Origin: an uncultured Gammaproteobacteria bacterium
GTDB lineage: Bacteria; Pseudomonadota; Gammaproteobacteria; Poriferisulfidales; GCA-002705445
Assembly (NCBI GenBank): GCA_913031205.1
Contig: CAJWEM010000004.1
Location: 1,207-65,206 of the forward strand
Direction of reading: 5' to 3'
Length of the DNA stretch: 64,000 bases
The stretch's first letter is position 1. Each line of letters starts with the position of its first letter. The position numbers were made by a program, and so were the translations under genes. The notes beneath the pieces are model-generated. The model was not told the origin of the DNA. It ran no database searches and worked only from the letters and a program-made list of their open reading frames with translations. Below, in pieces: positions 1 through 64,000 of this stretch.

Positions 1-1031
1 GTAGCGCCTCCAGTAATTTCATTTTGCAGCTCATCTAAAGAGAAGCCGACAGCAAGTTTTGCTGCTACTTTCGCTATTGGAAAGCCTGTAGCTTTTGAAG
101 CGAGAGCCGATGATCGTGATACTCTTGGATTCATTTCTATTACCACAAGTTTTCCATTTTTAGGATTTACAGCAAATTGGACATTTGAGCCACCAGTATC
201 GACACCTATTTTTCGTAAGATTGCGATTGAAGCATTTCTCATAATTTGATACTCCTTGTCAGTTAAAGTCTGAGCAGGAGCAACTGTTATTGAGTCGCCG
301 GTATGCACGCCCATAGGATCAAAATTTTCTATGGAACATATTATTATACAATTATCTTTTGAGTCCCTTACGACTTCCATTTCATATTCTTTCCAACCTA
401 AAAGCGACTCCTCTAAAAGTATTTCAGTCGTAGGTGAAATATCTAATCCTCTTTTTGATATTTCAATAAACTCCTCTATGTTGTATGCAATTCCGCCGCC
501 ACTTCCTCCCAGAGTAAAAGATGGTCTTATGATAACTGGAAAGCCTATTTTTTTTTGCTTATCAAGAGCATCTTCAATATTTTTTACAATATATGATTTA
601 GCTGAATCCAAATTTATTTCTTGCATAGCTTTCTTAAATAAAAATCGATCCTCAGCTAAATCTATGGCATTTTTGGATGCTCCAATCATTTCTACTTTAT
701 GTTTTTTTAATACCCCTAATCTATCTAAATCAAGTGCGCAATTTAGGGCGGTTTGCCCTCCCATAGTTGGTAAAACTGCATCTGGCTTTTCAATTTCTAT
801 AATTTTTTCAACAGTGGAATGATTTATAGGTTCAATATAGGTCGCGTCGGCCATCTCTGGATCGGTCATTATGGTTGCAACGTTAGAATTTACTAAGACA
901 ACTGAGTAACCTTCTTCTTTCAACGCTTTGCATGCTTGAACACCTGAATAATCAAACTCACATGCTTGGCCAATAACAATTGGTCCGGCACCTAAAATTA
1001 GTACTTTTTTAATATCATTTCTTTTTGGCAT
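1..1031 (-). CDS. carB: carbamoyl-phosphate synthase large subunit, N-terminal part (gene runs off the window start)
   Basis: Minus-strand translation from ATG at 1029-1031 reads [42 protein letters not shown]..., the typical CarB N-terminus (ATP-grasp). Its start overlaps the carA stop. Confidence 0.9.
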
Positions 1032-2148
1032 TTTTCTTCTTATTCATTAATTTTATAAATTCTTCAAAAAGGTAATTTACATCCTGCGGTCCAGGGCATG
1101 CTTCAGGATGTCCTTGGAAACTAAATATTGGAAGTTTTTTATGCTTAATTCCTTGAATTGTATTATCAAATAATGACCTGTGTGTAATTGTAAATTCATT
1201 TGATAAGGATTCCTCCTCTATAACAAAACCATGATTTTGACTTGTAATCATCACTCTTCCACTTTTAAGATCTATAACTGGATGGTTAGCCCCATGATGA
1301 CCATACTTCATTTTTTTTGTTTTTGTATTACTTGCAAGTGCAATTAATTGGTGGCCTAGACATATACCAAAAATTGGAATTTGATGTTTAAAGAGACTTC
1401 TTATTGATTCTATTGCAAAATCGCATGGCTCTGGATCGCCTGGTCCATTTGATAAAAATACTCCGTCAGGATTTTTTGCAATTATTTTGCTTACCTGGGT
1501 TTTAGCCGGAACAACTTCAACATCACAACCCATTGAATAAAGAATTCGTAAAATATTTTTCTTTACCCCAAAATCATATGCAATTACTTTAAAGTTATTG
1601 TTGGGTTTTTGTTTGCTGAAAGTTTGCTGATATATATTTTCTTTAAAATTATAAGTTTTTGAGGAAGAAACTTTAGATGCTAATTCAGCCCCCTCCATTC
1701 CTGTATTTTTTAACAGCCTCTTTTTTGCTTTTTCGATATCTTTTTTATTATGTATAATACATGCTTTCATTGCTCCATTATTTCTTATCTGTGAAGTTAT
1801 ATGTCTTGTATCAATATCAGCTATACAAACAATTTTCATTTTTTTTAGATATTCAGAAAAATTTTGTTTTGACCTCCAGTTTGATGCTTGTAAAGGGGCT
1901 TCTCTTAAAACCAAACCACTTACATAAGATGATGATGATTCTTGATCTTCATTATTTATACCTACGTTACCAATATGAGGATAGGTAAATGTAATTATTT
2001 GATTTTTATAAGACGGATCTGTAACAACCTCTTGGTAGCCAGTCATTGCAGTATTAAAAACTATTTCTCCGTACGAATCGGCTTTATAACCAACAGAACT
2101 GCCATAAAATATTTCATTATTTTCTAAAATTAGAATAGCTTGTTGCAA
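1015..2148 (-). CDS. carA: carbamoyl-phosphate synthase small (glutamine amidotransferase) subunit
   Basis: 377 aa, class-I GATase C-terminal domain (ICLGHQL...HGANHP). The carA-carB order is as in E. coli. Confidence 0.93.
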
Positions 2149-2188
2149 AGTATTACCTATATTGTTTTCAATTAAAAGTTAGATTACA

Positions 2189-2926
2189 TTATAATGCCAG
2201 AAAATCTGACATGGTATACAATCCTGCATCTTTATCAATCATCCATTCAGCAGCAAGTATCGCGCCGTTAGCAAAAATTTTCCTATCGAAACTTTTATGA
2301 TGTATTTCGATTGATTCATCTTGTAAAGTAAACTTTACAGTATGATCGCCTACAACATTGCCAATTCTTAAACAATGATGGTTTATTTCTTTTTTATTAT
2401 TGACCGCCTTTTTTATTTTATCTTCAAAAGTAAGCGATGTTCCTGAGGGCATATCAACTTTATGTTTATGATGATGTTCTATAATGTCAATATCTGAATT
2501 TTCTCCAATCGCCAATGAAGCTTTTTCAACTAATTCAAGACACAAGTTAATTCCTATACTCATATTTGATGACTTTAGGATAGGAATGTCTTTGCTTGCT
2601 GCTTCTATACGGTTGATCTGTTCTATTGAGTACCCTGTTGTACCAATAACAAGCCTTCTATTGAAATTAACACAGGTTTCAAGAATTTCCATTGAATAAT
2701 TAGGTTTTGTAAAATCGATACAAATATCGCAATTTTTAATAGAACTATTTAAATCAGTGGATAATTTTTCTTTGCTAATTTCCAGCAAACTAAGTTCTTT
2801 TGATATTTTTGAGTTATTTCGGACAACTCCCGATGATAATTCTAAATTAGAGCTTTCTAATAAAACTTTTGCTATTTCCAACCCCATTCTTCCTGAGATA
2901 CCAGGAATACATACTTTTATAGTCAT
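2189..2926 (-). CDS. dapB: 4-hydroxy-tetrahydrodipicolinate reductase
   Basis: 245 aa, N-terminal Rossmann motif GISGRMG. It sits upstream of carA as in E. coli dapB-carAB. Confidence 0.9.
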   Translation of the reverse strand: MTIKVCIPGISGRMGLEIAKVLLESSNLELSSGVVRNNSKISKELSLLEISKEKLSTDLNSSIKNCDICIDFTKPNYSMEILETCVNFNRRLVIGTTGYSIEQINRIEAASKDIPILKSSNMSIGINLCLELVEKASLAIGENSDIDIIEHHHKHKVDMPSGTSLTFEDKIKKAVNNKKEINHHCLRIGNVVGDHTVKFTLQDESIEIHHKSFDRKIFANGAILAAEWMIDKDAGLYTMSDFLAL

Positions 2927-2990
2927 TATGAACAGTTTGATGGTTAAAATTACAGTATAGTAACATACAGTTTATAGAGTAAAAGATAAT

Positions 2991-4112
2991 TTATTCAAAA
3001 AATTTCTTTAAACCATCTAGCCATGATTCTGATTTTGGATTGTGCCTTTTAGAGCTACCTTTTATCTTACTATCAAACTGCAAAAGTATATCCTTTTGCT
3101 CTTTTGATAAATTTACTGGGGTTTCTATTTGAACAGAACACATTAGATCGCCGATTCCGCCACCTCTTACAGACTTTATGCCTTTACCCTTTAATCTAAA
3201 TAATTTGCCAGTTTGAGTGCCTGCGGGAATTTCAATAGATACCTTATTGTTGGATAAAGTTGGGATTTCAATTTCAGCACCAAGGGCTGCCTCGGAAAAT
3301 GATAGTGGTACCTCACAATACAAATTACTACCATCTCTTTTAAAAATAGAGTGCTTAATGAGACTAACTCTGATAAACAAATCGCCAGGTGGTCCTTGAT
3401 TAATTCCTGCTTCACCCTTTCCTGCTAATCTGATTCTATCTCCGCTATCTACACCAGCTGGAATAGATACTGATATTTCCTTATCTACATTTACTGCGCC
3501 ACTTCCATAACATTTTGAACAAGGATTTGAGATTATTGTTCCTTTACCTGCACAAGTTGGGCATGTTTGCTGAATAGTGAAAAAACCTTGTTGCGCTCTT
3601 ACTTGCCCTACTCCATTGCATGCAGAACATGAGACAGGTTGTGAGCCAGGATTGGAGCCAGAGCCGTCACAATTATCGCATACATCTTTAGTTCTGATTT
3701 TCAAAGATTTTTCAATACCGAAAGCTGCCTCCTCTAAGGATAGTCTTAATTCATACTCAAGATCTGCGCCCTTGTATCTTTGAGATGAATTATTTCTTGA
3801 TTGTCCGCCGCCAAAAATATCTCCAAAAATATCTTCAAAAACATCTCCAAAGCCCGATGTATTGAAACCTCCGCCCGAACCACCTCCAAATCCACCGCCG
3901 AAGTCAGTGGTTCCATATTGATCATACATGGATTTTTTTTGAGGATCTGATAGAACGTCATAGGCTTCTTTAATTTCCTTAAATTTCTTTTCAGCGCCTT
4001 TATCATTTCCTGTTCTATCAGGATGATATTTCATAGCTTTCTTTTTGAAAGCCTTTTTTACCTCATCAGATGAAGCGCCTTTATTGACACCTAAGACTGC
4101 ATAATAATCCAT
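2991..4112 (-). CDS. dnaJ: molecular chaperone DnaJ
   Basis: J-domain with HPD (KYHPDR), Gly/Phe-rich region, four CxxCxGxG zinc-finger repeats, and a C-terminal domain. Confidence 0.95.
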   Translation of the reverse strand: MDYYAVLGVNKGASSDEVKKAFKKKAMKYHPDRTGNDKGAEKKFKEIKEAYDVLSDPQKKSMYDQYGTTDFGGGFGGGSGGGFNTSGFGDVFEDIFGDIFGGGQSRNNSSQRYKGADLEYELRLSLEEAAFGIEKSLKIRTKDVCDNCDGSGSNPGSQPVSCSACNGVGQVRAQQGFFTIQQTCPTCAGKGTIISNPCSKCYGSGAVNVDKEISVSIPAGVDSGDRIRLAGKGEAGINQGPPGDLFIRVSLIKHSIFKRDGSNLYCEVPLSFSEAALGAEIEIPTLSNNKVSIEIPAGTQTGKLFRLKGKGIKSVRGGGIGDLMCSVQIETPVNLSKEQKDILLQFDSKIKGSSKRHNPKSESWLDGLKKFFE

Positions 4113-4130
4113 ATCGAATAAACGTTAGCT

Positions 4131-6059
4131 TTATTTTTTATCGTTATTTACTTCTTTGTACTCGGCATCCACAACATCGGAATCATTACTGCTCTCGGTA
4201 TTGTCTGAAGTAGCTTCGGCATCTGGATTCTGGTTTTGTTTCGCATGCTCAGCATACATCATTTCTGCCATTTTTGCTGATGCTTCAGATAAATTCTTAA
4301 TGCTATTTTCTATTACTTCCTTATCATCGGTCTTAAGAGCCTCGACTAATGCTTCATTTTTCTCTTTTATATTTTTTCTATCTTCATCTGAAACTTTCTC
4401 TCCTAATTCATCTAAAGATTTATTCGTTGCATGGACAAGTGCGTCACCTTGATTTTTCAAGCCTACAAGCTCTTGAAATTTTTTATCATCTTCAGCATGA
4501 AGCTCTGCATCTTTTACCATTTTTTCAATTTCTTCATCAGAGAGACCACTGGATGACTTAATAATTATTGATTGTTCTTTATTTGTTGCTTTATCTTTTG
4601 CTGACACATTAAGAATTCCATTCGCATCAATATCAAAAGTCACTTCAATTTGTGGCATTCCTCTTGGTGCTGGTGGTATATCAGATAGATTAAATTGTCC
4701 AAGAGACTTGTTTCCAGAGGCCATATCTCTTTCTCCTTGTAAAACATGCACAGTAACAGCTGTCTGATTATCCTCAGCTGTGGAGAAAACTTGATTTTGT
4801 TTAGTTGGGATAGTTGAATTTTTCTCGATAAGCTTTGTCATCACTCCGCCCATGGTTTCTATACCAAGTGAAAGGGGTGTAACATCTAATAATAAAACAT
4901 CTGTAACGTCGCCCGCTAAAACACCACCTTGAATTGCGGCGCCTGCAGCAACAGCTTCGTCAGGGTTGACATCTTTTCTAGGATCTTTACCAAAATATTC
5001 TTTTACAACTTTTTGTACCAAAGGCATTCTTGTTTGCCCACCAACTAAAATCACATCGTTAATATCACTTTTTGAAAGCTTTGCATCTTTAAGAGCAGTC
5101 TCACAAGGACTGATTGTTCTTTGAACAAGGTCTTCAACCATTGATTCAAATAAAGCTCTAGTAACCTTCATATTTAAATGCTTTGGTCCACTTGCATCGG
5201 CAGTGATGTAAGGAATATTTATATCAGCTTGCTGACCATTTGATAGCTCTATTTTTGCCTTTTCAGCTGAATCTTTTAATCTTTGAAGGGCTAATGGATC
5301 TGATCTTAAATCAAAATTTTGTTCTTTCTTAAATTCATCGACGATATGATCAATTAGCCTGGAATCAAAATCTTCACCGCCAAGTTGAGTGTCGCCATTT
5401 GTTGAAAGAACTTCTATCTGGTTTTCACCATCAATATCAGATATGTCAATTATAGAAACGTCAAATGTTCCGCCCCCAAGGTCATAAACCGCGATTTTTT
5501 TATCGCCTTTCTTTTGATCTAAGCCATAAGCTACCGCAGCAGCTGTAGGCTCATTAATAATTCTTTGAACATTTAAACCTGCAATTTTACCAGCATCTTT
5601 TGTAGCTTGCCTTTGTGAGTCATTGAAATAGGCTGGAACTGTTATTACAGCATCAGTAACTTCCGAGCCTAAAAATTCCTCAGCTGTTTTCTTCATTTTC
5701 ATTAAGACTTTTGCAGAGATTTCGGGTAGAGCCATTTTCTTATCATCAATTTGAACCCAAACATCTCCGTTATCAGCTTCGACAATACTGTAAGGAAGAA
5801 TAGCTTTGTCTTTTTGGACCTCTTTATCTGAATATTTTCTTCCAATAAAACGTTTTACAGCATAGACGGTTTTTTCAGGATTCGTAACAGATTGACGCTT
5901 GGCAGATTGCCCAACAAGAGTTTCAGCATCCGTGAAAGCTACAACAGAAGGAGTTGTCCTATCACCCTCGCTATTTTCAATAATTCTTGGTCTATCACCT
6001 TCCATAACGGAAACGCATGAATTTGTTGTACCTAAATCAATACCTATAATCTTGCCCAT
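4131..6059 (-). CDS. dnaK: molecular chaperone DnaK (Hsp70)
   Basis: 642 aa with [19 protein letters not shown], and the EEVD-less bacterial C-terminus. A GAGAGG-like RBS lies upstream. Confidence 0.97.
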
Positions 6060-6100
6060 TTTTAAAACCTCTCAAATTAATTAAATATTCGTTAATTCTT

Positions 6101-6128
6101 ATATGAGGACACCAAGAAGTTTTTCAAG
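6101..6128 (-). promoter_or_regulatory. sigma-32 (heat-shock) type promoter candidate for dnaK
   Basis: Minus strand reads CTTGAAA, then a 13-nt spacer, then CCTCATAT, compared with the sigma-32 consensus CTTGAAA-N13-15-CCCCATNT. The -35 overlaps the grpE stop and is followed by an SD and the dnaK ATG. Confidence 0.4.
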
Positions 6129-6714
6129 TTTTTTTTTGATTTTTTTTAGAAACAATTACCAATGCGGGGCGAAGGAGTTTTGAATTTAACTTATATCCCT
6201 TTTGCATGACCTCTAAAACAGTATTTTCTGCTAAATCATCCTCTTTTGTTGCCATGGCTTGGTGAAAATCTGGATCAAATTTCTCATTTAAAGGGTTAAT
6301 TTCCTCAAGATTTAGTTTTTCAAAAACTTCCTTTGCTGTTTTCAGAAGAAGCGTATTTCCTTTTATTAAATCATCTATCTTAAGGCTTTGACTTGTTGCG
6401 GCTTTCTCCGCAGCCTCCAAACTATCCATAATAATTAAAAGTTCAGACGATAGTTTTTCGGTAGAATAAAGTTGAGCCTGTACGAGTTGCTTTTCAGTGC
6501 GTTTTTGAAAATTATCTAGTTCCGCTCTTGATCTTAATAATAAATCGTTAAGTTTTTCGTTTTCTGCGAGCAAATCGGGTTCTTCGGTATTTGGCAAATT
6601 GTCGCCATCTGTCTGGTGTTCTGGGTCCTTCGCCTCTAAGTCATCAGAAGAAATTTCTCCAGCATCTATAATTTCTGAAATATTATCTTTAGCATCCTTA
6701 TTTTTATCTTCCAT
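6124..6714 (-). CDS. grpE: nucleotide exchange factor GrpE
   Basis: 196 aa, acidic N-terminus, coiled-coil and GrpE core (RSRAELDNFQKR...). Confidence 0.92.
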   Translation of the reverse strand: MEDKNKDAKDNISEIIDAGEISSDDLEAKDPEHQTDGDNLPNTEEPDLLAENEKLNDLLLRSRAELDNFQKRTEKQLVQAQLYSTEKLSSELLIIMDSLEAAEKAATSQSLKIDDLIKGNTLLLKTAKEVFEKLNLEEINPLNEKFDPDFHQAMATKEDDLAENTVLEVMQKGYKLNSKLLRPALVIVSKKNQKKT

Positions 6715-6758
6715 AGTGTTTGCCTTAAATTTATTTTTGATAATGTATGATATAAATA

Positions 6759-6787
6759 ATGTATGGTCTAATCTGAAGTTTTCAAGG
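6759..6787 (-). promoter_or_regulatory. weaker sigma-32-like promoter candidate for grpE
   Basis: Minus strand reads CCTTGAAA, a 13-nt spacer, then CCATACAT. The element overlaps the 3' end of hrcA. Confidence 0.25.
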
Positions 6788-7811
6788 CATCACTTAATAA
6801 TTTTGCTGTAATATCTACAATAGGTATTACTCTTTCATAAGCCATTCTTTTTGGTCCAATAACCCCGAGAACGCCCACAACATCGTCGTCAAATTTATAA
6901 GGTGCGCTAATAATACTGCAATCATCAAGAACATTATATCCAGATTCTGCTCCAATAAAAATTTTTACGCCTTTTGAAGAAATACTTTTATCAAGTAAAT
7001 GTAAAATATTATTTTTTTCGTTAAATGCTTCGAATAATGTTTTTAATTTCTCGATATCTGAAAGTTCCTCACAATTCATAAGTTTTGTCTGTCCGCTTAC
7101 TATTAAGTCATCATTTTTTTGAGCTTCATCTGATTCCAAAAAAAGCTGCTTTCCAAAGTTAATAGCCGACGACATAATGCTATTCATATCTTTTCTCATT
7201 TCATCTAATTCGTTAAGTAAAATTTTTCTTATATGATGTATTGACTGCCCAGAAATAATTGAATTTAAATAATTTGAAGCCTCTTGAAGCTCTGATGATG
7301 TATAATTTTTGTCAAGATTAATTATTTTGTTTTCAACATCGTTACTTTTATTTATTAAAATTGCTAAAATTTTGTTATCACTTAACCTTAAAAAATCAAT
7401 TTGTTTTAGTTCAGTATTTTTATGAGTTGGTAAAGATATAATACCTGTAAGTTCTGTTATATTTGATAAAATTTCGTTTGTTTTTTTAACAATATTTTTT
7501 CTTTCAACTCCTTTAGTTAAATTAAGCTTTAGTTTATCAATAAGCTTATTATTAACTGGTTGTACTTTGATCATCTTGTCCACAAACATTCTATAGGCAA
7601 GTTCAGTTGGCACTCTTCCAGCAGATTTATGAGGTGAGTAAATGTATCCAAGATCTTCAAGATCAGTAAATACGTTCCTGATAGTAGCTGAACTTATTGC
7701 AATATCAGACGTTTTGGATAGCTTTGTTGACCCTACTGGTTGACCATCCGAAATAAAGCTTTCAACTAACGCTTTAAGCAACAACTCTTGTCTAGAATTT
7801 AAATTTTCCAT
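6768..7811 (-). CDS. hrcA: heat-inducible transcriptional repressor HrcA
   Basis: 347 aa, N-terminal winged helix (ELLLKALVESFISDGQPVGSTKLS). It heads the hrcA-grpE-dnaK-dnaJ cluster. Confidence 0.88.
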   Translation of the reverse strand: MENLNSRQELLLKALVESFISDGQPVGSTKLSKTSDIAISSATIRNVFTDLEDLGYIYSPHKSAGRVPTELAYRMFVDKMIKVQPVNNKLIDKLKLNLTKGVERKNIVKKTNEILSNITELTGIISLPTHKNTELKQIDFLRLSDNKILAILINKSNDVENKIINLDKNYTSSELQEASNYLNSIISGQSIHHIRKILLNELDEMRKDMNSIMSSAINFGKQLFLESDEAQKNDDLIVSGQTKLMNCEELSDIEKLKTLFEAFNEKNNILHLLDKSISSKGVKIFIGAESGYNVLDDCSIISAPYKFDDDVVGVLGVIGPKRMAYERVIPIVDITAKLLSDALKTSD

Positions 7812-7901
7812 AAAAAAATTTTTGGCTTTTTTTAATAATATAATATTATGAATTATATTATAATGCTATTTTGAACATTTTATAAGCTTACAGGGGGCTT
7901 A

Positions 7902-8768
7902 ATGTCAACATTCGAAAATATAGCAATCATATCGAAAATCAGCGACAACAGTGTGAAAGACAGCCTTGATGCAGTTATTGAATTTTTAGATAAAAAGAAT
8001 ATCAGCTATTACTTGGACAGTAATTCATGTTTATTGCTAAAAGGTAGAAATGAGACTGGAATTGAAGATATAAAGAAAAAATGTGATCTAGCATTTATTA
8101 TCGGAGGCGACGGAACTCTTTTGAGATCTGCCCAAGATTTATCAAAATCTAACATTCCAATATGCGGTATAAATAGAGGTAGGTTAGGTTATCTTGTTGA
8201 TATATCGCCTGATCATATAGAGGAAAATTTAGAAAATATTTTTTCAAATAATTTTTCTATCGACGAAAGAATTTCTTTAGAGGGAAAAGTATTAAGAGAT
8301 GGAAAAGAAGTTGCTAAAAATATTTCTTTCAATGACATTGTAATAAATAGTAAAGATGCAAGGATGATTGAATTAGATGCAATGTTAAATGGGGAAATGC
8401 TTTATACAATAAATGCAGACGGGTTAGTTATTTCTACGCCTACAGGTTCAACTGCTTATTCATTGTCGAGCGGTGGGCCAATTTTAGATCCAACAATGGA
8501 AGCGTTAATATTAGTGCCAATATGTCCCCACTTGCTTAGCAATAGGCCAATTGTTATCAGCATGGATAGTATAATTGAAATTAAAATTTCAGAAAATATA
8601 AAAACAAATGCAAATGTGACTTTTGATGGTCAAATTAGTGTTCCAATTAAACCTAATGACATTGTGAAAATATGTAAAAGTACAACAACTCTAAAATTAA
8701 TCCAGCCTCCAGGTATTAATTTCCTTTCAATTCTAAGGGAGAAGCTTGGATGGGGTTTTAAGCCGTAA
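7902..8768 (+). CDS. nadK: NAD+ kinase
   Basis: GGDGTLL and NRGRLGYL motifs. The grpE-divergent nadK-recN order is as in E. coli. Confidence 0.92.
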   Translation: MSTFENIAIISKISDNSVKDSLDAVIEFLDKKNISYYLDSNSCLLLKGRNETGIEDIKKKCDLAFIIGGDGTLLRSAQDLSKSNIPICGINRGRLGYLVDISPDHIEENLENIFSNNFSIDERISLEGKVLRDGKEVAKNISFNDIVINSKDARMIELDAMLNGEMLYTINADGLVISTPTGSTAYSLSSGGPILDPTMEALILVPICPHLLSNRPIVISMDSIIEIKISENIKTNANVTFDGQISVPIKPNDIVKICKSTTTLKLIQPPGINFLSILREKLGWGFKP

Positions 8769-8772
8769 ATAA

Positions 8773-10422
8773 ATGTTATCAAATATTTATATTAAAAACT
8801 TTGCGATTATTGATGAAATTGAAATTGACTTTTTTGAAAATATGTCAGTTTTAACGGGTGAAACTGGTGCAGGTAAGTCTATTCTTATTGATGCAATCAA
8901 TGTAGTTTTTGGTAATAAGCAAACGAAGAAAATTATTAGAGACGAAAAAAAAGATACAGAGATTATATGCAGTTTTCATATAAATAACGAAAATATTATA
9001 AAGATTCTTGAAAATAAAGATTTATATTCAGATAGTCAATGTATATTTAGAAGAAAAATTAATACAAAGAATATTTCAAAAATTTATATCAATGATAAAC
9101 CAGTAAATTCAAATACAGCAAAGCATATTGGAAATATGATAATTGATATACATGGGCAGCACGAAAATCAACTTATTTTATCAAGTGATGAACAAAGGAA
9201 TAGGCTTGATAACTATATAAATATTAGTAAAGAAAAGGAAGATATCAAAGATATATTATCGAAAATTAATAGTTTAGAAAAAGAATTATCTGATAGCAAC
9301 CTATCAGAAAATGAATATGAGGATAAAATATCACTTTTAGATTTCGAAATAAATGAGCTACAAGATGATACAATTGATTCAGAGAGTTATGATAAATTAT
9401 CAGATGAATTTAATAAGCTAAATAATTCTGAACAATTAATCAACAAAACAAGAGAGTGTCTTAATATTATTGAAGGGGATGATGGTTACAGCGTTAACTC
9501 ACAGCTTTCACAGCTCAATAAGAATTTAGAAGACATTGTTAAAATAGACGATTCTTCAAGTGAAATCTTAAATCAAAATATAATTATCATGGATCAAGTA
9601 AAAGCACTCTCAAAAATGATAGAGAAGTACTCTAATGCAATCAACATGGATCCAGAAAAGCTTGAAACTATAAATAATAAAATTTTATCCCTTAATAAGC
9701 TTGCTAGAAAATATAAAGTTAATGAGAGAGATTTAAGTAAGATACTGAATGATAAAAATTCTCAACTTCAAATATTAAAAAATAATAAAGAAAATTTTAG
9801 TAAAAACAAAGAAGAAATTAATAAGCTTCAAGAAAAGTATCATAAAATTGCATCTAAAATATCAAATACAAGAAAGAAAAATTCAAAAAATCTTGAGAAC
9901 AAAATAACAAATCAGCTTAAAGATCTTGGAATGAATCAGTGTCAATTTAAAATCAATATTCAAACAGATGAAAATTTGATTAAAAAAGATGGTTATGACA
10001 AAGTATCTTTTCTTATTAAAACAAATGATAAATCAAAACTTATGCCGCTGAACGAAATTGCATCTGGGGGAGAACTATCGAGACTTAGTTTAGTAATCCA
10101 GCTTGAAACAAGATCAAATGATGATTGCGAAACTATGATATTTGATGAAATTGATACTGGTATTGGAGGTGCTACTGCAGAAATTTTGGGGCAACATCTT
10201 TCGAATTTAGCGGACAAAACACAAGTCTTATGTGTCACTCACTTAGCACAAGTAGCTGCAAAATCAAAACATCATTATCTTGTCTCAAAAGATAAAGAAA
10301 TATCATCTACCAGATTAGAGTATCTAGATAATGAAATGAGAGTAAATGAATTAGCTAGAATGATTGGTGGAGTTAAGTTAACTGATAAAGCATTACAGTT
10401 TGCAAAAGAGCTAATCGATTAA
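8773..10422 (+). CDS. recN: DNA repair protein RecN
   Basis: 549 aa SMC-like protein with N-terminal Walker A GETGAGKS, a long coiled coil, and the C-terminal signature/Walker B region. Confidence 0.93.
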   Translation: MLSNIYIKNFAIIDEIEIDFFENMSVLTGETGAGKSILIDAINVVFGNKQTKKIIRDEKKDTEIICSFHINNENIIKILENKDLYSDSQCIFRRKINTKNISKIYINDKPVNSNTAKHIGNMIIDIHGQHENQLILSSDEQRNRLDNYINISKEKEDIKDILSKINSLEKELSDSNLSENEYEDKISLLDFEINELQDDTIDSESYDKLSDEFNKLNNSEQLINKTRECLNIIEGDDGYSVNSQLSQLNKNLEDIVKIDDSSSEILNQNIIIMDQVKALSKMIEKYSNAINMDPEKLETINNKILSLNKLARKYKVNERDLSKILNDKNSQLQILKNNKENFSKNKEEINKLQEKYHKIASKISNTRKKNSKNLENKITNQLKDLGMNQCQFKINIQTDENLIKKDGYDKVSFLIKTNDKSKLMPLNEIASGGELSRLSLVIQLETRSNDDCETMIFDEIDTGIGGATAEILGQHLSNLADKTQVLCVTHLAQVAAKSKHHYLVSKDKEISSTRLEYLDNEMRVNELARMIGGVKLTDKALQFAKELID

Positions 10423-10441
10423 ATAAATTTTTTGAAATTTA

Positions 10442-10561
10442 CTATTCCTTTTCCTTGTCTTCTTTTTCTATTTTCTTACATTCAATTACAGTCATTACTG
10501 CCCCGGCTATTGCCAATGCAAAGCAAAAACAACCAGTATAAAAAATAAGTGAATCGTCCAT
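10442..10561 (-). CDS. hypothetical small membrane protein (39 aa, one TM helix, acidic/Lys tail)
   Basis: Hand-translated ORF not in the supplied track: MDDSLIFYTGCFCFALAIAGAVMTVIECKKIEKEDKEKE. ATG start at 10559-10561. Confidence 0.25.
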   Translation of the reverse strand: MDDSLIFYTGCFCFALAIAGAVMTVIECKKIEKEDKEKE

Positions 10562-10563
10562 TA

Positions 10564-10740
10564 TTAGTTCTTCCTAGATATTATTTTAAAATAGATGGCG
10601 AAGGCTAAAATTGACGGAATCCAAGTTGCTGTAAACAACGCTTCCTGTTTTGTATCAACTCCTTGAAACCAAAGAAAAGCAGTTGTTACAAATGCGACTG
10701 CAACTGAAAGTAAAATACATATATCTGAAGTCTTTAACAT
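10564..10740 (-). CDS. hypothetical small membrane protein (58 aa, two predicted TM helices)
   Basis: Hand-translated: MLKTSDICILLSVAVAFVTTAFLWFQGVDTKQEALFTATWIPSILAFAIYFKIISRKN. It packs tightly against its neighbours on the same strand. Confidence 0.3.
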   Translation of the reverse strand: MLKTSDICILLSVAVAFVTTAFLWFQGVDTKQEALFTATWIPSILAFAIYFKIISRKN

Positions 10741-10761
10741 AATAAAATCCCCTTTTAAAAA

Positions 10762-10950
10762 TTAATCTTCATTCCAAAAAGCCCAAGAGCCTATAAGCAA
10801 CAAAAACACCGCTAAAGATGCATGGGCTCTAACTCTTGTCACCTCTGGCAACTCTATTAACAATGGCACAGCATTAATCATTCCAAGTAATAGCCAAATT
10901 AATGCCAAAGATCCTGAGAAAAGTGCGACTTTTCCAATTTTTCTTTTCAT
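10762..10950 (-). CDS. hypothetical small membrane protein (62 aa, two predicted TM helices)
   Basis: ORF track entry: MKRKIGKVALFSGSLALIWLLLGMINAVPLLIELPEVTRVRAHASLAVFLLLIGSWAFWNED. Confidence 0.35.
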   Translation of the reverse strand: MKRKIGKVALFSGSLALIWLLLGMINAVPLLIELPEVTRVRAHASLAVFLLLIGSWAFWNED

Positions 10951-10989
10951 AAAGTTACTATTTTAGTATTTATATTTTAAAAAAAGCTT

Positions 10990-11406
10990 CTATTCTTCAT
11001 CTAGAAACTCGCCATAGAGTATCATACTATGGTCATTTATTTTAAAATTATGTTCTTTTGCGATTTCTCTCTGTCTATTCTCTATTATTTCATCATAAAA
11101 CTCTACAACCTTACCGGTTTTAAGAGATACCATATGATCATGATGATCTCCATGGTTTAATTCAAATACTGCTTGACTGTTTCCTTCTGAGTCAAAATGA
11201 TGCCTAATTACGATTTTTGCAGCTTCAAATTGTGTTAATACTCTATAGACGGTAGCTAAACTAATTACTTCTCCATCATTTATCAATTCCTTATAAATAT
11301 CTTCAGCGGACATGTGGTGTTTTTCAGCATTTTCAAGCTTACTCAATATTTTTACTCTAGGAAGAGTGATCTTTAATCCAGCATTTTTTAATTCTATATT
11401 GCTCAT
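10990..11406 (-). CDS. fur: ferric uptake regulator Fur
   Basis: Fur fold with HHDH and HxH metal sites (NHGDHHDHMV) and an N-terminal winged helix. I placed the start at the internal ATG (MSNIELKNAGLKITLPRVKIL, matching Fur N-termini), because the track start is a TTG 39 nt upstream. It is divergent from bamE, as with Pseudomonas fur-omlA. Confidence 0.85.
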   Translation of the reverse strand: MSNIELKNAGLKITLPRVKILSKLENAEKHHMSAEDIYKELINDGEVISLATVYRVLTQFEAAKIVIRHHFDSEGNSQAVFELNHGDHHDHMVSLKTGKVVEFYDEIIENRQREIAKEHNFKINDHSMILYGEFLDEE

Positions 11407-11450
11407 ATTTGCTATATTATCCTTAATTAAGTTAACAATATACAAAAAAA

Positions 11451-12485
11451 GTGAAAAATTTAAAACTACCTCTAATCTTTGTTTTTACAGTATTTTTATC
11501 AGCATGCCAACTTCTTCCTGAAAATACTCAATTAAAAAGCTACAGAGTTCTTGTGCAACAAGGCAACGTTATAGAAGAAAGTAAGGTGGATTCTTTAAAA
11601 ATAGACATGTCAAAAGAACAGGTGATTTTTCTGCTTGGAGAGCCAGTTTTAGATAATATATTTGATAAGGATAGATGGGATTACGTATATTTTCGAAAAA
11701 GAGATCCTGAAAAAACACAACTTAATATGGTAAGCATATTTTTTGAAAAAGAAAAGATAGTAAGCATGAAAAGAATTGTTAAAAACGATGATGGATTATT
11801 CGAGATTAACGGAAATACCTTAAAAAACAAACCTGAGTTTATTGATGATCAAGAGGTTTTAGCTCTCCAAAAAAATATTTTTGAAGATATTGAGCTAGAA
11901 GGAAGTTTAAGCGATACAAATGAAGAGACTTTAGAAAATAATTTAGAAGAAGGATTAATTAAGCCTGAAAATAATAATAATGGTGATAAAGACAAAAACG
12001 AACAAATTAATGATATAAAAGTTTCAGATAAAAAGATAGAAAAACAAGAAAGTGACAAAATAAATAAAGCTGAAACAATTCCAACAGAAAAAAAAGAAAT
12101 TTATAATGAGCCAATGAAGAGAAAGAGTGATCTTGAAATTGTCTCAGATACATTAAATCAATGGGCATCGTCTTGGGAAAATAAAAATCTTGAAGAATAT
12201 TTTGCTTTCTACATAGATAATTATACCCCGCAATCCTTTGATAGTAATGACCAATGGAAAAAAGATCGTGAAAAAAGAATATTAAATAAGAATAAAATAT
12301 CTTTAGAAATTAAAAACCTATCAATAACATTTATGATAAATGAAAAGGAAACTGCAACAGCAGTCTTTCAACAAAAATATTCCTCAGAGAGATACTCTGA
12401 CTCAGTAAAAAAACAAATTATTTTTGAGAAAATAAATAAAAACTGGAGAATTATTTCAGAAGTTCTGCTAGAAGGTGAATATTAA
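11451..12485 (+). CDS. bamE: BamE (SmpA/OmlA) outer-membrane lipoprotein fused to an acidic linker and a C-terminal NTF2-like domain
   Basis: Lipoprotein signal plus lipobox (FLSAC). BamE domain aa about 20-115 (KIDMSKEQVIFLLGEPV...DRWDYVY). A low-complexity E/K/N/D linker spans aa about 116-220. The C-terminal 120 aa show a W-x3-W...D-x-Y...F...W...R pattern (LNQWASSWENKNLEEYFAFYIDNY...NWRIISE), typical of SnoaL/DUF4440-like NTF2-fold domains. Confidence 0.75.
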   Translation: MKNLKLPLIFVFTVFLSACQLLPENTQLKSYRVLVQQGNVIEESKVDSLKIDMSKEQVIFLLGEPVLDNIFDKDRWDYVYFRKRDPEKTQLNMVSIFFEKEKIVSMKRIVKNDDGLFEINGNTLKNKPEFIDDQEVLALQKNIFEDIELEGSLSDTNEETLENNLEEGLIKPENNNNGDKDKNEQINDIKVSDKKIEKQESDKINKAETIPTEKKEIYNEPMKRKSDLEIVSDTLNQWASSWENKNLEEYFAFYIDNYTPQSFDSNDQWKKDREKRILNKNKISLEIKNLSITFMINEKETATAVFQQKYSSERYSDSVKKQIIFEKINKNWRIISEVLLEGEY

Positions 12486-12766
12486 TTCTTTTTGAAGTTA
12501 AATTTTCTTTTCTCGTTTGGCGTCATTTTTAAATCATCAAAAATTTCAATCCTGTCCTTATCATTGATAATATAATCACGCTCAATTTTCTTTCCAAAAC
12601 ATCCATAGGATTTTTTAGATAAAAAATCAACTGAAAATATAGACGTTTTAATTAAATAATCAATTAAGTCATTTAAAGTTTTATTTTTCTCAAAAAATAA
12701 ATTATGGTGGATGATATCATTATCTGGTTTAACGTAAATTATTTCAATTTCGATATTAATTTCCAT
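12482..12766 (-). CDS. ratB: RnfH/UPF0125 family ubiquitin-like protein (E. coli YfjF/RatB homolog)
   Basis: 94 aa with the DRIEIF...DPKE...RK motif pattern of the RnfH family. It lies downstream of ratA and overlaps it by 11 nt. Confidence 0.7.
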   Translation of the reverse strand: MEINIEIEIIYVKPDNDIIHHNLFFEKNKTLNDLIDYLIKTSIFSVDFLSKKSYGCFGKKIERDYIINDKDRIEIFDDLKMTPNEKRKFNFKKN

Positions 12767-13184
12767 TTTTTTTCATTGATTCATCTATAAAAGCCTTCAC
12801 GAGATAATTTGTAATTTTATCGAGAGATTTTCCAACGGTATACTCAACGATTTTATTTTCTGCCTCGTAATTAATATGCAGGTAAATTATTGTTTTTCCA
12901 TCAACACTTTTAAAATCCCAGACCCCATCTAAGAATTTGAAGGGGCCATCAATTAATTTCATATTAATTGACTGGTTTTTTTTAATTTCGTTTCTTGTTG
13001 TAAAAGATGTTGAAAGTCCTTTAAGGTTAAAATCTAGCTTAGCTTCCATAAACTTGTCATCTTCGGATAATATTTTTGACTCTGTACAGTATGGAACAAA
13101 GTTTTTATATAAATTAACTCTATTAACTATATCAAAAACTGTTTCAATATCTTTTAATATTATTGCCTCTTTTTTTATAATCAT
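12756..13184 (-). CDS. ratA: SRPBCC (Coq10/polyketide cyclase-like) ribosome-association toxin RatA homolog
   Basis: 142 aa START/Bet v1-like fold protein. Its position between smpB and bamE matches E. coli yfjG (ratA). Confidence 0.7.
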   Translation of the reverse strand: MIIKKEAIILKDIETVFDIVNRVNLYKNFVPYCTESKILSEDDKFMEAKLDFNLKGLSTSFTTRNEIKKNQSINMKLIDGPFKFLDGVWDFKSVDGKTIIYLHINYEAENKIVEYTVGKSLDKITNYLVKAFIDESMKKNGN

Positions 13185-13193
13185 ACTTTATTT

Positions 13194-14570
13194 CTATGAG
13201 AATATATCAAAATTTATTCCAATTGCGTTTAACATAACGAAAATAACCGCAATTGGTGCAATTACTCTTGCAGAAAAATACCATAAGACTCTTAGTATTC
13301 TGGACTTAATTTTTAACTCTGAATCAACTTTTTCCTTGGATAATAACCAACTAACGTAAATTGTTATTAATATGCCTCCCATTGGAAGTAATATATTAGA
13401 TGTAAGATAATCTAGGAAATCAAATATATTTAATCCAAAAATTTTAATATCTGAGCCGACATTAAAAGATATAATTGTCCCAATTCCAATAAACCATGCG
13501 ATTGCTGCGGAAAAAATTGCAGCTTGTATGCGTGTAACATTATATTTCTCAATAAGCCAAATAATCATTGGTTCAATTAAAGAAATTGATGACGTCCATG
13601 CCGCGACTATTAATAAGATAAAAAATAAAGTACCAAATAATTGGCCGCCAGGCATTGCTCCAAATGCAACCGTTAAAGTTTGGAATATTAAACCGGGTCC
13701 TTGAGTCATTTCTAACCCACTTGAAATAACAATAGGGAATATAGCTAAGCCAGCTAACAATGCTACGAGAGTGTCTAGAGATGCAACTATTACACATGTT
13801 TTAGGGATTGAAACATCGCTTGATAAATATGACCCGTAGACCATTAAAGCTCCCATGCCTAAGCTTAAACTAAAAAAAGCTTGGCCCATAGCAATTAATA
13901 TTGTCTTTCCAGTTACCTGACTAAAATCAGGGTATAGCATGAACTTTATACCATTTGCAAAGTCGCCTTCTATTGCAGAATAAAATACAAGAGCTACAAG
14001 TAAAACTAATAAAGCTGGCATTAACCGAACAACTGCATTTTCAAGTCCTGATTTCACGCCTCTAGACACAACTAAGGCAGTAATAATACAAAAGATAGTG
14101 TGCCACGCTAGAAGTCTCTCAGGGTCTGCTATAAAATTTTCAAAAATAACTGCTGCCCCTGCTGCATCAATATTATTTAAAACTCCAAATGCGGTTCTAG
14201 ACGCATATGCCATGGTCCAGCCAGCAATAACGCTATAGTAAGAAAGGATTAAAATACCAGCAAGGATTCCAATAAGACCAATAATTTGCCAATTCTTTGA
14301 TCTGTTTTCTCTTTCAGATATGTATCTTATCGATGCAATAGGATTTAATCGACCCCTTTTCCCTAAATAAACTTCTGCCAGCATTATTGGTATCCCTATC
14401 AAAATAACACACATAATATAAATTATAACAAAAGCACCTCCACCATTTTCGCCAGTAATGTAAGGGAATTTCCAGATATTACCTAAGCCAACAGCAGATC
14501 CTGCTGCTGCTAAAATAAAAGCCGTCCTTGAAGACCACTCGCCGTGTGAAGAAGTTCTATTTATTGCCAT
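13194..14570 (-). CDS. sodium-dependent transporter, neurotransmitter:sodium symporter (SNF/NSS) family
   Basis: 458 aa, 11-12 TM helices, with the hallmark GLGNIWKFPY motif near the N-terminus. Confidence 0.88.
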   Translation of the reverse strand: MAINRTSSHGEWSSRTAFILAAAGSAVGLGNIWKFPYITGENGGGAFVIIYIMCVILIGIPIMLAEVYLGKRGRLNPIASIRYISERENRSKNWQIIGLIGILAGILILSYYSVIAGWTMAYASRTAFGVLNNIDAAGAAVIFENFIADPERLLAWHTIFCIITALVVSRGVKSGLENAVVRLMPALLVLLVALVFYSAIEGDFANGIKFMLYPDFSQVTGKTILIAMGQAFFSLSLGMGALMVYGSYLSSDVSIPKTCVIVASLDTLVALLAGLAIFPIVISSGLEMTQGPGLIFQTLTVAFGAMPGGQLFGTLFFILLIVAAWTSSISLIEPMIIWLIEKYNVTRIQAAIFSAAIAWFIGIGTIISFNVGSDIKIFGLNIFDFLDYLTSNILLPMGGILITIYVSWLLSKEKVDSELKIKSRILRVLWYFSARVIAPIAVIFVMLNAIGINFDIFS

Positions 14571-14598
14571 TAGTAAGTTCTATTCTTATGTTAATATT

Positions 14599-15087
14599 AT
14601 GAATATTATGGGACAAAGAGATAAAAATACAGAAAATATTATAGCTGTCAACAAAAAAGCAACACATGATTATTTTATTCTTGAAAAATTGGAGGCTGGC
14701 CTCGTGCTTGAAGGGTGGGAAGTAAAAGGAATTAGGGCTTTAAAAGTACAATTAAGAGAGGCATATGTAAGAGTAATTAAAGGTAACGTTTTACTTATTG
14801 GCTCACATATAACACCTCCAAAGTTCGTAGATAAAAGTGAAGATAAAAATGTCAATAGGACTAGAAAACTTCTTCTTAATCAAAAAGAAATCTTTATGCT
14901 GACAGGTAAAATAAAAAAAGATGGTTTAACATTAATTCCTTTATCGTTGTATTGGAAAAACAATAAAGTGAAGTTAATGATTGGTATTGCAAAAGGTAAG
15001 AAAAAATATGATAAAAGACAAGAAGAAAAGAACAAAGATTGGTCGATTCAAAAGAACCGACTATCTAAGAAAATTCAAAAAAAATAA
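14599..15087 (+). CDS. smpB: SsrA-binding protein SmpB
   Basis: AVNKKATHDYFILEKLEAGLVLEGWEVK matches the SmpB core, with a basic C-terminal tail. The true start may be the ATG at 14608. Confidence 0.9.
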   Translation: MNIMGQRDKNTENIIAVNKKATHDYFILEKLEAGLVLEGWEVKGIRALKVQLREAYVRVIKGNVLLIGSHITPPKFVDKSEDKNVNRTRKLLLNQKEIFMLTGKIKKDGLTLIPLSLYWKNNKVKLMIGIAKGKKKYDKRQEEKNKDWSIQKNRLSKKIQKK

Positions 15088-15092
15088 ATAAT

Positions 15093-15293
15093 TTATTCTC
15101 TATTACAAGAAAAGACTTCCACGTTCACATCAATTTGTGCCCTTACGCCATCAATACATTCTTCGTAAGAACTATATTCTCCGATTACATTATTATTGTT
15201 TACAGCAATCCACATTCCTGAATCTTCGCTATATTTTAAATATCCCCAAAATCCAACAATTAGTAAGACTATAAGCATAAATATTTTATCCAT
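15093..15293 (-). CDS. hypothetical small protein (66 aa) with N-terminal signal-anchor and two Cys
   Basis: ORF track: MDKIFMLIVLLIVGFWGYLKYSE...EECIDGVRAQIDVNVEVFSCNRE. It fills the smpB-dnaQ gap. Supported by context only. Confidence 0.3.
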   Translation of the reverse strand: MDKIFMLIVLLIVGFWGYLKYSEDSGMWIAVNNNNVIGEYSSYEECIDGVRAQIDVNVEVFSCNRE

Positions 15294-15334
15294 ATTGGTT
15301 CCGCCTTTTATAATAATTTTAGTTTTTTATTATA

Positions 15335-16033
15335 TCAAAACTTAGAAATTTTCCAAATACATCTGCCTTTCGATATCTCATCAATCTTTTTACATAATTC
15401 TTGATGCTCTCTAAGCTCTTCTTCATCTGCCTTTATAACAACAAATTTTCCAGATAATTCTTCTTTATTATCTTTTTGTCTACTTTCTTCTTTTTGAGGT
15501 AATTCGAAAGAGGTTTGCCCTCCTGTCATCGCAAGATAAACGTCTCCAAGAATTTTTGCATCTAGTAATGCTCCATGAAAATCTCTTGATGAATTATCTA
15601 CGTTATATCTTTTACACAACGCATCAAGACTATTCTTTTGGCCTGGATGCAGTCTCCTTGCGTACACCAAAGTATCAAAAATTTTACATTCTTCGGATAA
15701 TTTTATATTTTGAGAGGAGAAATTAAATTCGTATTCAATAAATCCGACATCAAATGGGGCATTATGTATTATGAGTTCAGCCCCTTTAATGAAATTCAAC
15801 AGGTCATCTTTTACATCGATAAATAAAGGTTTATCTTCTAAAAATTCATTTGATATGCCATGAACGTTAATTGCACCCTGGTCTATTTTTCTCTCTGGAT
15901 TAAGATAATGATGAAAATTATTTCCAGTATATTTTCTATCAATTAGCTCAACACAACCAATTTCAATAATTTTGTGCTTTCTTGTGACGTCTAGCCCTGT
16001 TGTCTCAGTGTCTAATATTATCTGCCTATTCAC
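15335..16033 (-). CDS. dnaQ: DNA polymerase III epsilon subunit (3'-5' proofreading exonuclease)
   Basis: DEDDh exonuclease motifs ILDTETTG, HNAPFDVGF, and YLAMTGG at the C-terminus. Confidence 0.9.
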   Translation of the reverse strand: MNRQIILDTETTGLDVTRKHKIIEIGCVELIDRKYTGNNFHHYLNPERKIDQGAINVHGISNEFLEDKPLFIDVKDDLLNFIKGAELIIHNAPFDVGFIEYEFNFSSQNIKLSEECKIFDTLVYARRLHPGQKNSLDALCKRYNVDNSSRDFHGALLDAKILGDVYLAMTGGQTSFELPQKEESRQKDNKEELSGKFVVIKADEEELREHQELCKKIDEISKGRCIWKISKF

Positions 16034-16478
16034 AATTTTTTCCTGTTTTATTTGATATAGCTAGGTTAGCTAATTCATCAGCGGTATCATTGCCAATATC
16101 ACCACTATGACCTTTAACCCAATTCCATTCAACTGTATGAAAGTTATTATATTTGTCGATATCTTTCCATAAATCGATATTCTTTACTTCTTTTTTGTTT
16201 GATGTCAGCCAATTATTTGTTTTCCAATTTTCTATCCAGCTATTAATTCCTTGCATTAAATATTTTGAATCTGTGAAAATTACAACATCTGACTTACTTT
16301 TTAGAGAACTCAATGCCTCTATTGCGGCTTTTAGCTCCATTCTATTATTCGTTGTATCTTTTTCATATCCGCAAATTTTTTTTTTCTTATCTTTATAGGT
16401 AAGTACTGCCCCCCAACCCCCCTCACCAGGATTACCTTTGCAAGCTCCATCTGTATAAATAATAACTTTATCTTTCAT
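16026..16478 (-). CDS. rnhA: ribonuclease HI
   Basis: 150 aa with IYTDGACKGNPG, MELKAAIEAL, TDSKY, and HSGDIGNDTAD catalytic motifs. Confidence 0.92.
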   Translation of the reverse strand: MKDKVIIYTDGACKGNPGEGGWGAVLTYKDKKKKICGYEKDTTNNRMELKAAIEALSSLKSKSDVVIFTDSKYLMQGINSWIENWKTNNWLTSNKKEVKNIDLWKDIDKYNNFHTVEWNWVKGHSGDIGNDTADELANLAISNKTGKNCE

Positions 16479-17193
16479 AATTATTATGAATAACTGGTTT
16501 TGAGAATTTTCCTAAAATTATATTATCGCGCTTATGCCAATTTTTACTAAGTATGAATTTATAGGTTTTTTTCTTTGCAAAAAATATATACGAAATCCCA
16601 AAATAGTTTATTTTTGAAAAAAAACTGTTATTTAAAAATCTAAGGTATCTAAAAATTTTTTCGTTATAAATTGGAGGAATTTTATTTATATTTATTATTT
16701 GCTGAACCTCGTAAGAAAATAAAGACATCCAATCGTGTAATCTATTAATGCTAACGTAATCTTTATTTTTAAATATCGATTTTAAGGGTAAAATTGAATA
16801 AATCATTAAAGGGCTTATCTTGTTAAAACCCGCTATAACAATTTGGCCGTCATCTTTCATGATTCTATCAATTTCTCTAAAAGCCGCATGCGGGTTTTCA
16901 TTAATATCAAGAGAATGAATTAATACAACATTGTCTATAGAGGATTCCTGAAAAGGAAGTTTTTGAATTTCTGCCGATAAATCTCCGTATTCAGACAAAG
17001 ATACATAAAATGTATTAAAATTATTATTATTTTCTAATAATTTTTTTATAATTTCGTTTGGACCAAAATAAACTATATTTTTATCGGAGCTTGTATTAAA
17101 TAATTTTTTAATATGAGAAATTATAAGCTTCGAATTAAATCTGCCTGCTAAAGATTGATACCAATTATCTATTTCATTTGATTTAAAATTCAT
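16468..17193 (-). CDS. class I SAM-dependent methyltransferase (YafS-like)
   Basis: Motif II/III region DNVVLIHSLDINENPHAAFREIDRIMKDDGQIVIAGFN matches methyltransferase-11 type. Its position next to rnhA/dnaQ matches E. coli yafS. Motif I is degenerate (VYFGPN). Confidence 0.6.
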   Translation of the reverse strand: MNFKSNEIDNWYQSLAGRFNSKLIISHIKKLFNTSSDKNIVYFGPNEIIKKLLENNNNFNTFYVSLSEYGDLSAEIQKLPFQESSIDNVVLIHSLDINENPHAAFREIDRIMKDDGQIVIAGFNKISPLMIYSILPLKSIFKNKDYVSINRLHDWMSLFSYEVQQIININKIPPIYNEKIFRYLRFLNNSFFSKINYFGISYIFFAKKKTYKFILSKNWHKRDNIILGKFSKPVIHNNYER

Positions 17194-17196
17194 AAT

Positions 17197-18789
17197 TTAT
17201 AATATTTGTGGGACAGAACTAAGTAATTTTTTTGTATAATCATTTGACGTATTATTTATTATATCAGACGTTTTTCCACTCTCAACTATTTTACCTTGGT
17301 GCATTACTGATAATGTATCGGAAATGCTTGCCACCAGATTTATATCATGAGATATAAATAAATACGATATTTGGTTTTTGGTTTGAATCTCAGTCAACAA
17401 ATCTAATACTTGTTTTTGGACAGTAACATCCAGTGAACTAGTAGGCTCATCGCAAATCAATAATCTTGGATCTAAAACTAAAACTCTTGCAATAGCAATT
17501 CTTTGTCTTTGCCCGCCTGAGAATTGATGGGGATATTTATATAAAGAGCTTTCCTCTAAGCCAACATTTTCTATTACATTTTTTAGGCATTCGTTTGTTT
17601 CCACAGTATTCATATAGGGTTTTAAAAAACTCAATCCCTCCTTTATAATGCTACCCACTCGCATTCTAGGATTTAGTGAAGAAAATGGATCTTGAAAAAT
17701 CATTTGATAGTTTTTTCTGAAATTTAGCTTTTCTTTGCCTTCCATTTTTAATATATCTTTATCAAGAATTCGTATATCGCCATCTGTTACCTCGGTTAAG
17801 CCCATTATAGCTTTTGCAATTGTTGTTTTACCTGATCCAGACTCACCGACAATTGCATGTGTGGCGCCTGCATCAATTGATATGCTTATGTCGTCAACTG
17901 CTTTTTTATAATCTTGATTCTGTGCGATAAAGCTCTTTTTTTCTTTAAAATATACTTTTAAATTATTTACTTTTAATACGCTATTATTTTTCAATGAATT
18001 CGTTAAGTTATTTTTTCTATTATAAGAAGAAGAGGCTAATAAAGTTTTACTATACAATGACTTTGGGTTTTCAAAGAATTTTTTTGATTCACTATTTTCC
18101 ACAACCATCCCTTCCTTCATTACTACAATGTTATCTGATATTTGAGAAGCTACAGCAAGATCATGTGTAATAAAAAGAATAGACATATTAAGATCATTTC
18201 TTAATTCCAAAAGTAAATCGAGAACCTGTTTTTGTATTGTGACGTCAAGAGAAGTTGTTGGTTCATCAGCAATTAGTAACTTTGGTTTACATGCTATTGC
18301 CATTGCGATCATAACTCTTTGCTTCATCCCGCCAGATAATTGGTGTGGGAAAAGATCTATAACTCTAGAAGCATCGTCAATACCTACAGAAATAAGATTC
18401 TCAATGATTTTTCTTTTTATTTTTTTTCTACTCTCTTTTTCATATGCTTCCAGTAATTGATCATAAATACTCATAACTGGATTTAACGAACGCATTGGTT
18501 CTTGAAATATCATAGAAATATCATTTTTTCTAATTAAACGCATATTTTGCTCTTCTAAAGACAATAAATCAGTATCGTTGAAGATTATTTTACCTTTTTT
18601 GATTCTGCAATTTTTTTCAAGAAGTCTAATAATTGACAAAGCTGTCAAAGACTTACCACTCCCAGACTCTCCTATTAAAGATAAAATTTCTGAGCTATTA
18701 ATAGAAAAATTAATATCTTTTAAAATTTTATTCTCATTTTCTGATTCAATAGATAAATATAGATTTTTAACTTCAAGTAATTTACTCAT
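17197..18789 (-). CDS. yejF: ABC transporter ATP-binding protein with duplicated ATPase domains (YejF-like)
   Basis: Two Walker A boxes (GESGSGKS twice), two LSGG(M/Q) signatures, and two Walker B/D-loops. I placed the start at the ATG giving MSKLLEVKNLYL (matches YejF N-termini). Confidence 0.85.
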   Translation of the reverse strand: MSKLLEVKNLYLSIESENENKILKDINFSINSSEILSLIGESGSGKSLTALSIIRLLEKNCRIKKGKIIFNDTDLLSLEEQNMRLIRKNDISMIFQEPMRSLNPVMSIYDQLLEAYEKESRKKIKRKIIENLISVGIDDASRVIDLFPHQLSGGMKQRVMIAMAIACKPKLLIADEPTTSLDVTIQKQVLDLLLELRNDLNMSILFITHDLAVASQISDNIVVMKEGMVVENSESKKFFENPKSLYSKTLLASSSYNRKNNLTNSLKNNSVLKVNNLKVYFKEKKSFIAQNQDYKKAVDDISISIDAGATHAIVGESGSGKTTIAKAIMGLTEVTDGDIRILDKDILKMEGKEKLNFRKNYQMIFQDPFSSLNPRMRVGSIIKEGLSFLKPYMNTVETNECLKNVIENVGLEESSLYKYPHQFSGGQRQRIAIARVLVLDPRLLICDEPTSSLDVTVQKQVLDLLTEIQTKNQISYLFISHDINLVASISDTLSVMHQGKIVESGKTSDIINNTSNDYTKKLLSSVPQIL

Positions 18790-20158
18790 AATTTTTATTA
18801 GACCTTGGGTCAAAAGCATCTCTCACAACATCTGAGAAAAGATTCGCAAATAACACTAAAATAAACATAAATGTAAAAGCCGAAAATAGTGACCACCAAA
18901 CTATTGGTTCTTTCGACATCTCTAATCTTGCTGCGTTAATCATATTTCCCCAGCTATAAGTTGTAGGGTCAACTCCTATATTTACGTAAGATAAGACTGC
19001 CTCAGCTAAAACCAGAGCGCTAAAATCTAAAACAATTGTAATAATTACAATATGCATAATGTTTGGCATGATGTGACGAACTATTATAGAAAATCTATTC
19101 AAGCCAAAAGTTTTGGATGCCTGAACATACTCAACCTCTCTTAGTTTCATTGACTCTCCTCTGAGAAGACGGCATAGACCTGTCCAGCTTGTGAGTCCAA
19201 GAATCATGCAGAGAAAAAATAATCTTAAATCTGCTCTTTCATATATATTTTCAAAGTTTAAAGGATTATTTGCCATATAAACTTGTAACATTAGAATTGC
19301 TGAAGCGATTAGAAGAACACTAGGTATTGAGTTTAAAGTTGTATAAATATACTGAATTACATCATCAACAAATCCTCCAATATAACCTGCAAAAATACCT
19401 AAAAAAATAGCGAAAGGCAACATAACAATTGTCGTTAAAGTACCAATAAGTATTCCTGTTCTAATACTCTTAATACTTTTATAAAGAACATCAACGCCAA
19501 CCTTATCGGTTCCTAAAACATAATATTGTAAACTTAATTCATACAAAAATATCGAAAGTATTACAATAATAGACAAAGTCATAAGAAAAACTTTATTTAA
19601 TTTAAAAGGTATAAAAATATTATTTTTGCTTTTGAAAATTATTCTAAAATAAAAAAATAAATAAAATATTGAAAATACAAAAAAATACTTTAACAAAGAT
19701 ATAATAAAAGTTAATAAAATATTTGCAGTATTATCAGAAGCATATTTATTATGATTACCTTTGTATAAAAGTTTGGGGTATACCCTCCTCTCGATATTAT
19801 TTTCAAGTATTATTGTTTCCTTAGAATACAAATTAGATGAAAACGGTGAGGAGTAACTTTTTTCATAATTTTTATATGTTGGAAGTAATATTATGTCTAA
19901 AACGCTTTTAATTTCTGATTCATATGAAAAAGATTCTGTCTGCTCATTATAAATTTTCTCTTTGATATGAATTGAATCTAATATTGCAATAAGTAAAAAA
20001 AATGAAAGCACAACTATTGAAATTATTCCTGTCCTACTTCTAAAAACGTGCTTCCATGTTTCTAAAATATCTTTGGTTTTTCTTACATAAAAAATATATA
20101 ACCCAATAGAGAAAATTATTATATAGAAAAATATATCTGTGAGAAGAAATACAAACAT
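18782..20158 (-). CDS. yejE: ABC transporter permease (DppC/YejE-like) with extended N-terminal region
   Basis: C-terminal binding-protein-dependent permease core (EAA-like loop). At 458 aa it is about 110 aa longer than E. coli YejE because of an N-terminal TM plus periplasmic extension. Confidence 0.8.
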   Translation of the reverse strand: MFVFLLTDIFFYIIIFSIGLYIFYVRKTKDILETWKHVFRSRTGIISIVVLSFFLLIAILDSIHIKEKIYNEQTESFSYESEIKSVLDIILLPTYKNYEKSYSSPFSSNLYSKETIILENNIERRVYPKLLYKGNHNKYASDNTANILLTFIISLLKYFFVFSIFYLFFYFRIIFKSKNNIFIPFKLNKVFLMTLSIIVILSIFLYELSLQYYVLGTDKVGVDVLYKSIKSIRTGILIGTLTTIVMLPFAIFLGIFAGYIGGFVDDVIQYIYTTLNSIPSVLLIASAILMLQVYMANNPLNFENIYERADLRLFFLCMILGLTSWTGLCRLLRGESMKLREVEYVQASKTFGLNRFSIIVRHIMPNIMHIVIITIVLDFSALVLAEAVLSYVNIGVDPTTYSWGNMINAARLEMSKEPIVWWSLFSAFTFMFILVLFANLFSDVVRDAFDPRSNKNYE

Positions 20159-21135
20159 TATTTTAACCTTACTCTTGGGTCGACTAACGTATAGGATATA
20201 TCCGTCAAAATTAATCCAAATATATATAAAATTGTTCCCAAAAATACCATCGCTCTAACTATTGCGAAATCTTGACTTTGTATTGCGTCAATTGTGTAGC
20301 TACCCAAACCTGGTATTCCAAAAAAAGATTCTACTATTAAACTTCCTAAAAATAATAATGGCAATATAACAACGACCCCGGTTAGAATTGGAATTAAAGC
20401 ATTTTTAAAAACATGATTAAAAAGTACTGAAACCTCAGATAACCCTTTCGATTTAGCTGTTTTTACATAGTCTTTTTCGATTTCCTCAAGGAATAGTGAT
20501 CTATACCATCTTGTGCCTGAGCCAATGCCGTAAATTACACTTATAAATACAGGTAAAATTAAAAATTTGATAGCATCGACTCCTTGGGCATAGCCTGATA
20601 TCGGGACAAGCTGAAGCAACTTACTAATAAGATACTGCCCCCCTATAATGTAAAAGAGACTAGAAATTGACATTAATGCTACGCAAAAGATCACACCAAT
20701 ATAGTCAACTTTTGTTGCTCGAAAGAAAACAAAAAATAGAGCAAAAGTTATATTTATCATCAAACCCACTAATAAAGACGGTAAGGCGATAGCTAAACTT
20801 GGCCACATTCTTTGTTTAATATCGTACTTAATATCTCTTCCGCTATCTGAAATTCCAAAATCAAAGTAAAAAAGCTTAACTGATTTTTCATAAAAAATTG
20901 TTTTCTTAATAACATTTAAGCCTGTTTCTGATTGATTAAAAAATAAAGGAAAATTATATCCTCTTTGTTCATTCCAAGATTGTATTTGCTCTTGGGTAAC
21001 TCTCTTATTTCCTAAATGTAGTCTGGCAACCTCATCGGGTGAATTGACAACAAAAAAAAGGGTAAAAGTTAAAAGATTTACTCCAATTAATATTGGTATA
21101 GCATATAGAATTCTTTTAAATATATAATTAATCAT
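20158..21135 (-). CDS. yejB: ABC transporter permease (DppB/YejB-like)
   Basis: 325 aa, 6 TM helices, BPD_transp_1 type core. The start overlaps the yejE stop. Confidence 0.82.
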   Translation of the reverse strand: MINYIFKRILYAIPILIGVNLLTFTLFFVVNSPDEVARLHLGNKRVTQEQIQSWNEQRGYNFPLFFNQSETGLNVIKKTIFYEKSVKLFYFDFGISDSGRDIKYDIKQRMWPSLAIALPSLLVGLMINITFALFFVFFRATKVDYIGVIFCVALMSISSLFYIIGGQYLISKLLQLVPISGYAQGVDAIKFLILPVFISVIYGIGSGTRWYRSLFLEEIEKDYVKTAKSKGLSEVSVLFNHVFKNALIPILTGVVVILPLLFLGSLIVESFFGIPGLGSYTIDAIQSQDFAIVRAMVFLGTILYIFGLILTDISYTLVDPRVRLK

Positions 21136-23272
21136 ATATTTTCTCTCTATCTTTTTTTCTCACCATGAAGAAAACTGACAGTATTAATAAAAATATTAGA
21201 AATGCTAAAATATATAATAAAGTAAAATTTGCTTTGTTCCATGATTTTATATTTTTGTTTCTAGAATTTAATTTTATTTTTTTATATTTTAGTGTGTTGT
21301 TAGCCATTAAATTTGATTCAACATTTTCTACCCAGCCATGCGATAAAGAAAAAGATTTTGGATGCCATCCCCAAATCCATGGACAATCTTCTTGAATGAT
21401 CGACAACATCTGGTCAATAATTTTTTCTCTCTCTATGGAATTTCTCATATTTTTCATCTTTATAAAAAGTTTATCGAACTCTTTGCTATCATAGTTGGAT
21501 GCATTTTCACCACTGTATTTAACCTTTCCGTTTTTACTATATAGTAGAAATAAAAAATTTTCAGGGTCTGGATAATCTGCATTCCAGCCCCATTGGAAAA
21601 TCTGACCAGTTCCATTTATCATTTTTTCTTGAAACCTATTATAGTCCGTAACTCTTGTAACTAGCTGAATATTTATTTTCTTAAACTGTTTTCTAAGCCA
21701 ATTCAAAAATGAATAAGTATCAGCTCCTGAGCCTGTGGCCTCAAAATATAGAATTAGAGGCTTCCCATTTTTTTGATTTATACCATTAGGGTAACCCGCT
21801 TTTTCCATCAAAATTTTTGCTTTTTCTATATTTTTTTTAACAATTCTTTTATTTTTAAAGCTGTAAATTGTTTTATTATATTTTTTTATACCGTCTTGAT
21901 AACCAAAAATTCCTGGCGGTATAGGGCTTTGTGCAACTATTCCTCTTCCGTTTGCAAATATTGAAATATATTCTTCATAATCAATTGCAAGAGTTATAGC
22001 TTGTCTCAAATACTTCGCTCTATTGCTTTTACCGCCAACGGTGCCATCAAGCATATTAAATCCAATATAATAGGTTGAAGCTGCAGTTGCCATAGAAAGA
22101 TGAATGCCCTTTTCTTTCAGTTCCTCTGTTAAAGTTATATCTCCTGAGCTATTGAGGGAAACTGCTTGATCGTAGTTATCTGAAGCTATACCAGAATTAT
22201 CATAGTAGCCTTGAAGAAATTTATTCCATCTTGGTATCTGTTCTTTCTCTAAAGAAAAAATAGCTTCGTCAATGAATGGAATTACTTTTTCCTTGTTTTC
22301 TGAATACATTTTTTTATTTTTAATCTTATCTTTTAATGAAGGGTAAACCTCACCTCGAAAATTACTATTTCTCTTGAGAACCATTCTTAAATTGGGATTA
22401 TTTTCTGTGAGCATGAATGGTCCTGTTCCGACTGGATACCAATTCAGAGTTATATTTTTCTTTTTTAATTGTTGTTGACTGTAAAACAAATCTGCTTCCC
22501 AAGGCATTGGAGCAAAAAAGGGCATTGCTAACCAGTAAACAAATTGGGGATACGGTTTTTTAAGAATAATAGAAAATGAGAAATCATCGATTTTTTTAAT
22601 TCCAAGCATTTTATTATTTTTTAGGTAAGAAACTCTTTTTTCACCACTTATATTATTAAGTTTGCTTAGCTGTTCCTTATATTCTGTAAAACCATATATA
22701 TATTCTTGCATAACTCCAGATATCGGCGAATGATTTAAATTATCAGCTAATCTTTTAATTTGATATATGTAATCGTCAGACATTAGTTCTCTTGTGCTAC
22801 TTTTTTTAAAATCAGATAAAGTATTTATATTTTTCAAATCATCTAACTCAAGAGAATGATAAAGATACTTACTTTTTTCTTTAAAAAAAGCTGGATGATT
22901 TTGATATAAAATTCCTTTTTTGATGTTAAGAATATATTTTGAGTATCTTGCGTTTTTTACTTTTTTTGTAACCTTAAAATTTGAATCAAGATATTGAACT
23001 TCCGGTAATTTTGTGGCTGTTAATGGAATTAATTCATATGGCTTTTTTAAATAATGATATTGAAATAATGGTTCGTAAATTTGAGCTAAAAATGCATATT
23101 CATTTGAACTATATGACCTAACAGGATCTAAGTGCTTTGGTCTTTCTTGAAAAGAGGAATAAAGTATATTTTGTGAGCTATTATTGTCGCTATATGGGCT
23201 ATTTAATGGATTATCAGAACAACCAAATAAAAAAATTGATAGTAAGAAAATATTTTTTAAATCATTTATCAT
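21128..23272 (-). CDS. yejA: ABC transporter substrate-binding lipoprotein, family 5 (YejA-like), with C-terminal TM helix
   Basis: I placed the start at the ATG giving MINDLKNIFLLSIFLFGCSDN (signal peptide plus lipobox LFGC). A cluster-C SBP core follows. The C-terminal 35 aa form a hydrophobic helix followed by a basic stretch (LLYILAFLIFLLILSVFFMVRKKDREK). The upstream 52 codons of the track ORF are probably not translated. Confidence 0.75.
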   Translation of the reverse strand: MINDLKNIFLLSIFLFGCSDNPLNSPYSDNNSSQNILYSSFQERPKHLDPVRSYSSNEYAFLAQIYEPLFQYHYLKKPYELIPLTATKLPEVQYLDSNFKVTKKVKNARYSKYILNIKKGILYQNHPAFFKEKSKYLYHSLELDDLKNINTLSDFKKSSTRELMSDDYIYQIKRLADNLNHSPISGVMQEYIYGFTEYKEQLSKLNNISGEKRVSYLKNNKMLGIKKIDDFSFSIILKKPYPQFVYWLAMPFFAPMPWEADLFYSQQQLKKKNITLNWYPVGTGPFMLTENNPNLRMVLKRNSNFRGEVYPSLKDKIKNKKMYSENKEKVIPFIDEAIFSLEKEQIPRWNKFLQGYYDNSGIASDNYDQAVSLNSSGDITLTEELKEKGIHLSMATAASTYYIGFNMLDGTVGGKSNRAKYLRQAITLAIDYEEYISIFANGRGIVAQSPIPPGIFGYQDGIKKYNKTIYSFKNKRIVKKNIEKAKILMEKAGYPNGINQKNGKPLILYFEATGSGADTYSFLNWLRKQFKKINIQLVTRVTDYNRFQEKMINGTGQIFQWGWNADYPDPENFLFLLYSKNGKVKYSGENASNYDSKEFDKLFIKMKNMRNSIEREKIIDQMLSIIQEDCPWIWGWHPKSFSLSHGWVENVESNLMANNTLKYKKIKLNSRNKNIKSWNKANFTLLYILAFLIFLLILSVFFMVRKKDREKIYD

Positions 23273-23346
23273 TTGGAGTGACCCATGTTTTGTAAATATT
23301 ATATATTTTACTGCATAATAAATAAAATATGATATACAATATCTGT

Positions 23347-24132
23347 ATGAAAAATCTAGCAGGTAAAAAGGCTTTGATATTAGGAATAGCAAGCAATAGA
23401 TCCATTGCTTGGGGCATATCGGAATCATTGAAGAATCATGGTGCTGAATTAGCTTTTACATACCAAAATGAGAAATTAAAAGAAAGAGTTGAGAAACTAG
23501 CTGGTGAATGTGGATCGGATATCGTTCTTCCATGTGATGTATCTGTTGATGGTTCTATTAACCAAATGTTAGAAAAATTGTCTGGCAGATGGAGTGAATT
23601 TGATATATTAATTCATTCGCTTGCTTTTGCACCTAAAGAAGAACTTGAAGGAAATTATATAGAAAAAACTTCTAAAGATGGTTTTATTCAAGCACATAGC
23701 ATCAGTAGTTACAGTTTACTTGAGTTATGCCAAGAAGCGCAGCCGATGCTAAAAGGAACAAATCCCTCAGTTATATCTTTGTCCTACCTTGGTGCCGTTC
23801 GAGGTATGCCAAATTACAATGTTATGGGTGTAGCGAAAGCAAGCTTAGAGGCAAACGTAAGGTATCTTGCTTATGCGATGGGGGAAAATAATATTAGAGT
23901 AAATTGTATTTCAGCAGGGCCAATAAAAACATTAGCTGCGGCTGGTATATCAGATTTTAGAAAAATGTTAGATCACGTTGAAAAAAATTCACCTTTAAAA
24001 AGAAATGTTACAATCCAACAAGTTGGGGATACCGCCTCATTTTTAGCATCTGATGGTGCAAGTGGTATTACTGGTCAAACAATTTATGTTGACTCAGGAT
24101 TTAATATTATAGGTATGCCATCGATAGATTAA
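23347..24132 (+). CDS. fabI: enoyl-[acyl-carrier-protein] reductase (NADH) FabI
   Basis: SDR fold (GKKALILGIASNRSIAWGI) with catalytic Y...K (YNVMGVAKASLE). Start at the ATG giving MKNLAGKK. Confidence 0.92.
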   Translation: MKNLAGKKALILGIASNRSIAWGISESLKNHGAELAFTYQNEKLKERVEKLAGECGSDIVLPCDVSVDGSINQMLEKLSGRWSEFDILIHSLAFAPKEELEGNYIEKTSKDGFIQAHSISSYSLLELCQEAQPMLKGTNPSVISLSYLGAVRGMPNYNVMGVAKASLEANVRYLAYAMGENNIRVNCISAGPIKTLAAAGISDFRKMLDHVEKNSPLKRNVTIQQVGDTASFLASDGASGITGQTIYVDSGFNIIGMPSID

Positions 24133-24135
24133 AAA

Positions 24136-25368
24136 TTATTTTGATACAACACTAACACAACAGGAATCACCATAAACATTTACGCTTGTTCTTAACATAT
24201 CAAGTATTCTATCAATACCTAAAATTAGACCTACTGCTTCAAAAGGAAGGCCTACAGCACCTAAAATAACAACAATAGCTACAAAGCTTGCTGATGGGAT
24301 CCCAGCAACACCAACTGATGTAATTAAAGCTAAAGAAAGTATCAAAAATTGGTCAATGACCGTTAAGTCAACACCGTATAATTGCGCAATAAAGATAACA
24401 ACAACACATTCAAATAATGCTGTTCCGTCCATATTTATAGTTGCGCCAATTGGAATAATAAAATTAACTTTTTCTTCTTTATAATTTAATTTTTCAATAA
24501 GACATCTTGTTGTAACAGGAATTGTTGCAACTGATGAACTTGTTGAAAAAGCAACGAATAATGCTGTGCTTATACCTTTTAAATGTGAAATTATATTAAC
24601 TTTAAAAATTATTAATACCATTGAATAAAAGATAACAACATGAATCAATAAAGCAGAAATTACTGTAACAAAGAATTTAGAAAGAATTAAATAGCTCTCT
24701 GGCTCGAAATTCATCGCTGCTTTTGCAATCAGACAAAACACACCGTATGGAGTGAAGTAAAGAATAAGATACATAATTTTGACGAAAACGAGGTAAATAC
24801 CCTCCCAAAAGTCTTTTACAACATCTGTGCTTCTAGAATTTGAGGATCTCAAAATAATACCAATTAATATACTAAACAAGACTATGAAAAGCATATTGCC
24901 TGAAGAAATGGAGGTAAAAATATTTCCAGAAAAAATTTTTAAGAAAAAAGCGCCGAGTGAATATTCGTCTTGAGAGCTTATAATTAAATCAATATTTGAT
25001 TCCTTATCAAGGCCAAGTATATTTCCTGCCCCAATGCCATCGATTAAGCCAGGTTTAATAATATTTACTACTAAAATTCCAATTGAAATTGCAACAAAAC
25101 TTGTTGCCAAATAGAATAAAATTGTTTTTAGGCCAAGCCCAGATAATTCGCCCGAATCATTAAATTTTGAGATATTAAAAATTAAAGATGACATTATAAG
25201 AGGAATTACAACCATCTTAAGAGCATTAAGAAAAATTAGCCCAAAAACATCAAAAAAAGTATATAAATTTAAGTTCGCTATTGTGTATGATTTATCAAAA
25301 AAGTTTCCTACAAGGATTCCTAAAAATAAAAAAATTAAAATTCTTTTTGAAGATGGCAGCCTATCCAT
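24136..25368 (-). CDS. dicarboxylate/amino acid:cation symporter (DAACS/GltP family)
   Basis: 410 aa with about 8 TM helices and re-entrant loops, and the characteristic NMDGTALFE motif. Confidence 0.85.
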   Translation of the reverse strand: MDRLPSSKRILIFLFLGILVGNFFDKSYTIANLNLYTFFDVFGLIFLNALKMVVIPLIMSSLIFNISKFNDSGELSGLGLKTILFYLATSFVAISIGILVVNIIKPGLIDGIGAGNILGLDKESNIDLIISSQDEYSLGAFFLKIFSGNIFTSISSGNMLFIVLFSILIGIILRSSNSRSTDVVKDFWEGIYLVFVKIMYLILYFTPYGVFCLIAKAAMNFEPESYLILSKFFVTVISALLIHVVIFYSMVLIIFKVNIISHLKGISTALFVAFSTSSSVATIPVTTRCLIEKLNYKEEKVNFIIPIGATINMDGTALFECVVVIFIAQLYGVDLTVIDQFLILSLALITSVGVAGIPSASFVAIVVILGAVGLPFEAVGLILGIDRILDMLRTSVNVYGDSCCVSVVSK

Positions 25369-25371
25369 AAT

Positions 25372-27255
25372 CTAAAGATTTTCAGAATAGATGATAATAT
25401 CGGCCCTATCTCTTAAACTTTGAATAACTGAATATAATAATGCGTTGACTTGATCATTATTAAACATAGTCTCAAGTGATCTTTGGCTTAATTCAGATTC
25501 GCCATTATTGATTTTATCTAAGAAAATAAGCTCATAATTTCCCGTGCCAGACTCAATGCTAGTGATATTTTCTTTTTTTGTTAAAGAGAAGACTCTATCT
25601 AAAATTGAGGGAGGAATACTATCATCTGACCTTTCAATTTCTTTGTATGAAGTTAGCTTCTTGCTAAAATTATTAGCTATTTCATCAAGAGACTTTCCTT
25701 CTTTGACACTATTTTCAATATCTTTGATGGAATTTTTCATGTTTTCAATTGATTTTTCAGTTTTTAATAAGCCCTCTATTTCCTTTTTCACACTATTATA
25801 TTCTTTATATTGAACAGCTGATCTATTTTTAATTCTGAGCATTATAATATTACCTTTTATTTCAATAGGCTCACTATTTAGGTTTTCTTTTGATACAGCA
25901 GGGGAGCCGAGTGCTTTGAAAACTTTTGGATCATTAAGGTCTTTATGTCTGCTCTTAATTTGGGGTAGAGTTAAAAGTCCAGTTGATGTTTTTTGAACTG
26001 ACAAATATTCTTCAACTTTTTCTAAAGAGTTTGGAAATTCAAATAAAATATTAGCTAAGTCCTCATATATAACTTCATATTTTCTTGAAATCTGCACATT
26101 TTGAAAATCTTTTTTTACATTAACTTCTACTTCTTCAAAAGTTTTAATTTTTGCATCAATAATCCCATCTAACTTCAGAATATAATAACCCTGCTCTGTT
26201 TCAATAATTTCGCTGATATCATTTATACTTTCAAGTAGGAATAATTTATCAGATATCTCTTTATTTAAATCTTTTTTGTTTACCCAGCCAATTTTACCCC
26301 CATTATCTCTTGAAAGTTGATCATTTGAGTATTTTTTTGCTAACTTAGAAAAAGAAGCTCCCGATTTCAAGAACCCTTTTATTTCCTCAATAAGAACCTT
26401 ATTCTCATTTTTATTGCCTTTAATATTTGATAAAAATATCTGACTAAAATCTCTTTTTTCAGGAACAATATATTTGAACTTATTTTCATTGTAGTAATTT
26501 TTTAAAGCTAACTTATCTTCCGATATTAGCTCTTTAAGTTTTTGCTTATCAAAAACAATATATTCAACGTCAATTTTCTCAGGCATCGCAAAAATATTTT
26601 TGTACTTCGTAAAAAATTCTTTTTTTTGATCTTCTGTAAAATTTTCTTTATCGTCTATGAAGTCATTATAACTTAGAGATAGAATCCTAAAATTTCTTGT
26701 TTGATATTTTAATTCCTCAAGAAGCTTGATCTGTTGAGAGGTTATAAATGATGATTGAACAATATTATTATAAAACTGAAGAGTTTTAAGTTCTGATTTT
26801 CTTATTCTTTCATAATTAGGTATATCAATACCTTGCCTTTCTAATAAGGCTTTATAAATTTTAGAATTAAATTCATTGTTGGAATGAAAAATTTTATTGT
26901 TTTTAATATCTTCGATTAAAGATTTTTCTGAAACTTGAAATTTATTATCAACTGTAAACTCTCTAACAATTACACCGTCGATTAATTCATCCAATACTGT
27001 TCTTTTGATTATTTTCTTCTGAAGTTCTGATTCATTTTGGTCTTTTGAGATTATGCTTTGCATTTCTCTCAGCCTATCTTGATATTCATTATTTAATCTT
27101 TCGGCTGATATCTTTGTATCGTTTACTTCTGCAACTATTACATTTCCTCCCGTAAAGTATTGATCTATCCCCCATAAAGCAAACGGTATACTTATACCTA
27201 TAACAATCACATAAGCTATCCAACCAGTCGCGCGATCTCTAATATTTTGTAACAA
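25372..27255 (-). CDS. ppiD: periplasmic chaperone / peptidyl-prolyl isomerase PpiD
   Basis: N-terminal MLQNIRDRATGWIAYVIVIGISIPFALWG signal anchor, SurA-like domains, and a parvulin-like domain. Its position next to hupB-lon is as in E. coli. Confidence 0.88.
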   Translation of the reverse strand: MLQNIRDRATGWIAYVIVIGISIPFALWGIDQYFTGGNVIVAEVNDTKISAERLNNEYQDRLREMQSIISKDQNESELQKKIIKRTVLDELIDGVIVREFTVDNKFQVSEKSLIEDIKNNKIFHSNNEFNSKIYKALLERQGIDIPNYERIRKSELKTLQFYNNIVQSSFITSQQIKLLEELKYQTRNFRILSLSYNDFIDDKENFTEDQKKEFFTKYKNIFAMPEKIDVEYIVFDKQKLKELISEDKLALKNYYNENKFKYIVPEKRDFSQIFLSNIKGNKNENKVLIEEIKGFLKSGASFSKLAKKYSNDQLSRDNGGKIGWVNKKDLNKEISDKLFLLESINDISEIIETEQGYYILKLDGIIDAKIKTFEEVEVNVKKDFQNVQISRKYEVIYEDLANILFEFPNSLEKVEEYLSVQKTSTGLLTLPQIKSRHKDLNDPKVFKALGSPAVSKENLNSEPIEIKGNIIMLRIKNRSAVQYKEYNSVKKEIEGLLKTEKSIENMKNSIKDIENSVKEGKSLDEIANNFSKKLTSYKEIERSDDSIPPSILDRVFSLTKKENITSIESGTGNYELIFLDKINNGESELSQRSLETMFNNDQVNALLYSVIQSLRDRADIIIYSENL

Positions 27256-27278
27256 TTTTTTTTCCTTTCAAATTCATA

Positions 27279-27356
27279 TGGCGGAGTGGACGGGACTCGA
27301 ACCCGCGACCCCCTGCGTGACAGGCAGGTATTCTAACCAAACTGAACTACCACTCC
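27279..27356 (-). tRNA. tRNA-Asp (anticodon GTC)
   Basis: Reverse complement reads GGAGTGGTAGTTCAGTTTGGTTAGAATACCTGCCTGTCACGCAGGGGGTCGCGGGTTCGAGTCCCGTCCACTCCGCCA, nearly identical to E. coli tRNA-Asp. CCA is encoded. Confidence 0.95.
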
Positions 27357-27371
27357 TTAACACTCTACTAT

Positions 27372-27447
27372 TGGTGGGTGCTGAGGGATTCGAACCCCCG
27401 ACATCCGCCTTGTAAGGGCGACGCTCTACCAACTGAGCTAAGCACCC
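27372..27447 (-). tRNA. tRNA-Val (anticodon TAC)
   Basis: Reverse complement reads GGGTGCTTAGCTCAGTTGGTAGAGCGTCGCCCTTACAAGGCGGATGTCGGGGGTTCGAATCCCTCAGCACCCACCA. Cloverleaf fits, and anticodon loop CTTACAA gives TAC. Confidence 0.92.
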
Positions 27448-27465
27448 CGAAAGTCAAGGGCGGAC

Positions 27466-27738
27466 TTAGTTTAGAGCATCCTTTAAGGCTTTACCAGCTT
27501 TGAATCCAGGAGTATTTGATGCTTTGATTTGAATTGACTCACCTGTTTGAGGGTTTCTGCCCATTCTCGCGTTTCTGTGTCTTACTTCAAATGTTCCGAA
27601 GCCAGGAATTGTAACTTTTTCGCCTGATTTTAATGTTGATGTAATTGCATCTAACACAGCTTCAAGAGCTCTTCCAGCTTCTGCTTTGTTTGATCCTGTA
27701 GAACTTGCAATTGCGTCGATTAAGTCTGATTTATTCAT
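27466..27738 (-). CDS. hupB: DNA-binding protein HU-beta
   Basis: 90 aa with typical HU sequence (MNKSDLIDAIA...GFGTFEVRHRNARMGRNPQTGE). Confidence 0.95.
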   Translation of the reverse strand: MNKSDLIDAIASSTGSNKAEAGRALEAVLDAITSTLKSGEKVTIPGFGTFEVRHRNARMGRNPQTGESIQIKASNTPGFKAGKALKDALN

Positions 27739-27931
27739 TATTATTATCCTCTAAAATTGTATGTTTTTGTGAAACTGTAAATTCATAAAAAATCTCTGCT
27801 ACCCTTGTCATTTATACATTAAGGAGAATTTCTCTGTCAACAAGGAAATAAAATTAAATAAATTTAACAAAAATAATAATATTATTGAAAACTAATTAAC
27901 GATGTAAACTATTGTTTTAGAACAATATTTT

Positions 27932-30325
27932 TTAATGTGTTAAAACGTCCTTTGTTTCAGATTTTCTACTTAATTTATTTTGAAGTAAATCTAATCCAGG
28001 TACTTGATTTTCAAGTGCAAGTGATAAAACCTCTTCTACCCATTCTACGGTTTTTATATCTAAATTATCTTTAATGTTGTCAGGTATCTCTGCAAGATCT
28101 TTTTCATTCTCTAACGGTATAATAACTGTTTTAATACCCCCTCTTAAAGCTGCCAACATTTTTTCTTTCAGTCCCCCAATGGGTAATACTTGGCCATGAA
28201 GGTTTATCTCACCTGTCATCGCTACTGAGGACTTAACTGGATTTTCAGTTAATGCAGATACAAGTGATGTGACTATTCCTACTCCAGCACTTGGGCCATC
28301 TTTTGGAGTTGCGCCTTCAGGAAAATGAACATGAATATCTTTATTCTCATGAAAATCTTTCTCAATATTTAAATTCAAAGCTCTTTTTCTAACAATTGTC
28401 ATTGCTGCCCTGATTGATTCTTGCATTACATCACCCAAAGATCCAGTTAGGATGTATTTTCCTTTTCCAGGGATGACTGCAGTTTCAACACTTAGGAGTT
28501 CACCTCCTACTTCAGTCCATGCAAGTCCATTTACCAAGCCAATTACATTCTCTTTTTCAGCTTCGCCATGTTTAAAACTCTTAACACCTAAAAAATCTTT
28601 TAAATTATTTTTATCGACCTTAATACTTTTCAGCTTCTTATTTAAAAGAAGTTTTTTGACTACTTTTCTACAAATTTTAGAAAGTTCTCTTTCTAAGTTT
28701 CTAACACCAGCTTCTCTTGTATATGATCTAATAATTTCTATAAAAATATTTTTATTAAATTTAATATCTTTATCTGTTAAACCGTTGTTCTCAAGTTGTT
28801 TTGGCATCAAGTATTTGCTGGCAATATTTTCTTTTTCATTTTCCGTATAACCTGGGATTCTAATAACTTCCATTCTATCAAGAAGAGGCCCGGGGATATT
28901 CATTGAATTTGAAGTCGCAACGAACATTACATCAGATAAATCAAAATCAACTTCTAAATAATGATCTGAAAAAGTATCGTTTTGCTCTGAGTCAAGAACT
29001 TCAAGTAAAGCTGATGAGGGGTCGCCTCTGAAATCCATAGCCATCTTATCAATTTCATCCAGTAAGAATAATGGGTTTTTAACACCTACTTTTGACAAAT
29101 TCTGTATGATTTTTCCTGGTAATGAGCCAATATAGGTTCTTCTGTGCCCTCTTATTTCTGCTTCATCTCTTACCCCGCCAAGTGACATTCTTGTGAATTT
29201 TCTGCCAGTGGCTTTTGCTATCGACTTGCCTAAACTTGTTTTTCCAACACCTGGAGGTCCAACTAAGCAAAGTATTGGGCCTTTTAACTTACTAACTCTT
29301 TGCTGTACGGCAAGATACTCTAAAATTCTTTCTTTTACCTTTTCAAGGCCATGATGATCATCTTCCAAAACTTTTTCAGCGATAACAAGATCTTTTGTAA
29401 CTTTTGTTCTTTTTTTCCAAGGAACATTAACCAAAACATCAATGTAGTTTCTCAAAACGGATGCTTCTGCAGACATTGGGGACATCATTTTCAATTTATT
29501 TACATCTGCCTTAATTTTTTGCATAACGTCTTTTGGCATGCCTGACTTTGAAATTTTTTGCTCAATCTCTTCAATTTCATTCGGAACATCATCCATATCG
29601 CCAAGCTCTTTTTGTATGGCTTTCATTTGTTCATTTAAATAATATTCTCTTTGACTCTTCTCCATTTGATTTTTTACCCTACCTCTAATTTTTTTCTCAA
29701 CTTGTAGGATATCAAGTTCATTTTCGATGATACTAATAATATGCTCTATACGATCTTTAACATCATTAATTTCAAGAATGGCTTGTTTTTCTTCCATCTT
29801 TAAAACCATATGAGCGGCTATAGTGTCTGCTAGTCTTGAGGGGTCGTCAATGCCGGATAAGGAAGTCATTACCTCTGGCGCAATTTTTTTATTTAATTTT
29901 ACGTATTGATCAAACGAGTCAATTACCGACCTGCTTAGAATCTCAATTTCTCTGTCATCAACAATTGGTTCTTCGATGATATTAACTTTTGCCTCAAAAT
30001 AAGAATCTCCATAAACTTTGCCATTAATTTCAGCTCTGTTAGAGCCTTCAACTAAAACCTTAATAGTTCCGTCCGGAAGTTTTAATAGTTGTAAAACAGT
30101 TGCTAATGTTCCAAATCTATAAATATCTTTGTCTTGTGGGTCATCTAGATCTGCAGTTTTTTGAGCTACAAGCATAATTTGCTTATTGTCGTCCATAGCA
30201 ACCTCAAGAGACTTAATAGATTTATCTCTTCCGACAAAAAGAGGAATTACCATATTTGGAAATACAATAACATCTCTCAAAGGTAAAACTGGGAAAACTA
30301 ATGTGTTTGGACTATCTTTTTTCAT
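27932..30325 (-). CDS. lon: ATP-dependent Lon protease
   Basis: N-terminal LON domain (PVLPLRDVIVFPNMVIPLFVGR), AAA+ Walker A GPPGVGKTS, and proteolytic Ser in PKDGPSAG. I preferred the ATG giving MKKDSPN over the GTG 12 nt upstream. Confidence 0.93.
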   Translation of the reverse strand: MKKDSPNTLVFPVLPLRDVIVFPNMVIPLFVGRDKSIKSLEVAMDDNKQIMLVAQKTADLDDPQDKDIYRFGTLATVLQLLKLPDGTIKVLVEGSNRAEINGKVYGDSYFEAKVNIIEEPIVDDREIEILSRSVIDSFDQYVKLNKKIAPEVMTSLSGIDDPSRLADTIAAHMVLKMEEKQAILEINDVKDRIEHIISIIENELDILQVEKKIRGRVKNQMEKSQREYYLNEQMKAIQKELGDMDDVPNEIEEIEQKISKSGMPKDVMQKIKADVNKLKMMSPMSAEASVLRNYIDVLVNVPWKKRTKVTKDLVIAEKVLEDDHHGLEKVKERILEYLAVQQRVSKLKGPILCLVGPPGVGKTSLGKSIAKATGRKFTRMSLGGVRDEAEIRGHRRTYIGSLPGKIIQNLSKVGVKNPLFLLDEIDKMAMDFRGDPSSALLEVLDSEQNDTFSDHYLEVDFDLSDVMFVATSNSMNIPGPLLDRMEVIRIPGYTENEKENIASKYLMPKQLENNGLTDKDIKFNKNIFIEIIRSYTREAGVRNLERELSKICRKVVKKLLLNKKLKSIKVDKNNLKDFLGVKSFKHGEAEKENVIGLVNGLAWTEVGGELLSVETAVIPGKGKYILTGSLGDVMQESIRAAMTIVRKRALNLNIEKDFHENKDIHVHFPEGATPKDGPSAGVGIVTSLVSALTENPVKSSVAMTGEINLHGQVLPIGGLKEKMLAALRGGIKTVIIPLENEKDLAEIPDNIKDNLDIKTVEWVEEVLSLALENQVPGLDLLQNKLSRKSETKDVLTH

Positions 30326-30407
30326 AAAATTAACCACAAAAATTGTTAATATTCAGTATTACTAATACTTATATTATGTGGTTATATTTTAATATTTCAA
30401 GGTGCTT

Positions 30408-31679
30408 TTAGTCTTTAGCGGCCTTTTTTTCGGGTGTATTTTGGTCATAAATTAGAATTGGCTGGGTATCCCCCTCAATTACAGCCTCATCGACAACAAC
30501 TTTTGAAACTTCTGGCGAAGAAGGAAGGTTGTACATTGTATCTAAAAGAACATTTTCCAATATGGTTCTAAGTCCTCTAGCACCGGTTTTCCTCTCTTTT
30601 GCTTTTTTAGCTATCGCCATAAGAGCATTATCACGGAATTCAATTTCAGTGTTTTCCATTTTGAAAAGTTTACTGTATTGTTTGGTTATAGCATTTTTTG
30701 GCTCTAATAAAATTTTAATAAGTGCATTTTCGTCTAATTCGTCAAGTGTTGCTATCATTGGCAGCCTTCCAACAAATTCTGGGATTAAACCGTAAGATAT
30801 TAAATCTTCGGGCTCTACTTGATGAAGAACCTTTAACGATTCATTATCATCTTTTGCGTGGACTTCGGCAGAAAATCCGATTCCACTTTTTTCGGTTCTA
30901 TCTTTTATAACCTTATCTAATCCGGCAAAGGCGCCGCCAACAATAAATAGAATGTTCTTTGTATCAACTTGAACAAATTCTTGTTGAGGATGTTTTCTAC
31001 CGCCTTGAGGTGGGACCGAAGCAGTTGTTCCTTCAATAAGTTTTAACAAAGCCTGCTGGACTCCTTCGCCTGAGACATCTCTAGTAATAGATGGGTTGTC
31101 TGCTTTTCTGGAAATTTTATCAATTTCGTCAATATACACGATGCCATTTTGAGCCTTATCAACATCGTAATCACATTTTTGAAGAAGTTTTTGTATAATA
31201 TTTTCTACATCCTCACCAACATAACCAGCTTCTGTAAGAGTAGTTGCATCCGCGATTGTAAAAGGCACATTTAGTAGTTTTGCAAGCGTTTCAGCCAATA
31301 GTGTTTTTCCACAACCTGTTGGACCAATAAGTAAAATATTACTTTTTGATAATTCAACACCGTCATCTCTTGAAAATTGTGATTCAAGTCTTTTGTAATG
31401 ATTATAAACCGCAACAGATAGTACTTTCTTTGCTCTTGACTGATCTATTACATATTCATCTAATGAAGCATTTATCTCATGTGGTTTTGGTAGTTTCTTA
31501 TTATCCCCAGATTCTTGGTCAAGAAGTTCTTCTCTTATTATGTCATTACATAATTCAACACATTCGTCGCAAACAAATACGGAGGGTCCAGCAATTAATT
31601 TTTTTACATCTTGTTGGCTTTTTCCACAAAATGAACAGTATAATAATTTGTTATCTATAGTTTTATCATCATCACTCAT
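30408..31679 (-). CDS. clpX: ATP-dependent Clp protease ATP-binding subunit ClpX
   Basis: N-terminal C4 zinc finger (CSFCGK...CDEC), Walker A GPTGCGKT, and the GYVG pore loop. Confidence 0.96.
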
Positions 31680-31716
31680 AATTATTGTCCTTAATTAATT
31701 CTTTATGTAATGTAAT

Positions 31717-32361
31717 TTATTTAATATCCTTTCTAGACTCAAGCACATTATCAACAATACCATAATCTTGTGCTTCCTTTGCATTCATGAAATTATCTCT
31801 ATCTGTATCTTTTGATATTTTATTAATATCATTTCCTGTGTGTTTAGACAAGATAGAATTTAAATTTTCTCTAACTTTTTGGATTTCTTTGGCATGAATT
31901 TGTATATCTGTAGATTGACCCTGAAATCCTCCAAGTGGTTGATGAATCATTACTCTTGAATTAGCCAATGCAAATCTCTTTTTTTTCGCTCCACCTGCTA
32001 ATAATATAGCACCCATGCTCGCTGCTTGGCCTATACATAATGTGCTAATATCAGGCTTGCAGAACTGCATTGTGTCATATATAGCCATACCAGAAGTAAC
32101 TGACCCCCCAGGAGAATTTATATATATAGATATGTCTTTTTTCGGATCTTCTGACTCTAAGAATAGTATCTGGGCAATAATGACATTTGCCATGTAATCT
32201 TCAATTGGTCCTACAACAAAAATTATTCTTTCCTTGAGAAGCCTAGAATATATATCATAAGCCCTTTCTCCTCTGGATGTCTGCTCAACAACCATCGGCA
32301 CAAGATTAAGATTCTCAATATCATTTTTTATATTTTTCATAATTGATTCATATACTAACAA
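31717..32361 (-). CDS. clpP: ATP-dependent Clp protease proteolytic subunit ClpP
   Basis: Catalytic triad context ([10 protein letters not shown]) and [23 protein letters not shown]. Confidence 0.95.
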
Positions 32362-32376
32362 AAATTCAGGTTTAGT

Positions 32377-33666
32377 CTATCGAAGTTCCATCAATGCATC
32401 AAACGAATAACTTTTCTCAGACACCTCTGCATTACTTATAATCCATTTTATAGCAAGGTTTTCAAGAATAACAGATTCCATGTTTTTCTTTGCTTCGTCG
32501 TTGTTCATATAATAATTTTCAACTTCTGCTCTGTTATTATGTCCTCTAGATACAGTATCAATCCACTCTGTAATATTTTTTTGAGAAATTTTAAATTTCT
32601 CATTATTTATGATTTCTCTCAAAAGCAACCCTGCTTTTACTCTCTCTGTTGCCTCTTTTGTATATAACTTATCCATATCCTTATGTGACATTTTAACTTC
32701 ACCATTTGGGTTATTTTCTTTATCTATTCGATGAATTTCCTCATGCACTAAACTTTTAGGAACCTCTAATTTCTGAGATTTGCTTAGTTCTGCAATAACT
32801 ATCTTTTTCATATGCGACTCGATTAAAGTTTCAGCGTCTTTTATCATTCCGTCTTTAATTTTTGAGTGAAGAGTTTCCACTTTTCCATCTTCAATTCCAA
32901 GTTTCTTTACGAAATCTTCATTTATTTCGGAAACTTCTGGCTCTAATACTTCTTTAACAGTAATGTCAAAAACAACAGGTTTTGATGCTAACTTTTTATC
33001 TTGATAATCGTCTGGAAAAATTATATCGAGCTTCGTTTCTTCGCCAGATTTTAGCCCAATAAGACCCTCCTCAAAACCTGGGATTAATTGTTTACTACCA
33101 ATTTCAATAAGGAAGTCGTCAGCTTTATTGTTTTCGAAATCTTCTCCATTTATTTTTCCAACAAAGTCAGCTTTTACTCTATCGCCCTCTTTAGATTTTC
33201 TCTTTACAGGATTCCATTCCTTATACTGCTCAGCAATTTTTTCAACGGCTTTTTCTAAGTCGGCTTTTTTTACCTTTAATTTAGGTTTTTGTAGTTTTAT
33301 TTTTTCAATATTAGTAACTTTTACCTCAGGCATTACCTCAATTAAAGCTTTAAAATAAATTTTATCTTTATCTTTTTTTTCTTCTATTGATATTTGTGGA
33401 GGAGCCACTGGGTTAAGTTTTTCATCGATGACAACTTGAATATAATTCTGTTCAATATGTTCACTTAAAGATTCGTTATAACATTGCTCGTAATATTTAC
33501 TTTTAATTACGTTTAAAGGAACTTTGCCTTTCCTAAAACCTTTCAAATCAAGTGTTTTTGACAGCTCCCTCATTTTGGAATCAATTGTAGGATCCATGTC
33601 TTTTAAGCTAAAACTTATAGAAAGCTCCCTCTCAAGACCTTTTAAATTTTTAACTTTTGACGTCAT
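32377..33666 (-). CDS. tig: trigger factor
   Basis: 429 aa with N-terminal ribosome-binding motif (GFRKGKVP), FKBP-type PPIase domain, and C-terminal arm. tig-clpP-clpX-lon order. Confidence 0.93.
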   Translation of the reverse strand: MTSKVKNLKGLERELSISFSLKDMDPTIDSKMRELSKTLDLKGFRKGKVPLNVIKSKYYEQCYNESLSEHIEQNYIQVVIDEKLNPVAPPQISIEEKKDKDKIYFKALIEVMPEVKVTNIEKIKLQKPKLKVKKADLEKAVEKIAEQYKEWNPVKRKSKEGDRVKADFVGKINGEDFENNKADDFLIEIGSKQLIPGFEEGLIGLKSGEETKLDIIFPDDYQDKKLASKPVVFDITVKEVLEPEVSEINEDFVKKLGIEDGKVETLHSKIKDGMIKDAETLIESHMKKIVIAELSKSQKLEVPKSLVHEEIHRIDKENNPNGEVKMSHKDMDKLYTKEATERVKAGLLLREIINNEKFKISQKNITEWIDTVSRGHNNRAEVENYYMNNDEAKKNMESVILENLAIKWIISNAEVSEKSYSFDALMELR

Positions 33667-33689
33667 ACGTTCTCCTTTTTAAAATTAAT

Positions 33690-33774
33690 TGGTGGGCTAG
33701 GAGAGACTCGAACTCTCACGGGTTACCCCACTGGTACCTAAAACCAGCGCGTATACCAATTCCGCCACTAGCCC
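33690..33774 (-). tRNA. tRNA-Leu (anticodon TAG)
   Basis: Reverse complement reads GGGCTAGTGGCGGAATTGGTATACGCGCTGGTTTTAGGTACCAGTGGGGTAACCCGTGAGAGTTCGAGTCTCTCCTAGCCCACCA. Long variable arm. Anticodon loop TTTAGGT gives TAG. Confidence 0.9.
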
Positions 33775-33840
33775 TGAAAATTTAATTATAATTTTCTCAA
33801 AAATACAATTATACAATGTTCTACTGTATTATAATAAACT

Positions 33841-34719
33841 ATGAAAAATGTAATTTTTTTTACAATATATATTGTTTTTTTTGCAATTTGCTCGTCGCTA
33901 ATTTTTTCCATATTGTACATGCAATTTGATGAACAACCAATGCTTGCTTTGAATAAAGCAATCAAGTATGGAGCGATTTTACTTTGTATAATTTTTATAC
34001 TACCCGCGATAAAGTTACAAAATATTTACTCGAAAGAAAAATTAGGCTTTTGTGAACCAAAGTTGGTTTTTTTTAAAAATACTGTTAAGGGTTTTTTGCT
34101 AAGTTTAATCTTATCATTACCCCTTTTAATCACAATGTTCATATTAGACATCAGAAATATTGATTTTAGCTTACTCTACTTTGATTCATATTTTTTTCTC
34201 TCAATTCTTCTAATAACTTTTTTAAGCTTTTTAATTGCATTCATTGAGGAGTCTTTTTTTCGAGGAATACTCGTACAAAAAAATGAGAACATTTTAAATA
34301 CTTTTTTTATTGTAGCTCTAAGTTCATTTATCTATTCTGTTTTTCATTTTTTAAAAATTCCACTTATTATTGATGAAAATCTAGTTTGGTACACTGGGTT
34401 AACTGAGCTTTTTCATGTATTCAGCAATTTATTTAATTTAATTTCGTATGATGCAGCATTAACTTTATTTCTATTTGGTATTTTATTAAGTATTATTAGA
34501 ATAAATTTAAATTCAATTTCGTATTGTGTTGGTATTCATGCTGGTTTCATATTCATAATAAAACTGGTGAGACAAAATTCTACAGTAAATTTCGAATCAG
34601 GATTTGATTATCTTCTTAGTCCTTATGATCACTTTACTGGCTACTTATCATCAGGGTGGATCATCATTATGCTTTTAGTATTAATTTTAGTTATTTCAAA
34701 AAGAGCTTTTTATAACTAA
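33841..34719 (+). CDS. CPBP family (CAAX/Abi) intramembrane glutamic endopeptidase
   Basis: 292 aa polytopic membrane protein with the EExxxR motif (FIEESFFRGIL) and downstream conserved His residues typical of the CPBP/Abi family. Confidence 0.75.
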   Translation: MKNVIFFTIYIVFFAICSSLIFSILYMQFDEQPMLALNKAIKYGAILLCIIFILPAIKLQNIYSKEKLGFCEPKLVFFKNTVKGFLLSLILSLPLLITMFILDIRNIDFSLLYFDSYFFLSILLITFLSFLIAFIEESFFRGILVQKNENILNTFFIVALSSFIYSVFHFLKIPLIIDENLVWYTGLTELFHVFSNLFNLISYDAALTLFLFGILLSIIRINLNSISYCVGIHAGFIFIIKLVRQNSTVNFESGFDYLLSPYDHFTGYLSSGWIIIMLLVLILVISKRAFYN

Positions 34720-34727
34720 ATACAAGA

Positions 34728-36140
34728 TTACATCATTTTAGAAAATCCAATATTGCACTTAAGGTCTGGATCCATTTGAGGCCCATTTACGTCTCGATAT
34801 ATTGGTGTTCCGCATTGAAAACCTATTCTAGTCATAGAGTTTGGAATTTTATAATTAACTCCAAAATTTGTGGATGCTCTTAAGTGTGAGTGGAAATATT
34901 CATTCCACGTTGGGGTTGTTCCCATTCTAAAAGAAGATCTTCCTTGAATATTTTCTTGGTGCTCTAAATCAAAACCAAGTGAGATACTAAAATTTTTTGA
35001 TATCGGCCTTGAAGCCCACAAATTAATTTCCCTTCGATCTCCATATTTCCAACCTTCGCTATTATAATCAAATCTTGTTACTGCATTTAATTGAACTCCA
35101 TATGACCAATTATTAAGTATTTCTTGAAAGCTGTATCCGAGTATTAAATCATATGTGCCCGATCCAATTTGCATGGGATATGGCATCATTTTTAAAACGC
35201 CACTCATGTTGTGATCCTTTTCATTAAATTCTCCTGAAGGAATTGAAATAGCTACTTTGATGTTTGATTTTTTTGAATATCTGTAGAGAGCAGCTAAATT
35301 CAAATCGCCAAAGCCTCTGCTGCTAGTTTTATGAAGCTTTCCCATCATCATCCCAGATAACATTTTCATTTCCATTTCTTTTTCAACATATGGAAGCATA
35401 GCCATTAATGAAAACTTGTTGTCAAGGGCGTACATTGCACTCATCATATGCATGCGCATTGTCATGCTAATAGGAGTCATTGAGTAGCTTAAACCTTTTA
35501 TAAAATTTTCATCAACCGAGCTTGTTCCGTCTCTACAGCATTTCATTTCCATTGTTCCAAATTTATATCCAAACATTAATTTTTTAGGCATCATATTTTT
35601 TCCGCCTTTAACTCCGGCTGGATATACGAAATCTGGTCTACTCATGTTTTTCATCATGTTTCCCATTTTCATATGATCCATTTCTGAGTGATCCATTTCT
35701 GAGTGATCCATTTCTGAGTGATCCATTTTTTTCACTAAAAATTGTACTTTTAATTTTTTTCCACTAGCAAAAAATAAATTTATATCGATGGATTGATTTA
35801 GAGAAATATTTTCTTTAGGTTTCATCAACATAAGGTGATAACCCATCGGTTTAAATTCAAGTATAGTGTTTGCAGATATAGAAACTGAATCTTGTTTTAG
35901 CATTTTCATCATATCGCCATCTTTTTTTGAGAGATGAATTTCTATTTTGCCAAAGAAATTACTTTTAGCTCCTACCAAGATCTGTTCGTCATTAAAATTA
36001 TTTGTCAGCGTAAAGTATCCAGCTGTCATCTGAACATTTGGGGGCATTAATCTAATTGTTGCATTATCAACATCTATGCTTGAAGCAAATGAACTTTGCG
36101 ACAAAAAAAACATTAATACAAATTTTATGAGAACTCTCAT
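34728..36140 (-). CDS. secreted fusion protein: PCu(A)C copper chaperone domain + Met/His-rich repeat + outer-membrane beta-barrel (CopB/PcoB-like)
   Basis: Signal peptide MRVLIKFVLMFFLSQSSFASS. The PCuAC motif H-X10-M-X21-H-X-M is exact (HLSKKDGDMMKM...GYHLM). (MDHSE)x3-MDH repeats resemble the CopB/PcoB N-terminal repeats. The C-terminal roughly 300 aa show alternating amphipathic strands (GFGDLNLAALYRY, YDLILGYSF, WSYGVQLNAVTRFDY...) typical of an outer-membrane barrel. It is very Met-rich throughout. Confidence 0.7.
   Translation of the reverse strand: MRVLIKFVLMFFLSQSSFASSIDVDNATIRLMPPNVQMTAGYFTLTNNFNDEQILVGAKSNFFGKIEIHLSKKDGDMMKMLKQDSVSISANTILEFKPMGYHLMLMKPKENISLNQSIDINLFFASGKKLKVQFLVKKMDHSEMDHSEMDHSEMDHMKMGNMMKNMSRPDFVYPAGVKGGKNMMPKKLMFGYKFGTMEMKCCRDGTSSVDENFIKGLSYSMTPISMTMRMHMMSAMYALDNKFSLMAMLPYVEKEMEMKMLSGMMMGKLHKTSSRGFGDLNLAALYRYSKKSNIKVAISIPSGEFNEKDHNMSGVLKMMPYPMQIGSGTYDLILGYSFQEILNNWSYGVQLNAVTRFDYNSEGWKYGDRREINLWASRPISKNFSISLGFDLEHQENIQGRSSFRMGTTPTWNEYFHSHLRASTNFGVNYKIPNSMTRIGFQCGTPIYRDVNGPQMDPDLKCNIGFSKMM
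35675..35730. repeat. 15-bp tandem repeat (gatccatttctgagt, about 3.7 copies) encoding the MDHSE Met/His repeats
   Basis: Perfect tandem copies at 35675-35689, 35690-35704, and 35705-35719, plus a partial fourth. Seen directly in the sequence. Confidence 0.9.
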
Positions 36141-36232
36141 TTACTGATACCCTTTTTAATCTTTAAAAAATATTGGAAAAACTAACACAATCTCAAAATA
36201 TAATCAAAAAATCTATTATAAAAAGAACACTA

Positions 36233-36640
36233 TCAATTTAGAATTAGGATCAAAATGATTGACGATATAATTATCACAAAATTAAAAACTACAGATAATA
36301 AATGTAAAAATTTAAATCTTTTTTGATTATTTACATCCCTTGATTTATTTATTTGCGGCATTAATACATAATTACTTAGAATAAATAGCATTAAAATTAG
36401 TATCGATAGATATAAAATATTCCCTGTTTTTCCGGAATAAATCATTAAGATTGTTAATATCAAATACTGAATACCGTTATACATATAATATGTAGGAAAG
36501 ACAGAACGTACAAATTTTCCTGCCTCTTCATTCGGCAAAACTGTAAATATTTTAGGCGCAATTGCTATTGAAAAAAATAACATTGATCCTAAAACAAGTG
36601 GTGGTATTACTTTTATAATTAATTCCATTTTTTCCTCCAA
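36233..36640 (-). CDS. DUF4149 (TMEM205-like) four-TM membrane protein
   Basis: 135 aa with 4 predicted TM helices. It carries the conserved AP-x-hF-x-hLP...G-x-h-h-x-x-hFP-x-YY stretch ([27 protein letters not shown]) characteristic of DUF4149. Confidence 0.6.
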
Positions 36641-36686
36641 TAAAATTTTTATAGCTCAATTGAAATTAGTAAAATTTGACCGTAAC

Positions 36687-36763
36687 TGGGGCGAGAGACG
36701 GGGATCGAACCCGCGACAACCGGTACCACAAACCAGTGCTCTACCAACTGAGCTACTCTCGCC
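36687..36763 (-). tRNA. tRNA-His (anticodon GTG)
   Basis: Reverse complement reads G-GCGAGAGTAGCTCAGTTGGTAGAGCACTGGTTTGTGGTACCGGTTGTCGCGGGTTCGATCCCCGTCTCTCGCCCCA. The extra 5' G(-1) pairs with C73, as is typical of tRNA-His. Confidence 0.9.
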
Positions 36764-36771
36764 ACAAAACA

Positions 36772-36848
36772 TGGCACGCCTGGTAGGACTCGAACCTACT
36801 ACCCTCGGATTAGAAATCCGATGCTCTATCCAAATGAGCTACAGGCGC
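36772..36848 (-). tRNA. tRNA-Arg (anticodon TCT)
   Basis: Reverse complement reads GCGCCTGTAGCTCATTTGGATAGAGCATCGGATTTCTAATCCGAGGGTAGTAGGTTCGAGTCCTACCAGGCGTGCCA. Anticodon loop TTTCTAA gives TCT. There is a G1:U72 wobble. Confidence 0.85.
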
Positions 36849-36855
36849 ATCAAAA

Positions 36856-36932
36856 TGGTCGGGGTAGAGGGATTTGAACCCCCGACATCCTGCTCCCAAA
36901 GCAGGCGCGCTACCAGACTGCGCTATACCCCG
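36856..36932 (-). tRNA. tRNA-Pro (anticodon TGG)
   Basis: Reverse complement reads CGGGGTATAGCGCAGTCTGGTAGCGCGCCTGCTTTGGGAGCAGGATGTCGGGGGTTCAAATCCCTCTACCCCGACCA. Anticodon loop TTTGGGA. Confidence 0.9.
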
Positions 36933-37067
36933 AAATATATTTTTATTATACGAAAAAAAAGGATAACATTGTTAAATATATACCCATTAATTATTATGAT
37001 ATTTCGATTGATGAATGGTATTCTAATCAAAAAAAATGTACTTACAAGAATATTTACTCATAAAAGC

Positions 37068-37643
37068 ATGAAAAAATTTATTAAATCTTCGATACTAATC
37101 TTAATATTTATGACAAATTTTGGAGCAAGCGCTGAGATGGCAACAAACACAATAATCAACATAAAAACAAATCTTGGAGATATAAAAATTGAACTCCTGC
37201 AAGATAAATCACCAATTACTTCGGAAAATTTTTTAGAGTATGTAAAATCTAACTATTTTTCTGGGACAATATTTCATAGAGTTATAAGAGACTTTATGAT
37301 TCAAGGTGGTGGTTTCGATACTAATATGAATCAGAAGGAAACAAATACTCCTATAAAAAATGAAGCAAATAATGGATTGAGTAATGAAAGAGGTACGATA
37401 GCTATGGCTAGGACAAATGACCCGCATTCAGCAAGCGCCCAGTTTTTTATCAATTTAAAAGATAATAATTTTTTAGATTTCACAAGCGAAACAATTCAAG
37501 GGTGGGGTTATTGTGTTTTTGGAAAAGTTATAGCAGGCATGGATATTGTTGATAAAATTGCTCAGTCAAAAACCTCTAGTTATGGTCCACATCAAGATGT
37601 TCCAGAAGAACAAATTATAATAAGTGAGATAATTATCGAATAA
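37068..37643 (+). CDS. ppiA: periplasmic cyclophilin-type peptidyl-prolyl cis-trans isomerase
   Basis: Signal peptide [22 protein letters not shown] followed by cyclophilin core ([15 protein letters not shown]...FFINL...[13 protein letters not shown]). The first 136 codons of the track ORF (36660-37067) run across three tRNA genes and are not coding. Confidence 0.85.
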
Positions 37644-37647
37644 TAAA

Positions 37648-38367
37648 ATGAAAAATATTTATTTTATTTCAGATATTCATTTAGATCCAAATAATTCTGA
37701 TGTTACAAATAAGTTTCTTGATTTTATATCAGAGAAAAGCTCTGATATGAAAGAACTATATATATTAGGTGATTTGTTTGAATTTTGGATTGATGATAAA
37801 TATGATATTGAGCAGAATAATATAATAATCACAACTCTAAATGGTATTACAAAAAAAGGGACAAAAGTATATCTTACTCACGGAAATAGAGACTTCTTAA
37901 TTGGCAAAAAATTTACAAAAATTACAAATATTGAAATTCTGCCTGAGAACTTTATTTTATACTTAGATGAAAAAAAAATATTAATCACTCACGGAGATTT
38001 GCTTTGTACAGATGATGTTGATTATCAGAAATTTCGTAAATTCATAAGGAACAAATTAACTTTAAAAATTTTTAATTTACTTAATAATAAAGTAAAAACA
38101 AAAATTGCTTCATTTCTTAGAGGAAAAAGTAAAAAACTTACATCTCAAAAGCCTGACAATATTATGGATGTCAATGATGATACAGTTTCTTATTTTTATA
38201 ATAAGTTTGATACAAATATTATTATACATGGGCATACACACAGAAAAAATATACATGTAACTAAGGCTAATGGAGAAAGCTTTACAAGATATGTTTTGGG
38301 TGATTGGCACAATTCACCAAGCTACATTGTATACAAGGACAGTAAAATTGAGCTATTGGACATTTGA
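37648..38367 (+). CDS. lpxH: UDP-2,3-diacylglucosamine diphosphatase LpxH
   Basis: Calcineurin-like metallophosphoesterase motifs (FISDIHLD, GDLFEFW, THGNRD, GDLLCTDD, GHTH). ppi-lpxH adjacency as in E. coli. Confidence 0.9.
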   Translation: MKNIYFISDIHLDPNNSDVTNKFLDFISEKSSDMKELYILGDLFEFWIDDKYDIEQNNIIITTLNGITKKGTKVYLTHGNRDFLIGKKFTKITNIEILPENFILYLDEKKILITHGDLLCTDDVDYQKFRKFIRNKLTLKIFNLLNNKVKTKIASFLRGKSKKLTSQKPDNIMDVNDDTVSYFYNKFDTNIIIHGHTHRKNIHVTKANGESFTRYVLGDWHNSPSYIVYKDSKIELLDI

Positions 38368-38372
38368 AGAAA

Positions 38373-39596
38373 TTAACTTTTAATAGCAAGTATCAAGTCC
38401 ATTACATTTGTACCAGTTGGGCCTGTCGTTATTAATGCTTCTACTTTATTAAGATAGCTACCAGAATCAGCGTTAGTAAGATATTTTTGATAGTTTAAAT
38501 TAAGCTTTTCTCCTAAATTTATTGTTTTGCCATCAACAATTCCACCAGCATCATTTGTAGGGCCATCGGTACCGTCTGTTCCAGCTGACAAAAAAATTAC
38601 ATTATCGACGTTTTGTATTTTTTCGGCCATTAGTAAGGATAACTGTTGATTTCTTCCTCCTCTACCTGGGTTTTTTGGTAATTGAACTGAACTTTCACCG
38701 CCCCAAATGTGAAGACCATTTGGACAATTTAAAAGATAGTTATGAAAATAGTTTGATAAATCATTTACATCCCCCTCAATAAATTTTTCATTAAGATGAA
38801 CATTATAATTAAGTTTTTTTCCAAAATCTGAACATGCTAATTTGGCGTCATCAAGCTTTGCAATGATATTAGTCTGTATATTTAAAAAATTATCCTTGTT
38901 GGGACAAGATAATGGTTCTACTTTTTTTAATTTTTCAATAATATCATCGTCATATTTATTAAAATCGATTTCGAAATCGTCATGAGATAACGGACCAGAT
39001 GCTATTACTTTTGGATCATCATGTGGAACATCTGAAATTGTTAAAACTATCGTTTTCCTTTTATGAATATAATTAGCTAACTTTCCGCCCTTTATTTTTG
39101 AAAAATATTTTCTAACTGCATTAATTTCGTTTATATTGTAACCTCTCGATAATAATGCGTCTGTAATTTCAACAAGATCATTTAAACTAAATCCATCGAT
39201 TAAATTTTCGGCTAAACTTGAACCTCCGCCTGACAATAGAAATAAAAAATTACTATCTACATCTGAATCTTCAATAAATTTAATTAATTTTTCACCACAA
39301 ATTATACTTTGTTCAGAAGGCGTAGGATGATCTGACTCTAAACACTCAATATTTTTATACAGATTTAGTTGGCTATCTAAATGCTTCCGTTTTGTGATAA
39401 TTAAGCCTGACTTGATATTAATATTTTTATTTTCCAAAACTGCTTGAGCCATAGAGCTACCAGCTTTGCCAAGCGATACCACATTGAAATCCCCTTTAAT
39501 TATATTATTTTCTAAAAATTTATGAACTGCGTTAAATCCCAATACTCTATCTACGCCAGCCATAAAAATTTTTTTTAAATCTTCTTTTTCTTTCAT
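38373..39596 (-). CDS. glycerate 2-kinase, MOFRL family (GckA/TtuD-like)
   Basis: N-terminal DUF4147-like region (SLGKAGSSMAQA) and C-terminal MOFRL motif SAGTDGTDGPT. Confidence 0.75.
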   Translation of the reverse strand: MKEKEDLKKIFMAGVDRVLGFNAVHKFLENNIIKGDFNVVSLGKAGSSMAQAVLENKNINIKSGLIITKRKHLDSQLNLYKNIECLESDHPTPSEQSIICGEKLIKFIEDSDVDSNFLFLLSGGGSSLAENLIDGFSLNDLVEITDALLSRGYNINEINAVRKYFSKIKGGKLANYIHKRKTIVLTISDVPHDDPKVIASGPLSHDDFEIDFNKYDDDIIEKLKKVEPLSCPNKDNFLNIQTNIIAKLDDAKLACSDFGKKLNYNVHLNEKFIEGDVNDLSNYFHNYLLNCPNGLHIWGGESSVQLPKNPGRGGRNQQLSLLMAEKIQNVDNVIFLSAGTDGTDGPTNDAGGIVDGKTINLGEKLNLNYQKYLTNADSGSYLNKVEALITTGPTGTNVMDLILAIKS

Positions 39597-39607
39597 TTAA
39601 AAAATAG

Positions 39608-40141
39608 TTAAGTTGATATATATACAAATGAGTTAAGTAAATTTTTACTACAAAGTTTTATAATATCACTATTGATCATTCGGATACATCCATGTGATGC
39701 TTTTTGTCCTATTAAATCTTCTTCATTTGTTCCATGAATATAAATATACCTTTTGTAGGTATCAAAATTTTCGCCTTTATTAAAGCCTTCTTCCAAACCG
39801 TCTAACCATAATATCCTTGTTGTAATAATATCTTCTTCTGATTTTTCACCCTTATTCAATACTTTAGCTATGTGATTTGTAGAAACCCTATTCTTGAAAA
39901 TTGTATATATATCAACATCTTTACCAATAAATTCACGGATGTAGTGAGCTCCTAAGGGTGTTTTATTGCTTCCCTCGTCGTTCCCCTCTCCATACATCGA
40001 TGAGGATATCTTATATTTTTCAATAATTTTAAAGTTTTCTAGCAAACATAAATTTTGGTTACCAATGTCGACAGTAATTATGTATTTTTGGTTTAATTGC
40101 TTATTAGAATATTTTGAAAATATTGATTTAATATCTATCAT
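39608..40141 (-). CDS. L,D-transpeptidase (YkuD) catalytic-domain protein with no obvious signal peptide
   Basis: YIYIHGTNEEDLIGQKASHGCIRMIN matches the YkuD His/Cys active-site signature. No signal peptide in the N-terminal 30 aa. Confidence 0.65.
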   Translation of the reverse strand: MIDIKSIFSKYSNKQLNQKYIITVDIGNQNLCLLENFKIIEKYKISSSMYGEGNDEGSNKTPLGAHYIREFIGKDVDIYTIFKNRVSTNHIAKVLNKGEKSEEDIITTRILWLDGLEEGFNKGENFDTYKRYIYIHGTNEEDLIGQKASHGCIRMINSDIIKLCSKNLLNSFVYIST

Positions 40142-40176
40142 ACTTATAAATTAATTAGGGATAAAGTTAAATTGAT

Positions 40177-41628
40177 TTAAGTAGAGTGTCTTTTTCTTTC
40201 TAAGTCTTTAAAATACTTATCATTTACATTTGTAAGATATTCTCCGGTAAAAACAGAAGTTTCAAATTTTTTTATTTTTTGATTCCCAGCTTGAACTGCA
40301 TAAACAAGATCATCAAGATCTTGGTATATTAATTTGTCAGCGCCAATTTCCTTGCATACCTCATCTATATTTTTGTCATGCGCTATTAAATCACTTTTAC
40401 TAGGCATATCTATACCATATATATTTTGATACCTTATAGGTGGCGAAGCAGAAGCAAAGTAAACTTTTTTTGCCCCAGAGTCTCTAGCCATTTGAACAAT
40501 TTCTTTAGAAGTTGTCCCTCTAACTATTGAGTCATCAACGAGAAGTACGTTTTTATCTTTGAATTCTGAAACTAAAGGATTTAATTTATATCTTACAGAT
40601 TTTTTTCTTATAGCTTGTCCTTGCATAATAAAAGTTCTACCAATATATCTATTTTTTATTAAACCTTCTCTATAATTTTTATTTAATCGGATAGCCATTT
40701 CTAATGCAGCGGTTCTACTTGTATCAGGAATGGGAATAATTACATCTATATCATTATCCGCCCACTCCCTTAAAATTTTATTTGCTAACTGTTTACCCAT
40801 TCTCATCCTCGCTTCCTGCACATTTATTCCATCTATTATAGAGTCAGGTCTTGAGAAATAAACGTATTCAAAAATACAAGGAGTTAATTCTAATTCCTTC
40901 GAGTAAACCGACTTATGTATTTTTCCTTTTGTGTCAATAAATATTGATTCTCCTGGCTCTAAGTCTCTTACAGTTTCATATCCTAAAAGGTCTAAAGCCA
41001 CACTCTCAGATGAAACTATATAGCTATAGCCCGAAGAATTTTTTTTCTTTCCCAAAATTAAAGGACGAATTCCATGAATATCTCTGAAAGCTACAAGTCC
41101 ATACCCAGCAATTATTGCAACAACTGCATATGCTCCAGAACATCGATCATGAACTCCATTAATTGCTTTGAATAAATCTGTTACTTTAAATGATGGAGAC
41201 TCGACTTTGAGCAATTGATGGGCAAAAATATTTAGAAGAACCTCTGTGTCAGATTGTGTATGAATGTGTCTTTTGTCATTCATTAAAAGCTCTTTTCTTA
41301 AAACTTCAGAATTATCTAGGTTTCCATTATGGGCCAGGGCTATACCATATGGCGAGTTTACGTAAAAAGGCTGGGCCTCATCAGTACCATGGCTGCCAGC
41401 TGTAGGATACCGAACATGACCTATACCCATATCACCCTGTAATTCAAGCATATCGTTTACATCAAATATATCATTGACTAAACCTTTGCCCTTTTTTTGA
41501 TGAAGATTATTATTAATACAAGTTGCTATGCCAGCAGAGTCTTGCCCTCTATGTTGAAGGACTGTAAGACCATCAAATAAACTCTGGTTAACAGAGCTAT
41601 CGTCAACTATACCAATGATTCCACACAT
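40177..41628 (-). CDS. purF: amidophosphoribosyltransferase
   Basis: Start at the ATG giving MCGIIGIV (N-terminal nucleophile Cys) and a PRTase-type domain. cvpA-purF order as in E. coli. Confidence 0.93.
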   Translation of the reverse strand: MCGIIGIVDDSSVNQSLFDGLTVLQHRGQDSAGIATCINNNLHQKKGKGLVNDIFDVNDMLELQGDMGIGHVRYPTAGSHGTDEAQPFYVNSPYGIALAHNGNLDNSEVLRKELLMNDKRHIHTQSDTEVLLNIFAHQLLKVESPSFKVTDLFKAINGVHDRCSGAYAVVAIIAGYGLVAFRDIHGIRPLILGKKKNSSGYSYIVSSESVALDLLGYETVRDLEPGESIFIDTKGKIHKSVYSKELELTPCIFEYVYFSRPDSIIDGINVQEARMRMGKQLANKILREWADNDIDVIIPIPDTSRTAALEMAIRLNKNYREGLIKNRYIGRTFIMQGQAIRKKSVRYKLNPLVSEFKDKNVLLVDDSIVRGTTSKEIVQMARDSGAKKVYFASASPPIRYQNIYGIDMPSKSDLIAHDKNIDEVCKEIGADKLIYQDLDDLVYAVQAGNQKIKKFETSVFTGEYLTNVNDKYFKDLERKRHST

Positions 41629-42094
41629 TTTGTAATTGTACACTAAATTTTAGTAAATAATCTAATAACAATGAATTATCATCATAATCTTTAACAAAAC
41701 TAATCATTTCATAATTTTCGAGAAAAGAAAAAAATATAGAAACTATAAAAATTCCTTTGAAAAAAGAAAATATCATACTAAAAAGCTTGTCGAAAAATTT
41801 ATTCTCAAAATTAAAAAAATAGTTAATTAACGTTTTTCTTAAAAAATAAAAAAATATCGATGAGAGAATAAATATTGAAATAATTCCAAAAATAGCTAAA
41901 ACAAAATCTGGAATTTCTGAGTCGTAAATATTTATTTTTTCAGAGAGATAATAGCCAAATTTATTAGCATAAATATAACTTAAGGAAATAAATACAATAG
42001 TATTTATGGTTGATGTAATCTCTTTCTTTGCTCCTCTGAAAAATCCCAAAAATACAAAGACCATGAGAATTATAAATATAATAAAATCTAACAA
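41603..42094 (-). CDS. cvpA: colicin V production membrane protein CvpA
   Basis: 163 aa, 4 TM helices, with MLDFIIFIILMVFVFLGFFRG typical of CvpA. It sits upstream of purF and overlaps it. Confidence 0.85.
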   Translation of the reverse strand: MLDFIIFIILMVFVFLGFFRGAKKEITSTINTIVFISLSYIYANKFGYYLSEKINIYDSEIPDFVLAIFGIISIFILSSIFFYFLRKTLINYFFNFENKFFDKLFSMIFSFFKGIFIVSIFFSFLENYEMISFVKDYDDNSLLLDYLLKFSVQLQNVWNHWYS

Positions 42095-42108
42095 AATAAT
42101 TCCTGTAA

Positions 42109-42630
42109 TTAATTATTTTTTAATTGCTTCTCGATGATATATGAATCTGAAAATTTTGTTTTTTGAATAATATCTAAAAAATTCTTCTTTGCTTCAGAAG
42201 CTGTAAAAAAAGGTCCAACATTTACTGCATACATAGTTTTATTTTCTTTTTTAAATTTTAAAATAAAAGTTTTATAGCTTGAATCCTCAAGAGATGTAGC
42301 TTGTTTTAAAGCATTTTCTTTTTTTGCAAAAGATCCAATTCGTATAACCCAGTTTGTTTTACCGTTATTGTTATAATTCGATATTTCTTTTTCGTCTTTT
42401 ATGACAATTTTTTGCTCTAATACTTTAAGTTTTTTTGATGAAGCAGAAACTTCCTCTTCAATATTTTTTGTCTTACTAATATGTTTAAATTCTATGGATT
42501 TTTGATTATCAATTTTTGAAAACTTAAGTTCTTTTTGCCCTGCGCCTTTAAATAATAGTGGCGCAATAATCATTGATGCCGCTAGGAAAATCAAGACGCC
42601 TACAAATCTTTTTTTCAAGTTTTCATTCAT
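42109..42630 (-). CDS. dedD: SPOR-domain cell division protein DedD
   Basis: N-terminal TM anchor and C-terminal SPOR domain (WVIRIGSFAKKENALK...YAVNVGPFFTASEAKK). Between folC and cvpA as in E. coli. Confidence 0.75.
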   Translation of the reverse strand: MNENLKKRFVGVLIFLAASMIIAPLLFKGAGQKELKFSKIDNQKSIEFKHISKTKNIEEEVSASSKKLKVLEQKIVIKDEKEISNYNNNGKTNWVIRIGSFAKKENALKQATSLEDSSYKTFILKFKKENKTMYAVNVGPFFTASEAKKNFLDIIQKTKFSDSYIIEKQLKNN

Positions 42631-43892
42631 TCTTCGCTATATTTACTTAATATTGGAGCAATTGTATAACTTGAGCCAAAAACTACGATTATTTCATCGT
42701 CAAGTCTATTATTGTTGATTGCACCATTAAATGCATTCATTATGTTATCATAGATTTTTGGTTTTTCTATATTGAAAAACTTATTCTCGCTTAATTCTTT
42801 TACCTTTAATGCTCTATCATTTGTGCTTTCCGAAATATGCCATGACTCAAAAACACCTTTTAATTGCATAAGAATTTCATCAACATCTTTATCTTTTAAC
42901 ACACTAAATACAGCATGGAATTTTTTTCCAGGGAAATATTTTTTTAAATTTTTCTTTAAAATGTCTATACTTTGAATATTATGAGCAACATCTAAAATTA
43001 TTTTTGGTTGTGAATCAATGATTTGAAATCTACCTTTAATTACAGCATTCTTTAACCCAAGTAAAATTTTATCTATTTTTATTTCCAATCCGTCACATAA
43101 GTATAATGCCTGTATTGCTGAAGCAGCATTCTTAATTTGTATATCTCCTTTAAGAGCTGGGAATGCGCAGTCAAATACAATATTTTCTAAATTTGAAAAT
43201 TCCCAATTATTATCTGATTTTTTTTTAGCAAAAAAATCTTTATCTATTCTATTTAAATTCGATTTTATCTCTTCCGATTGAGAAATTATTGATTTATGAA
43301 CTTTGCTGTATCCTATAATGGTTGGCTTACCTTCTCTCATTATTCCAGCTTTTTCATATGCTATCTTCTCTAAATCATTTCCAAGGATATCTGTATGATC
43401 CAATCCAATATTTGTGATAATTGAAACATCAGGATCAATGATATTTACAGCATCGAATCTTCCGCCAAGCCCTACCTCTAAAATGATTACATCTAATTTG
43501 ATCTTACTAAATATTATTAAAGCGGCTAAAGTACTAAATTCAAAATAAGTAAGGGTAACTTCTCCTCTGATTTTTTCTATAACTTCAAAAGCATCACAAA
43601 TCTCTTTTGTTCTAGCTGGACTTTTATTAATTTTTATTCGCTCATTGAAGTGCAATAAGTGTGGTGACGTATACGAACCCACATTATAACCAGTCTCAAA
43701 TAAAATTGATTCTAAAATAGCTACAGTTGAACCTTTGCCATTCGTTCCGCCAACAGTTATTACTTTTGAATTTGTTTTGTCTATGTTTAGTTTTTTTGCT
43801 ACGTTTACTACTCTGCTCAAATTGAAATCCATATTACTTGGATGTAATTTGCATTGCCATTCGATCCACTCATCTAAAGTAAAATTTTTCAA
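42627..43892 (-). CDS. folC: bifunctional folylpolyglutamate synthase / dihydrofolate synthase
   Basis: Mur ligase family P-loop (VGGTNGKGST) and C-terminal domain. Confidence 0.9.
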   Translation of the reverse strand: MKNFTLDEWIEWQCKLHPSNMDFNLSRVVNVAKKLNIDKTNSKVITVGGTNGKGSTVAILESILFETGYNVGSYTSPHLLHFNERIKINKSPARTKEICDAFEVIEKIRGEVTLTYFEFSTLAALIIFSKIKLDVIILEVGLGGRFDAVNIIDPDVSIITNIGLDHTDILGNDLEKIAYEKAGIMREGKPTIIGYSKVHKSIISQSEEIKSNLNRIDKDFFAKKKSDNNWEFSNLENIVFDCAFPALKGDIQIKNAASAIQALYLCDGLEIKIDKILLGLKNAVIKGRFQIIDSQPKIILDVAHNIQSIDILKKNLKKYFPGKKFHAVFSVLKDKDVDEILMQLKGVFESWHISESTNDRALKVKELSENKFFNIEKPKIYDNIMNAFNGAINNNRLDDEIIVVFGSSYTIAPILSKYSEE

Positions 43893-43912
43893 AATTTATT
43901 CTTGATCATTAT

Positions 43913-44791
43913 TTACGAAGACACACTTTTCGAAATACGATTATTAATTAATGTCTTAATTATATTAGTAATTTCTAATTTGAGATTACGTCTATCAACA
44001 ATCATATCGATTGCGCCATGCTCTAATAAAAACTCACTTCTCTGAAAACCTTCCGGTAATGTTTCTCTCACTGTCTGCTCTATAACTCTAGGGCCAGCAA
44101 AACCAACTAAAGCTTTTGGTTCAGCAATATTTATATCTCCCAACATAGCAAGGCTAGCTGACACCCCTCCCATTGTAGGGTCTGTGAGCACAGATATGAA
44201 AGGAATAGCCTCTTTTCTCATATCTGCAATTGCACTTGAAGTTTTAGACATTTGAAATAATGAAACCAAAGACTCTTGCATTCTTGCACCACCACTTGCC
44301 GAAAAACAAATTAAAGGAATTTTTTTACTTATACATTCCCTTGCTGCTCTGGAAAATTTTTCACCAACAACGGAGCCCATTGACCCGCCCATAAATGAAA
44401 ATTCAAAAGCCGCAACAATTACTTCAATTCCATTGATTTTTCCTTCAATAATTACAAGAGCATCCTTTTCGTTTGTGGATTTTTGAGCGGCCGTTATTCT
44501 ATCTTTATATTTTTTACTATCTTTAAATTTTAAAAAATCTTTAGACGATAGTTTTGAAAATAATTCTTTTTTATTGTCCGCATCAAGAAACAACTCGATT
44601 CTGTCTCTTGCGGAAATTCTCATATGGTATCCGCAGCTTGAACAGACATACTGGTTTTGCATAATATCCTCTCTATACAAAACAGTATTACAACTCTGGC
44701 ATTTCTCCCAAACACCCTCTGGTATGACTTTCTTATTTTTATTCGTATCAATACGAATTCTTTTTGGCATCAACTTTTCAAACCAACTCAT
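43913..44791 (-). CDS. accD: acetyl-CoA carboxylase carboxyltransferase subunit beta
   Basis: Start at the ATG giving [13 protein letters not shown]-terminal C4 zinc finger (CQSC...CSSCGYH) and crotonase-like CT domain. Confidence 0.92.
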
Positions 44792-44792
44792 A

Positions 44793-45614
44793 CTATCCCT
44801 CCGTATGAACACTCTCGTCAAGACCTAATCTGATAGGCTTCATAAGATCCATTATACCACCATTTATTTTTGTTTTATCGTTCTGATCTTTTTCAATTAT
44901 CTTAACTATTGCGCTGCCAATTACAATCGCGTCTGCATCTTCAGAAAGAGACTTGGCAGTTTCTGCGTCCTTTATGCCAAAACCCACGGCAAGAGGTAAG
45001 TTTACAGCTTTCTTTATGTTTTTAAGTTGCTCTCTTGTTTCATTAATATTTAATGTGGAAGCCCCAGTAACTCCCTTTAAAGAAACGTAATAAAGAAAAC
45101 CTGATGCGTACTTTGAAATTTTTTGAATTCTAGACAAATCAGTATTTGGGGCAATTAGAAAAATGCTCTCTAAGTTATCTTTTTTAAAAACATTTACAAT
45201 ATCTGAAGCTTCTTCGTGAGGAAGATCAACTACTAAAATTGCATCTACGCCAGATTCGCTTGCCAATCTGGAAAATTTCTCATATCCAATTCTTTCTATT
45301 GGATTTAAGTAACCCATTAGAACGATCGGAGTTGTTTTATCTTTCTTTCTAAAATTTTCAACAGCCTGAAATATGTCGAAACATGAAACATTTTGCTTTA
45401 AAGCTCTCTCGCAGGCTCGTTGAATTGTAGGTCCATCAGCCATAGGATCTGAAAAAGGCACGCCAAGTTCTATAATATCGGTTCCAGAGTCTACCAATGA
45501 ATCCATTATTTCAGGAGTTGCTGCAATAGTTGGATCACCAGCAGTGATGTATGAAATTAAGCAAGTTTTTTTACTCTTTTCGAGATCGAGAAATTTTTTA
45601 GAGATTCTGCTCAA
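44793..45614 (-). CDS. trpA: tryptophan synthase alpha chain
   Basis: 273 aa TIM barrel with TrpA motifs ([19 protein letters not shown]). Confidence 0.9.
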
Positions 45615-46843
45615 ATCTTTATTCCCTCTAGTTTTGCAACAGTATTTAAATCTTTATCGCCTCTTCCGGATAAATTGATAACAATATTTTGATTTTTTTT
45701 CATTTCTTTTGCCAATTTAAAAGTATATGCGACAGCATGGCTAGTTTCTAATGCTGGGATTATTCCTTCCACTCTAGATAGCTCGTGAAAGGCTTGAATC
45801 GCTTCTTCATCAGTAGCTGACTTATACTCGACTAATCCTAAATCCTTTAATAATGCGTGTTCAGGACCTACCCCAGGGTAATCAAGGCCTGCAGATATAC
45901 TATGAGTTTCAATTATTTGACCATTCTCGTCTTCTAATAAATAGGTCCTATTTCCATGAAGAACTCCAACCTTTCCTTTGTTTAAAGGTGCCGAATGCTT
46001 TCCTGTTTCTAAACCATTTCCAGCAGCTTCTATACCATACATTTTAGAGCTGGTATTAATAAAAGGATAAAATAAACCAATTGCATTTGAGCCGCCTCCA
46101 ACACATGCAACAAGGGCATCGACTTTTTTGTCAATATCTTGCATTTGAGTTATCACTTCTCTCCCAATAATTGCCTGAAAATCTCGAACAAGTTCTGGAT
46201 AAGGAGATGGGCCTGCTACAGTTCCAATTATATAAAATGTATTATCTACGTTTGTTACCCAATCACGTAATGCTTCATTCAATGCGTCTTTTAAAGTTCT
46301 TGATCCTGAGGTTACAGGAATAACTTCAGCACCAAGTAATTTCATTCTATAAACATTCTGGGACTGTCTATAAATATCTTGCTCACCCATGTAAACAACG
46401 CATTCCATTCCCAATCTTGCAGCAACAGTAGCCGAAGCTACTCCATGTTGGCCGGCTCCAGTTTCAGCAATAATTCTTGTTTTACCCATTTTTTTTGCAA
46501 GTATTGCTTGGCCAATTGTATTGTTTATTTTATGCGCGCCTGTGTGACACAAATCTTCTCTTTTTAAAAAGATATTTGCCCCATTTAACTTATCGGTCAA
46601 TCTCTTTGCGAAGTAAAGAGGGGTTGGCCTACCGACATAATTTTCGAATTCCGTATAAAGCTCTTTTAAAAAATCAGGGTCATTTTTAAGTTTATAATAA
46701 GTATCTTTTAAATCCTGTAATGGTTTTATTAAGGTCTCGGCAACAAAAGTTCCTCCAAATATGCCGTAATGACCATTTTCATCAGGGTATCCGTACTTTA
46801 TTTGATTAAAATCATTTAAGTTTTGTTTTGAGGTTGTTTTCAT
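45611..46843 (-). CDS. trpB: tryptophan synthase beta chain
   Basis: PLP Lys motif (HTGAHKINN) and GGGSNA. The start overlaps the trpF stop. Confidence 0.95.
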
Positions 46844-47454
46844 TTTTTCACTTTTTTCAAAAATTCTTTAATGAGAGTTGTATCTTTTTCACCATTAGAA
46901 GATTCTACACCGCTACTTACATCAACACCATAGGGTAAAAACGTGTTAATTGCATCCTCTACATTATCACAATTTAAACCTCCAGCTATAATTACTGGTT
47001 TTTTTGTATCAAAAACTGCAGATTTCCAATCAAAGGTTTTGCCGGTTCCACCTAAGCCATCTTCGCCATGACTATCAAAAATAAATGCACTTGCGTTTGG
47101 GAACTTCTCATCCAGATTTTTAAAGCCATTATAAGAATCTGAGACTCCCTTGAAATATGGTAATCCATACATCATGCATTCATCATCTGTTTCGTTTCCA
47201 TGGAACTGAACATATTTAAAATTTGTTTTATTTAAAACTTCCTTTACATAATTCTTATCGTCATTCGCAAAAAGTGCGACGGTATTTGTTGAAGATTTTA
47301 ATGAATTAAGTATTTCTAAAGATTCTTTAATACTTACACATCTTTTACTTTTTTTACAAAAAACAATTCCAATATAATCAGCTCCATTTTTTTCGGCTTC
47401 AATTGCGGTTGATGGTTCTCTGATTCCACATATTTTTACTTTTATCTCATTCAT
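46840..47454 (-). CDS. trpF: N-(5'-phosphoribosyl)anthranilate isomerase
   Basis: 204 aa TIM barrel (KICGI...ADYIGIVF). Upstream of trpBA. Confidence 0.85.
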
Positions 47455-48240
47455 TTATTCATAAATAATTTGAAGTTTTGGCTTATAATTAAGATTATAT
47501 TTTTCGTCATATTCAATATCAATTAAAAAAAGTCCTTCAGGGGGAAATTGCTTACCAGCTTTTGTTCTATCTTTAGAAGCTAATAATTCTTTTATCCATA
47601 ATACCTCTTTTTCACCAGAACCAATCATAACAAGCGTTCCAACAATATTTCTTACCATATTGTATAAAAATGAATTTGCATTAACATCAATCAATATAAA
47701 ATTATTTTCTCTTGTAATTATTATATCATTTATATTTTTAATAGGTGATTTCGATTGGCAATGTGCTGAACGAAAACAAGAAAAATCTTTTTCTCCTATT
47801 AGATTTTTTGCGGCCACTTGCATCTTTTTTTCGTCAAGGTGGTGTAAATAATACCAACCCACTTTATTTCTATTTAAACATGGTTTTATTTTATGATTGT
47901 AAATTACATATCTATAAGTTCTGCTTAATGCTGAAAACCTTGCGTGGAATTTCGAGTCCATAAATTTTATAAAATTAATTCTGATATCACTTGGTAATAA
48001 GGAATTTAAACCAAGCAACCAACTATTTTCATCTCTTTTAGTATTTGTTTCAAAATGAGCATATTGAGATAAGGCATGAACACCCGAGTCTGTTCTGCCA
48101 GCAACGTATAGTTTTACTTTCTCTCGAGAGAAATCGTAAATAGCTTTCTGTAATTTACCCTGAACTGTATCTGGAGTTTTTTGTTCTTGCCAACCGTGGT
48201 AATTTTTTCCATCATACTGAATGGATAATAAGACTTTCAT
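47455..48240 (-). CDS. truA: tRNA pseudouridine(38-40) synthase
   Basis: YDGKNYHGWQ and catalytic Asp in AGRTDSGVHA. Confidence 0.92.
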   Translation of the reverse strand: MKVLLSIQYDGKNYHGWQEQKTPDTVQGKLQKAIYDFSREKVKLYVAGRTDSGVHALSQYAHFETNTKRDENSWLLGLNSLLPSDIRINFIKFMDSKFHARFSALSRTYRYVIYNHKIKPCLNRNKVGWYYLHHLDEKKMQVAAKNLIGEKDFSCFRSAHCQSKSPIKNINDIIITRENNFILIDVNANSFLYNMVRNIVGTLVMIGSGEKEVLWIKELLASKDRTKAGKQFPPEGLFLIDIEYDEKYNLNYKPKLQIIYE

Positions 48241-48247
48241 TAATTTT

Positions 48248-49270
48248 TTAAATATATTTTTTAATTAATAATTCTGCTATTTGAATACTATTATAAGCAG
48301 CACCTTTTCGAATATTGTTACTTACAACCCACATATTTAAGCCATTTTTACAAGAAATATCCTCTCTTACTCTGCCTACAAAAACGTCGTTACTATTTTC
48401 ACATTCATTTGCGGCACAAGGGTAACCACCGTCTTTATGTTCATCTACAAGTATTACTCCGCTATTTTTCGCAGATAATATTTTTTTTGCGTCGTCAGCA
48501 GATATCTTTTGTTCTAGTTCTAAGTGAACTGCCTCAGAGTGTCCATAGAAAACAGGAACACGGACTGTTGTTGGATTAACTTCAATTTTTTCATCCATAA
48601 TTTTTTTTGTTTCCCAAACCATTTTCATTTCTTCCTTTGTGTATCCATTTTCCATAAAATTATCTATCTGAGGTATTACATTGAAAGCTATTTGTTTTGG
48701 ATAAACTTTGGATACAATATCTTTGTTGTTAACATAAGCATTTACTTGATCGTTTAATTCTTGTATTGCGTTGTTGCCTGTTCCCGATACTGCTTGATAA
48801 GTGCAAACATTAATTCTTTTAATATTGCATGCATCATGGATAGGTTTTATCGCGACTAACATTTGAATAGTTGAACAATTTGGGTTTGCAATGATACCTG
48901 ATAACTTATAACTTCCGATTTGATCTGAGTTAATTTCTGGAACAATAAGCGGTATATCTTTTTCATATCTAAAAAAAGAAGTATTATCTATAACAATTGA
49001 ATTGTTTTTTGTTGCTTCTTTTGCATATTTTTTTGATACATCGCTACCAGCAGAAAACAGTGCAATATCAACCCCATTGAAATTAAAACTATCAAGGGCA
49101 TGGACTGTGAATTCTTGATCTAAGATATTAATTTTTTTTCCTTCCGATTTATTACTTGCAAGTAAATACAAATTATTAATTGGAAAATTCTTTTCTAGAA
49201 GTACTTGGATCATCATTTGGCCTACAGCGCCTGTTGCACCAACTACAGCAATATTGTATTTCTTACTCAT
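48248..49270 (-). CDS. asd: aspartate-semialdehyde dehydrogenase
   Basis: N-terminal NAD(P) site VGATGAVGQ and active-site Cys in NPNCSTI. Confidence 0.9.
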   Translation of the reverse strand: MSKKYNIAVVGATGAVGQMMIQVLLEKNFPINNLYLLASNKSEGKKINILDQEFTVHALDSFNFNGVDIALFSAGSDVSKKYAKEATKNNSIVIDNTSFFRYEKDIPLIVPEINSDQIGSYKLSGIIANPNCSTIQMLVAIKPIHDACNIKRINVCTYQAVSGTGNNAIQELNDQVNAYVNNKDIVSKVYPKQIAFNVIPQIDNFMENGYTKEEMKMVWETKKIMDEKIEVNPTTVRVPVFYGHSEAVHLELEQKISADDAKKILSAKNSGVILVDEHKDGGYPCAANECENSNDVFVGRVREDISCKNGLNMWVVSNNIRKGAAYNSIQIAELLIKKYI

Positions 49271-50334
49271 TATTTTAATTCCTCAATCTTCTGGATTATA
49301 CAATCACCCATTTCACTTGTGGAAATAAATTTAACTTCGGATAAATCTTTTGTATATTTACCCTCTTTTAATACAAGCTTTACAGATTCTAAAATGTGAT
49401 GGTATATGTCTGCTCTCTTAAATGTATGCTGAAACAACATTGCTACCGACAAAATTGTTGCGATTGGGTTTACTATGTTTTTACCAGCTATGTCAGGTGC
49501 AGACCCATGAATCGGCTCGTAAACTCCAAACCCATCATTATTCAATGAAGCTGAAGGCAAAAGTCCTATTGAACCAGTAAGGACTGACGCTAAATCGGAT
49601 AAAATATCTCCAAATAAATTTTCTGTGACTATTACATCAAATTGTTTTGGATTTTGAACTAATTGCATCGCGGCATTATCAACGTACATGTGAGATAGCG
49701 TAACATCTTTAAAGTTGACAGCACTCTCCTCGACAGTTGTTCTCCATAGTTGAGAAACTTCTAAAACATTAGCTTTATCAACAGAACAAAGTTTTTTTGA
49801 TCTTTCTCTAGATAGATTTAATGCGTAATCTGCAATACGGCTTATTTCTTTTTGATTGTATCGCATTGTATTATGAGCTTCAGTAAAATCAGAATTAAAG
49901 CCTCTTGGTTCACCAAAATATATACCACTAACAAGTTCTCGAATAATTACTATATCTAAGTCTTCAATTAATTCTTTTTTTACACTAGAGTAATCTATTG
50001 ATTCTCGAAAAGATATAATCGGTCTCACATTTAAAAAAAGGTTTAAACTTTTTCTCAATTCTAAGAGGCCAGTTTCTGGTTTTTTTTCTTTCGAAGCATT
50101 GTCATATTGAGGTCCCCCAACAGCTCCAAGTAAAACCGCGTCTGAATTTTTAATTTTTTGCTTTGTTTCGTCTGGGAAAGGGGTGTCGTATTTGTCAACT
50201 GCTTCACCTCCAAAAAATCCGAAGTCAACGCGTATGTCTAATTTATATAATTTAGAAATAATATTTAAAACTTTTTCTGCTTCAGAGGTAACTTCTTTGC
50301 CGACTCCATCCCCTGGTAATATCAATATTTTCAT
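49270..50334 (-). CDS. leuB: 3-isopropylmalate dehydrogenase
   Basis: Isocitrate/isopropylmalate DH family (NLFGDILSD). Confidence 0.93.
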   Translation of the reverse strand: MKILILPGDGVGKEVTSEAEKVLNIISKLYKLDIRVDFGFFGGEAVDKYDTPFPDETKQKIKNSDAVLLGAVGGPQYDNASKEKKPETGLLELRKSLNLFLNVRPIISFRESIDYSSVKKELIEDLDIVIIRELVSGIYFGEPRGFNSDFTEAHNTMRYNQKEISRIADYALNLSRERSKKLCSVDKANVLEVSQLWRTTVEESAVNFKDVTLSHMYVDNAAMQLVQNPKQFDVIVTENLFGDILSDLASVLTGSIGLLPSASLNNDGFGVYEPIHGSAPDIAGKNIVNPIATILSVAMLFQHTFKRADIYHHILESVKLVLKEGKYTKDLSEVKFISTSEMGDCIIQKIEELK

Positions 50335-50337
50335 AAT

Positions 50338-50973
50338 TTAACCATTAAACATCCAAGGTGTTTTTAAAGCCTTTTTGTTTTCGTAATCTTTAATTTTTTT
50401 ACTTAACTTTAAAGTTTCAGAAATATCGTCAATACCTTCTATTAAAACCTCTTTTCTTCTTGCATCAATTTCGAACTTAATTTTCAAATTATTACATAAT
50501 AAAGTTTGGTCAACTAAATTAATTTTAATTAAATATTTATTTGTGTTTACAATATTAATTAATTCCTGAATTTCTTTTTTTTTTAAAACTATTGGTAATA
50601 ATCCATTTTTGAAACAGTTATTATAAAATATATCAGCAAAACTTGTTGAAATTACAACATCAAAACCATAATCCATTAAAGCCCATACCGCATGTTCTCT
50701 TGAAGAACCGCATCCAAAGTTGTCCCCAGCTATTAGAATCCTTGCGCCGTTATATTTCGGATTATATAAAAAAAAATCAGGATTCTTTTTTCTTAAGCTA
50801 TGGTCGTCTCCAAGATTTCCAGGCTCTAAATACCTCCAATCGTCAAATAAGTTGTCCCCAAAACCCTCTCTGGTTACAGCTTTAAGATATTGTTTTGGTA
50901 TTATCGCATCTGTATCAATATTCTTCCTATCAATTAAAGCGGCAATAGATTCTACAGTTTTAAATTTTTTCAT
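50338..50973 (-). CDS. leuD: 3-isopropylmalate dehydratase small subunit
   Basis: 211 aa aconitase swivel domain (GDNFGCGSSREHA). Confidence 0.93.
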   Translation of the reverse strand: MKKFKTVESIAALIDRKNIDTDAIIPKQYLKAVTREGFGDNLFDDWRYLEPGNLGDDHSLRKKNPDFFLYNPKYNGARILIAGDNFGCGSSREHAVWALMDYGFDVVISTSFADIFYNNCFKNGLLPIVLKKKEIQELINIVNTNKYLIKINLVDQTLLCNNLKIKFEIDARRKEVLIEGIDDISETLKLSKKIKDYENKKALKTPWMFNG

Positions 50974-50975
50974 AA

Positions 50976-52379
50976 TTAAATTATTTCTCGAACATCAACA
51001 AAATGCCCATGAATAGCTGCAGCTGCAGCAGTTGCAGGGCTTACTAAATGTGTTCTACTAAGTCTTCCTTGTCGTCCCTCGAAATTTCTATTTGATGTTG
51101 AAGCGCATCTCTCATACTCGTTTAATTTATCATCATTCATTCCTAAGCACATTGAACATCCTGGGCTTCTCCACTCGAACCCCGACTTTTTGAATATTTT
51201 ATCTAATCCCTCTTTTTCTGCTCTCTCCTTTACTAAACCTGAGCCAGGCACAATGATTGCACTTTTTATGTTCTTTGCAATTTTTTTATTTTTTACTATT
51301 TTTGCAACAATTCTTAAATCTTCTATCCTCGAATTTGTACATGAGCCAATAAAAATCTTATCCAACTCTATTGAATTTACGTTCTGTTTTTCTTTTAAGC
51401 CCATGTATGAAAATGCATTTAATAAGTCTTCTTTTCTAGAAAAAAACTTTTCATCTTCAAGATCTGGTAATTTATCGTCTACTGCAACTGCCATCTCTGG
51501 AGATGTACCCCATGTAATCATTGGGCTTGACTGAGTGATATCAACATCAACAATCTTGTCAAAATTAGCGCCGCTGTCGGTAACTAAATTTGACCAATAT
51601 TCCTTAGCTTTTAAAAATTCTTCGCCCTTAGGCGCAAAAGGTTTATTTTCAACGTAGCTTATTGTTTTTTCATCAACAGCTATCAATCCGGTTGTAGCTC
51701 CAGCTTCAATTGTCATGTTACACAAAGTCATTCTTGCTTCCATTGATAAGTTTCTTATCGCGTCACCTGTATATTCAATTGCAAAACCAGTACCACCAGC
51801 TGTTCCAATTTTACTTATTATTAATAAGGCTAAATCTTTTGAGTAAAAATATTCAGGCATTTTTCCTAAAATATTAATTTGCATATTTAACGACTTCTTT
51901 TGCAATAAACACTGAGTTGCTAATACGTGCTCAACTTCTGATGTGCCGATACCAAAAGCTAACGCAGCTAAGGCGCCATGCGTCGATGTGTGAGAATCCC
52001 CGCAAACAACGGTCATTCCAGGCAAAAGTATTCCCTGCTCTGGACCAACTACATGCACTATACCCTGTCTAATATCTTCAAGATCAAATTTAAGCAGGTC
52101 ATTTATCTGACAATTTTTATTTAATGCGTCAACTTGTATTTTTGAAATAGGATCTTTGATGCCATCCTCTCTCATTTTTGTCGGAACATTATGATCTGGA
52201 ACAGCCATAATACTTTTCTTACTCCAAATATTTCTTCCAGCTTGTTTCAATCCCTCAAAAGCTTGAGGAGATGTAACTTCATGAATCAAATGTTTGTCAA
52301 TATAAATAAGACTATATCCATTATCAAATGAATGGATATGATGTTCGTCCCATAATTTGTCATATAGCGTTTTTTTCAT
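50976..52379 (-). CDS. leuC: 3-isopropylmalate dehydratase large subunit
   Basis: Aconitase family with Fe-S Cys ligands ([15 protein letters not shown]). Confidence 0.95.
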
Positions 52380-52399
52380 TCTCAGTTTGTTTTATAAGT

Positions 52400-53590
52400 T
52401 CAATTACGTGATTTTACTAATATAAACGACACAATAAAACCTAAAAAAGCAAATAATGATGCATATAAATATACCGTGGCTCCACCCAAAGGTTCCCAAA
52501 AATACCCACTATAGAAGCTTCCCAATGATCCTCCCAAACCAAAACTTATACTTGAGTACAACGCTTGACCTCGTCCTTGCAGAATGCCAGTGAAATACTC
52601 ATGAATCAATGAAATTGAAACCGCATGATACATGCCGTACGTTACCGCATGAAACAAAGTGGCCAGAATAACTATAAATTCATTATGGGCAAAGAATGAT
52701 ATCAATAACCATCTAAGAGTTGCAAATAAAAAACTTATGATAAACAAGTTTTTTAATCCATATTTTGGTATCCAGGAGGAAATTTTCATGAAGATTAAAA
52801 TTTCAGCAATAACTCCCAGCGACCAAATTACTCCGATCAAGTTTGTGCTATAACTATTCTCGGTTAAGTAAATCGCAAAAAAAGCATAAAAGGGTCCGTG
52901 ACTTAGTTGCATTAAGAAGCAAGATATTAAAATCCCCAATACTGCTGGTTTAATTATTATTGTTAATAATGAGCTTGATTCTGCCTTTGTATTATCCTCG
53001 GCTTTTTTTACATATAGTGTTGAAACCCATGTTAGAAATAAGAAGAATAAAATACAATATGGAATGATATTTATTCCATACTTACTGGTAAAAAATGACA
53101 ATATCAAAACTGATAAAATAAAACCAAGAGATCCCCAAAGTCTAATTTGGCTGTATTTATTATAAGATGAACCAAGAGTATTCATTGTTACTGCTTCAAA
53201 CTGTGGTAGTGACGCATTCCAAAAGAAGCTAAAAAAGAAAATCAATAACACCATTGGGTAAAAATTTTCAATTTGCGGAGCGAACATAAATATAAAAAGA
53301 CAGCTTAGTGCTCCAAATTGTATAACTCTATGTCTTAAACCAGTTTTGTCTGCTATCCATCCCCATAAATTCGGTGCAATGATTTTCGTTCCAATCATTG
53401 TCCCAGTTATTATTCCAATTTCATATGCGGTAAAACTTTTATAAGATAAATATAATGGCCAATAGGGTAAAAATGCACCAAGACTTGCAAAATAAAAAAA
53501 ATAAAACGACGAAAGATGTATATAAGAGCGATCAAGCATGATTGGCGCATCTAAAATATTACCTTTATATATATTTTTATCTTTATTCAA
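52400..53590 (-). CDS. MFS transporter (MFS_1-like)
   Basis: 396 aa, 12 TM helices. It lies immediately upstream of leuC on the same strand (20-nt gap). Confidence 0.75.
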   Translation of the reverse strand: MNKDKNIYKGNILDAPIMLDRSYIHLSSFYFFYFASLGAFLPYWPLYLSYKSFTAYEIGIITGTMIGTKIIAPNLWGWIADKTGLRHRVIQFGALSCLFIFMFAPQIENFYPMVLLIFFFSFFWNASLPQFEAVTMNTLGSSYNKYSQIRLWGSLGFILSVLILSFFTSKYGINIIPYCILFFLFLTWVSTLYVKKAEDNTKAESSSLLTIIIKPAVLGILISCFLMQLSHGPFYAFFAIYLTENSYSTNLIGVIWSLGVIAEILIFMKISSWIPKYGLKNLFIISFLFATLRWLLISFFAHNEFIVILATLFHAVTYGMYHAVSISLIHEYFTGILQGRGQALYSSISFGLGGSLGSFYSGYFWEPLGGATVYLYASLFAFLGFIVSFILVKSRN

Positions 53591-53681
53591 ATCAAAAAAT
53601 CCAAAGTATTAATTTTTATAATTTATTTTTGCTCAATAGTTTCTTTTTATGTCTAGAATTTTTTTAAATTTACAAAATTAA

Positions 53682-54743
53682 TTATAAATTTTGGGCTTTG
53701 TGTCTTAAAGAGTGATCCATCAAAACTAGTGCAAGCATTGCTTCTGCTATCGGAACCGCTCTGATACCAACGCAGGGATCATGTCTACCTTTTGTTACAA
53801 TAGTTGAATCATTTCCCTTGTTATCAATAGTTTTACCAGGAATTCTGATGCTGGATGTTGGTTTAATTGCAATACTTGCTCTTATGTCTTGGCCAGAAGT
53901 TATGCCACCAAGTGTTCCACCAGAATTATTACTTAAAAAACCATCTTTTGAGTCAATTTCATCTCTGTGCTCTGTACCTTTTTGAGTAACACATGAAAAA
54001 CCTGACCCAATTTCAACTCCTTTTACAGCATTGATACTCATCATAGCTTTTGCAATGTCAGCATCAATTCTATCAAAAACTGGCTCACCTAATCCTATGG
54101 GAACATTTTTTGCAATAATATCTATTCTTGCGCCAATTGAGTTGCCCTCTTTCCTTAATGAGTCCATATAATTTTCGAGATCAACAACTTTATCCCTATC
54201 AGGAAAAAAGAATGGATTTGTTTCAATATCTGAAAAATTTATTTTTTCTGGTGTTATTGGCCCCAGTTGTGAAAGATAGCCTTGAATTATTAGGTTAAAT
54301 TTTTCTTTTAAATATTGTTTTGCAATTGCGCCAGCAGCGACTCTTGTAGCTGTCTCTCTTGCGGAGGACCTACCGCCACCCTTATAGTCTCTTAATCCAT
54401 ATTTTTTATCATAAGTGATATCAGCATGGCCAGGCCTATATAAATCTTTTATATCTGAATAGTCTTTGCTTCGAGCATCATCATTATAAATTATCAGACT
54501 AATTGGGGTTCCAGTGGTTTTTCCTTCAAAAACGCCAGATAATATTTTCACAGTGTCTGACTCTCTTCGTTGAGAAGTGTGTCTTGTTTTACCAGGTTTT
54601 CTTCTATCTAAATCTTTTTGTATAGCCTCAATATCAATGTTGAGATTTGGTGGACAACCGTCTATCATGCACCCAATAGCTTCCCCATGACTTTCGCCAT
54701 AAGTACTAACTTTAAATAATTGTCCATAGCTATTTCCCGACAT
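53682..54743 (-). CDS. aroC: chorismate synthase
   Basis: [24 protein letters not shown]-terminus and chorismate synthase signatures. Confidence 0.95.
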
Positions 54744-54785
54744 ACCAACTATTATATCAAAAAAAGAAGGTTAAATTATATAAAA

Positions 54786-55652
54786 ATGAAAGAAATTATA
54801 AAAATAATATTACATGAATTAAAAATTACGTTGTTTTATATAATTCCACTACGTCTAATATCGAGAATTACTTTCTTTCTTGCAAGAATAGAAAATAGAT
54901 TTACAAAAAAAATTTTTATAAAAACATATAAAAGATTTTTCAACATAGAGCTAGATGAATATCAGAAAAAGAATATAGATGACTATAAGAATTTAGATGA
55001 TTTTTTTATTAGAGAACTTGATTTTAACCATAGAAAAAAATTAGATGACGAAAGAAATATAATTTCACCTTGCGATGGAACTATTTCAGGATTTGGAGAA
55101 ATTAATGACAGCACGTTTATTCATGCAAAAAAACATAAATATAATGTAAGCGAACTAATTAATGAAAAAAATCATAAATTCTCAAATGGTAAGTTCGTTA
55201 ATATATATTTGGAACCAAAGGATTGTCATAGGGTATATATGCCATGTGATGCCATACTTTCAAAAATAACTAATATTCCAGGATGTCTTTATAGTGTTGC
55301 GCCTTATGCATCTTCAGGAATTAAAAATTTATACTCAAAAAATGAACGAGTAGTTTTGTCTTTTGAAAGCGAATCTTTTTTAATGACGATTGTTATGGTA
55401 GGTGCAGTTAACGTAGGCTGTATTTCTTTAACAAGACACGGAATTATTACCCCAAAAAAATATCGAGTAAATAAGAAAAATGATATAAATGATAAAAAAA
55501 TACAAAGTTACAAAAAAGGCGAGGAAGTCGCTATGTTTAATCTCGGATCAACAGTTATAATTTTATTAAGCGATATGCGAGGAAAATGGAATGATAATAT
55601 CGTTACTTCAAATAAAATTTTAATTAGAGACGAAATATTTAAATTAAATTAG
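54786..55652 (+). CDS. psd: phosphatidylserine decarboxylase proenzyme
   Basis: Start at the ATG giving MKEIIKI. LGST cleavage motif (FNLGSTVIILL) near the C-terminus. Confidence 0.88.
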   Translation: MKEIIKIILHELKITLFYIIPLRLISRITFFLARIENRFTKKIFIKTYKRFFNIELDEYQKKNIDDYKNLDDFFIRELDFNHRKKLDDERNIISPCDGTISGFGEINDSTFIHAKKHKYNVSELINEKNHKFSNGKFVNIYLEPKDCHRVYMPCDAILSKITNIPGCLYSVAPYASSGIKNLYSKNERVVLSFESESFLMTIVMVGAVNVGCISLTRHGIITPKKYRVNKKNDINDKKIQSYKKGEEVAMFNLGSTVIILLSDMRGKWNDNIVTSNKILIRDEIFKLN

Positions 55653-56218
55653 CTTTTGACTCTTGATACGTATTCTTTTGACCTTGTATCAATTTTTACA
55701 ATATCTTTTTCATTTATAAATAAAGGAACATTTATTTCAACTCCGGTTTCAAGTTTTGCTGGTTTTGTAGCTTTTGAAGTTGTATCGCCTTTTAGTCCTG
55801 GCTCAGTATGCTCAATCATAAGTTCAACAAAGTTTGGTATTTCTACACTAATTGCAATGCTATTAAAAAAAGTAATGGAACAAAGCTCCTCTCCTTTAAG
55901 CCAAACCCAATCATCATTCAAAATATCTTTTTTTAAAGATATTTGTTCAAAACTCTCTAAGTTCATGAAGAAATATTCTTGATTATCATTGTAAAGGTAC
56001 TGCATTTCGGAAATTAGAATATCTGCTGATTCTAAATTTTCACCAATTTTTAATGTTTTTTCGTTTATCCTACCATTGAGAAGATTTTTTAGTTTAATTT
56101 TACTAAAAGCTTGGCCTTTACCAGGTTTATGAAAAGAGTTATCAATTATCTCAAATGGCTCATTATTAATTAAAACTTTCAACCCGTTCTTTAAATTACT
56201 TGTACTATAACTTGTCAT
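55649..56218 (-). CDS. efp: elongation factor P
   Basis: 189 aa with KPGKGQAF (modifiable Lys34 loop) and OB domains. Confidence 0.93.
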   Translation of the reverse strand: MTSYSTSNLKNGLKVLINNEPFEIIDNSFHKPGKGQAFSKIKLKNLLNGRINEKTLKIGENLESADILISEMQYLYNDNQEYFFMNLESFEQISLKKDILNDDWVWLKGEELCSITFFNSIAISVEIPNFVELMIEHTEPGLKGDTTSKATKPAKLETGVEINVPLFINEKDIVKIDTRSKEYVSRVKS

Positions 56219-56231
56219 AGTTCCTTTGTTT

Positions 56232-57113
56232 TTAGCTATGTTTTAATAGTGCCTCAATCCTTGATTCTATTGATGGATGGCTGCTAAATAAACTTTTGAA
56301 GCTAGTTTCTTCTTTGCCAGATATTCCAAAAGCTGCCATTTGATCAGGTAAATTTGTTTTTGATTTTAAGGATAATGTTTTTAACGCTGAGATCATTTTA
56401 TAAGATCCTACTAAGTTTGCAGCTGAAGAGTCAGCAGCATATTCTCTTTTTCTTGAAAACCACATTACAATTATATTTGCTAGTATTGAGAGAAGTATTT
56501 GTGCGATTAGACTTGTTATAAAATATGCGGGGCCATGCCCCTTTTGCACCTTAAATATTATTCTATCAACAATGTGTCCAAATATTCGAGAAAAAAATAT
56601 TACAAATGTATTAACAACTCCTTGAATAAGGGACATTGTAATCATGTCTCCGCTACTTACATGAGATACCTCATGTGCGATAACTGCTTCAACTTCGTCT
56701 TTGTTCATTTGATTTATAAGGCCTGAACTAAGAGCAATGAGAGATTTGTTTCTAGAAGCTCCTGTAGCGAAAGCATTTAATTGGTTTGACTTAAAAATTC
56801 CTAACTCTGGTGTACTAATTTCAGCTTTTAAAGATATTGTTTTTAAAACTTCAATCAACCACTCCTCGGTAGAATTTTTTGGTTCCTCGATAATGGTTAC
56901 ACCCATTGTTTTTTTAGCAATCCATTTTGAAGCTATCAAGGATATAAAAGATCCTGCAAAACCGATAATAGATGAGATTAGTAGTAAGGACGCAAGATCT
57001 AAATTAATGCCCTGCTCGTCAAGAATTCCCTCAACACCAAATATTGACATAGTAATGCCAAGTACCAAAAGAATCGCGATATTTGTTCCTAAAAATAGTG
57101 CTATTCTAAACAT
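56232..57113 (-). CDS. htpX: membrane zinc metalloprotease HtpX (M48)
   Basis: Two N-terminal TM helices, the HEVSHV zinc motif, and C-terminal helices. Confidence 0.9.
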   Translation of the reverse strand: MFRIALFLGTNIAILLVLGITMSIFGVEGILDEQGINLDLASLLLISSIIGFAGSFISLIASKWIAKKTMGVTIIEEPKNSTEEWLIEVLKTISLKAEISTPELGIFKSNQLNAFATGASRNKSLIALSSGLINQMNKDEVEAVIAHEVSHVSSGDMITMSLIQGVVNTFVIFFSRIFGHIVDRIIFKVQKGHGPAYFITSLIAQILLSILANIIVMWFSRKREYAADSSAANLVGSYKMISALKTLSLKSKTNLPDQMAAFGISGKEETSFKSLFSSHPSIESRIEALLKHS

Positions 57114-57158
57114 ATAAATCCACTCAAAAAATTAGTAAGAATTATATTATTATAATAA

Positions 57159-59594
57159 TTGATGAATACCAATAATTATTTACAAGCTGGGAAAAGCATT
57201 AATGTAACTGCATCAGCAGGTACGGGCAAAACATGGGTAATAATATCAAAAATATTGCGTTTACTTCTTGAGGGTGAAGATCCTGAAAAAATTACGGCGA
57301 TAACTTTTACGAAAAAAGCCTCAGCAGAGATGAGAGAAAGGCTTAATGAAAAAATAGAAAGTTGGGCAACCCAAGATGAGGATAAGCTAAAATTTGAGCT
57401 AAGAGAAATAGGAATTAATAAAAATTATAGTAATTATGCAGATAGAGCAAAGAATTTGTTTTATGAAATCCAGATTAAAAATAAAGATATTCGAATATCT
57501 ACATTTGATTCATTTTTTGTTGAAATTTTATCTCAGTTCCATCTAGATAAAGATATAGAGAAAAATTATGAGACAAATACAGACGTAAATTCAAAAAAAA
57601 TTATCAATGATGTTGAAAAGAAAATATTTTGCAAAGATTATATTAAAGAGAATATTAAATTTGAAAGAAATATAAATTTTCTTTTACAATATACAAATAG
57701 TTTTAATTCGTTAAAAGAATCAATACGCGAGATAATCAATAAAAAATCTTATTATTTAGAGATAATTGAATCTAACAAACTTGAGACCATTGATATTTCA
57801 AAAATAGAAAAAAAAATTTATGGCTATCAAAATAAATTAATTAGTGAAGTATCCGCGATGTGTAATGAAATTGAAATAGAAAAATTTAAAGATCTTTCAG
57901 ATATTGTTTTTAAAAATATTTCTAACGAGCAAAAAATAAATTTCATCGTCAATTTCTTTTTTACAAAGGATAGGAAGATAAGAAAAAATATTGAAAAATT
58001 ATGTTCGAAAAATAATTACGATGTAAAAAAAATTATAAATGCAATATATCTCTACGAAAGTGAATTATTCAATGATATACAAATATTATGGAAAAATGTT
58101 GTCGGTCATTTTTTTACTGAGTATCAAAGAGTACTTAAAGAAAAACGATTATATGACTTCTCTGATAAAACCTGGCTTTGTTATAAGAAACTCTCATCAT
58201 TAAGTGATGATGATTGGATATTTTATAAAATTTCTAACTCTATTAAACATATTTTAATTGATGAATTTCAAGACACAAATTATATCCAATGGAAAGTTAT
58301 AGAGATGATTCTTGTTGCAATTTCAAATAATTCTGATGAGTCAAGTGTAACTATAGTGGGAGATGAAAAACAGTCAATATATGGGTTTAGAGGATCAGAA
58401 CCTCTTTTGTTTAAAATATGTAAGGATTTTACGAATAATTATTTTAATTCGACAAATATAATTCTAAATGAATCAAAGCGATCATCTGAAGAAATAATTG
58501 ACTTTATAAATAATACTTTCATAAATAATGAAAAATTCTCAACTTCTATTAAAGCTCAGGGAATGGTTAAGTTGAATGAAATAAAAAAAAATACTAACGG
58601 GAATGAGGTAGAAGACTTATTGATAGATGAAATGATTAAATTAGAATCGGAAATTATCTCAAAACAAATTATACAATTATGTAAAGAAAAAAATATTAAA
58701 TATGGGGATATTCTAATCTTAGTTAGAAATAGATCTCATATGAGCTATATAAAAGATTCATTAATAAACGAAGATATACCAGTTATTTTAGATAATAAAA
58801 TATGTTTGATGGCTCAACCTGAAATTAATGATATAAAAAATTTACTAAAATTAATAATAATCGATGATAATGATAAAGGTTTACTTTATAAATTATTAAT
58901 TTCACCTATTTTCAACATTAGCATAGGCAAACTTGAGAAGTTAAATATAAAAAATTACGCAGACATGAAAAAATTTCTTATCAAAACTGAGACTGGAAAA
59001 TTTCTTAGTGAATGGAAATCTCTCGTAGGAAAAATTCCAATTCACGATTTATTGGATAAAATATATAAAGATATCGACATTTTTACAAAGTATAGAAGTG
59101 AAAATAAACTTGAGAATATTGAAGTTAAGAATAATATTCTAAATTTTTTAAATTTAAGTTTAAAAATTAATAATGGAAGATATATATCACCACTATTCTT
59201 TTTAAACCAAATAGAAATAATGGAGAATTATGAAGAAACTTATGAAGTAAATTCATTAAATTCTGTTCGGGTTCTTACTATTCATGCTGCAAAAGGTTTG
59301 GAGTCAAAAGTTGTTTTTTTAGCACAAACATATAAAAAAAATAAATTAATGCAAAATAAAGTTTACCCAGTTTTTAATTCTGATCTTTCATGTAAAGATA
59401 TATTGTATAAATTCGATGTTTTTAAAAATAATATATTTATAGAAGAATTATTTCAGGATGCCTCTTATAAAGAAATTGCTGAGGAAACTAACCTCTCCTA
59501 CGTTGCTTGTACGAGAGCAAAAAATATATTAGTAATAAATGGTTTTAATACAAAAAAAGATAATTGGTTTTCTAGTTATTTAACTGACGAATAA
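57159..59594 (+). CDS. RecB/AddA-like superfamily-1 (UvrD/Rep family) helicase core without recognizable nuclease domain
   Basis: Motif I ASAGTGKT (identical to E. coli RecB), Ia ITFT, ISTFDSFF, II IDEFQDTN, III VGDEKQSIYGFRG, V VRVLTIHAAKGLE, VI SYVACTRAK. The protein ends about 20 aa after motif VI with no PD-(D/E)XK motifs. 811 aa and very K/N-rich. Confidence 0.7.
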   Translation: MMNTNNYLQAGKSINVTASAGTGKTWVIISKILRLLLEGEDPEKITAITFTKKASAEMRERLNEKIESWATQDEDKLKFELREIGINKNYSNYADRAKNLFYEIQIKNKDIRISTFDSFFVEILSQFHLDKDIEKNYETNTDVNSKKIINDVEKKIFCKDYIKENIKFERNINFLLQYTNSFNSLKESIREIINKKSYYLEIIESNKLETIDISKIEKKIYGYQNKLISEVSAMCNEIEIEKFKDLSDIVFKNISNEQKINFIVNFFFTKDRKIRKNIEKLCSKNNYDVKKIINAIYLYESELFNDIQILWKNVVGHFFTEYQRVLKEKRLYDFSDKTWLCYKKLSSLSDDDWIFYKISNSIKHILIDEFQDTNYIQWKVIEMILVAISNNSDESSVTIVGDEKQSIYGFRGSEPLLFKICKDFTNNYFNSTNIILNESKRSSEEIIDFINNTFINNEKFSTSIKAQGMVKLNEIKKNTNGNEVEDLLIDEMIKLESEIISKQIIQLCKEKNIKYGDILILVRNRSHMSYIKDSLINEDIPVILDNKICLMAQPEINDIKNLLKLIIIDDNDKGLLYKLLISPIFNISIGKLEKLNIKNYADMKKFLIKTETGKFLSEWKSLVGKIPIHDLLDKIYKDIDIFTKYRSENKLENIEVKNNILNFLNLSLKINNGRYISPLFFLNQIEIMENYEETYEVNSLNSVRVLTIHAAKGLESKVVFLAQTYKKNKLMQNKVYPVFNSDLSCKDILYKFDVFKNNIFIEELFQDASYKEIAEETNLSYVACTRAKNILVINGFNTKKDNWFSSYLTDE

Positions 59595-60318
59595 TATCAT
59601 CAGGACTTGTATAACCAAGAATTAATGTTCCATCACTCAAAAATATTGTTGGGGTAGAGCTAACACCAATACTTTTTATTAATTGCTGGTGCTCATCAAT
59701 AGGATTATCACAATCTTTATGATTAATTTTTTTCTCTTGTTTTAACAGTGTAAATGCTTTGTTTCTATCAGAAGCGCACCATGCTGATATAATTCTATCT
59801 TTCGAATTTGATTTATTCGCGAGTACTAGATAACGTACTTTAATTCCTTTTTTTATATACTTTGGTATGTCATTGTGAAATTTTCTACAATAAGGGCAGT
59901 CAATATCCGTAACTACATTAATATATTTTTTTCCATTTCCGTAAACAAATAATTTTGAATCAGATATTTGATCTAAAGATTTCTTTCTGCCTGATAATAA
60001 TGAGACTTCCGTTATATTTTTAAAAAAATATTCATTTTTTTCTTTAATAACTTTTTGAAGATTACCTCCTTCAAATATAAATTTTGCATCATTCGTTATA
60101 TATATTATTGCCCCTTCAAACGCTACTTCATAAATATTTTCAACAGGTGATTTTTTAATATGATCAAACTTATAGGCGGGAATTATTTCTTTTAATTTTT
60201 TTTCCAAGAATTTTATATTAGGGTCAAAATTTTCATCGCTAAAAACATTATTACAACTCAAGCAAAATACAGATATAAAAATTAAAAAATTTACTAAGCT
60301 CTTGGATGATTTCTGCAA
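59572..60318 (-). CDS. dsbC: thiol:disulfide interchange protein DsbC family
   Basis: Signal peptide, N-terminal dimerization domain, and thioredoxin fold with CPYC. Confidence 0.85.
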   Translation of the reverse strand: MQKSSKSLVNFLIFISVFCLSCNNVFSDENFDPNIKFLEKKLKEIIPAYKFDHIKKSPVENIYEVAFEGAIIYITNDAKFIFEGGNLQKVIKEKNEYFFKNITEVSLLSGRKKSLDQISDSKLFVYGNGKKYINVVTDIDCPYCRKFHNDIPKYIKKGIKVRYLVLANKSNSKDRIISAWCASDRNKAFTLLKQEKKINHKDCDNPIDEHQQLIKSIGVSSTPTIFLSDGTLILGYTSPDDIIRQLNN

Positions 60319-61193
60319 TGTAACTCCTTAAGTTCATTTTTAGCAATATGAGTATAAAGCTGGGTTGTGGATAAGTCGCTGTGTCCAAGTAATAGTTGAA
60401 CAACCCTAAGATCTGCACCGTTGTTTATCATGTGTGTTGCAAAAGCATGTCTTAAGGTGTGTGGTGATAAGTGTTCTTCGATGCCAACTTGTAAAGCGTA
60501 TTTTTTTAAAATATGCCAAAAAGAGTGCCTGGTCATCTCAGCTCCTCGATTACTAAGAAATAATGCATCAGTTTTTTTGGAAGTAATAAAATCTTTTCTG
60601 AAATCATCAATATATTTTTTTAAAAATGATAAAGCATAATCATTAATAGGTATAATTCTTTCTTTATTACCTTTGCCTAAAACTCTAAGAAAATTACTTT
60701 CCATATTAACTTGTGAAAATTTTAGAGAAACGAGTTCCGAAACTCGTAATCCACATGCGTATAAAATTTCTAGCATTGCTTTGTCTCTTGATCCAAAACG
60801 CGAATTCGTATTTGGAGCATTTAAAAGTTTATCGACCTGATCGATACCAATAGTATGAGGAAGAGATTTAATCTTTCTTGGAGTTTCAATATTTTCGGTT
60901 GGGTTTGTTTTTAAGAAATTATGCGAGTAGAGATATAAAAAAAATTTTTTCAAGGATGAAATTAATCGCATATTACTTCTTGAAGATATGCCATTCGAAA
61001 ATCTCTGGGAGATAAATGCGTTAACGTCCGATTGCTTTGTATCAAATAATTTTATTTTTTCTTTATCAAGGAACAGTAAAAAACTGTTAATGTCATGCTC
61101 ATAAGATAGTAGTGTATTTTTTGCTAAACCTTGTTCAGCCCATATATTATCCAAAAAGCTATCTAAATATTCATTGTTTAATTTCTTTTTCAT
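60294..61193 (-). CDS. xerD: site-specific tyrosine recombinase XerD
   Basis: R-H-R-Y catalytic residues (HTLRHAFATH...LLGHSDLSTTQLYTH). xerD-dsbC order as in E. coli. Confidence 0.88.
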   Translation of the reverse strand: MKKKLNNEYLDSFLDNIWAEQGLAKNTLLSYEHDINSFLLFLDKEKIKLFDTKQSDVNAFISQRFSNGISSRSNMRLISSLKKFFLYLYSHNFLKTNPTENIETPRKIKSLPHTIGIDQVDKLLNAPNTNSRFGSRDKAMLEILYACGLRVSELVSLKFSQVNMESNFLRVLGKGNKERIIPINDYALSFLKKYIDDFRKDFITSKKTDALFLSNRGAEMTRHSFWHILKKYALQVGIEEHLSPHTLRHAFATHMINNGADLRVVQLLLGHSDLSTTQLYTHIAKNELKELHCRNHPRA

Positions 61194-61246
61194 ATCTCTA
61201 ATAATATAATAAAGTAATTATAAATCTATTACAACGAGCAAAAGAT

Positions 61247-61648
61247 ATGGAAAATATTCATTTATGGAGAAGACTCGCCTCAATTTTTTATGATGGTGTC
61301 CTTGTTCTTGCAATTATTATTGTCACATCACTTCCGTTCTATAGCTTTAATGTAGAGGATAGTATTTTCCTTAAATTTACAATGCAGATTTATTTTTATC
61401 TAATAGTTCAATATTTTTTCGTTTGGTTTTGGGTAAATAGCTCTGCAACACTGGGTATGAAATCATGGAGGATAAAAATTGTTGATAGCGAAGGTAAAAA
61501 AATATCTTATAAAAAAGCCATAATAAGATTCAATATATCTATTTTATCTGCTTCTTTTTTTGGAATAGGTTTCTTAATTTCACTTTTTCGAAAGGATAGA
61601 AATTGTTTGCATGATATCATTTCGAAAACATACTTAGTGAAAGTTTAA
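61247..61648 (+). CDS. RDD family membrane protein
   Basis: 133 aa, 3 TM helices, conserved Arg/Asp positions (WRRLASIFYDGVL...). Family-level call only. Confidence 0.6.
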   Translation: MENIHLWRRLASIFYDGVLVLAIIIVTSLPFYSFNVEDSIFLKFTMQIYFYLIVQYFFVWFWVNSSATLGMKSWRIKIVDSEGKKISYKKAIIRFNISILSASFFGIGFLISLFRKDRNCLHDIISKTYLVKV

Positions 61649-62711
61649 ATCCGTAAAGTTTTTGAAAAATAAGTATACTAATAATTGATAATATTATAAG
61701 CGGTAAGAATGCTCCTAGTAGAGGTGGTATATCTATGATGAGTGAAAGATTATTCATTGTTTGATTAAACAAAAATAATCCTACACCAAGTAAGATTCCT
61801 ACAAATACTCTTTGTCCATAACTTGCAGATCTTATATTTGAATGAACAAATGGAGTTGTTAATAGAAACATTATCAAACATGATAAAGGTATAGAAAATT
61901 TCGACCAAAATGCTAACTCGTACATTTTTGCTTCCATCGAATTACTTTTAAGATAGCCAATATATTGATTTAACTGAAATAGGGTCATTTGATTTGGCTT
62001 AACAACCATAATATCAAATAAATCTAAATCAAAAAATTCTTCAAAGGTTGTAATTTCCATTGATGTGACTTTTACATCCTTGCCTTCAAAACTTGTAGAA
62101 GTAATATTTTTCATTATCCATCTATTGTCTTGATAAAAACCCTCTTCGGCATATACAGACTCCATAAGCTGCTGTTTATTATTGAACCTGTAAAGAGAAA
62201 CTTCCTCTATAATTTTGTCTGGGAATACTTTTGCTATATGAATAAAACTATCTTTACTTTTTATCCATATACCGTCAGTATTTTTCATGCTCAACCTATT
62301 TGATTGACTTAAATTTTTCACTTCATTTGCTAATTGTTGTCCTTTAGGGGCAATAAATTCTCCTATTAAAAAAGTAAAGAGCATAATTAGTAATCCTGCC
62401 CGAAGAGATATAAAGATTATTTTTGGGAAAGATATACCGCTAGATTTTACTGCATTTAATTCACTTGTACTTGACAATTTACTTAACCCGATCAAGCTCC
62501 CCATAAGAGTTGCTATTGGAAACACTTCGTATATATTTTGAGGTATGTTCAGCAATACATACAAGAAAGCAAGAGACAGAGAATACTCTGCGTCAACTTT
62601 CTTTAACTCATCTACAAGATCTAATAAGCCAACAACTACAATTAAAATACCCAAAATAGTAAATATTGATATTAGGATTTGCTTTGCAATATATTTATCT
62701 AATATTTTCAT
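61617..62711 (-). CDS. lptG: LPS export ABC transporter permease LptG
   Basis: 364 aa YjgP/YjgQ family with 6 TM helices and a large periplasmic beta-jellyroll. Downstream of lptF. Confidence 0.85.
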   Translation of the reverse strand: MKILDKYIAKQILISIFTILGILIVVVGLLDLVDELKKVDAEYSLSLAFLYVLLNIPQNIYEVFPIATLMGSLIGLSKLSSTSELNAVKSSGISFPKIIFISLRAGLLIMLFTFLIGEFIAPKGQQLANEVKNLSQSNRLSMKNTDGIWIKSKDSFIHIAKVFPDKIIEEVSLYRFNNKQQLMESVYAEEGFYQDNRWIMKNITSTSFEGKDVKVTSMEITTFEEFFDLDLFDIMVVKPNQMTLFQLNQYIGYLKSNSMEAKMYELAFWSKFSIPLSCLIMFLLTTPFVHSNIRSASYGQRVFVGILLGVGLFLFNQTMNNLSLIIDIPPLLGAFLPLIILSIISILIFQKLYGFKLSLSMFSK

Positions 62712-63982
62712 TTTCTATTTACCATATTCTTAAAATGATTTTTTATTTGAGCAAAACTATAAATTTGGTCTCTTTTGTTTAGATATAAGGTATAACAAAT
62801 GAGTAATGCCAGAATATGTACCCACCAAGTACCAAAAATAGTGAAATAGAAAGATTCCTTCTGGATACCATTTACTGAAACAATTATTAAATTGGAGTAA
62901 AGAAAATAAACTATAATTGCATAAAGAATATTAGAATACTTGTTCTGTCTCGGGGCAACGTCTCCAAAAATAAATGCAAAAAGAATTAATACTATGACCG
63001 AAAGTGGTGCAAATAAACGCCATTGAATCTCTGCGCTAGCTAATGGTTCGTTTTCATCATTAAAAAGCTCGTACATACTTTTCATTCTGTAATTAAGAGA
63101 GAAATCAGGTGTTGTATTTAATAACTTAACTTCATGTAAATCATATTTCATGACCTGAAAATTTCCCGTTCCAGGAGTCCCAGTGTATCTCTGCCCGTTT
63201 TTCAAAATTAACCTCCTGACCCCATCTTCTAAAAACTCGTCGCCCTCTTCAGCTGTCTCAATAGAAATTTTGTTGTTTTCGGAACTTTTTATGAATATTC
63301 TTTTTGAAACGTCATTTTCAAGTTCTTCAACAAAAATTATCCAGTTTTTATCTTTCATTTGAATAAACTTTCCAGGTGATGTGAGACCAATCTCAGATGT
63401 TGCTGCGGCTTCAATTTTCGTTTTTTGAATTTCTGTTATTAAATGTGGCGATACAAAAATATTTAGAAAAAAAATAATCAAAAAAGAAGGTATCGTTATA
63501 GTGTAAAAATATTTTGTGAAAATGGCTTGAAAGTTTCCTGAAGATTTTAACGCGCTAATTTCACTATCTCGATATAATTTTGATAAGGATACAATCAAGG
63601 AGATCATTATTGCAAAAGGTAATAGCAATATTATAGATTTGGATGTACTTAAAAATAAAAGATTAAAAATCATATCTATATCAAACCTACCATCTACAAC
63701 GTATTGAAGAAGCCTTACAAATAATCTTCCAACTATTACTAAAATTAAAACGAAAAACACAGATAAGAAAATATATATAAAATTTTTAAGTAAATATTTA
63801 TCTATTATTGAAAGAATATGTAATTTTTTTAAAATTTCTTTTTGTTTTTCAAATCGCGAGTAAAAATCTTTTTTATTTATTTTAATGGTATTAAAAGACA
63901 AATTTTTAATATAGCTATTTTGTTTTTGTTCAAGAGCGGATATAATCTTATTACTGAGGTGGTTTAATTTAAATTTGAACAA
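62708..63982 (-). CDS. lptF: LPS export ABC transporter permease LptF (N-terminus probably shorter than the track ORF)
   Basis: YjgP/YjgQ family. The conserved core begins near LSIIDKYLLKNFIYIF, so the true start is probably a non-ATG codon downstream of 63982. Confidence 0.8.
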   Translation of the reverse strand: MFKFKLNHLSNKIISALEQKQNSYIKNLSFNTIKINKKDFYSRFEKQKEILKKLHILSIIDKYLLKNFIYIFLSVFFVLILVIVGRLFVRLLQYVVDGRFDIDMIFNLLFLSTSKSIILLLPFAIMISLIVSLSKLYRDSEISALKSSGNFQAIFTKYFYTITIPSFLIIFFLNIFVSPHLITEIQKTKIEAAATSEIGLTSPGKFIQMKDKNWIIFVEELENDVSKRIFIKSSENNKISIETAEEGDEFLEDGVRRLILKNGQRYTGTPGTGNFQVMKYDLHEVKLLNTTPDFSLNYRMKSMYELFNDENEPLASAEIQWRLFAPLSVIVLILFAFIFGDVAPRQNKYSNILYAIIVYFLYSNLIIVSVNGIQKESFYFTIFGTWWVHILALLICYTLYLNKRDQIYSFAQIKNHFKNMVNRK

Positions 63983-64000
63983 ATTGTAAATATCTAACCA

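Follow-up and report, generated by a model that had tools for sequence, protein, structure and literature searches.

A BamE lipoprotein ending in a Csd6/Pgp2/Bd1075-type NTF2-like domain, a possible tether between the BAM complex and peptidoglycan

BamE (SmpA/OmlA) is an outer-membrane lipoprotein of BAM, the machine for beta-barrel assembly, and is treated as the smallest subunit of this complex, at about 10 kDa (PMC3359395); the E. coli protein has 113 aa, encoded by a 342-nt CDS. The coupling of BAM to the cell wall has been an active question since the finding in E. coli that BAM components are bound by tetrapeptide-rich, mature peptidoglycan, which suppresses their foldase activity and outer-membrane protein folding (PMC9242858), and in Caulobacter Pal belongs to the BAM complex and anchors it to peptidoglycan (PMC2797634). 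An accessory NTF2 domain is part of the periplasmic LD-carboxypeptidases Csd6, Pgp2 and Bd1075, and its ligand pocket has been studied in Pgp2: substitutions in the pocket abolish function, the K307A variant associates only weakly with sacculi in a pull-down, NMR places peptidoglycan fragments in the pocket, and the catalytic and NTF2 domains are both required for high-affinity peptidoglycan binding (PMC8038945). In the same study the NTF2 domain is regarded as restricted to helical cells (PMC8038945). The NTF2 domain of Bd1075 directs targeting inside the periplasm (PMC8938487), and the pocket of Csd6 was described by its authors as deep and largely hydrophobic, with a different ligand, pseudaminic acid, put forward from docking and a pseudaminidase role hypothesized. 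We found nothing relevant in the literature on a combination of BamE with NTF2 or on a C-terminal extension of BamE.

The window analyzed here, a stretch of DNA of 64,000 nucleotides with a GC content of 31%, contains one bamE gene and no second BamE ORF. The ORF listing places this gene at 11451..12485 on the + strand, with a GTG start and a product of 344 aa plus the stop, and an earlier note was right to call it a three-fold extended BamE. The motifs quoted in that note (MKNLKLPLIFVFTVFLSAC, KIDMSKEQVIFLLGEP...DRWDYVY, LNQWASSWENKNLEEYFAFY and FEKINKNWRIISE) are all found in the ORF. The product is a lipoprotein of four parts, namely a signal peptide whose lipobox has its Cys at position 19, the BamE domain itself, some 110 residues of spacer predicted to be disordered, and a C-terminal NTF2 fold; its two Pfam matches, to BamE and Cds6_C, are both far above chance level. 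The gene order around it is grpE(-), nadK(+), recN(+), fur(-), bamE(+), rnfH(-), ratA(-) and smpB(+), and with fur set aside both the order and the strands are those of E. coli K-12. Upstream lie recN (8773..10422, + strand; Pfam SMC_N/AAA_23) and, directly adjacent and divergent, fur (10990..11445, - strand; Pfam FUR, E 1e-39), the probable true start of which, judged from the sequence, is an ATG at 11406; no Fur box was found with up to 3 mismatches allowed. Downstream, the convergent rnfH (yfjF; 12482..12766, - strand; Pfam Ub-RnfH, E 3.9e-10) overlaps the bamE stop codon with its own and is followed by a ratA-like SRPBCC gene (12756..13184, - strand; Pfam Polyketide_cyc, E 7.5e-23) and smpB (14599..15087, + strand; Pfam SmpB, E 7e-50). 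The fur-divergent position claimed for bamE in the earlier note is thus confirmed, and is reinforced by the E. coli-like synteny from recN to smpB. The same synteny is seen at loci L001, L002 and L084, with two single-cell genomes among those that share it, and one betaproteobacterial fusion is likewise divergent from fur, in the arrangement fur<>bamE-dapB.

The signal peptide and lipobox occupy residues 1-19 (11451..11507, + strand; L-S-A-C19), where, by direct reading, MKNLKLPLIFVFTVFLSA followed by C19 matches the lipobox pattern [LVI][ASTVI][GAS]C with Gln at +2, which makes the product a predicted lipoprotein. C19 is invariant in 28 homologs of the clade and at least 90% conserved among 50-70 divergent fusions. 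The BamE domain spans residues 20-111 (11508..11783, + strand), with a Pfam BamE core (PF04355, SmpA_OmlA) that covers residues 38-105 and, at 72.2 bits (E 3e-20), clears the cut-off of 23.2, and its pairwise identity within the clade is 78-88%. All but one of the 21 PDB sequence matches at E<=0.01 are BamE/OmlA/SmpA chains, subunit E of the BAM complex among them. In the AF2 model, which used a diverse alignment of 70 sequences (a shallow clade-only alignment had left the BamE domain unmodeled), this region adopts the alpha-alpha-beta-beta-beta fold expected of BamE, with two helices (43-47, 55-62) on a three-stranded antiparallel sheet (75-82, 90-99, 102-111) at a pLDDT of 76-93, and Foldseek matches it to N. 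gonorrhoeae BamE 5wam (E 1.3e-5). The 344-aa protein is the ortholog of BamE in this organism, by position and by sequence. The NCBIfam equivalog for enterobacterial-type BamE, PRK11548, reaches 37 of the 93 bits that its cut-off requires; this is a narrow model that does not define the whole BamE family, and NCBI still names the homologs BamE.

NTF2 folds serve very diverse functions. The one at the C-terminus of this protein (residues 225-344; 12123..12482, + strand) matches Pfam Cds6_C (PF24125, NTF2-like) at residues 232-337 with an E of 3.9e-15, its 56.5 bits exceeding the cut-off of 27, and the match spans profile positions 3-110 of 111. Its model is the NTF2 cone, with helices at 227-243, 247-252 and 266-278 and four long strands at a pLDDT of 92-98. 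The top six PDB matches of Foldseek, with both models, are Bd1075, Csd6 and Pgp2 (rmsd 1.8-2.9 A), and the best PDB matches by sequence are to Bd1075 and Csd6. A profile built from 25 divergent BamE-attached domains recovers the same three proteins (Bd1075, 1e-16; Csd6, 6e-9; Pgp2, 3e-8, or 6e-7 as the weakest E in the range), its only other match being a marginal one to adiponectin (E 0.0026). The domain is hence a member of Cds6_C, the family that also holds the accessory NTF2 domains of these three carboxypeptidases. The NTF2 fold named in the earlier note is supported by a model of high confidence, but its assignment to SnoaL/DUF4440 holds only at the level of the superfamily: against the 344-aa protein Pfam SnoaL_3, whose cut-off is 22, reaches 14.2 bits (E 0.057) and DUF4440 gives no match, and both occur as secondary matches in some homologs. 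Pfam likewise finds neither the YkuD catalytic domain (PF03734) nor an OmpA-C-like/Pal domain (PF00691) anywhere in the protein. As only the accessory domain is held in common with the LD-carboxypeptidases, the protein does not belong to the family of YkuD + NTF2 enzymes.

The weak SnoaL_3 similarity, the presence of scytalone and bile-acid dehydratases among the fold matches, and the invariant polar residues Q308, K321, E337 and R273, which could in principle be catalytic, might be taken to indicate an enzyme of the SnoaL, dehydratase or isomerase type, or a glycosidase of the kind formerly considered for Csd6 with its hypothesized pseudaminidase role, tethered to BamE by chance. We consider this very improbable. 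The SnoaL_3 score falls under the Pfam cut-off, such enzymes match at an rmsd of 3.4-4 A and 9-16% identity whereas the non-catalytic accessory domains match at 1.8-2.9 A, and none of Csd6, Pgp2 and Bd1075 has a demonstrated catalytic activity in its NTF2 domain. The tandem repetition of the domain in other BamE fusions would also be unusual among enzymes.

The fusion is no peculiarity of this host and belongs to a large family of Beta- and Gammaproteobacteria. A continuous fusion ORF, with full-length homologs of the gene described here, is found in at least 246 independent clusters at 90% identity, which come from single-cell genomes and from Tara, JGI, ENA and Logan assemblies, and the architecture of BamE with Cds6_C/NTF2 extends to at least 1,830 clusters in the two classes, with one to three NTF2 copies per fusion and all of these clusters annotated plainly as 'BamE'. 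A scan of genome contigs turned up the full-length fusion twice and a short canonical BamE at the 78 remaining loci; the 78 named genomes with the short form include Steroidobacteraceae and Kistimonas. A search with the C-terminal domain alone by a word-index method returned a single fragment. Domains of the Cds6_C type are also appended to a TolC-family channel, to a TpsB barrel and to TPR proteins. For proteins that combine AAA_22 with NTF2, an ExeA/GspA-like reading was set aside, the sole NCBIfam match being a weak, sub-threshold one to a PEP-CTERM-associated ATPase.

The wide recurrence bears on the concern, raised in the earlier note, that a frameshift or assembly error fuses two genes, and on the related possibility that a stop codon was lost between bamE and a separate NTF2 gene. 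Nothing speaks in favor of such an artefact, the only partial proteins (e.g. P0121, P0123) stemming from very short contigs. Against it, the gene is a single uninterrupted ORF, and the fusion is unbroken even on an error-prone long-read contig whose adjoining genes are fragmented. Because the same fusion is carried by at least 246 independent clusters and its architecture by at least 1,830 over two proteobacterial classes, we give this explanation practically no credence. The fusion is real and under selection, as judged from its recurrence and from an identity within the clade of 55% for the NTF2 domain and 78% for the BamE domain against 18% for the linker.

The spacer between the domains (residues 106-224, 119 aa) is N-rich, with 25% D+E, 16% K+R and a net charge of -11, and is bipartite. 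Residues 106-150 are conserved in the clade (59% pairwise identity), and within them the segment 112-150 (11784..11900, + strand) has G115, L116, F117, P128, F130, F144, I147 and L149 invariant across the clade, at a pLDDT of 43-57 in the AF2 model and hence with no confident structure; it shows no conservation in the betaproteobacterial fusions. Residues 151-224 (11901..12122, + strand) are hypervariable within the clade (18% identity, 39-105 aa in length), acidic and of low complexity (26% D+E, 18% K+R, 1% aromatic), with a pLDDT below about 55. The acidic linker of the earlier note is accordingly supported by composition, and its predicted disorder by the low pLDDT and by this hypervariability. 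Across 73 fusions the linkers measure 32-530 aa (median 126) and are either Ala/Pro-rich or charged, with aromatics nearly absent.

By sequence mapping, the NTF2 domain's pocket would comprise W238, W242, Y250, Y254, Y258, R273, Y310, Y315, K321 and E337. The residues Y233, F242, K257, K307 and E324 of Pgp2 correspond to Y250, Y258, R273, K321 and E337, respectively, and on this mapping all five mutationally tested pocket residues of Pgp2 are counted as retained; Y274 at the base of the Bd1075 pocket corresponds to Y310. Ten of the 14 pocket residues of Csd6 are kept, and the differences at the remaining four (P260, Q261, D272, I283) imply that specificity may differ. The pocket positions are invariant or nearly so in the 25 divergent BamE-attached domains, which share only 23-44% identity. 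The aromatic and charged ligand pocket of the Cds6_C family thus appears to be conserved in this protein.

The earlier note had suggested that the extra domain could tether or sense something at the BAM complex, and the membership in Cds6_C shared with Csd6, Pgp2 and Bd1075 makes peptidoglycan a candidate for that something. By analogy with these proteins, we propose, at roughly even chances, that the fusion is a flexible tether that links the BAM complex to peptidoglycan or senses peptidoglycan there. At the inner face of the outer membrane the lipid-anchored BamE domain would dock as usual on BamA/BamD, the disordered spacer would reach over the gap from this membrane to the cell wall, and the NTF2 pocket would bind a peptidoglycan stem peptide or muropeptide, so that BAM would be tethered to the sacculus or able to sense its local state. 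BAM might thereby be immobilized or positioned, and the insertion of outer-membrane proteins coupled to cell-wall status; the fusion would then represent a built-in version of the non-covalent BAM-peptidoglycan contacts of E. coli and of the Pal module, OmpA-like, of the Caulobacter BAM complex. The occurrence of one to three NTF2 copies on BamE is as expected if avidity toward a polymer is involved. Peptidoglycan binding by the BamE-attached domains is an extrapolation from relatives at about 15-23% identity, among which, within Cds6_C, binding of peptidoglycan or muropeptides has been shown only for Pgp2 (PMC8038945), and since Pgp2 needs both of its domains for high affinity, an isolated NTF2 pocket may bind weakly. 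The four pocket positions unlike Csd6, the pseudaminic acid proposed as ligand of Csd6, the slight acidity of the domain beside the basic one of Csd6 and the functional diversity of NTF2 folds likewise speak against the proposal.

The same pocket could instead accept a lipid or LPS precursor or a hydrophobic small molecule, or the domain could contact the inner membrane or the Sec machinery via the long tether, in which case the fusion would connect BAM with a source of substrate or lipid instead of the cell wall. Hydrophobic ligands are typical of NTF2 pockets, the fold matches include generic NTF2 enzymes as well as binders of small molecules, and the deep, largely hydrophobic pocket of Csd6, for which a sugar-acid ligand was proposed, the four of 14 positions unlike Csd6 and the linkers of up to 530 aa, which exceed the length needed for the peptidoglycan layer, all fit this possibility. 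We nevertheless regard it as rather unlikely. The equivalents of K307, E324 and K257, which matter for the peptidoglycan-related function of Pgp2, are invariant or nearly so, the nearest relatives by sequence and by structure alike all act on peptidoglycan, and tandem repeats together with several unrelated outer-membrane partners better suit a common polymeric anchor than a specific small ligand.

Many NTF2-like domains oligomerize, and the fold matches include CaMKII hub domains (E ~5e-5), which raises the alternative of a protein-protein or self-association module that, in the manner of the CaMKII hub and NTF2 dimers, clusters BAM into assembly precincts or recruits a chaperone or a BAM subunit. 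In the Bd1075 crystal a loop of the neighboring molecule occupies the pocket (PMC8938487), and the clade-conserved residues 112-150 might act as a peptide ligand in the same manner. Bd1075 is, on the other hand, monomeric (PMC8938487), the Csd6 dimer forms via the N-terminal domain and not via the NTF2 domain, the hub-like matches, at an rmsd above 3 A, are weaker and structurally farther than those to the LD-carboxypeptidase domains, and AF2 predicts no packing between the domains of the 344-aa protein (pTM 0.49). A role of this kind therefore seems improbable.

The recruitment of the domain to partners other than BamE allows the tether to peptidoglycan to be framed more broadly. It is conceivable, though we advance this only tentatively, that the Cds6_C-type NTF2 domain is an unrecognized general module for docking to the cell wall in the periplasm, an analog of OmpA-C-like domains that was repeatedly recruited in Beta- and Gammaproteobacteria to BamE, TolC-like channels, TpsB transporters and TPR lipoproteins, and that on BamE it hard-wires BAM to stem peptides. 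If so, the maturation state of the cell wall would directly set where and when outer-membrane proteins are inserted, and in genome-streamlined marine bacteria separate tethering proteins might be replaced. As natural fusions of BamE to a domain with relatives of solved structure that bind peptidoglycan or are targeted by it, these proteins offer a ready and testable system for BAM-sacculus coupling. They also expose a blind spot of annotation, with thousands of fusion proteins labeled simply 'BamE', and extend the range of the Csd6/Pgp2/Bd1075 NTF2 domain past helical and curved bacteria and past peptidoglycan hydrolases.

In comparison with known systems, the protein shares with canonical BamE (E. 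coli b2617, P. aeruginosa OmlA, N. gonorrhoeae 5wam) the lipobox, the domain sequence, the fold and the genomic position; whereas canonical BamE, of about 110-150 aa, ends soon after the third strand, here a spacer of ~110 residues and a 120-aa NTF2 domain follow. With Pgp2 (C. jejuni, 6xj6), Csd6 (H. pylori, 4xzz) and Bd1075 (B. bacteriovorus, 7o21) it shares the Pfam family, the putative pocket residues and a periplasmic domain, but it has no YkuD/LD-carboxypeptidase domain, and its NTF2 domain hangs from an outer-membrane lipoprotein on a disordered tether. The Bdellovibrio-specific W303 is missing (L339), the domain is slightly acidic (net charge -2) where that of Csd6 is basic (pI 9.4), and its distribution is much wider than the helical cells considered for Pgp2. 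The SnoaL/DUF4440 families resemble it in superfamily fold and in the W-x3-W...Y signature, the specific family being Cds6_C. The Pal/OmpA-C-like modules are not homologous to this NTF2 fold, and the anchor here, whose binding is hypothetical, is covalently fused to a BAM subunit instead of being a separate module; what the fusion may share with them, and with the BAM-peptidoglycan contacts of E. coli, is the proposed coupling of BAM to the sacculus and a domain found on several outer-membrane proteins.

The gene at 11451-12485 (+) is an uninterrupted ORF with a GTG start, encoding a 344 aa protein that opens with a lipoprotein signal (MKNLKLPLIFVFTVFLSA|C19) and contains two significant Pfam domains. 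The first of these is BamE (PF04355; residues 38-105, E 3e-20, scoring 72 bits where the cut-off is 23), and 20 of the 21 PDB sequence matches of the N-terminal part at E<=0.01 are BamE/OmlA/SmpA proteins, including subunit E of the E. coli BAM complex. Domain, lipobox, predicted fold and locus all agree with the BamE identity proposed in the earlier note. Gene order and strands match those of E. coli K-12, making this gene the positional ortholog of bamE: the window reads grpE(-) hrcA(-) nadK(+) recN(+) [two small ORFs, fur(-)] bamE-NTF2(+) rnfH(-) ratA(-) [SNF symporter(-)] smpB(+), and E. coli K-12 reads grpE(-) nadK(+) recN(+) bamE(+) yfjF/rnfH(-) ratA(-) smpB(+). Relative to E. coli, the window has hrcA between grpE and nadK and a SNF-family sodium symporter inserted between ratA and smpB. 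The fur gene indeed lies directly 5' of bamE-NTF2 on the opposite strand, in the divergent orientation recognized earlier, a layout that presumably matches the fur-omlA arrangement of Pseudomonas. The longest fur ORF begins with a TTG at 11445, a mere 5 bp away from the GTG of bamE; its true start is likely the ATG at 11406 (MSNIELK...), which would leave a divergent intergenic region of just 44 bp (11406-11451). No Fur-box consensus occurs anywhere in the window at up to 3 mismatches, and its 64 kb contain neither another BamE ORF nor another NTF2 ORF. The bamE-NTF2 stop codon overlaps that of the convergent rnfH (12482-12485) and hence leaves no space for an intrinsic terminator; the overlap is consistent with a highly compacted genome of 30.8% GC. 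ARAGORN and Rfam found no tmRNA gene (ssrA), which follows smpB in E. coli, either adjoining smpB (in 14599-15335) or elsewhere in the window.

A search with the full protein recovered at least 246 clusters at 90% identity, drawn from ENA, JGI, NCBI, Tara and Logan assemblies, with both Pfam domains present in 120 of 120 clusters among the matches listed. Two single-cell genomes (L001 and L002) also have the fusion, with the surrounding gene order preserved, and on a 1.1-Mb long-read contig (L084, ENA ERZ28548055, 5883-7954) the fusion ORF is intact next to recN and fur genes that are in fragments, probably through uncorrected frameshift (sequencing) errors. In light of these clusters, the shared synteny and the intact long-read ORF, the concern that the fusion is an artefact has become exceedingly improbable, and the single ORF in the window represents a real fusion. 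The two single-cell genomes were deposited as 'uncultured Thiothrix sp.', a label that seems implausible for a compact marine genome of ~31% GC and is probably a coarse automatic assignment. The small hydrophobic ORFs between recN and fur (10564-10740 and 10762-10950, both (-); 58 and 62 aa) have no Pfam match and are probably genuine small membrane proteins; their identity is 98% in L001 and 89-91% in L002, and that of the adjacent BamE-NTF2 gene is well below this (71-77% and 60%, respectively).

Pairwise identities among 28 clade members distinguish an N-terminal tail (residues 20-37; 88%), the BamE core (residues 38-105; 78%), a post-BamE segment (residues 106-150; 59%), a linker (residues 151-224; 18%, with a length of 39-105 aa) and the NTF2 domain (residues 225-344; 55%). 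The spacer is of low complexity, N-rich and, as had been noticed, acidic (D+E 25%, K+R 16%, aromatic 3%, net charge -11). An AF2 model based on a diverse alignment of 70 sequences predicts with confidence a BamE domain (alpha-alpha-beta-beta-beta; pLDDT 76-93) and an NTF2 cone built of three helices and then four long strands (pLDDT 92-98). Confidence is low across the bulk of residues 112-222 (block means of 43-57, climbing to ~68 close to the NTF2 domain), and no packing between the two domains is predicted (pTM 0.49). The picture from the identities and this model is of two constrained folded domains with a free disordered tether between them. Residues 112-150 (window 11784-11900) have no confident predicted structure, are conserved within the clade alone (G115, L116, F117, P128, F130, F144, I147 and L149 being invariant there) and are absent from betaproteobacterial fusions; they may constitute a short linear docking motif.

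The second Pfam domain belongs to the NTF2-like Cds6_C family (PF24125; residues 232-337, E 3.9e-15, scoring 56.5 bits where the cut-off is 27). In the PDB, sequence comparison places Bd1075 (7o21, E 2e-4) and Csd6 (4xzz, E 9e-3) first, each through its NTF2 domain, and a profile of 25 BamE-attached domains with a mutual identity of just 23-44% recovered Bd1075 (1e-16), Csd6 (6e-9) and Pgp2 (3e-8), the sole further match being a marginal one to adiponectin (E 0.0026). The same three proteins make up the top six Foldseek hits of both models (rmsd 1.8-2.9 A), outranking generic NTF2-fold dehydratases, CaMKII hubs and similar proteins. Of the SnoaL/DUF4440-type NTF2 domain described in the earlier note, the fold stands and the family gives way to Cds6_C. 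SnoaL/DUF4440 membership is rejected by Pfam thresholds (SnoaL_3 scores 14 bits, below the cut-off of 22). The Pfam name 'Cds6', a spelling also used in PMC4398505, appears to be a variant of H. pylori Csd6/HP0518. Bd1075, Csd6 and Pgp2 are periplasmic LD-carboxypeptidases, which trim peptidoglycan stem peptides. Csd6/Pgp2-type enzymes possess a YkuD domain, whereas the window protein lacks one and is hence not such an enzyme; that its NTF2 domain is itself an enzyme is highly improbable.

The alignment register is fixed because the wild-type and K307A chains of Pgp2 diverge precisely at the invariant Lys of the profile. The computed mapping showed that: 1) Pgp2 Y233, F242, K257, K307 and E324 correspond to Y250, Y258, R273, K321 and E337 of the window protein. 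2) Bd1075 Y274, at the pocket base, corresponds to Y310, and the Bdellovibrio-specific W303 to L339, which is not conserved. 3) Ten of the 14 Csd6 pocket residues are kept (W238, W242, Y250, Y254, Y258, R273, Y310, Y315, K321 and E337), with changes at P260, Q261, D272 and I283. The kept positions are invariant or nearly so in the divergent BamE-attached domains, and at the level of sequence the ligand pocket is conserved.

An exhaustive HMMER search gave 6,959 matches at E<=1e-3 among 1.84 billion representatives. The best 150 representatives, with <50% identity to each other, include 60 BamE proteins with one NTF2 copy, 10 with two and 3 with three, the longest of 1,060 aa; Pfam confirmed 18 of the 20 such architectures tested. 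A profile of 50 divergent fusions detected at least 1,830 clusters at E<=1e-10, with BamE+Cds6_C in 120 of 120 clusters among the matches listed. Such fusions form a large family and are not peculiar to the window's genome. Members of the window's clade have the source name 'Gammaproteobacteria bacterium', the other fusions Burkholderiales, Betaproteobacteria and Gallionella, and all share the unqualified product name 'outer membrane protein assembly factor BamE'; a short canonical BamE occurs in 78 named genomes of Gammaproteobacteria, among them Steroidobacteraceae and Kistimonas. A 465 aa betaproteobacterial fusion is fur-divergent too (fur<>bamE-dapB). Across 73 fusions the linker spans 32-530 aa (median 126), and outside the AT-rich clade it is rich in Ala (21%) and Pro (13%), has a net acidic character and contains hardly any aromatics, a composition typical for extended periplasmic spacers. 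Our literature search for BamE with NTF2 domains or C-terminal extensions found nothing relevant, and the consulted passages of a 2012 survey of BAM lipoproteins give BamE as ~10 kDa and leave longer forms unmentioned; the architecture is retrievable from domain databases but seems undescribed.

Proteins other than BamE may likewise be followed by between one and five Cds6_C domains, namely TolC-family channels (P0197, P0198), a TpsB/ShlB Omp85 barrel (P0150), TPR proteins and AAA_22 proteins. Tandem arrays of 2-5 copies occur on such database proteins (P0197, P0198, P0150, P0130, P0131, P0165 and P0194). The BamE, TolC-like and TpsB partners are outer-membrane proteins with periplasm-facing C-termini, a distribution similar to that of OmpA-C-like anchoring domains, none of which is detected by Pfam in the window protein. 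This suggests that the Cds6_C NTF2 domain is a general envelope-docking module, and the range of partners contradicts its confinement to helical cells, the impression given by the Pgp2 paper (PMC8038945).

The first reading of this protein is thus supported and then refined, to a more specific domain family, which makes peptidoglycan a likely ligand, and to a far wider spread. The protein is established as a BamE ortholog to which a disordered tether joins an NTF2 domain of the Csd6/Pgp2/Bd1075 type, the pocket of which is conserved. In Pgp2, peptidoglycan fragments bind in the pocket by NMR, pocket-residue substitutions do not restore cell shape and K307A associates weakly with the sacculus in pull-down (PMC8038945). 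Bd1075 is targeted within the periplasm by its NTF2 domain (PMC8938487). By analogy, we consider the chances roughly balanced that the NTF2 pocket would take up a peptidoglycan stem peptide or muropeptide, by which BamE would tether BAM to the sacculus or signal its state, with tandem NTF2 copies adding polymer avidity. As caveats to this, high-affinity binding by Pgp2 required both its domains (PMC8038945), the pocket rim is partly unlike that of Csd6, and the window's NTF2 domain is not basic whereas that of Csd6 is. For Csd6, pseudaminic acid was proposed as an alternative ligand from docking alone (PMC4599014); that the window's domain serves another ligand or an inner-membrane contact is possible though somewhat unlikely, and a role in protein-protein or self-association is distinctly less probable. 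As for a peptidoglycan-binding BamE, BAM components of E. coli are bound by mature tetrapeptide-rich peptidoglycan, which suppresses foldase activity, and E. coli BamE bound tetrapeptide chains in vitro with no peptidoglycan cross-link in vivo (PMC9242858); in Caulobacter, the BAM complex includes Pal as a module that anchors to peptidoglycan (PMC2797634). The proposed BamE-NTF2 tether would be the fused counterpart both of these peptidoglycan-BAM contacts of E. coli and of Pal in the Caulobacter complex.

Follow-up and report, generated by a model that had tools for sequence, protein, structure and literature searches.

A copper chaperone domain fused to an outer membrane beta-barrel in a marine gammaproteobacterial lineage: a candidate copper uptake channel

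Background

The COG4313/PF13557 channels (Pput2725, PDB 4rl8; SphA; TcpY) and FapF are outer membrane barrels of the 12-strand type, with a conserved N-terminal segment before the first strand and an sGxGDL...PTG motif; in COG4313 channels the segment is inserted in the lumen. Hydrophobic molecules are the presumed cargo of those COG4313 proteins that have been characterised (PMC4493636); amyloid export is the other activity described in this group. Another kind of outer membrane barrel, CopB/PcoB (PF05275), is rich in Met and His, is presumed to have a role in the passage of copper and belongs to plasmid-borne resistance.

In the periplasm, PCuAC chaperones such as Thermus PCuAC, Streptomyces ECuC and Neisseria AccA bind Cu(I) through the motif H(M)X10MX21HXM; they have a cupredoxin-like fold and a Met/His-rich C-terminal tail, and CtaK is their functional analogue in Bacillus (PMC9145763). 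The known PCuAC proteins are small and either soluble or lipid-anchored. Expression of copper genes may be governed by the copper-sensing leaders of the CruR/CutF family (DUF2946), defined in PMC9426467 by an export signal, a Cys motif, a spacing of about 45 residues and a RAPP arrest motif some 3 residues from the C-terminus (PMC9426467, PMC9973294). In Bordetella such a leader heads cruR-bfrG-crpH, where the gene downstream encodes a TonB-dependent receptor; CutF-type leaders also head detoxification operons, for example cutFOG (PMC9973294).

Here we describe a locus in which a PCuAC domain is continued into a barrel of the first kind, and suggest what the resulting protein might do.

The segment and its boundaries

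We analysed a stretch of 64,000 nucleotides (the window) from an uncultured gammaproteobacterium whose lineage is marine, abundant and low in GC (~30%). The original prediction had singled out a 2.9-kb segment of it, 33775-36686, as bounded by tRNA genes and lying between two conserved gene blocks. This description is accurate: ARAGORN places tRNA-Leu(tag) on one side and tRNA-His(gtg), tRNA-Arg(tct) and tRNA-Pro(tgg) on the other, and the segment is exactly the space between them. Beyond the tRNAs lie tig-clpP-clpX-lon at one end, and at the other ppiA (cyclophilin; start ~37077) with an lpxH-like metallophosphoesterase gene. Three ORFs fill the space (Table 1), and all three products are envelope proteins, as had been claimed. 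Further short ORFs of the segment overlap these genes or the tRNAs, and an ORF at 36660-37643, which runs through the tRNA genes, is an artefact. A promoter and terminator scan, uninformative in such AT-rich DNA, gave 17 promoter-like sites against 19.9 expected and found no terminators.

Table 1. Features of the segment and of its tRNA boundaries
Feature	Position	Strand	Basis and remarks
tRNA-Leu(tag)	33690..33774	-	ARAGORN; lower boundary; 23 nt upstream of tig, same strand
CPBP/Rce1-like glutamic intramembrane protease, 292 aa	33841..34719	+	Pfam PF02517, E 1.5e-9
Fusion protein PCuAC::beta-barrel, 470 aa	34728-36140	-	PCuAC and a C-terminal domain of ~295 aa
COG4313/PF13557-type outer membrane beta-barrel, aa 176-470	34731..35615	-	AF2, Foldseek, Met columns
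Disordered Met/His-rich tether, aa 138-175	35616..35729	-	pLDDT, repeat, composition
PCuAC copper(I) chaperone domain, aa 21-137	35730..36080	-	Pfam PF04314, E 4.8e-28
Signal peptide, aa 1-19, MRVLIKFVLMFFLSQSSFA|SS	36084..36140	-	Read from sequence; putative cleavage site
Gap between DUF4149 and fusion genes, 92 bp	36141..36232	.	Variable slot; ORF comparison L001-L010, motif spacing
DUF4149/TMEM205-like protein, 135 aa, 4 TM helices	36233..36640	-	Pfam PF13664, E 1.6e-9
tRNA-His(gtg), tRNA-Arg(tct), tRNA-Pro(tgg) cluster	36687..36932	-	ARAGORN; upper boundary

Islet or inherited chromosome

With tRNA genes on both sides and a content unlike that of E. coli, Pseudomonas and a distant outgroup, the segment resembles a tRNA-associated genomic island. 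It had accordingly been proposed that it is a tRNA-targeted, acquired islet whose three products form one outer-to-inner-membrane copper module, a reading that we regard as very improbable. The segment differs from such islands in several respects. Neither the ORFs nor the Pfam-annotated genes of the region include an integrase or recombinase, and none of 16 direct-repeat families is a tRNA-derived direct repeat (att). The expected skew in composition was not seen: the segment genes have a GC of 0.25-0.33, the window as a whole averaging 0.305, and GC, GC3 and codon usage of all three fall inside the spread of 58 selected window ORFs, each of at least 100 aa, with codon-usage distances like those of other genes. 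ATG codons inflate the GC3 of the fusion gene (0.295).

Comparison with relatives points the same way. In ten related loci, whose tig genes are 46-93% identical to that of the window, the order tRNA-Pro/Arg/His - (DUF4149) - fusion - CPBP - tRNA-Leu - tig is kept without exception. The empty tRNA junction that a variable islet might have left in relatives was found in none of the ten, as each has the fusion and CPBP genes at this site. Across L001-L011 the tRNA-Leu gene is identically placed, and the other tRNA cluster is conserved upstream of the DUF4149 and fusion genes, on their strand. Gene order and composition thus mark the segment as old, vertically inherited core chromosome rather than a mobile islet, and recent acquisition is largely refuted. 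The case is also a caution, since tRNA flanks alone do not establish an island.

In a weaker sense the region is somewhat plastic, and the proponent of an islet could point to this. In the distant outgroup the same tRNA frame encloses other cargo, namely cbpA/cbpM-like genes. Sub-lineages have exchanged the fusion allele, and in one of them the 3' part of the CPBP gene and the fusion were jointly replaced by a diverged allele. Finally, the slot between the DUF4149 and fusion genes differs among relatives: in six of ten it holds a small leader ORF, described below, in three (L001, L002, L006) an ORF of 129-131 aa on the opposite strand, with no Pfam match in any of them, and in L007, as in the window, it is empty.

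A chaperone continued into a barrel

The fusion gene would encode a single secreted polypeptide. Its signal peptide, modelled as an N-terminal helix (aa 2-16), is of the Sec/SPase I type and has no lipobox Cys. The Pfam match of the PCuAC domain (aa 24-132; 97.7 bits, cut-off 29.4) spans the whole profile, and the motif H69-X10-M80-X21-H102-X-M104 is intact with exact spacing. PDB sequence matches are the chaperones 9yah, 1x9l, 3zja and 2k6w. The model, with pLDDT mostly above 90, shows a cupredoxin-like beta-sandwich, for which Foldseek gives target-normalised TM-scores of 0.84-0.91 to 9yah, 3zja and 2k6w. By motif and model the domain is of the type canonical for periplasmic Cu(I) chaperones; it is predicted to bind Cu(I) and may metallate CuA/Sco.

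The tether that follows contains 22.5% Met and 10% His over aa 136-175, and its pLDDT drops below 50 at aa 142-162. Part of it, (MDHSE)x3, is encoded by a 15-nt tandem repeat (family D1, 35663-35722). Its length and composition differ between relatives, P0001 and P0002 having 4-5 repeat units. The tether is the counterpart of the Cu-binding tail with which PCuAC proteins commonly end, except that here the tail runs on into an outer membrane barrel. The chaperone is therefore covalently tethered to the outer membrane. One relative, L005, has PCuAC and barrel in separate ORFs and was considered, but rejected, as a natural unfused form; clpP and ppiD are also broken on the same contig, so assembly frameshifts are likely.

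The original prediction identified the CPBP, PCuAC and DUF4149 parts of the segment correctly and rightly anticipated a copper-handling role, still a predicted one, for the middle protein; what fails is its label of CopB for the C-terminal domain. That domain has no match to PF05275 at E<=10, and there is no PcoB/CopB among the 50 best PDB fold matches, which consist of COG4313 proteins, FapF, FadL and autotransporters. The best of these is 4rl8 (Pput2725; E 1.3e-12, target-normalised TM-score 0.71), with FapF also at the top, and 4rl8 is the only match of the family profile to the PDB (E 0.026). The AF2 model of the barrel (pLDDT 87.9) has DSSP strand elements that fit about 12 strands, preceded by a conserved RPD..P.GV.G segment. 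The sGxGDL...PTG motif, too, is common to the barrel and the COG4313 channels. Unlike the COG4313 channels, the window protein taken alone falls short of the Pfam model: its C-terminal 311 aa match no Pfam family at E<=10, PF13557 included. PF13557 does match the fusion relatives P0007, P0013, P0019 and P0037 (55-66% identical to the fusion), a barrel fragment (P0041, 71% identical) and stand-alone homologues.

What sets this subfamily apart from characterised COG4313 proteins is an invariant ladder of methionines, together with the chaperone fusions and copper-sensing leaders discussed below. The ladder consists of M189, M197, M199, M226, M228, M230, M232, M236, M246, M248, M256 and M323, and its columns are invariant or more than 90% conserved across 59 sequences, fused and stand-alone, down to 27% identity. 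In strands 1-3 polar or small residues lie on the side of the methionines, and hydrophobic and aromatic ones on the other, an alternation that places the methionines, by prediction, on the lumen side. About 12 conserved methionines would then line the lumen, below an outer mouth rich in acidic and His residues.

The structural kinship raises another possibility, that the barrel admits a hydrophobic or amphipathic molecule, either a chalkophore-like copper-ligand complex or something other than a metal, and that the fused chaperone serves downstream processing rather than ion conduction. In the sea most copper is organically complexed, which would suit such a channel. Detergent binds in the lumens of COG4313 proteins, and the family has been linked to the uptake of hydrophobic molecules (PMC4493636). 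We nevertheless think this improbable, because a substrate other than a metal would hardly account for an invariant Met ladder accompanied by His and acidic residues, and because repeated fusion to copper chaperones and the presence of copper-sensing leaders favour copper. The same low probability covers the idea that parts of the family handle another metal, Fe(II) for example. On a plasmid of Methylosinus, feoB adjoins the gene of a more distant homologue (30% identical), so that metals other than copper are possible for parts of the family.

The barrel family in other lineages

At E<=1e-30 the barrel family comprises 1,715 clusters, Pelagivirga sediminicola, Joostella atrarenae and Ruegeria spp. 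being among its cultured carriers, and in it the barrel is N-terminally fused to copper chaperones of three families. A PCuAC fusion recurs in P0326, whose identity to the window protein is only 24%; NosL is fused in P0099, P0112, P0249, P0307 and P0308; and a YtkA/CtaK-like domain is fused in P0247. P0099 lies within a nos cluster, NosZ-x-NosL-NosL::barrel-NosD-NosF-NosY, in which NosF and NosY are assigned by position (the Pfam results are ABC_tran and none). Unfused arrangements tell a similar story. In L087 an operon consists of a leader of the RAPP type, the barrel, SCO1/SenC and PCuAC, and in Joostella (L098) the series of small ORF with Cys, barrel, TonB-dependent receptor and PepSY_TM has the arrangement of the copper-uptake operon in Bordetella.

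Of 71 stand-alone barrels, 14 have a leader ORF ending in R[AGS]PP directly upstream, compared with 4 of 1,529 control ORFs. Such a leader is also present in L016, and that of Pelagivirga (L099), CSLC...ARAPPLPV*, has a weak Pfam match to DUF2946. In the six close relatives of the window that possess a leader, a stretch of 43-44 residues separates CC from R[AG]PP (RGPP in L005), itself 3-5 residues from the C-terminus. In relatives of the window and before many stand-alone barrels alike, the leaders are exported small ORFs in which some 42-47 residues lie between the Cys motif and R(A/G/S)PP at the C-terminal end, as in CruR/CutF, and by these features they match that copper-sensing family. 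Differences exist: the leaders of this lineage use CC in place of CXXC and fall below the Pfam model, and the gene downstream encodes a passive barrel where Bordetella has a TonB-dependent receptor. The window itself has lost the leader, the 92-bp gap containing no ORF.

Some observations count against a copper channel and should be listed here. Apart from the missing leader, no Sco1, oxidase or second PCuAC gene is found in the 64-kb window. Around 80% of stand-alone barrels have no recognisable copper neighbour, common neighbours being a PilS-like histidine kinase and a CarboxypepD_reg lipoprotein; this, too, suits a hydrophobic substrate. The hydrophobic substrates of characterised COG4313 proteins, the feoB neighbour in Methylosinus and the lack of a PF13557 match in the window protein belong to the same list.

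If copper is the substrate, it could also move the other way. PCuAC might collect periplasmic Cu(I) for the barrel to export or sequester, by analogy with PcoB/CopB or with the methionine shuttle of Cus. Met/His-rich sequence is typical of copper-resistance proteins, CutF-type leaders precede cutFOG-like detoxification operons as well (PMC9973294), the leader of L087 adjoins a divergently transcribed cation-efflux (CDF) gene, and a homologue on a Methylocystis plasmid is close to an RND system of the CusA/CzcA type. Still, detoxification seems to us unlikely, if less so than a hydrophobic substrate. The fusion and operon partners of the barrel are factors of cuproenzyme assembly (PCuAC, Sco1, NosL, CtaK-like), a context that points to cuproenzyme supply and away from the plasmid-borne resistance of CopB/PcoB; the other set of partners, TonB receptor and PepSY_TM, is that of the Bordetella uptake operon. 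No energy source for outward transport goes with the barrel. The host, moreover, belongs to a streamlined oligotrophic marine lineage, for which scarcity of copper would be a likelier problem than excess.

Are the neighbours part of a copper module?

The CPBP protein (profile score 38.4 bits, cut-off 22.4) has the catalytic EExxxR, FxxxH and third-His motifs of its family, with E136, E137, R141, H169 and H233 invariant in 11 CPBP sequences of the lineage; the usual N/D four residues past the third His is missing. Its gene accompanies the fusion in all ten relatives. The two genes are convergent, however, with stop codons 8 bp apart, so CPBP lies outside the fusion operon.

The DUF4149 gene (38.3 bits, cut-off 24.6) is co-oriented with the fusion, upstream of it and downstream of the tRNA cluster, and the two may be co-transcribed. 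Since every homologue of the DUF4149 protein starts with MEL(I/L)IK, its translation probably begins at the ATG at 36628, for a product of 131 aa. These homologues, 76-96% identical, come only from the same lineage. The gene is present in eight of the ten relatives; in L004 and L009 it is missing, and the fusion and CPBP genes persist there. The AF2 model (pLDDT 90.8; helices 2-34, 37-68, 74-99, 103-134) is a plain four-helix bundle for which a PDB fold search returned no match with E<0.78, hence no significant one and no transporter. A CopD-like identity was considered and rejected, as no CopD match at E<=10 occurs in 22 members. A fungal DUF4149 gene, xanD, lies in a copper-responsive cluster, which might be taken to favour a copper role; its deletion, however, left the known products of that cluster unaffected.

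Co-occurrence, proposed as a check on the module, thus holds within the lineage for fusion and CPBP and in part for DUF4149, and fails outside it. HMMs built from the lineage detect a CPBP or DUF4149 homologue in none of 84 barrel loci (643 kb) of other lineages, and by Pfam neither family is among the best 25 of 96 neighbour families near barrels. A three-protein module therefore finds no backing, and neither neighbour shows a detectable sign of taking part in copper handling, as far as sequence and context reveal.

Hypothesis

We consider it rather probable that the segment is long-resident core chromosome and that its central gene encodes an outer membrane copper uptake channel with a tethered periplasmic chaperone. 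The following sequence of events can be suggested. In one secreted polypeptide made of a PCuAC domain, a flexible Met/His tether and a 12-stranded COG4313-type barrel, copper would be captured at the acidic and His-rich mouth and would pass the outer membrane as Cu(I) along the thioether ladder. At the periplasmic exit the tethered linker and the PCuAC domain would accept it, for onward delivery, probably through a partner of the Sco1 type, to cuproenzymes such as cytochrome c oxidase. We infer all three elements of this scheme: copper transport, its direction and the target enzyme. In the literature that we searched, which is incomplete, we found neither the fusion nor a copper-related role of these barrels described before.

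Implications

The passage of copper across the Gram-negative outer membrane, on its way to cuproenzymes of the periplasm and the membrane, is poorly understood; general porins and the TonB-dependent receptors OprC and NosA are the routes most often named. If the hypothesis is correct, a widespread passive barrel with a conserved thioether pathway, joined to its acceptor chaperone, would fill this gap. The fusions would then serve as a Rosetta-stone argument for the order of hand-off, from the outer membrane to PCuAC or NosL and on to Sco1 and oxidase or to NosZ. The family at present bears annotations such as "transporter", "alpha-amylase" or "phenol degradation", and part of it would have to be reassigned; regulation by CruR/CutF arrest peptides would gain further targets.

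A broader suggestion, to which we would give even chances, is that Met-ladder barrels of the COG4313 type are a large, undescribed family of TonB-independent outer membrane copper channels, governed by RAPP leaders in different lineages and repeatedly fused to the chaperone that receives the metal (PCuAC, NosL or CtaK-like). The gene in the window would be the PCuAC-tethered form, fixed in a marine lineage and supplying respiratory oxidases in copper-poor seawater. The finding would thereby bear on the copper limitation of marine respiration and of N2O reduction.

A copper chaperone fused to an outer-membrane barrel

The 470-aa protein encoded in the segment 33775-36686, called the fusion here, joins a PCuAC domain and a Met/His-rich tether to an outer-membrane barrel. 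Its AF2 model (mean pLDDT 87.9) starts with a signal-peptide helix, followed by a beta-sandwich (aa 22-137); aa 142-162 are disordered, and aa 188-469 form a large barrel. In a Foldseek search of the PDB the sandwich resembled the PCuAC chaperones AccA (9yah), ECuC (3zja) and that of Thermus (2k6w), with target-normalised TM-scores of 0.84-0.91. The PCuAC Cu(I) site is complete by motif check (H69-X10-M80-X21-H102-X-M104). By profile, motif and fold, the N-terminal domain is a bona fide PCuAC.

The best Foldseek match of the barrel in the PDB was the COG4313 channel Pput2725 (4rl8, E 1.3e-12), followed by FapF, and 4rl8 was the sole PDB match of a barrel-family profile. Homologues of the barrel match PF13557. 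Judging by the modelled fold, the C-terminal domain is a divergent COG4313-type barrel. The original prediction had named it CopB; we reject membership of CopB/PcoB because the window's barrel matched no Pfam family even at E<=10, and PcoB/CopB was absent among its top 50 Foldseek matches.

PCuAC proteins carry a Cu-binding His/Met tail (PMC9145763), to which the tether of the fusion (Met 22.5%, His 10%) corresponds. A 15-nt in-frame tandem repeat in the window's tether encodes (MDHSE)x3; close relatives contain 4-5 units, K/E and N/D variants among them, and in more distant relatives the repeats are MKM, GMK or HxH. Length and repeat type vary greatly across the relatives, all tethers are Met/His-rich, and an invariant RPD follows in every case. 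The tether is hypervariable Met/His sequence of low complexity.

Fifty-nine barrels, fused and stand-alone, were aligned, down to 27% identity with the window protein. M189, M226, M230, M232, M248 and M256 are invariant, and M197, M199, M228, M236, M246 and M323 are conserved in at least 90%. In strands 1-3 the conserved Mets alternate with near-purely hydrophobic or aromatic positions (188, 190, 192, 194; 233, 235, 237; 243, 245, 247, 249, 251), and the face holding them also has Gly/Ser/Thr/Lys/Arg. Near the outer end, acidic residues or His take the alternate positions (198, 200, 225, 229, H231, 253, 255, 257). The simplest reading of this Met/hydrophobic alternation is that the Mets form a lumen-facing thioether ladder beneath an acidic/His mouth.

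A Cys pair, C201-C202, occupies the turn between strands 1 and 2. C-C is found in 23 of the 59 aligned barrels; the remainder have mostly G and N in these columns.

The segment and its relatives

Three ORFs lie between tRNA-Leu and tRNA-His/Arg/Pro. One flank is tig-clpP-clpX-lon-hupB-ppiD; the opposite one has ppiA, an lpxH-like phosphoesterase, a DUF4147/MOFRL protein, ykuD and purF. Apart from CopB, the coordinates and gene identities of the original prediction were borne out by ARAGORN, ORF calls and Pfam. The DUF4149 gene most likely starts at ATG 36628 rather than at TTG 36640, and ppiA starts near 37077. A 327-aa TTG ORF (36660-37643) was discarded as an artefact that runs across three tRNA genes.

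Features of the window and of the loci compared with it
Locus	Feature	Position	Strand	Remarks
Window	tRNA-Leu(tag)	33690-33774	-	ARAGORN
Window	Rce1-like/CPBP ORF	33841-34719	+	292 aa; Pfam
Window	Fusion ORF	34728-36140	-	470 aa; PCuAC at aa 24-132, C-terminal domain ~295 aa
Window	C201-C202 codons	35535-35540
Window	Tether repeat	35663-35722
Window	Empty gap	36141-36232
Window	DUF4149 ORF	36233-36640	-	135 aa as called; Pfam
Window	tRNA-His/Arg/Pro	36687-36932	-	ARAGORN
L003	Leader ORF	6080-6439		directly upstream of fusion
L004	Leader ORF	9599-9937		directly upstream of fusion
L005	Leader ORF	7461-7823		directly upstream of fusion
L008	Leader ORF	7054-7419		directly upstream of fusion
L009	Leader ORF	7081-7440		directly upstream of fusion
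L010	Leader ORF	7091-7447		directly upstream of fusion
L001	129-131 aa ORF	9311-9700	-	replaces leader; divergent from fusion
L002	129-131 aa ORF	5385-5777	-	replaces leader; divergent from fusion
L006	129-131 aa ORF	6803-7198	-	replaces leader; divergent from fusion
L011	folD to tig	2571-5274		outgroup
L087	Barrel operon	1847-4634
L098	Barrel locus	4400-10059		Joostella atrarenae
L099	Barrel locus	4556-6134		Pelagivirga sediminicola
L101	Distant barrel homologue and feoB/feoC	4816-10221		Methylosinus sp. C49 plasmid

The segment had been proposed to be an acquired, tRNA-flanked islet. By every test applied it is not a genomic island. GC is about 0.25-0.35 across the whole region, and a GC or codon skew against the flanks did not appear: the three genes fall inside the spread of the window's 58 selected ORFs of at least 100 aa in GC, GC3 and synonymous-codon usage, and the GC3 of the fusion gene (0.295) is a little high because 10% of its codons are ATG. 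The region has no direct repeats derived from tRNA ends, and no recombinase gene was seen among its ORFs. Ten related loci were compared, L001-L005 found by exact-protein look-ups of fusion homologues and L006-L010 by a trigger-factor scan with one genome per species. Among genomes with names, the closest are SAGs and MAGs from uncultured marine Gammaproteobacteria, one labelled "uncultured Thiothrix sp. AH-287-I11". All ten loci have the order tRNA-Pro/Arg/His - (DUF4149) - (small ORF) - fusion - CPBP - tRNA-Leu - tig, with the fusion and CPBP at the same site in each. That this order persists while tig identity to the window drops from 93% to 46% argues that the segment is an ancient, fixed part of this lineage.

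The segment is plastic in a lesser sense. In a high-GC gammaproteobacterial outgroup (L011; tig 30% identical) the order is folD, tRNA-Pro/Arg/His/Lys, a MerR-like (cbpM-like) gene, a DnaJ-like (cbpA-like) gene, tRNA-Leu and tig, the cbp names coming from a reading of the translations and not from a profile search. The tRNA frame is shared and the cargo is other, so the genes that have split this tRNA cluster differ between lineages. Nearer to the window, DUF4149 is gone from L004 and L009, and between DUF4149 and the fusion the small ORFs differ from one relative to another.

Exchange of the fusion allele has occurred as well. While tig and lpxH are 90-94% identical among the window, L001 and L006, the L006 fusion shares 85% identity with the fusion of L002, a more distant locus, and only 68% with the window's. 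A comparison of the window with L006 shows nucleotide identity falling sharply, from 0.85-0.92 to 0.69-0.75, only across 34000-36100, which covers the 3' part of CPBP and the fusion. This pattern points to homologous allele replacement, not insertion. Such replacement is common for surface proteins, and selection on a surface protein perhaps drove the recombination here.

In L005 and L003, clpP, lon, ppiD and MOFRL are in fragments, as is the fusion in L005. Assembly indel errors probably account for these splits, and L005, with PCuAC and barrel in separate genes, should not be read as a natural unfused state.

RAPP-type leaders

In six close relatives the gap that is empty in the window contains an exported leader ORF of 112-121 aa. 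These leaders have the motifs ICT..G and (M/S)CC.D, and R[AG]PP 3-5 residues before the stop; 43-44 residues separate the CC motif from R[AG]PP. The copper-sensing arrest peptides CruR and CutF have CXXC or CxxxC, about 45 residues, then RAPP (PMC9426467, PMC9973294). The architecture is common to both, although the relatives' leaders have CC, and Pfam DUF2946 does not detect these six. We take them for putative divergent CruR/CutF-type copper-sensing arrest peptides. The leader has been lost from the window's sub-clade, where the nearest relatives have instead a conserved ORF of 129-131 aa with no Pfam match, possibly a regulator that has taken the leader's place in control. Both ORFs are missing from the window.

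Similar leaders occur in other lineages. Among 80 metagenomic loci with stand-alone barrels, 71 had enough upstream sequence, and 14 of these 71 have a leader ORF ending in R[AGS]PP, compared with 4 of 1,529 control ORFs. L016 is a further example. The leader of Pelagivirga sediminicola has a weak Pfam DUF2946 match and runs CSLC...ARAPPLPV to its stop.

Copper links of the barrel family

Clustered at 50% identity, the barrel family falls into 1,715 clusters with E<=1e-30; a cut-off of E<=1e-10 gives 3,158. N-terminally extended members of the best 150 representatives comprise, among others, three NosL fusions (P0249, P0307, P0308), a second PCuAC fusion that is only 24% identical to the window protein (P0326), and a YtkA/CtaK-like fusion (P0247). 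CtaK performs in Bacillus the part in CuA assembly that PCuAC has elsewhere (PMC9145763). A NosL::barrel protein, P0099, lies within a nos cluster, flanked by NosL and NosD. The operon of L087 consists, in order, of a RAPP leader, a Met-ladder barrel, SCO1/SenC and PCuAC. This operon, upstream of which lies a divergent CDF cation-efflux gene, reads as the unfused counterpart of the window's fusion. Cultured carriers include Joostella atrarenae, Pelagivirga sediminicola and Ruegeria spp. In the first two the barrel stands behind a small Cys-containing leader ORF; in Joostella a TonB-dependent receptor and PepSY_TM follow, a layout that is also that of the Bordetella copper-uptake operon (PMC9426467, PMC9973294).

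Other neighbours recur beside stand-alone barrels. A divergent PilS-like 6-TM histidine kinase is seen in L023, L026-L028, L043, L058, L070, L071 and L077, and in L014 such a kinase is accompanied by a response regulator with an HTH_8 domain. A CarboxypepD_reg lipoprotein of about 290 aa follows the barrel in L032, L038, L041, L050, L056, L060, L067 and L068, a set that also has CFCYDCC...RSPP leaders.

On a Methylosinus sp. C49 plasmid, the C-terminal part of an annotated 738-aa outer-membrane protein is a distant (30%) barrel homologue. Its gene is directly upstream of feoB/feoC, with a PepSY TM protein nearby, a hint that barrels of this kind may be used for Fe(II) or other metals.

Do the three genes form one module?

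The three envelope genes had also been suggested to form a single copper module. Their co-occurrence within the lineage says little, since the flanking genes are all equally syntenic. CPBP, whose invariant catalytic residues are those of a probably active intramembrane protease, is convergent with the fusion gene, the stop codons being 8 bp apart. Homologues of CPBP or DUF4149 were found in none of 84 other-lineage barrel loci (643 kb) with single-lineage HMMs, whose reach to distant homologues is limited. A Pfam scan of 126 immediate barrel neighbours gave nine PilS-like histidine kinases and nine CarboxypepD_reg lipoproteins, and the 25 families listed, of 96, include no CPBP or DUF4149. With neither found beside the other-lineage barrels searched, and DUF4149 lost from two relatives, we see no evidence for a three-protein module.

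DUF4149 is very strongly conserved (76-96% identity within the lineage). AF2 predicts for it, with confidence, a membrane bundle of four helices, for which a structural search gave no significant neighbour. As it lies just downstream of the tRNA cluster, upstream of the fusion and on the same strand, co-transcription with the fusion is possible. Scans of this AT-rich DNA gave 17 promoter-like sites, against 19.9 expected, and no terminators. On these weak grounds DUF4149 is a more plausible partner of the fusion than CPBP.

A possible route for copper

Within its incomplete coverage, the literature searched describes no PCuAC::barrel or NosL::barrel fusion and no copper role for COG4313-type barrels. 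The main uncertainty is the direction of transport. CutF-type leaders also head detoxification operons, and some distant homologues adjoin feoB or Cus/Czc-type systems, which makes direction less certain. We favour uptake, since the partners are assembly factors and the operon layout is of the uptake type.

The domain identities, intact Cu(I) site, conserved Met columns, fusions, operon contexts and leader enrichment are observed here; the following route is a proposal. Copper would enter through the acidic/His mouth of the barrel, and Cu(I) would travel along the Met ladder. At the periplasmic exit it would be taken by the tethered Met/His linker and the PCuAC domain, and might then be handed on to Sco1 and cytochrome oxidase.
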